Source: a virus (lineage: Duplodnaviria; Heunggongvirae; Uroviricota; Caudoviricetes). Taken from it: a stretch of DNA of 10,932 bases. The notes beneath the pieces were generated by a model. That model worked only from the letters and a program-made list of their open reading frames with translations. It did not search any database and was not told the origin of the DNA. This document shows, one piece after another, positions 1-10,932 of this stretch. Where the stretch lies: IMG/VR virus record IMGVR_UViG_3300020045_012956, positions 64,001-74,932 of that record; one strand, 5' to 3'. Within the stretch, counting starts at the first letter, position 1. Each line of letters begins with the position of its first letter. The translations under genes and the position numbers were made by a program.

Positions 1-1704
1 TTTGAATATTTAGACACTCAAATAAACCCGCTTTCAAACGCTGTTTATGCAAATGCTTATACTTCAAGTGTTGGAATAACAAGTGATCAAATTACTTTTG
101 ATTTGGATGCAAGTTTATTGGACCCAAATTCAACTTATAGAATCATAGTAAATATTTATTGTCATGGTGCTGCAATGACTGAAAACGGTTATTCTTTTGT
201 AAGTGATGCAATTACAATAAAAACTTATCCTGAGCACGATGGTAGGCCTCAAATTAAATTTGCTTGGTTAAGTGAAACTAACTTTTTAGGTGCAAAATCT
301 ATTACAAGTTTACATGATAAATTTGGGTTCAAACTAGAATTAAATCCTTCAATAGGTGCAAATGGTTACAATATAGTAACGGGTAAAGACTTTTATAAAG
401 AAGTAAAAATAATACAAATAAAAATGTATTATGAAGAATTAGGATTTAGACACATAGTTTATTCAAAAGAGTATAATAATTCAAATGTTGGTAATTTACC
501 AGCTATATTTTTAGGCACTGAATTACCAGATTTTACAAGTGGAGTTTTAGCTCAAAGTAAATTTGATACTTTATATTTTCAAAATAGTGCCCCTTTTGAT
601 TGGTTTTTATACCAACAATTTAGAATACGTTACGAATCACATATAAAAAATATACAAACAATTGATTTAAGCAATAATACAATATTAAATATTCCAACAG
701 GAAATCAAAATTGGGAGGGTAAAACTATAATTTTAGAAATTACTCATATAACAAGAAGTAATGAAATTTACACTTTCAATGCTGAATTAGAAATAAGAAC
801 TAATGATTTGACTTTAGAGGCTCAAAATAGTAGCTTTTTGCCTTTGACTCAATATTGTGATCCTATGACATTACAAATACTTGCAACTGCTAGTTTTACA
901 GTTTCACCCCCTCCTTTATGGTCGTTAGATGTTAAAACTTATAATCATTCAAGTGCACGTTATTCAAATGTTAATGTGTTAGTTGTAGGGGCTCCACTTC
1001 CTTATATTTTAGCAGATAGCGACCCTATTTTTACGGCTCAAAGTTCAGGATTATTAGATGAAAGAGCATCAATAAACTCAACTGATTTGAATGTTGGTAT
1101 TCAATACCGTGTTAATGCTGTTTTAAGAGACATGTCAGGGGGTGTAATTGATTTGAATTACATTGAGGATCAAGGGACTTTTAACTACTTTACAAATGGT
1201 TTATCATTTATTTTTGATAATAATTCAATTGTAACTGATAGTGGTTCACATTCAGGAAGCGTTGAATTACCCTTAAAAACTATTTGTAATAATAGCGGTT
1301 TATTGACAAACCCTTGCGATTTGTGGAACTTTTCACACTCAAATAGTGATTCTGATTATGGAATTCCACTTTGTGTTGAAAGTTATATTGAAAAAACTAA
1401 AGAAATTTGCGAACCTATTTTGCCAGTATGTAATGTAGTATTTGATAATATGACATTTCAACTAATAAGGGGAGATTTAGAAGTAACAACATCTTTTTTA
1501 AGTATAATAGGAATTGTAAATTACGATTTATATGTTAGAGATTCTTTGAGTGCGTGGAATATGATTCAAAGTAACGGAACACCTTCTTTAGTTAATATGT
1601 TTGATTATGATTATCCAATACCAGATTTATATTTCTTTAAGATAATTTGGTATGATGAGTGTGGTAATTTTCAAGAAAGTCCCGAATTTAGTTACGAAAT
1701 ATAA
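1..1704 (+). CDS. Large beta-rich putative virion (tail/baseplate-type) protein, 5'-truncated; possible FN3/Ig-like C-terminal domain
   Basis: Frame 1 is open from base 1 (FEYLDTQINPLSNAVYANAYTSSVGITSDQITFDLDAS...), so the TTG at 103 is not the real start. At least 567 aa, rich in N/S/T/aromatics. Stop TAA overlaps the next ATG (TAATG, 1702-1706). Function inferred from context and composition only. Confidence 0.5.
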   Translation, partial: FEYLDTQINPLSNAVYANAYTSSVGITSDQITFDLDASLLDPNSTYRIIVNIYCHGAAMTENGYSFVSDAITIKTYPEHDGRPQIKFAWLSETNFLGAKSITSLHDKFGFKLELNPSIGANGYNIVTGKDFYKEVKIIQIKMYYEELGFRHIVYSKEYNNSNVGNLPAIFLGTELPDFTSGVLAQSKFDTLYFQNSAPFDWFLYQQFRIRYESHIKNIQTIDLSNNTILNIPTGNQNWEGKTIILEITHITRSNEIYTFNAELEIRTNDLTLEAQNSSFLPLTQYCDPMTLQILATASFTVSPPPLWSLDVKTYNHSSARYSNVNVLVVGAPLPYILADSDPIFTAQSSGLLDERASINSTDLNVGIQYRVNAVLRDMSGGVIDLNYIEDQGTFNYFTNGLSFIFDNNSIVTDSGSHSGSVELPLKTICNNSGLLTNPCDLWNFSHSNSDSDYGIPLCVESYIEKTKEICEPILPVCNVVFDNMTFQLIRGDLEVTTSFLSIIGIVNYDLYVRDSLSAWNMIQSNGTPSLVNMFDYDYPIPDLYFFKIIWYDECGNFQESPEFSYEI

Positions 1705-2231
1705 TGGCAAAGTTAAAAGATCATATCACTAATGTGGAAAACCTTATTAGTGATATGAAACAAATAGAAATTGAATTAAAAACGGTTGGAGTTTCTGAAA
1801 TGTTAGGAATTATGAAAAATCGTATTTTTAAGGACGGGCAGGATTCAGATAATAATAAAATAGGGAACTATTCAACTAAAGAAAGTTTTTTTTCTCCTAG
1901 TCAATTTTTCAAGAAAAAACCTGCAAAAGGTATCAAGTTTGATAATGGTTATGCTGGTTTACGTCAATATTTGGGTAGACAAGTAAACTTTGTAGACTTA
2001 AATTTGTCAGGTTCATTAATGCAATCTGTAAAAAGCTTTAGACAAGGTGACAAATTTTTTATTAAGATAATGGAAAACTCAAATGATAGTGTTAGTGAAG
2101 TTGACAAAGCAGAAGGAAACGAGGATAGATTTAATAAAACAATATTTGAGAGTACGAAAAAAGAGAGGGAATCAGCGACAAAGATAATTAATTCACATGT
2201 TGTTGAAGTGTTGAATAGATATTTTAAGTAA
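1704..2231 (+). CDS. Phage virion morphogenesis protein (Mu gpG / P2 gpS-like tail-completion or neck family)
   Basis: 175 aa with pattern NRIFKDGQDSDNNKIGNYS...RQYLGRQVNFVDLNLSGSLMQSV, resembling the family's R-x-F-xx-G-x-D-xx-G...L-x-x-(T/S)G-x-L-xx-S signature (recalled). Coupled to the upstream gene by TAATG. Confidence 0.6.
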   Translation: MAKLKDHITNVENLISDMKQIEIELKTVGVSEMLGIMKNRIFKDGQDSDNNKIGNYSTKESFFSPSQFFKKKPAKGIKFDNGYAGLRQYLGRQVNFVDLNLSGSLMQSVKSFRQGDKFFIKIMENSNDSVSEVDKAEGNEDRFNKTIFESTKKERESATKIINSHVVEVLNRYFK

Positions 2232-2235
2232 ACTA

Positions 2236-2261
2236 ACAGAGGGACATTAACGCCCCTCTGT
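2236..2261 (-). terminator. Intrinsic terminator hairpin T1 between convergent genes
   Basis: ACAGAGGG (2236-2243) / CCCTCTGT (2254-2261). On the minus strand the stem extends to 10 bp through G.U and C-G pairs and is followed by UAGUUU. On the + strand that position is an A.C mismatch and there is no U-tract. Confidence 0.7.
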
Positions 2262-2271
2262 GAAATAATAA

Positions 2272-2511
2272 CTAAAATAATTTATGACATTTTTCTTTTA
2301 GAATCTTTTTTGGAACTTCAAACTCATACTTTCCATTTTCTAATTGATTCCAAACTTTTTCAAAGTTATCAAAACATTCTAAAAAGTTTTCTAGTGATAT
2401 TTTACCAAAACGTTTATTGAATGTTTTATTTTTTGGGTTGTAGTCTGCATAAATCATAAAATTATCATTCTCACAACTACCATTATCTAATGAAATTAAT
2501 TCTATTCTCAT
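2272..2511 (-). CDS. Hypothetical phage protein (79 aa), probable early gene
   Basis: ATG start 5 nt after the stop of the upstream minus-strand gene; ends just before hairpin T1. No recognised motif. Confidence 0.65.
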   Translation of the reverse strand: MRIELISLDNGSCENDNFMIYADYNPKNKTFNKRFGKISLENFLECFDNFEKVWNQLENGKYEFEVPKKILKEKCHKLF

Positions 2512-2516
2512 GATTT

Positions 2517-2915
2517 TTATTCAAAAATCTCAATCAACTCATTTAATTTAAGATAAACTTGAAACATTCCATAACTGTAATTATCATTATAAATATAATT
2601 CCATAGTTTTTCTCTATACTTTTCAGGAACTATTTCAATATTTGAGTGTTTTTTAATAAAAATTTCAATTAAGTTTTCAATATATTGGTATCTTTCTTTC
2701 CAATTTTCCAACTCTTTATTATATTTATCTAATTTCTCATTATAAGAACCAAAATCATTAGCATATTCTAGAATTTCAATATGATTATGATTTTCTTTTA
2801 ATTTGGGTTCAATTGGTTTTTGAGGCTTTTCGTTTTGTAATTTTTCAAGTTCTTTTAATGTTTCATAAACTGAAAGATTCCAGTTTTCTACAATTTCTAA
2901 TGTTAACTTTTCCAT
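2517..2915 (-). CDS. Hypothetical phage protein (132 aa, helical, E/K-rich), probable early gene
   Basis: ATG with A-rich leader 26 nt downstream of a TAATTTTG -7 box. KPQKPIEPKL linker followed by a helical segment. No function recognised. Confidence 0.7.
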   Translation of the reverse strand: MEKLTLEIVENWNLSVYETLKELEKLQNEKPQKPIEPKLKENHNHIEILEYANDFGSYNEKLDKYNKELENWKERYQYIENLIEIFIKKHSNIEIVPEKYREKLWNYIYNDNYSYGMFQVYLKLNELIEIFE

Positions 2916-2941
2916 TTTATTTTCTTTTTAATTTCTTGTTA

Positions 2942-2975
2942 CAAAATTACATCTTTTAGTAATACGATTTACAAA
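2942..2975 (-). promoter_or_regulatory. Leftward Bacteroidota-type promoter, cassette C1
   Basis: Minus strand TTTG (2975-2972), 22 nt, TAATTTTG (2949-2942). Matches the TTTG / TAnnTTTG consensus, slightly longer than the usual 19-21 nt spacing. Confidence 0.7.
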
Positions 2976-3038
2976 AATTGTAAAATAAATTTACAAAACT
3001 TGTTTAACTATCTGAAAATCAATGATAATAATTTTTAT
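2942..3038. repeat. Dispersed regulatory cassette, copy C1 (-7 box, TTTAGTAATAC, two TTTACAA-N3-TTGTAAA-like palindromes)
   Basis: Aligns without gaps to 8180-8276 (79/97 identical by hand count). Palindromes at 2968-2984 and 2990-3006. Confidence 0.9.
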
Positions 3039-3059
3039 AAAATACTCGAAAATATTTTT

Positions 3060-3092
3060 TTTGTTTATCTAAATTATTTTTTACTATATTTG
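3060..3092 (+). promoter_or_regulatory. Rightward Bacteroidota-type promoter, cassette C1
   Basis: TTTG (3060-3063), 21 nt, TATATTTG (3085-3092); ATG 4 nt later. Confidence 0.7.
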
Positions 3093-3096
3093 CATC

Positions 3097-4062
3097 ATGT
3101 TAATTAATTGCTTAAAAAATATACTTGGATTCAAAGGATGCGGTAATAATTCATTTCAACTTGATTTGAATCAATTACACGGCTTTAATATTGAATCAGC
3201 ATCAAAAATAACACCTAAAGATCAAACAGCCGTTGAATTCATTAACAAACAAATTGAATACGCTATAACTCAATCTAATAATGATTTTTTAGGTAAAGTT
3301 CAAAATAACTTTATTGTTTCTCAATTCAATGAGTTTATACCTTACGGTTTATTTTCAGACTATCAAAATAATGCAATTGCACAAAATAGAGGGTTAAGCA
3401 TTCGCAAAGATGCTGCATACATTCAAAAAATATACATTCCAACTATCAAAATAAAAGTTAACAATAACATTACAACTAATATTTTAATTGTAGATGGATT
3501 TGAAACAACCCCCGTTTTAGTTACCCTAGTCGCAAATGTAGAAAATGAAATAACAATTAATTACACTGCAAAAACTGATAGTTTATTTATTCTAATTGAA
3601 GACACTTTTGGACAAATCAACTCATACACTGGAGATTTACCAAGTATAAACGGTTGTAAGTCTTGCGGTGGAAATAAGGGTTACAAAATAAATGATTGTA
3701 ATTTAACCGTTAAAGGGTGGAATGGAGTAACAGAAGACTCTAAAATATACGGTATTGAGGCCGTTATTACAACGGTTTGCAACTATGATAATATTTACTG
3801 TTTACTTGCAAATCAAACTAATCTAAAATATGTTTATTTATATAAGTTTGGAATTCTATTTTTCAAAGAATATTTAACAAGTGACAGATTAAACGAACAT
3901 ACAATTTATAACAAAGATAAATGTTTGTATTTAATTGAAAATTACGAAGTTGAATATCAAAAACAATGGGACATTTTCAACGAATCACTAAAAAACTTTC
4001 TCAATAAAATTAGTGATAATTGTTTGATATGTAGAGGCTTAAAATATGGTTATTCTTTATAA
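3097..4062 (+). CDS. Putative virion structural protein (possible head-tail adaptor), Cys-containing
   Basis: 321 aa. N-terminal CL-x3-LG-x-x-GC...LNxLxG pattern reminiscent of Bacteroidota phage structural proteins; CKSC and CLIC motifs. The adaptor call is contextual. Confidence 0.4.
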   Translation: MLINCLKNILGFKGCGNNSFQLDLNQLHGFNIESASKITPKDQTAVEFINKQIEYAITQSNNDFLGKVQNNFIVSQFNEFIPYGLFSDYQNNAIAQNRGLSIRKDAAYIQKIYIPTIKIKVNNNITTNILIVDGFETTPVLVTLVANVENEITINYTAKTDSLFILIEDTFGQINSYTGDLPSINGCKSCGGNKGYKINDCNLTVKGWNGVTEDSKIYGIEAVITTVCNYDNIYCLLANQTNLKYVYLYKFGILFFKEYLTSDRLNEHTIYNKDKCLYLIENYEVEYQKQWDIFNESLKNFLNKISDNCLICRGLKYGYSL

Positions 4063-4070
4063 TTAAAAAT

Positions 4071-4196
4071 ATGGCAAAAAATGTAATAAAACCGATGGTT
4101 TTCATTCAAAAACCAAAAGTAACACAACCATCACAAAAAATAAATACAACTCCAAAAACTGGAGGTTGTTCAACTTGTAATAAGAATAGAAAATGA
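4071..4196 (+). CDS. Small basic protein (41 aa) with C-terminal CxxC; absent from the ORF track
   Basis: MAKNVIKPMVFIQKPKVTQPSQKINTTPKTGGCSTCNKNRK*. Fills the gap exactly: starts 8 nt after the upstream stop with an A-rich leader, and its TGA overlaps the endolysin ATG (ATGA, 4193-4196). Confidence 0.7.
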   Translation: MAKNVIKPMVFIQKPKVTQPSQKINTTPKTGGCSTCNKNRK

Positions 4197-5083
4197 TACC
4201 CATTCAAAAAGGTGCAATAGGACCTAAAGTTTTAGAAATACAACTAGCATTAAAAAAGTCAGGTATCAATATTGATGCTGATTCTCAATTTGGTAATGAT
4301 ACCGAAAAGGCTGTTATTCAATTTCAGGAATTAAATAATTTAGAAGTCGATGGAATTGTAGGAGAACAAACCTATAATTTATTAGTTTTAGGTAAAAGAA
4401 TAGAAGTAAAAAAAGGTTCTTTGAATTGCGTTGACTTGGTTTATCATACAAATGATTATTACAAATCAATCAATAATAAGAATCAAATTTGTTTACACCA
4501 TACAGCAGGGCCCGCAAGTGCTAAAAATACCATTGATTGGTGGTTAACTGATATTAATTCAACGGGCACAGCCTTTGTTATAGGGGGTAAAGATGGTAAA
4601 AAGGACGGGGAAATAGTTGAGGCGCACCCTTCCGAAAATTGGCAATGGCATTTAGGAGTAGACCCTAAATTTTCAAATGGATTCTCAAATAGAGATAAAA
4701 ACGGGGTTATTTTAGATTCAAAATGTATTGGAATTGAAATTTGTAATTGGGGTTACTTGAATAAGTCAGGTAATAACTTTTTTAGTTATGCTGGTACAAT
4801 AGTAAATTCAAATGATGTTTGCGACTTAGGCAAAAAAATAAGAGGTAAACAATATTTTCAAAAATATACAGATAATCAAATTAATTCAACAAAAAAACTA
4901 TTGCTAGAATTAGCAGAAAAACACTCAATTGAATTGCATAAAACTTATGATTGGAGTTGGTTTGAGTTATCAAATGATGCTTTAAGTGGTAAAAGTGGGG
5001 TTTGGAATCATTGTAATTTTAGAAGTGATAAAATTGATATTTACCCACAACAAGAAATGTTAGATATGTTAAACAGTTTATAA
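4193..5083 (+). CDS. Endolysin: N-terminal peptidoglycan-binding domain (PG_binding_1) plus N-acetylmuramoyl-L-alanine amidase (Amidase_2)
   Basis: KGAIGPKVLEIQLAL...DADSQFGNDTEKAVIQFQ...LEVDGIVGEQT (PG-binding). ICLHHTAG, WQWHLG, IGIEICNWG, YTDNQI, HCNFRSDKIDIYPQ (Zn-amidase motifs). Confidence 0.9.
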   Translation: MIPIQKGAIGPKVLEIQLALKKSGINIDADSQFGNDTEKAVIQFQELNNLEVDGIVGEQTYNLLVLGKRIEVKKGSLNCVDLVYHTNDYYKSINNKNQICLHHTAGPASAKNTIDWWLTDINSTGTAFVIGGKDGKKDGEIVEAHPSENWQWHLGVDPKFSNGFSNRDKNGVILDSKCIGIEICNWGYLNKSGNNFFSYAGTIVNSNDVCDLGKKIRGKQYFQKYTDNQINSTKKLLLELAEKHSIELHKTYDWSWFELSNDALSGKSGVWNHCNFRSDKIDIYPQQEMLDMLNSL

Positions 5084-5094
5084 TAATAAAAAAA

Positions 5095-5394
5095 ATGAAA
5101 AAAGTAGATTATACACAAGCCATTGAGGCTCTTTTGAATAGTAAAATAGTTAAACGTTCAATACATCCAGAAGGAACGTTTATTTTTAGACAAGTTCCAA
5201 GTGAAATATCTAGTGATATTATTCCAAAAATGCAATCTTTGCCTCAATCTGTTAAAGATGAGTTTGCAAAAAGAGAATCTAAAAGTATAAAATATGATAA
5301 TCAATTTGCGATTGTTGATATTGATAATAATATACAAGGTTGGAAACCAGAACCGCAAGATTTTCTTGCAAAAGATTGGATAATTATTGAATAA
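5095..5394 (+). CDS. DUF2829 / Thoeris anti-defence 2 (Tad2)-like protein
   Basis: 99 aa. N-terminal QAIEALLNSKIVKR, central FIF...QSLPQSVK insertion, C-terminal GWKPEPQDFLAKDW, matching the family's ALEALK-G-KV-R ... GW-x-(P/A)S-x-x-D-x-LA-x-DW pattern (recalled). Confidence 0.8.
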   Translation: MKKVDYTQAIEALLNSKIVKRSIHPEGTFIFRQVPSEISSDIIPKMQSLPQSVKDEFAKRESKSIKYDNQFAIVDIDNNIQGWKPEPQDFLAKDWIIIE

Positions 5395-5404
5395 ATTTAT
5401 AAAA

Positions 5405-5623
5405 ATGGCAAAGTTAGTAAAATTAAAACACTTGAAAAGTGGTAGAATTACAGAATTTGAAGAACAATTTTGTATTAACCTTTTGAATCAAACAAAGGGA
5501 CAATTACCACAATATGAAATAGTTAAGGAAGTTGAAAAGGTAGTTGAAAAAACTATTGAACCTGAAAAGCCAAAAAAGGCTGAAAAAAAAGAAGCAATTG
5601 AACCAGAAATTAAAATTGATTAA
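5405..5623 (+). CDS. Hypothetical protein (72 aa) with K/E-rich disordered tail
   Basis: Start moved from the track's TTG at 5387 (which overlaps the upstream gene) to the in-frame ATG at 5405 preceded by ATAAAA. Confidence 0.65.
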   Translation: MAKLVKLKHLKSGRITEFEEQFCINLLNQTKGQLPQYEIVKEVEKVVEKTIEPEKPKKAEKKEAIEPEIKID

Positions 5624-5635
5624 TAAATAAATAAC

Positions 5636-6535
5636 ATGAGTAAAAAAGCAAAAGAAGTATTATTTAACTTAGGATTTGATGATGCAACTATTAATGCTAT
5701 TATGTCAGACGATCCTAATGCAGATTCTGGCAATTTAGCGCAAGTGTTTTTAGGTGGACAGTTTGAACTTTTCAAAAATCATAAAGACTACGGTGGAAAG
5801 ATCAAAAATGAAACTAGAAAAGAAGTTCAAGAAAAAAACAAGAAATCTTTAATTAAAGAATTTGGATTGAATGTTGAGGACGAAGGCAAAGAATGGCCTG
5901 AATTATTATTAGAAAGTAAAAAGGCTTATGAAAAGTCAGTGAGTGAGAAGTATGCTAATTTAACAGATACTGAAGCGAAGGTTGAGTTAAAAAACATGAA
6001 AATTCAATATGCAAAGTTAGAAGATGAAATTAAGCAATTGAAAGAGGTTGAAATACCTTTGCAAAAACAAACAGCAGAAAATCACATTAAACAAGAAAAA
6101 TTTAAGGAAAAACTTAAAAAACATTTGCTTAAAGGTGTTGAATTTGGTGCAATGTCTAACGAAGCTTTTGAAGAAAAGTATTTTGATTTGTATTATAGAA
6201 CATTAAATGAAAAATATGATGTTCTACAATCAAAAGATGGGGAATTTGAATTATGGGATAAAAGTGGAGATGGTAAAGTTTATGATGGTGCAAAACCAGT
6301 AACTCCAAAGATGGCATTTTTGAAAGAATTGGAGGCGGATAAACTATTAAAACAAGGTGTTTCAAACGACCCTAAAAACCCACCTGTAAGCACACCAACG
6401 CAAACGACTCAAACGAATAAACAAACGGTTGTAGTTGAAAATAACAAACCTAGCAACATGTTAGCACCACAAGGGGAAAAGAATGCTATGTATGCACAAA
6501 TAGAGGCTGCTAAGGCGTTGAAAAATAAAAAGTAA
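5636..6535 (+). CDS. Putative capsid scaffolding / assembly protein
   Basis: 299 aa, highly charged, with a long predicted coiled coil (EAKVELKNMKIQYAKLEDEIKQLKE), a P/T/Q-rich disordered tail and a terminal basic helix. This is the typical scaffold layout, but the call is inference. Confidence 0.5.
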   Translation: MSKKAKEVLFNLGFDDATINAIMSDDPNADSGNLAQVFLGGQFELFKNHKDYGGKIKNETRKEVQEKNKKSLIKEFGLNVEDEGKEWPELLLESKKAYEKSVSEKYANLTDTEAKVELKNMKIQYAKLEDEIKQLKEVEIPLQKQTAENHIKQEKFKEKLKKHLLKGVEFGAMSNEAFEEKYFDLYYRTLNEKYDVLQSKDGEFELWDKSGDGKVYDGAKPVTPKMAFLKELEADKLLKQGVSNDPKNPPVSTPTQTTQTNKQTVVVENNKPSNMLAPQGEKNAMYAQIEAAKALKNKK

Positions 6536-6558
6536 CTTAGTATTGTCATAAAATTTTT

Positions 6559-6598
6559 AAGCCGTTAGAATTGATTCTAACGGCTTTTATTTTTTTTA
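6559..6598 (+). terminator. Intrinsic terminator T2
   Basis: AAGCCGTTAGAA-TTGA-TTCTAACGGCTT, a 12-bp perfect stem followed by TTATTTTTTTT. Lies between convergent genes. Confidence 0.9.
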
Positions 6599-7435
6599 AT
6601 ATTTTGGTTTTGGTGGATTATTTTCTCTTTGTTTATCTGCTATTTCTTGCATTTTTATTTTTAAGTCGGGATTTCTTTTTAAATATCCTTGAATAGCATG
6701 TTGTGTACAATCATAATGTTTTGCAATAGATATTATACTAAATTCCTTTTTATAAATTGAAAGTATAACTTTATCTTCAAACATAATATCTAAATTCAAG
6801 TTTTTCTCTTTCTTTTTAGGTTTTACAACTTTTTCAACCATATTATTATCAATACAATATTTTGAAATTGTTAATCTGTTTATTTTCAAAAGTCTACCAA
6901 TTGCAGAGTATGAAAGTTTTTTATTTAGAAATGATTGTATTTTTGCTTTTAATGGATCACATTTAGTACTCTTAGACTTATTACCTAAAGGTCTACCCAA
7001 AACAACACCATCTGATTTTCTTTTCGCTAAGCCCTCTTTAGTTCTTTTTGAAATCATATCTCTTTCAATTTCAGCGGCTAATCCAAATGCAAAAGCCATT
7101 ACTTTACTTTGAATATTATTACCTAATTCGTAACCATCCTTAACTGTATAAACTTGACATTCATGCTTCATACAGTGTTCTAGAATTCGCATAACCATAA
7201 ATAAAGAGCGTCCAAGCCTTGAAATTTCAGAAGCAATAATAACATCTTTAGGTTTTATTTTCTTTAGCAATTTACCTAGTTGTCTTTCTTCAGGTTCTTT
7301 TGTTCCTGAAATACCATCATCAGAAATCCAAGTGTTAATTTCTAATCCTAAAGAAGTAGCTTTTTCAATGATTCCTATCTTTTGTCCCTCTACTTCTTGC
7401 TTATCTGTTGAAACTCTTATATAACCGTAAACCAT
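6596..7435 (-). CDS. Small serine recombinase (resolvase/invertase), Mpi-like, with extended C-terminus carrying two putative HTH motifs
   Basis: YGYIRVST (catalytic Ser9), GISG, EISRLGRS, IQSKVMAFAFGLAAEIERDMISKRTKEGL, GVVLGRP. Closely resembles the recalled Bacteroides Mpi sequence over about aa 1-154. HTH-like segments at about aa 164-194 and 222-254. Confidence 0.92.
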   Translation of the reverse strand: MVYGYIRVSTDKQEVEGQKIGIIEKATSLGLEINTWISDDGISGTKEPEERQLGKLLKKIKPKDVIIASEISRLGRSLFMVMRILEHCMKHECQVYTVKDGYELGNNIQSKVMAFAFGLAAEIERDMISKRTKEGLAKRKSDGVVLGRPLGNKSKSTKCDPLKAKIQSFLNKKLSYSAIGRLLKINRLTISKYCIDNNMVEKVVKPKKKEKNLNLDIMFEDKVILSIYKKEFSIISIAKHYDCTQHAIQGYLKRNPDLKIKMQEIADKQRENNPPKPKY

Positions 7436-7438
7436 TTT

Positions 7439-7774
7439 TTAACTATTAAAATAAGCTTGTCTAATACATTTTAATTCATAAAGCAATAGAAATAATTTAT
7501 TTTTAATTATATCATCTCTAGTCTCTATTAATTTTACAAGTTTATCGTTTCTAATATCTATTAGTTTGAATCCATCTGTAAAATCTCCATCATTACAATA
7601 TAACTTATTAAATTCTAAAGGTCTATAAAATAAGCAATTAGACCATTTATTAAATTTAAAATTAGCTATATCAAAAATATCTATTTCATTAAAAAAACTT
7701 TTATCTTTTTTTATAATAGTTAATGATGGATTTTGTCTATCAAAATTAACTATTGTATATGTTTTATTTTTCAT
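7439..7774 (-). CDS. Hypothetical protein (111 aa)
   Basis: ATG overlaps the upstream stop (TAATG); its stop is 3 nt before the recombinase ATG, giving a compact operon. Confidence 0.65.
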   Translation of the reverse strand: MKNKTYTIVNFDRQNPSLTIIKKDKSFFNEIDIFDIANFKFNKWSNCLFYRPLEFNKLYCNDGDFTDGFKLIDIRNDKLVKLIETRDDIIKNKLFLLLYELKCIRQAYFNS

Positions 7775-8136
7775 TACTTAACTATTTTGTATTGTGAATT
7801 TCCTAAGTCTCTAAAATCTTTTAATTCCTTTTTGTTAATGTTATTTGCACAATAAATTTGATCTTTTTGGTTTGATTCAAAATATAAAATATTTGCATTG
7901 AATTTTGAAATTAAAGAATCTTTTGTAACTAATTTTCTTTCAATTAATATTTCAAAAGCTTCAATTGTAGTTACATATTCAAATTTACCAATTGTAAATT
8001 TAACTAATTGATGAACTTTATTTTTACCATTTGAGAATAAAGCATTGTATTTCTTTTCCATGCTTTTTTCAATTTGTGCAAATTCATTTTTGCTTACTTT
8101 GTTGTTTGATGCGAACATTGTTAAATCTAATTTCAT
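7774..8136 (-). CDS. Hypothetical protein (120 aa), first gene of the recombinase operon
   Basis: ATG with A-rich leader 43 nt downstream of TATATTTG. No motif recognised. Confidence 0.7.
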   Translation of the reverse strand: MKLDLTMFASNNKVSKNEFAQIEKSMEKKYNALFSNGKNKVHQLVKFTIGKFEYVTTIEAFEILIERKLVTKDSLISKFNANILYFESNQKDQIYCANNINKKELKDFRDLGNSQYKIVK

Positions 8137-8148
8137 TTTCTTATTTCT

Positions 8149-8276
8149 TTAAGTCTTAGCTACATTGCTTTTGACATCACAAATATAGTGGGTTTAGTAA
8201 TACGATTTACAAAACTTGTAAAATATTTTTACAAGTTTTGTGTAACTTGTTGAAAATCAATGAGAATAATTTTTAT
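8149..8276. repeat. Dispersed regulatory cassette, copy C2
   Basis: 8149-8247 aligns without gaps to 9171-9269 (84/99 by hand count, including a 31-bp perfect match 8210-8240 / 9232-9262). Contains the inverted repeat ACAAAACTTGTAAAA-TAT-TTTTACAAGTTTTGT (8209-8241). Confidence 0.95.
8180..8213 (-). promoter_or_regulatory. Leftward promoter, cassette C2 (drives the recombinase operon)
   Basis: Minus strand TTTG (8213-8210), 22 nt, TATATTTG (8187-8180). Confidence 0.75.
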
Positions 8277-8300
8277 TTTTCTTTTATCAAATATTTTAAC

Positions 8301-8308
8301 TACCTTTG
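8301..8308 (+). promoter_or_regulatory. Rightward -7 box, cassette C2
   Basis: TACCTTTG with ATG 4 nt later. No canonical TTTG at -33; CTTTTATCAAA upstream is shared with C3. Confidence 0.6.
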
Positions 8309-8312
8309 TATT

Positions 8313-8813
8313 ATGAATTCGAAAACAGCATTAAAAGAAATAAACCAAGCTATTAAATTAAAGTTTCCTGAAGTTGAAAGACCTTTAGAACTTGAATTTG
8401 AGAAAGATATTTTAGTTTCAATTGATTCTAAAGAAAAATCAGTAAGTTTTGATGTTTTAACTTATTCTATGTATACTAGATATTTAGATGAGATTAGATT
8501 CATTGAAAAACCTAAATTTACTTCAAATCAATCTATTTTCTTAGCAAGTGCAAAGATTAGAACGGTTTTAATTGGTAAAAATAAAGATATTTATCAATTA
8601 GGGCATAAGTTAGTACAAATGCTTAATAACATAAAAATAAACAACATAACAGCTATTAAGCTAAAAGAAGTTAAAACAATGCATGATGTTTTGATTAAAG
8701 AAGAGTTTGTATTAAAAGAAAATGATTTATTTAAGGACGCAAAAACTGGTATAGGTGCAATTGATTATGAAATAGAATTTTATTTTGATTGTAATGATGA
8801 AAATTGTATTTGA
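8313..8813 (+). CDS. Putative tail terminator / completion-type protein (166 aa)
   Basis: Start moved from the track's TTG at 8238 (inside the cassette palindrome) to the ATG at 8313 after the -7 box. Size, alpha/beta pattern and terminal AIDYEIEF strand fit gpU/gp17-like folds; weak inference. Confidence 0.4.
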   Translation: MNSKTALKEINQAIKLKFPEVERPLELEFEKDILVSIDSKEKSVSFDVLTYSMYTRYLDEIRFIEKPKFTSNQSIFLASAKIRTVLIGKNKDIYQLGHKLVQMLNNIKINNITAIKLKEVKTMHDVLIKEEFVLKENDLFKDAKTGIGAIDYEIEFYFDCNDENCI

Positions 8814-8850
8814 AAAAAGCCGTTAGGATTTATTCTAACGGCTTTTATTA
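8813..8850. terminator. Bidirectional intrinsic terminator T3, near-identical to T2
   Basis: AAAAGCCGTTAG...CTAACGGCTTTT (8815-8846), with a T-tract on the + side and an A6 tract on the other. 31/33 nt identical to 6559-6591. Confidence 0.9.
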
Positions 8851-8851
8851 T

Positions 8852-9160
8852 TTATATTTTCTTTAACCAATAATGTTTGGTTTTTTCTTTAATAAAATCT
8901 CCATGATCTATTGATTTTTCACCAATATAAATTAAAGAATTTGCATCTTTCTTTTTGCAAATTTCATAACCTATTGATTTAATATAGTCTTTTTCTAATC
9001 CAGTAACGCAATTAGATTTTTCCCAAGCCCAAGTAAATTGAGATTCTTGTAAATCATTGCATAATTCAACTGATAGTATTTTAGCACCATTTGACTTATT
9101 ACGAATGCAATTAAGTGTAGTTTCTTTAACATCTGAATGAAATTGTTCTAATCGAGTCAT
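8852..9160 (-). CDS. Hypothetical protein (102 aa), probable early gene
   Basis: The track's GTG start at 9202 overlaps the -7 box, so the in-frame ATG at 9160 (MTRLEQF...) is preferred. Confidence 0.65.
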   Translation of the reverse strand: MTRLEQFHSDVKETTLNCIRNKSNGAKILSVELCNDLQESQFTWAWEKSNCVTGLEKDYIKSIGYEICKKKDANSLIYIGEKSIDHGDFIKEKTKHYWLKKI

Positions 9161-9170
9161 AAAAAAAATA

Positions 9171-9299
9171 TTAAGTCTTAGCCTTGTTGCTTTTGACATC
9201 ACAAAGATAAATGATTTAGTAATACAAAACGCAAAACTTGTAAAATATTTTTACAAGTTTTGCGTAACTAATTGATTATTAGTTAAATAATTTTTAATT
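9171..9299. repeat. Dispersed regulatory cassette, copy C3
   Basis: Offset 1022 bp from C2. Inverted repeat ACGCAAAACTTGTAAAA-TAT-TTTTACAAGTTTTGCGT (9229-9265). Confidence 0.95.
9202..9235 (-). promoter_or_regulatory. Leftward promoter, cassette C3
   Basis: Minus strand TTTG (9235-9232), 22 nt, TATCTTTG (9209-9202). Confidence 0.75.
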
Positions 9300-9320
9300 T
9301 TCTTTTATCAAATAAAACAT

Positions 9321-9328
9321 TAACTTTG
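9321..9328 (+). promoter_or_regulatory. Rightward -7 box, cassette C3
   Basis: TAACTTTG, 10 nt upstream of the ATG at 9339. Confidence 0.6.
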
Positions 9329-9338
9329 CAAAAAAAAC

Positions 9339-9902
9339 ATGAATTTATATCTAATATTAACATTTTACGCTTTTGCGTCTGCTGGTTTGTCAAACTTACT
9401 TAATTTTTGTTTTCAAGAAGGTTCAATCTTTAAGTTTTATTTGCCTTTTTTATCAAAATTGATACATTTTAAGCATTATAAAGAATTGAAAAATAGTATT
9501 TTAGAATTCAAAGATTCATTGAAACACTATGAAAATTTGATAATTAACTTAAATATTGATAGTTCAAATGATATTAAAGTTAATGATTGTGTAGTTTGCG
9601 ACAAAGACAATATACATGAAATAGAATATAATACTAAATTCAATGAATATTCAAGTAAAATTGGATATTATAAGCTTTTAATTTATGAGAATGAAATAAA
9701 GTTAAATTCTAGTGAATATTGGATTGAGAAAGGCTCAAAACATGTTTTATTTTATCCTTTGGGTTACTGTTTATATTGCATGTCAGTTTGGATAAGTTTT
9801 ATTTTCTTTATAATCATTGCACTTACTTACGATTATTCATTTATTTACTTATTACCATTTTCATTTGTAAGCTTTAATTTTGTTCTACTTACAAATAAAT
9901 AA
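9339..9902 (+). CDS. Membrane protein with a DUF1360-like CxxC-x-S-x-W motif
   Basis: Hydrophobic N-terminal helix, charged middle region with CVVC, then YPLGYCLYCMSVW and two C-terminal hydrophobic segments. Family call from recall. Confidence 0.5.
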   Translation: MNLYLILTFYAFASAGLSNLLNFCFQEGSIFKFYLPFLSKLIHFKHYKELKNSILEFKDSLKHYENLIINLNIDSSNDIKVNDCVVCDKDNIHEIEYNTKFNEYSSKIGYYKLLIYENEIKLNSSEYWIEKGSKHVLFYPLGYCLYCMSVWISFIFFIIIALTYDYSFIYLLPFSFVSFNFVLLTNK

Positions 9903-9926
9903 TTTAGATTAGCAAAAAATAATTAT

Positions 9927-9934
9927 TAAATTTG
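9927..9934 (+). promoter_or_regulatory. Possible -7 box for the last gene
   Basis: TAAATTTG in the 47-nt intergenic gap, 15 nt before the ATG at 9950. Confidence 0.45.
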
Positions 9935-9949
9935 CAGAAAATCTACAAT

Positions 9950-10932
9950 ATGGCAACATGCGAATTATGTAATTGTTTTGATTTGGGGTGTTCTCCAAAT
10001 TGTTGCAATTTTGAATTTATACTCAATGATACCCCCGTTTTAGCAACTCAAGACGGTTTACATATTTTATCTTACATTCAAGAGGGTCAAGACAATAAAA
10101 ACGGTGGATTACAGTTTTTAATTGGTGACCCTATTGTTTTTCCTGCAAGTTGGTTTAATTCTCAAGGTTTAGTTAAATTTCAATTAACTTTGCCGGATGG
10201 TGAAATTTTCACTTATCAAACTTACACATGTTTTGAGTTTGAAAGAATCATTTCAACAACACCCGAAACAAGCGAAAGTATTCAATGTTTAGGTTCAAAT
10301 AATCCAAATGACATTTGTACAGTTTGCGACCTTTTGGCAGCTTTAGGAGTAAGTTCACAATTATTAGTAGAAATACGCAATAATACTTTATTTCTTGATA
10401 CTCCACTTTCTCAATTAGGGAAAGAAGCGACTTTACAAGACATTTTAACTGCTATTAATGGTAGTGGTGGTAATTATGCCCTAGAATCTACTTTGCAGCT
10501 TGTTTTAACGGCTTTGAGTGGAATTGCATTAGATAGTACTTTGCAAAGTATTTTAACTGCTTTAGGTACAGGATTAGCACAAGAAACAACATTACAAACA
10601 GTTGCAAAAGAAACCTCTTTGCAGGCTGTTATAACGGCTTTAAGTGGATTGAGTACAGAAACTACATTAGGTAGTGTTTTAACTCAATTACAAAACTTAA
10701 ATTTAGTTGACTTTAGTACAGAAACAACCTTACAAGCTTTATTATTAGCTATTCAAAATTTGCCCGCTGGTGGGGACGCTACGGCCGCAAATCAAGTACT
10801 TGAAATTGCAGAACTAACAACACTAAACGCAAAGGATTTTAGTACAGAAACAACTTTACAAAGCGTTTTAGCAGCCTTATTACTTTCAGGGCAAGAATTA
10901 ACCCTACAAAGCATTTTAACTGCTTTAGTACC
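9950..10932 (+). CDS. 3'-truncated repeat-rich, putative fibre / coiled-coil virion protein with Cys-rich N-terminus; absent from the ORF track
   Basis: Open from ATG 9950 to the window end (327 codons, no stop): MATCELCNCFDLGCSPNCC..., then nine E-T-T-L-Q-x-(I/V)-L-T-A-L-type repeats from 10421, plus GDATAANQ. Confidence 0.75.
   Translation, partial: MATCELCNCFDLGCSPNCCNFEFILNDTPVLATQDGLHILSYIQEGQDNKNGGLQFLIGDPIVFPASWFNSQGLVKFQLTLPDGEIFTYQTYTCFEFERIISTTPETSESIQCLGSNNPNDICTVCDLLAALGVSSQLLVEIRNNTLFLDTPLSQLGKEATLQDILTAINGSGGNYALESTLQLVLTALSGIALDSTLQSILTALGTGLAQETTLQTVAKETSLQAVITALSGLSTETTLGSVLTQLQNLNLVDFSTETTLQALLLAIQNLPAGGDATAANQVLEIAELTTLNAKDFSTETTLQSVLAALLLSGQELTLQSILTALV

Follow-up and report, generated by a model that had tools for sequence, protein, structure and literature searches.

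What are short runs of minus-strand genes doing between the plus-strand genes of a phage, and do the related sequences at their ends take part in exchanging the genes that they enclose? The question is raised by a window of 10,932 nucleotides (the whole stretch of DNA analysed) from the 74.9 kb genome of an uncultured lake-water phage. An earlier note on this DNA described three modules, A, B and C, as plug-in units that interrupt the virion genes and whose conserved ends would allow the cargo to be swapped without polar effects on the morphogenesis genes. In each of the three, a stable hairpin, minus-strand open reading frames and, on either strand, TAnnTTTG boxes within a homologous cassette were found at the coordinates expected. 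All three modules are real, but more exist, since one further module, of the same hairpin family and with the same cassette, is present elsewhere in the genome. The label of virion genes is at most putative for the flanks: an endolysin and a Tad2-like gene were assigned among the flanking plus-strand genes, and no family was found for the others. The features are as follows, in window positions unless stated otherwise.

2236-2261, module A hairpin, GC-rich, at the 3' end of the module A cargo; picked by the scan as a minus-strand terminator
2272-2511, minus strand, cargo A1, ORFan of 79 aa
2517-2915, minus strand, cargo A2, ORFan of 132 aa, adjoining C1
2913-3096, cassette C1, cargo side minus and gene side plus, homologous repeat family (E=5.9e-14)
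2942-2949, minus strand, -7 box of C1, then GTATTAC; operator palindromes at 2968-3006
3085-3092, plus strand, -7 box of C1, ending 4 nt before the ATG at 3097
5095-5394, plus strand, Tad2-like accessory gene (Pfam Tad2-like, E=5e-9), an indel without a cassette
6559-6590, hairpin T2 of the AAGCCGTTAG...CTAACGGCTT family, predicted to end the upstream plus-strand gene and module B
6596-7435, minus strand, cargo B1, small serine recombinase of 279 aa (Pfam Resolvase, E=2e-32)
7439-7774, minus strand, cargo B2, ORFan of 111 aa
7774-8136, minus strand, cargo B3, 120 aa, adjoining C2
8134-8312, cassette C2, cargo side minus and gene side plus, same repeat family (E=9.5e-19)
8180-8187, minus strand, -7 box of C2; operator at 8206-8244
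8301-8308, plus strand, -7 box of C2, ending 4 nt before the ATG at 8313
8313-8813, plus strand, resident (non-cargo) gene of 166 aa between slots B and C
8815-8848, both strands, hairpin T3, predicted bidirectional intrinsic terminator, its stem preceded by an A-tract and followed by a T-tract
8852-9160, minus strand, cargo C, ORFan of 102 aa
9158-9338, cassette C3, cargo side minus and gene side plus, same repeat family (E=1.3e-18)
9202-9209, minus strand, -7 box of C3; operator at 9228-9266
9321-9328, plus strand, -7 box of C3, ending 10 nt before the ATG at 9339
32.3-33.0 kb of the genome, minus-facing, module D, with cassette and hairpin of the families found in the window

All three hairpins of the window are stable (-13.7 to -20.4 kcal/mol, z -5.1 to -7.0). 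The folding energy was -13.7 (plus) and -17.7 (minus) kcal/mol for the module A hairpin (z -5.1), -17.4 kcal/mol for T2 (z -5.7), and -20.4 (plus) and -16.4 (minus) kcal/mol for T3 (z -6.2 and -6.7). A terminator scan picked 7 sites against 2.6 expected, all three hairpins being among them. T2 and T3 are homologous, with 85% identity over 47 nt and 31 of 33 positions matching by direct reading. The repeat shared by the cassettes covers 2911-3096 (C1), 8149-8312 (C2) and 9171-9338 (C3). With C2 as the query, C3 was detected at E=8.6e-39 and C1 at E=1.2e-24. The module A hairpin is unrelated in sequence to T2 and T3. In two relatives (L171 and L174) a hairpin of the AAGCCGTTAG family replaces it at slot A, indicating that the left hairpin is not the fixed end it had been taken for and travels with the cargo. 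T2 is kept in L171 and L033, the left end of contig L036 is the same hairpin, and the homology of L034, L037 and L199 stops immediately 3' of the T3 stem.

The cassettes follow one layout, consisting of two ACAA-N3-TTGT palindromes 22 bp apart, GTATT, a TAnnTTTG -7 box, an A-rich leader and the ATG, and the alignment from operator to ATG holds across 15 units of this phage and its relatives. TAnnTTTG is the promoter consensus of Bacteroidetes (PMC10309648). On the plus strand of this genome, 38 of the 120 TAnnTTTG boxes are located in the intergenic 11%, 4-26 nt before start codons. In 7 units, plus-strand operons among them, the spacing between the -7 box and the palindrome on its upstream side is constant, in agreement with the geometry of an operator. 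The cassette is the general operator-promoter-leader design for gene expression in this phage, its role as promoter being predicted.

A scan of the whole 74.9 kb genome detected 7 full and 8 partial copies of the cassette. All of the minus-facing copies (4/4) head cargo. Cassettes also precede plus-strand operons without cargo, in the small-ORF and replication region, and hence do not serve solely as ends for plug-in cargo. At 26.0k and 56.6k of the genome, a terminator hairpin is located immediately upstream of a cassette, and the intergenic region at 26k (terminator plus cassette) is an island of 92-97% identity to L195 and L197 amid non-homologous DNA, a sign of exchange between cassettes. 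One could regard cassettes and hairpins as fixed regulatory sites of a single regulon, selected because the neighbouring genes need them, and standing by passively while generic short-homology or illegitimate recombination swaps the cargo. The cassettes ahead of cargo-free operons and the variable hairpin at slot A both fit such a view.

For the cargo genes, little resemblance to known families was observed. A1 has no Pfam or PHROG family and is a singleton at 90% clustering; family searches with B2 and cargo C likewise gave none. The nearest relatives of A2 are only 36-37% identical, and for B3 a set of 1.8 billion proteins yielded just 2 representative relatives. Homology between the leaders of C3 and C2 was the reason for placing the start of cargo C at 9160. 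The GC content is 24.1% for cargo versus 29.1% for resident genes, and in L034-L037 and L199 the resident 166-aa gene retains 83-100% identity (aa).

Where relatives share the flanking genes (75-96% identical), the cargo between the conserved ends is different in slots A, B and C, as the earlier note had supposed, and also in slot D. Slot A holds genes of 79 and 132 aa here, 116 aa in L171 (A1 being missing from both L171 and L174) and 75 aa in L174. Slot B holds the recombinase with the 111- and 120-aa genes here, a 101-aa gene in L171, a 110-aa gene in L033 and, at the cassette end of L036, a contig that begins at the hairpin, a 256-aa gene. Slot C holds 102 aa here, 72 and 94 aa on six contigs (L034 and five more), a 120-aa gene in L199 and other sequence in L037. 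In slot D, the 100-aa gene of this phage gives way to one of 78 aa in L195. The cargoes of the slots and relatives compared are not homologous to one another. The breakpoints are sharp, located on the left at a stop codon or hairpin and on the right at the start codon of the cargo or within the cassette; since homology edges give breakpoints in any replacement, their sharpness alone does not prove recombination at these points.

Could the variation have been created by assemblers joining unrelated sequences at repeated cassettes or hairpins? The contigs L033, L036, L171, L172 and L199 do begin or end inside a cassette or hairpin, indicating that these repeats break assemblies. On the other hand, six ENA contigs, representing six sample records, carry the 72- and 94-aa cargo of slot C, and the JGI and Logan assemblies agree for L171/L172 and for L195/L196. 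A whole slot with both unique flanks is spanned by L171 (slot A), L034, L035 and L174, and slot D is spanned in the same way by L195 and L197. Furthermore, the cargo reading frames are intact and start or end exactly at regulatory elements. An assembly artefact is therefore extremely improbable.

Whether the cassettes themselves take part in the replacement can be judged from their sequences. The version of C2 in relative 1 is a mosaic of C2 and C3 (7 runs in 49 sites, P=0.0002), and the cargo-side halves of cassettes are 74-80% identical within a lineage versus 40-57% for the same slot across lineages. These two observations indicate that cassette copies do exchange sequence, contrary to the expectation for fixed sites. 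At slot A the boundary of the swap falls inside the cassette, the cargo-side half of C1 being 73% and the gene-side half 96% identical to L171. In L199, a copy of B3 (115/120 aa, 94% nt), accompanied by its cassette, follows immediately on the T3 hairpin, which places this gene in slot C of relative 1. The same contig may also be read as a circular permutation of 120aa-C2-166aa-T3, so that the linear placement relies on L171 from the same sample. Except for this 120-aa gene, no cargo recurred in a second slot among the relatives compared. In the otherwise conserved late region, two of the three variable loci in L171 are cassette slots.

Turnover in this lineage is no rarer at ordinary gene junctions that lack a cassette. 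Fourteen of the 19 early-region indels relative to L195 are at ordinary gene junctions with 7-16 nt overlaps and neither cassette nor hairpin, and the excess of cassettes among early-region breakpoints is not significant. The Tad2-like gene, missing from L171, L172 and L174 and found in L033, has on both sides direct repeats of the gene junction, reading TTTATAAAAAT(A)AAATG; junction repeats of 12-20 nt flank both this indel and that of an Acb2-like gene. Cassettes are therefore not needed for turnover, in line with the view of fixed sites. A possible empty slot C, which would fit exchangeable cargo, is seen in a short X2/X3 contig where 8811 adjoins 9322, the contig reaching just 27 nt past the joint; the mere 2-3 nt of microhomology at this junction would suit fixed sites. 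In-register cassette-cassette or hairpin-hairpin junctions (1022, 5238 or 2258 bp, deletion or circle) were not seen in the contigs of three runs, a weak test. Set against the mosaic cassette, the lineage grouping, the split halves of C1 and the gene that changed slot along with its cassette, however, the fixed-site explanation appears unlikely. Modules A, B, C and the fourth are probably moron-like, self-contained backward accessory units, and much of their turnover would proceed via the shared cassettes.

The presence of a serine recombinase in module B suggests another mechanism, in which the palindromes or hairpins are res-, gix- or attC-like sites and the enzyme inserts, excises or inverts modules in the manner of an integron or invertase. 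The B1 protein retains an intact YIRVSTDKQ motif and is alignable to Gin invertase and gamma-delta resolvase. The palindromic sites of C2/C3 and T2/T3 form both direct and inverted repeats (pairs I1 and I2), and the circular reading of L199 would also suit such an enzyme. In contrast, L171, L033 and L036, with no recombinase in slot B, retain both cassettes and hairpins, and yet their cargo is different. The recombinase gene is itself mobile: a copy 96% (nt) and 99% (aa) identical is present in an unrelated contig without cassettes (L173), and copies at 90-94% (aa) are present in L177 and L182, within a different block in the latter. In both of these, a homologue of B3 (67%) lies upstream of the recombinase and an 84-aa gene takes the position of B2. 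The fixed spacing of palindrome and -7 box is that of an operator, and the swap boundaries vary in position relative to the palindrome. Site-specific recombination by this enzyme is very improbable, and the B1 recombinase is itself mobile cargo and, in relatives, no part of the slot machinery. The earlier interpretation as a whole is supported for the cargo that differs among relatives and for its comparison with PeSL (promoter-early stem-loop), and is not supported for dedicated ends and a fixed hairpin.

PeSL are mobile regulatory cassettes of T4-type phages (Arbiol et al. 2010, PMC2839356; Comeau et al. 2014, PMC4122927). The likeness includes a regulatory motif, repeated and about 100 bp long, with a host-type promoter directly before ORFans, motifs that bound indels or replacements between close relatives, chimeric motifs indicating recombination between copies, shuffled genes that bring or find their own promoter and terminator, and the hairpin-upstream-of-cassette composites at 26.0k and 56.6k. 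The two systems have no shared ancestry, belong to different phage groups and differ in the boxes, TAnnTTTG here versus sigma-70 in PeSL; a long palindromic operator is present only in the cassette described here. In the window, promoter and terminator are located at opposite ends of a backward unit instead of forming one composite motif, and therefore no single ORFan is bracketed by two copies of the same motif. The copy number is 7 to 15 here versus about 50 in PeSL, and mini-circles, sought as circle junctions in the contigs of the three runs, were not found. The analogy is nevertheless apt, as a cargo gene with its cassette in another slot, the mosaic cassette and the grouping by lineage indicate.

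Morons of lambdoid and HK97-type phages, reportedly described by Juhala, Hendrix and colleagues in 2000, are likewise extra genes that conserved neighbours enclose, each having a promoter and a terminator to itself, deviating in base composition from the flanks, varying in presence among relatives and mostly without known function. In contrast to morons, the promoters of the different units here are homologous, each a copy of the regulated promoter that belongs to the phage itself, a slot is rarely without an occupant (replacement rather than presence or absence, apart from the one weak empty-site contig), and no sign of lysogeny or prophage expression was observed. Conserved boundary (linker) sequences between modules of lambdoid phages were reportedly noted for HK620 by Clark et al. 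in 2001. As short conserved gene-boundary sequences acting as crossover points they resemble the situation here, and the Tad2 and Acb2-like indels fit this pattern, whereas the cassettes are much longer, are functional promoter/operator units as predicted, and recur within one genome. Intergenic repeats of the halovirus HF2 carry promoters (PMC8707807). The likeness to this archaeal virus lies in a repeat family between genes that acts as promoters (predicted here).

In the proposed mechanism, the units sit backwards at fixed intergenic positions among the plus-strand genes of a phage with Bacteroidota-type promoters. A minus-facing standard cassette may drive each cargo unit; the hairpin, as an intrinsic terminator, would end the cargo transcript and also halt the upstream plus-strand transcript, and the outward second -7 box in the same intergenic region would restart the plus-strand genes. 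Because the same operator cassette heads the small-ORF and replication operons, the cargo may be co-regulated with the early/middle class, under the control of a putative operator-binding protein. For much of the turnover, the shared cassettes would be the place of homologous recombination and gene conversion, with the hairpin family as an occasional additional site, as proposed for the PeSL of T4-type phages, and this exchange would add to a generally high rate of indels at ordinary gene junctions. The style of gene shuffling, moron- and PeSL-like, is one already known for phages, and the backward slots of this phage are a clear further example of it.

The virus record is complete (74,932 bp, 27% GC, with a terminal repeat of 121 bp), and the window corresponds to its final 10.9 kb (64001-74932). 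Almost all genes of the whole genome (G000) are carried on the + strand. Two regions lie outside the window.

G000 0-21 kb: genes for packaging and structure, among them those of the large terminase and one virion structural protein
G000 about 21-60 kb: small ORFs and replication/recombination genes (Erf, primase/helicase, SNF2/methylase-type helicase)

The structural region adjoins the window on the circular map. The final ORF of the window (9932-10930 and onward), which crosses into the terminal repeat and contains repeats of about 126 nt (42 aa), gave no family match and probably encodes a tail fibre; its repeats carry the motif T-L-Q-x-[IV]-L-T-A, and its homologue in contig L189 is at least 818 aa long. 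Most of the + strand genes flanking the modules are without a family, and no function was found in atlas searches for the flanking proteins of 321 aa and 299 aa, the latter giving only sub-threshold scaffold/DUF6651 leads. Since the identified flanking genes are those of an endolysin and a Tad2-like protein, the label of virion genes given in the earlier note is unproven; the backward units sit within a lysis and probable tail region. No Rfam family was detected anywhere in the window.

The layout of three modules, each consisting of a hairpin, minus-strand ORFs (the cargo) and a homologous cassette, is present as previously described, but the number proved too small, because a fourth module with the same layout and a hairpin of the T2/T3 family was detected at 32.3-33.0 kb.

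2236-3096, minus-strand cargo: module A, ending in cassette C1
6559-8312, minus-strand cargo: module B, from hairpin T2 to cassette C2
8815-9338, minus-strand cargo: module C, from hairpin T3 to cassette C3
G000 32.3-33.0 kb: module D

The cassettes C1, C2 and C3 belong to one repeat family (BLAST against C2: E=8.6e-39 for C3 and 1.2e-24 for C1), and the hairpins T2 and T3 are homologous (repeat family D5). All three module hairpins in the window fold at -13.7 to -20.4 kcal/mol with z-scores of -5 to -7, and all were picked by the terminator scan; T3, whose stem is preceded by an A-tract and followed by a T-tract, is predicted to terminate transcription in both directions. In modules A to D the cargo lies between the hairpin and the cassette, which are 0.3-1.6 kb apart. 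Each cassette carries one TAnnTTTG box directed toward the cargo and another directed toward the downstream + strand gene, 4-10 nt before the ATG. At the sequence level, each module has a predicted promoter (the -7 box) and a putative terminator (the hairpin) of its own. The GC content of the cargo is 24.1% as against 29.1% for the resident + strand genes, with the exception of a recombinase gene in module B (28.1%).

TAnnTTTG is the promoter consensus of Bacteroidetes (PMC10309648). The host is probably a freshwater bacterium similar to Flavobacteriia. In this genome such boxes are over-represented on the coding strand of intergenic DNA, 38 of the 120 boxes on the + strand falling within the intergenic 11%, while a sigma-70 promoter scan stayed at background (76 found, 67.7 expected). 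The earlier note had proposed a scan of the whole genome for more cassettes, and further copies were indeed obtained by BLAST, palindrome scan and profile search, giving 7 full copies and 8 partial matches, the latter all on the + strand and each preceding a + strand gene.

26.0k, + strand: full cassette
32.8k, - strand: full cassette (module D)
42.9k, + strand: full cassette
56.6k, + strand: full cassette
C1, - strand: full cassette (module A)
C2, - strand: full cassette (module B)
C3, - strand: full cassette (module C)

An alignment of 15 units, taken from this phage and from relatives and oriented by the direction of transcription, showed a common order: a long palindromic operator, GTATT, the -7 box, an A-rich leader that is conserved (AAATAAGAAAATG), and the start codon. 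The operator consists of two ACAA-N3-TTGT sites 22 bp apart. Because the 15 units align from operator to start codon, the repeat is predicted to be the standard regulated expression cassette of this phage. The + facing copies at 26.0k, 42.9k and 56.6k head small-ORF operons of the replication region, and a terminator hairpin lies immediately upstream of those at 26.0k and 56.6k only; the minus-facing copies C1, C2, C3 and 32.8k are predicted to drive the cargo. A reading of the cassettes as MITE-like elements or transposons was rejected, the copies keeping their position in relatives and a fixed distance from the start codon.

Some variants of the cassette and one other repeat family were also observed. 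C2, C3 and the cassettes of relative 1 (contigs L171 and L199) have in common an insertion of 17 nt in the cargo leader (AAGTCTTAGC...TTGCTTTTGACATCAC), within 8134-8180 and 9158-9202. The insertion is missing from C1, the module D cassette and the cassettes of relative 2, and has no match in Rfam. At G000 39515-39815 (L179:19515-19815) the upstream part of a cassette is inverted, and its -7 box (CAAAGATA, + strand) is directed at two terminator hairpins at a distance of only about 40-100 nt, an interval that contains no ORF; this arrangement could be an emptied slot or the source of a short non-coding transcript. The intergenic region G000 27925-28215 (L179:7925-8215) contains the other family, with two copies of ATTATGCTGCTATAGTGGCACAATATT plus GCTGCTAAAA motifs, and a TGCACAAT...ATTGTGCA palindrome there precedes the gene at 28206.

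Among deposited phages no match was found for the window (megablast) or for two flanking proteins (tblastn), and the 321-aa, 299-aa and 166-aa proteins had no relatives among viral (IMG/VR) or JGI metagenome contigs. Pattern searches yielded three palindrome loci in viral contigs, without any protein in common with this phage, and 133 hairpin loci in viral and metagenome contigs, none with a cassette or synteny, so the latter were taken as chance matches to a generic hairpin. Relatives were identified by exact-protein and 90%-cluster look-ups, with contigs from ENA, Logan and JGI assemblies, and their shared blocks show 75-96% DNA identity to this phage. The contents of the four slots are as follows.

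Slot A, this phage: genes of 79 and 132 aa, GC-rich hairpin
Slot A, relatives: 116-aa gene in L171; 75-aa gene in L174; AAGCCGTTAG-family hairpin in both
Slot B, this phage: recombinase and genes of 111 and 120 aa
Slot B, relatives: 101-aa gene in L171; 110-aa gene in L033; 256-aa gene beside the cassette in L036 and L037
Slot B, L177: longer block, with an 84-aa gene for the 111-aa gene and more genes after the recombinase
Slot C: 102-aa gene in this phage; genes of 72 and 94 aa in six contigs; 120-aa gene in L199
Slot D: 100-aa gene next to the cassette in this phage; 78-aa gene in its place in L195 and L196; 100-aa gene kept in L197

Between the same flanks, slots A to D thus hold unrelated cargo, in agreement with the prediction of the earlier note and not with invariant cargo at each position. 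L037, which shares an identical flanking protein with L034, carries yet another sequence in slot C. The modules are slots for swappable cargo, and the regulatory ends of these slots are conserved. Every relative found had slots A, B and D occupied; for slot C, a single contig of 252 bp from the sequencing runs X2/X3 (97% identity over 8587-8811) joins 8811 to 9322 without module C, which is weak evidence of an empty slot, only 27 nt lying past the joint. An all-against-all comparison detected no similarity between any slot cargoes. The cargo genes, apart from the recombinase (Pfam Resolvase), belong to no Pfam or PHROG family and form singletons or tiny clusters; ten cargo genes of relatives gave nothing credible in Pfam, and the 120-aa cargo protein could be assigned no function by atlas searches.

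The boundaries of the replacements were located at the slot ends. On the left, homology breaks exactly at the stop codon of the upstream gene in slot A; in slots B and C the break lies just 3' of the hairpin stem. Homology returns on the right either at the start codon of the cargo or within the cassette. The slot A hairpin differs between this phage and its relatives, indicating that the terminator travels with the cargo. In comparison with L171, identity within the slot A cassette is 73% for the cargo-side half and 96% for the remaining half (background, 91-95%), indicating a swap boundary near the palindrome. The grouping of the cargo-side halves follows lineage instead of slot: identity between slots B and C is 74% within this phage and 80% between L036 (slot B) and L034 (slot C), as against 57% between the slot B copies of this phage and L036 and 40% between the slot C copies of this phage and L034. 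In the slot B cassette of relative 1, a clustered patch of C3 type covers the operator on a C2 backbone, giving a C2/C3 mosaic with 7 runs in 49 informative sites (P=0.0002, shuffling). Both the chimeric cassette and the grouping by lineage support the view that cassette copies may exchange sequence with one another. The intergenic region at 26k, consisting of a terminator and a cassette, forms an island of 92-97% identity between non-homologous DNA in L195 and L197.

Movement of one gene between slots is suggested by relative 1. Contig L199, from the same sample as L171 (JGI 3300051785 / SRR35802775), contains in order a cassette, the 166-aa gene (identical protein), T3, a minus-strand 120-aa gene and a cassette, its two ends being identical to each other over about 125 nt. 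This 120-aa gene matches the slot B gene at 7774-8136 in 115 of 120 residues (94% nucleotide identity). Since the order in L171 is T2, 101-aa gene, cassette, the two contigs together give T2-[101]-C-166-T3-[120]-C for relative 1, indicating that a cargo gene of slot B sits there in slot C and has brought its cassette along. L199 may instead be a circle or a tandem duplication of the segment 120aa-C2-166aa-T3, as it also reads as a circular permutation of this segment, and contigs cannot separate that from the linear order. A joint in run X1 (8847->7769) is the same junction as in L199, and probably derives from the same sample. The in-register junctions that the earlier note had predicted (C2xC3 of 1022 bp, C1xC2 of 5238 bp and T2xT3 of 2258 bp) were absent from the X1-X3 contigs, a weak test because rare variants are dropped from contigs. 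Three other joints in these runs (2932->8266, 8275->9201 and 4352->9471) are out of register, with sides of 21-26 nt, and were taken as noise. Exchange through the conserved ends is, from these comparisons, supported but not proven.

The 279-aa protein of slot B is a small serine recombinase, as judged from a Pfam Resolvase domain at residues 2-144 (E=2e-32), an intact YIRVSTDKQ motif and alignment to Gin invertase (4m6f) and gamma-delta resolvase. Its presence in module B is as the earlier note stated. Slot B lacks the gene in L171, L033 and L036, and the gene occurs in the unrelated L173 and L182. The recombinase ORF with 50 nt upstream, which is the 3' end of the 111-aa gene (6596-7486; G000 70596-71486), is 96% identical in nucleotides to L173:8762-9654, the match stopping exactly at the recombinase stop codon; an HNH_3 gene follows in L173, which is otherwise unrelated and has 36% GC. 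The recombinase thus looks like a recently transferred, free-standing mobile gene. A block in which a homologue of the 120-aa gene (118/122 aa, 67%) accompanies an 84-aa gene and the recombinase gene (90-94%) was found at L182:720-2167, L177:3-1462 and in L186; in the different phage represented by L182, this block is part of a backward island of 7-8 genes, convergent with portal-like and other structural genes. The recombinase is therefore cargo and not machinery.

The palindromes and hairpins are candidate recombination sites, and one could imagine palindromes that double as operators and serine recombinase sites, with integron-like exchange of cargo in the late region and mini-circles like 120aa-C2-166aa-T3. 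We consider this very improbable. In integron-like systems the recombinase is conserved beside the cassette array, whereas here it is missing in three relatives and found elsewhere in unrelated contexts. In addition, the spacing between the palindromes and the -7 box is constant in all units, a geometry expected of operators and not of a crossover site, and that of the hairpins would fit terminators.

Gene turnover is not confined to the cassettes. In comparison with L195, 19 indels or replacements were detected in 22 kb (G000 20.5-42.7 kb), of which 5 touch a cassette or hairpin; the remainder lie at ordinary gene junctions, often with overlaps of 7-16 nt. The cassette motif bounds the replacements at slots A to D and the 26k island, while many other indels (14/19) are not so bounded. 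The interpretation given in the earlier note is partly supported. In the otherwise conserved late region, cassette slots account for two of the three variable loci of L171. The Tad2-like gene (5095-5394, + strand), present in L033 and missing in L171, L172 and L174, is an indel flanked only by TTTATAAAAAT(A)AAATG junction repeats of 12-20 nt. An Acb2/Tad1-like gene of L174 (1909-2142) lies at another junction, flanked by AAAATA(T)ATGGCAAA. Anti-defence-type genes are gained and lost on the + strand without cassettes, and an Acb2/Tad1-hairpin gene was also noted in the unrelated phage contig L182 (12454-12527). The early region (G000 20.5-42.7 kb) is extremely mosaic with respect to L195, yet its shared blocks are 91-96% identical; its losses include the minus-strand genes at G000 24102-24704 and 27603-27932.

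In T4-type phages, the repeated motifs known as PeSLs are about 100 bp long and composite, each consisting of an early promoter and a stem-loop; they precede ORFans, bound indels between close relatives and recombine, leading to gene shuffling and mini-circles (PMC2839356; PMC4122927). The cassettes resemble them as a repeated motif with a host-type promoter directly upstream of ORFans or variable genes, and in bounding indels and replacements between close relatives. In contrast, the promoter and terminator in the window are located at opposite ends of a backward-facing unit and not in one composite motif, the phage lineage is different, the promoter is of Bacteroidota type instead of sigma-70, and the cassette bears an operator. 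With no match among deposited phages, sigma-70 signals at background and Bacteroidota-type boxes, the PeSL analogy drawn earlier holds for the way the system works in most respects, but not as membership of the family.

The modules also fit the concept of the moron, an autonomous promoter-gene-terminator unit, being such units with a GC content below that of their flanks (24.1% and 29.1%). Literature searches found no paper on such an architecture for a phage with Bacteroidota-type promoters. This is not a new kind of system. It extends the shuffling of promoter/terminator cassettes, known from T4-type phages, to backward-facing units and to a phage whose promoters are of Bacteroidota type. 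In this uncultured freshwater lineage, regulated sockets are kept for fast-changing accessory genes: at least 16 unrelated cargo genes occupy the four slots in the relatives sampled, one gene has probably moved from one slot to another, and the cassettes carry putative gene-conversion tracts. The slots are promising places for new host-takeover or anti-defence genes in a lineage that also gains and loses Tad2-like and Acb2/Tad1-like genes, and the operator that the cassettes have in common suggests a phage regulon that can be tested.

Follow-up and report, generated by a model that had tools for sequence, protein, structure and literature searches.

A two-way promoter cassette of ~150-200 bp, with a symmetric DNA motif mid-way, recurs across the genome of a freshwater phage. 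It forms a repeat family of fixed geometry and fixed position relative to the promoter elements, its motif is restricted to promoters of accessory genes, and it has persisted while those genes were exchanged between strains. Our best single guess is that the motif (hereafter the dyad) is an operator for a putative regulator. This reading is tentative, and we put its probability at about 0.4.

The window, that is, the whole stretch of 10,932 nucleotides analysed here, is the terminal 10.9 kb of a complete 74.9-kb phage contig, siphovirus-like and of 27% GC. The source phage is uncultured, lives in freshwater and has host bacteria of Bacteroidota type; no lysogeny module was seen in it. Among 50,697 phage records none matched the window by megablast, an Rfam scan of the window gave no family, and searches for relatives with the 321-aa, 166-aa and 603-aa proteins returned none. 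Related strains were reached solely through protein look-ups, which yielded close relatives at 95% and 81% nucleotide identity and more distant ones at 42% and 35% protein identity. Three sequencing runs containing phage DNA were listed, with small shares (0.06-0.17), and no RNA runs were listed.

A divergent promoter cassette and its genome-wide family

A repeat search of the window returned a single family of 136 nt, present in three copies at 68-79% identity, and a MAFFT alignment of these copies, C1 to C3, spanned ~200 nt (Table 1). A preliminary description of this DNA had reported a thrice-repeated divergent-promoter cassette with tandem 17-bp palindromes. Its sequence layout, coordinates and divergent arrangement were confirmed in all three copies, as were the 22 bp, centre to centre, between the two sites and the overlap of site 1 with the leftward -33 TTTG. 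The count of three was right for the window but not for the genome, in which we found seven cassettes with four half-sites and one decayed eighth copy, in both orientations. Likewise, the palindromes held for site 1, which is a perfect 7-3-7 in C1 and C2, but not for site 2, which is never perfect (at most 5/7). Within the 111-aa gene, 27 nt (7529-7555) repeat part of site 2, which was taken as chance.

Table 1. Cassettes, dyads, cargo slots and terminators of the window (position 1 is its first letter)
Feature	Position	Strand	Remarks
Cassette C1	2911..3096		between 132-aa minus-strand gene and 321-aa plus-strand gene; repeat search, alignment
C1 leftward -7 box	2942..2949	-	TAATTTTG on minus strand; TAnnTTTG consensus PMC6847099
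C1 promoter-spacer block	2955..2965		TTTAGTAATAC; conserved; common to at least 15 promoters of the genome
C1 dyad element	2968..3006		four alternating half-sites; site 1 2968-2984, site 2 2990-3006
C1 rightward -7 box	3085..3092	+	TATATTTG; 4 nt 5' of ATG at 3097
Cassette C2	8149..8312		repeat search, alignment
C2 leftward -7 box	8180..8187	-	TATATTTG on minus strand
C2 spacer block	8193-8203		
C2 dyad element	8206..8244		site 1 8206-8222, site 2 8228-8244
C2 leftward -33 TTTG	8210-8213		
C2 rightward -7 box	8301..8308	+	TACCTTTG; 4 nt 5' of ATG at 8313
Cassette C3	9171..9338		repeat search, alignment
C3 leftward -7 box	9202-9209		
C3 spacer block	9215-9225		
C3 dyad element	9228..9266		site 1 9228-9244, site 2 9250-9266
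C3 rightward -7 box	9321..9328	+	TAACTTTG
Slot A cargo, 132-aa and 79-aa genes	2272..2915	-	no family match; C1 leftward promoter
Slot B cargo, 120-aa gene, 111-aa gene and 279-aa recombinase	6596..8136	-	C2 leftward promoter
Mpi-family serine recombinase, 279 aa	6596-7435	-	third gene of slot B operon
Slot C cargo, 102-aa gene	8852..9160	-	C3 leftward promoter
Terminator hairpin, left end of slot A	2236..2261	-	GC-rich
Terminator hairpin, left end of slot B	6559..6586	+	AAGCCGTTAG...CTAACGGCTT family
Terminator hairpin, left end of slot C	8815..8846	+	AAGCCGTTAG...CTAACGGCTT family, as slot B

The consensus of the -7 box in Bacteroidota promoters is TAnnTTTG, with G at -5 (PMC6847099). The leftward promoter of the cassettes takes the form TTTG, 22 nt including GTATTACWAAA, then TAnnTTTG. 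On the other strand, the C1 rightward transcript probably starts leaderless, and the C3 rightward -7 box was kept in a relative that lacks 8812 to ~9321 (joint 8811->9330). The leftward promoter of the preliminary description is real, but its membership in a stereotyped, genome-wide family had been missed. At least 15 promoters have in common the -33/-7 elements, the spacer block and an A/T tract, AAAAATAWTTT, which stands at the same place in all family promoters, dyad or no dyad. All seven dyads occupy an identical position relative to the promoter; at least seven further promoters share the -7 box, N5, the GTAATAC block and the -33 TTTG, but lack the dyad. Promoters bearing it lead into small cargo genes of no assigned family, and those devoid of it into a tRNA cluster, ERF/ThyX, helicase and tail genes.

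TAHHTTTG was enriched 2.5-fold and lay upstream of 32 of the 123 ORFs, and this enrichment and placement indicated that host-sigma promoters are in use. Promoters of the N4 type, with hairpins and a phage RNA polymerase, were dropped, since no such polymerase was seen among the large proteins and the -33/-7 elements fit host sigma. When checked by eye, a mirrored rightward promoter and an IHF consensus were both misfits.

Symmetry, conservation and possible roles of the dyad

The strongest symmetry was found not in the two 17-bp palindromes but in the inner pair TTGTAAA-N5-TTTACAA (mean 6.2/7), which the outer arms lengthen to a perfect palindrome of 33-37 bp in only three of seven copies. In C2, positions 8209-8241 form a perfect 15+15 bp palindrome around TAT (DNA hairpin -13.2 kcal/mol, z -7.7); in C3, 9229-9265 form a perfect one of 17+17 bp (-17.7 kcal/mol, z -8.4). 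The outer arms read ACGCAA/TTGCGT in C3 versus TTACAA/TTGTGT in C2, and in C1 the long hairpin is interrupted. The axis falls on a single base, with TAT or the 5-nt ATAAA/ATATT as centre, and the 17-bp sites have 3-nt centres. Across the relatives the dyad variant is TTGTAAA-N5-TTTACAA, TAACGTAAA-T-TTTACGTTA, or none.

A genome-wide search for TTTACAA-N3-TTGTAAA, which the preliminary description had suggested, gave two exact 7-3-7 matches against 0.02 expected, and three against 0.46 when at most one mismatch was allowed. The inner dyad occurred four times exactly and twice with one mismatch, and 6/6 of these occurrences were inside cassettes. Outside this genome, the dyad was scanned for with exact IUPAC patterns that either included or omitted the GTAATAC block; IMG/VR and JGI metagenome contigs gave no match, which tells against an operator. 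A lone dyad match in a Clostridia MAG (scan of GTDB genomes) was isolated and taken as chance, and the 76 single-match IMG/VR loci for a looser promoter pattern were treated likewise, none being cassette-like by nhmmer (best 17 bits). A literature search on the two half-site words returned primer noise only.

The confinement of the inner dyad to cassettes, and the small cargo of no known family driven by dyad-bearing promoters, both argue for an operator. In such a scheme, the host-sigma promoter would fire leftward into small strain-variable accessory genes, and the second -7 box of the cassette would restart the plus-strand genes. Between the two lies the array of four alternating half-sites with ACAA/TTGT cores, centred ~48 bp upstream of the leftward start, with the -33 element itself as its outer left arm. 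A dimer-of-dimers DNA-binding protein, phage- or host-encoded, may bind the two 17-bp sites along the same face of the helix and thereby occlude the -33 element. The accessory-gene promoters would then be switched off as a group, and the dyad-less promoters of the family (tRNAs, replication, structural genes) would stay unregulated. The operator had been proposed from the start; it stands as the most likely single reading, and its geometry was confirmed, but no binding protein was found: neither the ~75 ORFs scanned nor the cargo genes included a cognate regulator, winged-helix matches elsewhere being sub-threshold only. Small DNA-binding candidates, from sub-threshold matches elsewhere in the genome, include a Crp-like winged helix of 96 aa (44257-44547) and a protein with DnaA domain IV (47252-47704); a T5orf172/winged-helix protein (28642-29271) is a further candidate binder.

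Conservation had been offered as the signature of protein binding, with spacers varying and half-sites kept. Among C1-C3 this is true of the inner half-sites: columns varied at 6/11 positions in the spacers, 6/28 in the half-sites and 0/14 in the two inner half-sites. It was only modest in a wider set of 12 copies drawn from three lineages, where half-sites carried 1.07-1.52 bits per position, spacers 0.78-0.98 and cassette flanks 1.0-1.4, i.e., half-site conservation was modestly above that of the spacers and not above that of the flanks. Because half-sites are no better kept than flanks, shared descent and gene conversion could explain their conservation.

A possibility, which we hold to be rather unlikely, is that the dyad has no dedicated function. 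It would be a near-palindromic, A/T-rich, UP-like tract between the back-to-back -33-like TTTTGT elements of a divergent pair, its palindromes sharpened by inter-cassette gene conversion and template-switch repair, and the cassette would matter as a strong promoter and as homology for recombination. As a matter of fact, the AAAAATAWTTT tract is present with or without the dyad, the left outer arm simply is the -33 element, and a dyad centre at ~-48, the usual place of an A/T-rich UP-like element, speaks against an operator. A relative, L094, has the same architecture with no dyad at all. Moreover, two otherwise 95%-identical strains differed by ~13 changes packed within 50 columns over the dyad, in pieces matching other cassettes, a dense patch that points to inter-cassette conversion, and the phage encodes an ERF single-strand annealing protein. 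Yet no rightward -7 box lies at the mirror spacing, the best being TTTG-N26-TAATTTTT (C2), and the symmetric G and C of TTGTAAA/TTTACAA, needless for an A/T tract, are the best-kept bases.

The G/C-bearing blocks CAA, TGTAAA, TTTACA and TTG were kept in 10-12 of the 12 copies, over three lineages, and persisted even where the centre triplets are non-complementary and the long hairpin is broken; the ACAA/TTGT cores retained at least 3/4 positions in every copy. Between orthologous C1 copies the centre triplet was inverted (AAC versus GTT) with the half-sites unchanged. Since the G/C blocks were kept despite a broken hairpin, base-specific contacts with the half-sites fit better than a mere hairpin. 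The outer arms co-varied weakly (own 6.7 versus cross 5.9 of 10, p ~0.04, with non-independent rows), which favours a structural or mutational cause. In the distant relatives at 42% and 35% protein identity the dyad motif was not kept, being lost or replaced, which again speaks against an operator.

The dyad could also be a promoter-associated stem-loop resembling the PeSLs of T4-type phages, whose RNA hairpin would attenuate or terminate read-through before the promoter and so insulate the cargo, the sequence being kept only since the cassettes are copies of one another. RNA hairpins directed toward the leftward promoter reached -20.4 kcal/mol in C3, -20.0 in the copy on contig L092, -16.7 in the copy at genome 42934 (K42934) and -14.9 in C2, strengths that match the real terminators of this phage (-13 to -18 kcal/mol). 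A U-run from the -33 region follows the dyad in C3, the L092 copy, K42934 and K26008, and is absent after most copies. In a terminator scan the C3 dyad came out as a minus-strand, terminator-like element. At genome 42934 no hairpin other than the dyad separates the promoter from the co-directional genes upstream of it, and in L098, a distant relative, another perfect palindrome with T6 behind it occupies the equivalent place. We nevertheless find a stem-loop role somewhat improbable. The hairpin was weak or broken in 8/12 copies (-3.7 to -10.6 kcal/mol), including all three of the 81% lineage, and in the inner arms the sequence itself is invariant, with no co-variation. The four plus-oriented cassettes have no co-directional upstream gene needing termination, and the phage elsewhere uses GC-rich terminators, one of which already stands just upstream of two minus-oriented copies.

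Cargo exchange and the slot B recombinase

The preliminary description had recognized the repeated unit, but had missed that it flanks swappable cargo. Slots A, B and C each held different cargo in each of three lineages, with the cassettes and flanking genes kept, and cargo has moved between slots. Slot A contained unrelated genes in relatives, slot B a 101-aa or a 256-aa gene instead of the recombinase operon in the cassette-keeping strains L083 and L090, and slot C was empty in one sequencing run. Judged from these sequences, the Mpi-family recombinase operon is itself replaceable cargo. ESM Atlas look-ups with the 120-aa and 111-aa cargo proteins gave no usable match. Anti-defence-type genes (Tad2-like, Acb2/Tad1-like) were also gained or lost among relatives in this region, as plus-strand insertions.

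One 1207-bp contig, L092, has an exact 127-bp terminal overlap inside a cassette and closes into a 1080-bp cycle; it represents either a circle or two identical cassettes in a linear genome. Contig joints touching cassettes were rejected as evidence of rearrangement, their sides being 21-26 nt and cross-matching between cassette copies. No inversion (strand-changing) joint was seen at the cassettes, in related-strain contigs present at low share only.

It is doubtful, though conceivable, that the cassette-plus-terminator pairs form a gene-cassette exchange system of Bacteroidota phages, analogous to T4 PeSLs or integron cassettes. The dyad would then be the place at which cassettes preferably pair or cross over. 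Exchange between neighbours would set free circles of ~1 kb, of which the 1080-bp L092 cycle would be an example, and on these circles accessory genes would travel from slot to slot and from phage to phage. Through the same dyad, a single regulator could silence any incoming cargo. Incidentally, the cargo here consists of small genes without known family and an Mpi-like invertase.

The preliminary description had also considered a res-like site, and pointed to the recombinase transcribed from C2 as the only evident DNA-binding protein. In the window, no other protein is clearly DNA-binding. We nevertheless consider it very unlikely that the dyad is a res-, hix- or Mpi-type site for this enzyme, through which it would regulate promoters and recombine cassettes. 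The recombinase has two HTH-like segments, and a monomer with two of them would match a 33-37 bp dyad that offers two sub-sites in each half; it scored 268.6 bits against NF009949 (cutoff 272), in the Mpi family. This family, in work by Coyne and colleagues in 2003, is said to act in trans on many promoter regions. The invertase of B. fragilis is called finA in one paper, without use of the name Mpi. The movement of cargo between slots would also agree with a recombinase at work. However, at least seven copies in both orientations are spread over a 75-kb genome full of essential genes, which would end up scrambled if every one of these sites underwent resolution or inversion.

The layout of the sites does not fit either. 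A Tn3-family res has three subsites, each an inverted pair of resolvase half-sites, at spacings of ~28, 34 and 25 bp over ~115 bp; the cassette has only two 17-bp sites (one 33-37 bp dyad) and no third related inverted pair. There is one res per element, adjoining the resolvase gene, whereas the recombinase here is the third gene of its operon, ending ~770 bp from C2, with 7-8 cassettes per genome. The res crossover subsite is of even length and symmetric about a central 2-bp overlap, and the axis of the dyad is on one base. Sites of hix/gix and Mpi/FinA type are inverted pairs flanking an invertible segment, typically a promoter segment of 170-230 bp for Mpi; the dyad arms are 3-5 bp apart, which leaves no segment for inversion, and apart from palindromes and terminators matching each other, a cassette is flanked by no further inverted repeat of at least 11 nt. 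The Mpi-type core ARACGTWCGT was absent from the window, and a literature search for an Mpi repeat consensus found nothing. The exchange patches resemble short homologous conversion tracts and not one fixed crossover point. Finally, L083 and L090 keep the cassettes with other genes in the recombinase slot, and no such motif occurs within 10 kb of the 65%-identical recombinases that other phages encode. Since the cassettes outlast the recombinase operon and homologous recombinases lack the motif, the res-like site was left unsupported.

Whatever the role of the dyad, promoter-bounded modular shuffling, so far described for T4-type phages, also exists in a phage group that is unrelated to these and follows another promoter grammar. 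Here it moves small genes of no known family and a master-invertase-like recombinase between fixed slots of the late-gene region. Minus-strand islands bounded by a terminator and a cassette can be annotated as accessory cargo, and the cassette may be of use for promoter parts in Flavobacteriia. If the operator reading is true, the dyad marks out a small regulon, its members being hypervariable accessory genes of an uncultured Bacteroidota phage from freshwater, and a 39-bp probe with clear half-sites provides a handle on the regulator.

Comparison with known systems

With Tn3/gamma-delta res and the Hin/Gin/Mpi systems, the cassette shares a recombinase gene transcribed from the region and inverted repeats within ~100 bp between divergent promoters. 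It differs from them in copy number, subsite layout, symmetry type, linkage to the recombinase and conservation where the recombinase is missing.

Operators of phage repressors are nearer in geometry. Those of lambda type are dyad-symmetric sites of 14-19 bp, and lambda OR1/OR2 and the ACAA-N6-TTGT sites of 434 are tandem operators at divergent promoters, spaced by 23-24 bp in lambda. The cassette likewise has ~17-bp dyad sites that stand between divergent promoters and overlap a core promoter element; they are 22 bp, or some two turns, from each other, share one helical face and have ACAA/TTGT cores that recall 434. In contrast, there are two sites rather than three, the within-site spacing is ACAA-N3-TTGT, no repressor gene was adjacent or found (lambda-type operators control the promoters from which their own repressor or Cro gene is transcribed), no lysogeny module was seen, and seven dispersed copies replace one immunity region. 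The P1 C1 operators and the stoperators of mycobacteriophage L5 gp71 are asymmetric sites of 13-17 bp with a known repressor, in temperate phages. As with these, a short motif stands at many intergenic places, where one protein could control many units; here, however, the motif is a dyad of four half-sites that belongs to a single promoter family, and its binder is putative.

By analogy, the closest known system is the PeSL (promoter-early stem-loop), a mobile promoter/stem-loop cassette described in T4-type phages (Arbiol et al. 2010, PMC2839356; Comeau et al. 2014, PMC4122927). The present cassette has a Bacteroidota -33/-7 promoter and is divergent, its partner boundary being a separate family of GC-rich terminators. 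The dyad is A/T-rich and sequence-conserved, whereas the PeSL has a polyG/polyC stem of variable position, and a strong hairpin forms in C2, C3, K42934 and the L092 copy, a weak or interrupted one in the other eight. The phage is a 75-kb siphovirus-like one and not a T4-like myovirus. Still, both are repeated intergenic cassettes with a host-sigma promoter, an AT-rich upstream region and a potential stem-loop (PMC2839356, PMC4122927), and both lie mostly before ORFan genes in variable regions. Both show cassette-bounded insertions, deletions and replacements between close relatives, and the self-closing L092 contig, with its overlap in a cassette, possibly recalls the mini-circles of PeSLs.

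Three promoter cassettes and their relatives in the genome

The three cassette copies claimed in the preliminary description (C1, C2 and C3) were recovered at identical coordinates. A repeat search of the window returned a single family of three copies (136 nt, 68-79% identity), and their MAFFT alignment covered ~200 nt, the whole interval between the start codons of the leftward and rightward genes. The left half of each cassette consists, in order, of a minus-strand -7 box, 5 nt, TTTAGTAATAC, 2 nt and a 17-bp palindromic site (site 1); the right half comprises 5 nt, a second 17-bp site (site 2), a conserved stretch with AATAATTTTTA at its end, and a plus-strand TAnnTTTG near the rightward ATG. 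As had been proposed, the sites were spaced by 22 bp and the leftward -33 TTTG lay inside site 1 in all three copies. It is spaced 22 nt from the -7 box. Variation also fell mostly in the spacers: 6 of 11 spacer columns varied, against 6 of 28 columns in the half-sites, the 7-nt arms of the two sites. The 14 columns of the inner half-sites were invariant. Thus, the descriptive part of that earlier finding holds.

C2 and C3 have in common a conserved stretch in their leftward 5' leaders, TGATGTCAAAAGCAA...GCTAAGACTTAA, which C1 lacks. In both C1 and C2, the rightward gene begins exactly 4 nt past the G of TAnnTTTG, a spacing found at five genes of the genome; given the G at -5, these two genes are predicted to produce leaderless mRNAs.

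The cassettes form a portable promoter family in which the dyad occupies a fixed promoter position and occurs only at accessory-gene promoters. A whole-genome search added four copies with all four half-sites and one decayed copy, while the leftward-type promoter was found without a dyad in at least seven further places (table). This promoter class is stereotyped, with an A/T tract, TTTTGTA, then GTATTACWAAA, 5-6 nt and TAnnTTTG. Its dyad-bearing members serve small genes without family match, a DUF3560 protein and the recombinase operon. Since no divergent gene is present at three of the dyad-bearing copies, the dyad is tied to the leftward-type promoter and not to divergence as such.

Cassettes, promoters, cargo and related genes (aa, protein length)
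Feature	Position	Details
C1, C2, C3	window 2911-3096, 8149-8312, 9171-9338	dyads 2968-3006, 8206-8244, 9228-9266
Four-half-site copies	genome 26008(-), 32851(+), 42934(-), 56655(-)	
Decayed copy	genome 36343(-)	
Leftward-type promoters, no dyad	genome 14086, 21099, 47219, 51080, 53109, 59261, 61717	targets: tRNA cluster, ERF/ThyX, helicase region, tail and structural genes
C2, C3 leftward leaders	window 8137-8179, 9161-9201	
C1, C2 rightward starts	window 3085-3099, 8301-8315	
Slot A cargo (behind C1)		window 132 + 79 aa; 95% lineage 116 aa (L083); 81% lineage 75 aa (L085)
Slot B cargo (behind C2)		window 120 + 111 + 279 aa; 95% lineage 101 aa (L083); 81% lineage 256 aa (L090)
Slot C cargo (behind C3)		window 102 aa; 95% lineage 120-aa gene (L092); 81% lineage 72 + 94 aa (L088)
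Slot B, C left-end terminators	window 6559-6586, 8815-8846	
Slot A terminator in a relative	L083:2333-2363	
Recombinase	window 6596-7435 (-)	279 aa, slot B
Tad2-like gene	window 5095-5394	Thoeris anti-defence
3'-open gene	window 10417-10924	genome end
Winged-helix protein, stand-alone	genome 44257-44547	96 aa; HTH_36 E = 4e-5, HTH_Crp_2 E = 8e-5, both under gathering score
Other candidate binders (domain scan)		150-aa DnaA-domain-IV protein; T5orf172/winged-helix protein; weak HTH_17 match
Annotated genes	genome	tape-measure protein, large terminase, SNF2-type helicase, ERF, ThyX, dCTP-deaminase-like enzyme, Tad2-like protein, amidase endolysin

Concerted evolution and exchange of cargo

Cassettes evolve in concert within a genome and border swappable cargo. 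No close relative was found in IMG/VR or the phage collection, and protein look-ups reached contigs of three lineages, at ~95% nucleotide identity (L083, L084, L092), at ~81% (L085-L091) and, more distantly, at 42% and 35% protein identity (L094-L098). In both close lineages, C1, C2 and C3 are retained together with the dyad. The copies of the 81% lineage follow a consensus of their own (ATAACAA AAA ATGTAAA TTATT TTTACAA ...), which shows that cassettes of one genome evolve in concert. In C1, the centre of site 2 reads AAC in the window and is flipped to GTT in L083, with identical half-sites. Between the window and L092, the flanks are ~95% identical, yet ~13 of 50 columns over the dyad differ, and the L092 patch is a mosaic of pieces matching C3 and the copy at genome 42934, which indicates short conversion tracts between cassettes. 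In the distant relatives, the divergent-promoter architecture persists but the motif does not: in L098 the same position holds a perfect 19-bp palindrome of different sequence followed by T6 (L098:520-560), and L094 has a 12-bp direct repeat 24 bp apart (L094:5480-5535), or nothing.

The minus-strand cargo behind the cassettes differed in every lineage, with the flanking plus-strand genes kept (window 2232-9338; L083, L085, L088, L090, L092). Slot C was empty in sequencing run X2, where a contig joins 8811 to 9330, and a 120-aa gene sits in slot B in the window and in slot C in L092. At the cargo edges, window homology restarts a few bases from the cargo start codon and, on the other side, in a common GC-rich terminator family. 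The left-end terminators of slots B and C belong to this one repeated family, AAGCCGTTAG...CTAACGGCTT, which also borders slot A in a relative; the slots thus hold modules with conserved sequence at both ends. L092 (JGI sample 3300051785) is a 1207-bp contig with an exact 127-bp terminal direct repeat inside the cassette, and its 1080-bp cycle carries the cassette, a 166-aa gene, the terminator and the 120-aa minus-strand gene. This overlap reflects either two identical cassettes in a linear genome (an assembly loop) or a free mini-circle of the type described for promoter-early stem-loops (PeSLs).

As for other genes, the Tad2-like gene of the window is missing in L083 and L084 of the 95% lineage; contigs of the 81% lineage have an Acb2/Tad1-hairpin gene in a different slot, and a Tad2-like gene is found again, after the endolysin, in the 42% relatives. 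The 3'-open gene contains tandem imperfect repeats of ~40-126 nt encoding a TLQxxLTA-like motif, a pattern typical of fibre or receptor-binding proteins, one of which it may encode.

Possible roles of the dyad

We aligned twelve dyads, of which this genome contributed seven and relatives five; across them, the blocks CAA, TGTAAA, TTTACA and TTG(T) are kept. The array may equally be seen as a pair of ACAA-N3-TTGT sites with 22-bp spacing or as a single nested dyad around an A/T pentamer. Over 7-nt half-sites, symmetry was by far the highest for the inner pair, TTGTAAA-N5-TTTACAA (mean 6.2/7; site 1, 4.7; site 2, 4.5 and perfect in no copy). Exact matches to this inner dyad numbered four and one-mismatch matches two, every one of them inside a cassette. 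The outer arms were variable (TA, TG, CG and TT variants) and matched their own partner at 6.7/10 against 5.9/10 for arms of other copies (permutation p ~0.04, with non-independent rows).

The most likely reading, at a probability of about 0.4, is that the dyad is a putative operator for a dimer-of-dimers regulator, which would cover the -33 element and so shut the dyad-bearing promoters off as a group. Half-sites carried 1.07-1.52 bits per position, their spacers 0.78-0.98 and the rest of the cassette 1.0-1.4; the contrast on which the preliminary description relied is therefore real but modest. We find it doubtful that the dyad is functionless, a by-product, sharpened by conversion, of an A/T upstream tract that separates two back-to-back -33-like elements. 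As to a regulator, Pfam, PHROG and NCBIfam scans of ~75 ORFs returned no CI/Cro-like protein. The stand-alone winged-helix protein, encoded outside the window just upstream of a replication-initiator-like gene, is the best candidate, and no evidence ties any of the four candidate binders to the dyad.

Folding bears on another reading, a PeSL-type stem-loop insulator. As RNA running toward the leftward promoter, four copies form folds as strong as the real terminators of the phage; several of these have a U-run behind them that comes from the -33 region. At genome 42934, no hairpin other than the dyad separates the promoter from the co-directional genes upstream. However, 8 of 12 copies fold weakly as RNA, most have no U-run, and the inner arms keep a constant sequence instead of co-varying; a general terminator role is thus not supported, and we regard the insulator as unlikely. 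As single-stranded DNA, only C2 (15 bp), C3 (17 bp) and the copy at 42934 (13 bp) form an uninterrupted hairpin (z -7.6 to -8.4), the remaining four genome copies being not clearly different from shuffles.

A site for the recombinase, in line with the res-like alternative proposed earlier, appears highly improbable. The protein has a resolvase catalytic domain, with Gin, gamma-delta and Tn3 enzymes as closest solved structures, scores 268.6 bits over residues 1-199 against the Mpi master-invertase model, just below the cutoff of 272, and bears an additional C-terminal HTH region of ~80 aa. Yet it is replaceable cargo, other genes occupying slot B in relatives, and its 285-aa homologues (65-66% identity) lie in other phages among replication genes, adjoining an HNH gene (HNH_3), and neither a cassette nor a dyad occurs within 10 kb of them. 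The symmetry of the dyad is odd, with arms just 3-5 bp apart, and, with seven copies lying in either orientation among essential genes, it is not possible that every one acts as a res or hix site. We found no other inverted repeat bracketing a cassette, and the Mpi-type core was absent from the window. Serine invertases of 280-300 aa with a C-terminal HTH extension form a widespread subfamily.

Host-type promoters and comparison with PeSLs

The contig (74,932 bp, 27% GC, 121-bp direct terminal repeats) is rated complete in IMG/VR, and the window covers its bases 64001-74932. No RNA polymerase was seen among its large proteins. TAHHTTTG counts on the two strands of the genome are 98 and 94, against ~38 expected, and 32 of 123 ORFs have the motif in the 60 nt upstream. 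This enrichment fits the Bacteroidota sigma-A consensus, TTTG/TAnnTTTG with G at -5 (PMC6847099), which makes the host a Bacteroidota-type bacterium and the promoters host-type. Sequencing runs with related DNA were labelled lake water, soil and wetland, with small shares of sampled words.

By analogy, the nearest match among described systems is the PeSL of T4-type phages, which combines a strong host-sigma promoter, an AT-rich upstream region and a stem-loop; PeSLs are repeated before ORFans, mediate modular shuffling and yield mini-circles (PMC2839356). In contrast to PeSLs, the cassette follows a Bacteroidota promoter grammar, has a divergent layout and relies on a separate terminator family for the other boundary of its modules, and its A/T-rich dyad, whose sequence is conserved, resembles a protein site more than a terminator.

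Follow-up and report, generated by a model that had tools for sequence, protein, structure and literature searches.

A long Mpi-type serine recombinase with a second predicted helix-turn-helix domain in an uncultured phage

The gene at positions 6596 to 7435 (minus strand) of the 10,932-nucleotide stretch of DNA analysed here (the window) encodes a protein of 279 amino acids, P0001, which we assign with high confidence to the small serine recombinases of the Mpi lineage. From its sequence, P0001 is predicted to be catalytically competent, belongs to a long subfamily characterized by a bipartite tail, and is encoded by the last gene of a cassette-driven operon. Our best explanation as a whole joins this identity and architecture to action in trans on the host, and in that complete form it is a tentative one, quite possibly correct but not yet to be called probable.

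Results

The recombinase gene lies in an uncultured phage that looks virulent

The window is the final 10.9 kb of IMG/VR record IMGVR_UViG_3300020045_012956, a complete record of 74,932 bp with 121-bp direct terminal repeats and a GC content of 27%. A first-pass annotation, made from the window alone, had described the recombinase as phage-encoded; this proved correct, as indicated by the IMG/VR record, its terminal repeats and the presence of terminase, ERF and ThyX genes. No match to GenBank phages was found when the window was searched by megablast, and we regard the source as an uncultured 75-kb phage with a putative Bacteroidota-type host. A Pfam census of 93 proteins whose genes precede window position 2232 identified ThyX, dCTP deaminase, ERF, NinB, DNA methylase, terminase, helicases and an intein endonuclease. 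The same census returned two HTH_36 proteins, a Bro-N/ANT protein and a DnaA-C HTH, and a six-frame search of the genome found no HTH_3 protein of the Cro/CI type. Additionally, neither an integrase nor a CI-type repressor was found in the phage genome, and judged by this gene content the phage looks virulent. The complete genome encodes no tyrosine recombinase, and P0001 is its sole serine recombinase and its sole site-specific recombinase.

Two observations concern other parts of the window. A lake-water contig ∼95% identical to the window joins position 5076 straight to 5396 (gap 5077–5395) and so lacks the 99-amino acid ORF at 5095–5394. At the right end, an ORF at 9932–10930 runs off the end of the record and contains many repeats, spaced by ∼42 nt, which encode (E/S)TTLQxxLxAL-like units. 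The product looks like a fibre-like protein, and the ORF is likely to run on through the terminal repeat and into the beginning of the genome.

Residues 1–199 match the Mpi family and retain the catalytic residues

Amino acids 2–144 of P0001 match the Pfam Resolvase domain (PF00239, E 2e-32), and amino acids 1–214 match PHROG 125, ‘DNA invertase’ (E 9e-46). The NCBIfam model for the Mpi family, NF009949, aligned with amino acids 1–199 across 198 of its 203 profile positions with a score of 268.6 bits. Because this score is 3.4 bits below the equivalog cut-off of 272 bits, a near miss, we refer to P0001 as Mpi-type or Mpi-like and not as an equivalog; the same shortfall stands against the Mpi-based, host-directed reading of its function discussed below. 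Over residues 1–199, P0001 is 57–64% identical to NCBI-named Mpi proteins (Weeksella, Dysgonomonas), while its relatives with solved structures, Gin, gamma-delta, Tn3 and Sin, each show ∼25% identity. The catalytic domain, E-helix and first helix-turn-helix (HTH1) of Mpi (Ssr2/FinA), the master DNA invertase of Bacteroides fragilis, are collinear with this region. P0001 also has the family likeness of a serine, Ser72, where gamma-delta resolvase has Asp67.

The catalytic resolvase domain and E-helix correspond to amino acids 1–144 (7004–7435, minus strand), as supported by the Pfam match, by structural similarity to 1zr2 and by invariant columns. R7, S9, R73, R76 and E124/R125 are all present in P0001 and are invariant across 28 long homologues, and P0001 thus has the nucleophilic serine and conserved arginines of the small serine recombinases. 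The claim of an Mpi-like N-terminal part with intact catalytic motifs, made in the first-pass annotation, is borne out by these residues and by the NF009949 match. That no catalytic residue varies within the phage clade argues for selection on catalysis and not on binding alone.

This conservation also bears on the possibility that the gene is an inert passenger, or is decaying, and has no current function. Close relatives of the phage do live without it. However, the reading frame is full length, and 28 homologues, with identities as low as 48%, show no change at any catalytic or structural position; the architecture of the extra domain described below is likewise conserved. We consider a functionless gene very improbable.

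P0001 differs from other groups of serine recombinases. Large serine integrases exceed 400 amino acids and contain recombinase, zinc-ribbon and coiled-coil domains, whereas P0001, at 279 residues, has a small HTH as its tail. Gin (Mu), Cin (P1), Pin (e14) and Hin resemble P0001 as small serine recombinases of the same fold (Gin, 3uj3 and 4m6f) and in being phage-encoded. In contrast to P0001, they adjoin the tail-fibre or flagellin segment that they invert and require Fis and an enhancer; P0001 is only ∼25% identical, carries an extra HTH, and has no such invertible segment beside its gene or elsewhere in the genome. Tn3 and gamma-delta resolvases share with P0001 both fold and domain order (1zr2, 1gdt, 5cy1) but belong to a transposon context, which is lacking here.

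A second helix-turn-helix domain follows the canonical one

In the AF2 model of P0001, a long E-helix (amino acids 108–141) is followed by the canonical recombinase DNA-binding domain, the arrangement of the small serine recombinases. This domain, HTH1, was placed by the model and the alignment at amino acids 160–196 (6848–6958, minus strand), with helices at 160–171, 176–183 and 187–196. Two of its residues, R187 and T189, are invariant in both long and short forms. Foldseek aligned ∼200 columns of the model with DNA-bound gamma-delta resolvase (1zr2, E 5.6e-10), and Tn3 also aligns.

Whereas Mpi has a ∼200-amino acid architecture with a single HTH, P0001 is phage-borne and has 80 extra residues consisting of a linker and a second HTH. 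The linker (amino acids 197–214; 6794–6847, minus strand) is basic, varies in length among the long homologues and is modelled as disordered, with pLDDT below 50. The second HTH domain, together with a terminal helix containing the invariant R270, spans amino acids 215–272 (6620–6793, minus strand), as indicated by alignment, AF2 and HTH profile matches. When the tail was modelled by itself with its own alignment, pLDDT was above 90 across the helices. The first-pass annotation had noted an extension of ∼80 residues (6596–6844) with a second HTH-like segment, FSIISIAKHYDCTQHAIQGYL; this peptide is amino acids 232–252 and forms helices 2 and 3 of the second helical domain in the AF2 model. Indeed, the extension contains a second HTH as that annotation claimed, and structure prediction, which it had proposed for the tandem HTH, gave two separate HTH domains with a confident fold for the second.

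Among members of the tail family, 9 of 27 match HTH_28 and 8 of 27 match HTH_23, with CENP-B_N among the other matches. Against the PDB, the tail profile identified the N-terminal HTH of IS21 transposase (E 1.4e-4), and a Foldseek search with the tail model by itself returned weak matches (E >1), every one of them an HTH domain. Because the best matches of the profile among 1.8 billion proteins were long multi-HTH repeat proteins, the module appears to be a generic HTH. A similar bipartite HTH-linker-HTH arrangement is found in transposases (the IS21 IstA N-terminus, the ‘paired-like’ PAI+RED of Tc1/mariner, HTH_23/HTH_28), which likewise have two HTHs and a basic flexible linker. In P0001, however, the modules sit after a serine recombinase catalytic domain, and the similarity is that of generic small HTHs only. 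Amino acids 167–255 also match PHROG 8446, ‘HNH endonuclease’; no sequence similarity was found between the tail and the HNH proteins which neighbour the long-form genes at loci L002 and L008.

Long forms recur on phages and nest among Mpi-named proteins

Relatives of P0001 were sought among 5.8 billion proteins, which returned thousands, and the best 120 were sorted by length. Of these, 51 have at least 255 amino acids and 69 have ∼200. The long homologues align with P0001 over their full length and have its tail architecture in common, including an R270 that is invariant in the last helix. In a tree built on 196 shared residues the long forms were strongly clustered, with 7 changes compared to ∼38 in shuffles. 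They nest among short proteins of the NCBI ‘master DNA invertase Mpi family’ (P0057, P0059, P0091), in a tree whose backbone is poorly supported. Thus, of the phylogenetic comparison with Mpi proposed in the first-pass annotation, the nesting among Mpi-named proteins came through while the backbone stayed weak. Given this nesting, the long form is therefore best viewed, on current alignments, as a derived set inside the Mpi radiation and not as a separate family.

The contexts of 14 long-form genes were examined, and all 14 lie on phage contigs, in tight, co-directional arrays of early or replication genes. Adjoining genes encode terminase, DnaB, RecT, ParB-like protein, methylase and exonuclease, and the GC content of the loci ranges from 31% to 53%. 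In cellular genomes, taken as one per prokaryote species, the tail was matched in 2 of the 80 best loci, both on contigs of termite-gut MAGs. The long form appears from these searches to be a recurring subfamily found almost only on phages. Short Mpi-like genes are likewise common in IMG/VR. Short Mpi-type genes 50–61% identical to amino acids 1–199 of P0001 (loci L010–L089) also occur in MAGs labelled Alphaproteobacteria, Treponema, Lachnospiraceae, Elusimicrobiota and others, in addition to Bacteroidota. Either the Mpi-type family is far wider than its name suggests or it is carried by mobile elements.

A literature search for a phage-borne long Mpi form found no paper. What is known is Mpi as a chromosomal invertase; what is new is a distinct long Mpi form with a bipartite DNA-binding tail, widespread on phages.

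The gene ends a three-gene operon and travels as a single-gene module

Two minus-strand ORFs precede the recombinase gene. The ORF directly upstream (7439–7774) encodes 111 amino acids of no known family and is conserved and syntenic in the closest relatives only, with 54–58% identity at L002 and L003. The first gene of the operon, ORF120 (7774–8136), encodes 120 amino acids and has homologues which head operons with other cargo in relatives. The three genes overlap or abut, forming a packed leftward operon with the recombinase last. A Bacteroidota-type -7 box, TATATTTG (8180–8187, minus strand), lies 44 nt upstream of the ORF120 ATG at 8136. The operon and a convergent plus-strand gene both end at a bidirectional terminator hairpin (6559–6586), which was identified by a repeat and hairpin search and has a near copy at 8815–8846. 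Because of the -7 box, the tight operon and the terminator, the recombinase is very probably expressed from the second copy of a repeated promoter cassette described below, which supports the first-pass annotation on its source of expression.

The two terminator hairpins are near-identical over 47 nt (6559–6605 and 8817–8863, 85%) and lie at two convergent gene junctions. The modules at 6559–8293 and 8817–9314 thus have like ends, a cassette and a terminator, and may represent a moron-like unit which was possibly duplicated.

Homologues of ORF120 were found in four contexts. One is the present operon and a second, L178, also includes a recombinase gene. The recombinase is missing from the other two: L181, a syntenic relative in which the ORF120 homologue is followed by other cargo, and L179/L180, an otherwise unrelated phage which has 371 nt in common with the window at 98.9% identity. 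The shared segment is window 7784–8154 (ORF120 and 18 nt upstream), equivalent to L179:7983–8353 and L180:2902–3272, on a 32.7-kb JGI contig and a 17.8-kb wastewater contig, respectively. Such a match points to a very recent gene-sized exchange between different phages. Since homologues of ORF120 head operons with or without the recombinase, the recombinase gene appears to be accessory. It also appears to move as a single-gene module: at L178, DNA homology with the 90%-identical copy P0002 begins 3 bp ahead of the ATG and is lost 8 bp past the stop codon; the flanking genes there (84 amino acids upstream, 119 downstream) are unrelated to anything in the present phage. Because homology stops at the edges of the ORF and the flanks differ, no cis-acting site appears to travel with the gene.

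No neighbour is common to all 14 long-form loci. An HNH_3 endonuclease gene is located within 3.5 kb of the long-form gene in seven of the 14 and directly downstream in four, although L002–L005 are close relatives and the independent cases number fewer than seven. HNH_3 genes of one BLAST-linked family are found directly 3′ of long Mpi-type genes, or separated by one small ORF, at L002:10863–11534, L003:2971–3657, L101:8948–9757 and L008:9136–9999. These neighbours may be homing endonucleases aimed at the conserved recombinase gene.

In 13 of the 14 contexts no inverted repeat was found near the long-form gene. At L006 (2583–2759) there is a perfect 29-bp inverted repeat, with tandem GCGTAAGTG inside and an AT-rich spacer of ∼110 bp. 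It is intergenic and lies just upstream of the operon of P0005, a distant long homologue, and by its position and structure is a candidate invertible promoter of that operon. Patterns for the flipped junctions and repeat arms gave 0 matches in metagenome contigs, where the native form was also absent.

These features raise the possibility that P0001 acts on phage DNA, at an unrecognised site within its own ORF or in another part of the genome, where it would resolve multimers or replication intermediates or, as a self-propagating cassette, promote site-specific crossovers between co-infecting phages. Such a role would fit a gene-sized module with exact ORF boundaries, its sporadic presence in close relatives, its placement in replication and recombination modules, the frequent HNH_3 company and the inverton-like repeat at L006. 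Against it, no conserved flanking site moves along with the gene and the present genome contains no candidate repeat. Likewise, the HNH adjacency may just reflect homing endonucleases that target a highly conserved gene, and the seven cases are not all independent. We regard action on a phage-borne site as the main alternative to the host-directed reading, somewhat unlikely but deserving real weight. In a more specific version, long Mpi-type genes would be autonomous gene-sized mobile cassettes, analogous to free-standing homing endonuclease genes, with a site within or at the edge of their own ORF and spread between co-infecting phages. This would explain the ORF-sized mosaic edges, the sporadic presence and the HNH neighbours; we consider it quite improbable.

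No recombination substrate was found in the phage genome

Small serine recombinases act at a cognate pair of crossover sites near their gene, of the res or gix/hix type, but genome-wide repeat searches found no such pair here and the gene has no conserved flank. Self-BLAST of the whole genome returned only the terminal repeat, copies of the cassette and promoter, the two terminator hairpins, a coding tandem repeat and one 19-bp pair. The latter, a perfect inverted repeat at genome positions 45874/46827, was rejected as a recombination site; it is AT-rich, lies inside coding sequence and, with E 0.035, was judged to be a chance match. At short range (exact inverted 13-mers 40–3000 bp apart), the intergenic pairs detected were the terminators, the cassette palindromes and otherwise only AT-rich pairs attributable to chance. 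Thus, the absence of an invertible segment beside the gene, which the first-pass annotation had already noticed, extends to the whole genome.

No inverton adjoins the gene for P0001, and the same is true of Mpi itself. Unlike Mpi, however, P0001 resides in a genome without the Mpi-type repeat core, ARACGTWCGT; 0 sites of this type were found in the phage genome, where 0.75 would be expected. Full-text literature searches for an Mpi target motif found nothing. Among public sequencing runs, three contain 6–12% of the words of the sequence, as contigs only, and these derive from relatives ∼93–95% identical. No strand-changing joints were present in these contigs, which leave 6936–7300 uncovered and, as contigs, cannot reveal rare isomers.

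The repeated cassettes resemble operator-controlled divergent promoters

Three copies of a 136-nt cassette occur in the window, at 2911–3046, 8149–8284 and 9171–9306. The genome contains four further full copies, at 26.0, 32.9, 42.9 and 56.65 kb, and at least 10 more that are partial and have one promoter arm only; both orientations occur. Copy 2 (8149–8284), delimited by repeat alignment, is a divergent promoter region which serves the recombinase operon leftward and the ORF at 8238–8813 rightward. Every full cassette has an outward-facing TAnnTTTG on each strand, and TAnnTTTG is the -7 element of Bacteroidota promoters. This motif occurs 58 times in the intergenic DNA of the genome compared to 17.8 ± 4.3 in shuffles, a more than threefold enrichment, while sigma-70-type sites showed no enrichment in the genome (23 compared to 20.8).

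Between the two promoters of copy 2 is an operator (8206–8244), apparent from the cassette alignment and divided into half-sites by our own reading. It consists of two tandem 17-bp palindromes, TTTACAA-N3-TTGTAAA and, after N5, TTTACAA-N3-TTGTGTA, with centres 22 bp apart. Each palindrome has an odd centre of symmetry and a spacing of 10 bp between the centres of its half-sites. The leftmost half-site covers part of the place where the -33 element of the leftward promoter would be expected. Dimer sites of serine recombinases (res, hix, gix) are 25–34 bp long with a 2-bp crossover core. Because of the 10-bp half-site spacing and odd centre, compared with 25–34-bp recombinase sites, the geometry of the operator appears to be repressor-like and not crossover-like. 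The palindrome was absent from 15 of 15 loci of long homologues when 7 mismatches in 31 positions were tolerated, and the exact pattern matched three times in IMG/VR, always in an unrelated setting, either coding sequence or a simple hairpin. Read in this way, the cassettes appear to be ordinary operator-controlled divergent promoters and not recombination sites.

One proposal of the first-pass annotation was that P0001 recombines the dispersed cassettes; this could generate genome isomers or excise plug-in modules. The cassettes are indeed the only long repeats and occur in both orientations, for example as an inverted pair of 95 nt (90.5%) at 42.9 and 73.2 kb, and the modules at 6559–8293 and 8817–9314 have both ends in common. 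However, recombination between direct repeats would delete genes, inversions would reverse stretches of essential genes 1 to 47 kb long, and inversion between copies 2 and 3 would alter no pairing of promoter and gene. Additionally, the palindromes are odd-centred and hence have no 2-bp crossover core, the public-run contigs contain no strand-changing joint or other rearranged form, and homologues up to 65% identical exist in phages without the palindrome or the cassettes. The proposal is not supported, and we judge it extremely unlikely. The inverted pair, genome 42854–42948 and 73201–73294 (window 9201–9294), is the best cassette pair; its members lie 30 kb apart and are closer in sequence than most direct pairs.

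A second proposal was that P0001 binds the cassettes as an autoregulating, resolvase-style repressor; in the form considered here it would bind the cassette operators and repress its own operon and the others on the minus strand, while recombining them little or not at all. Autoregulation at res is known from Tn3 and gamma-delta resolvase, and the position of the gene downstream of a divergent promoter region with palindromes recalls that arrangement. The gene lies downstream of a cassette promoter, and the operator reaches into the expected -33 position of that promoter; the four operator half-sites would equal the four HTH modules of a P0001 dimer, and the genome encodes no Cro/CI-type HTH_3 protein. 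Nevertheless, 17-bp palindromes with 10-bp half-site spacing are typical of repressor dimers, in contrast to the 25–34-bp dimer sites of Tn3 and gamma-delta, and the palindrome is missing at all of the long-homologue loci. The strict conservation of catalytic residues also stands against this role. Further, the cassettes must also function in relatives that lack the gene, and the HTH_36, Bro-N/ANT and DnaA-C HTH proteins are other candidates for operator binding. Taken together, a mainly regulatory role is improbable.

Discussion

Mpi acts in trans on at least 13 dispersed invertons (PMC5903667). We favour a trans-acting reading of P0001 because its catalysis is conserved, no cis site travels with its gene, and this characterized relative is itself trans-acting. 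P0001 would be transcribed last in its three-gene leftward operon, from an operator-controlled divergent promoter, and like Mpi it would act in trans on sites unlinked to its gene. These sites would be distinct from the promoter cassettes; the most plausible candidates are invertible or resolvable sites on the chromosome of the host, and the second HTH would extend their recognition or direct it elsewhere. We hold this picture of an accessory, host-directed recombinase to be possible rather than probable. The first-pass annotation had also suggested that P0001 flips promoters of host surface loci. Of its three proposals, action on host invertible promoters appears to fit best with the family, with the absence of a phage-borne substrate and with a gene that travels without a cis site.

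Further points weigh against a host-directed role. The phage looks virulent, and it is unclear how flipping host promoters within one infection cycle would be of benefit. The extra domain is phage-specific and points to sites built differently from those of host Mpi. Lastly, the inverted repeat beside the P0005 operon indicates that some members may act locally on phage DNA.

In gut Bacteroides, Mpi-type invertases act from the chromosome as master switches of surface variation. The present analysis places a long form with a bipartite tail on phages of diverse hosts, as indicated by locus GC of 31% to 53%, where it is widespread in early or replication modules and usually has no adjoining substrate. 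If host invertons are the target, such enzymes could let phages reset phase-variable features of their hosts, be it receptors, capsules or defence systems. If phage DNA is the target, the long forms would constitute an unstudied recombination function. Either way, they provide a defined and readily testable set of compact recombinases with possibly extended site specificity.
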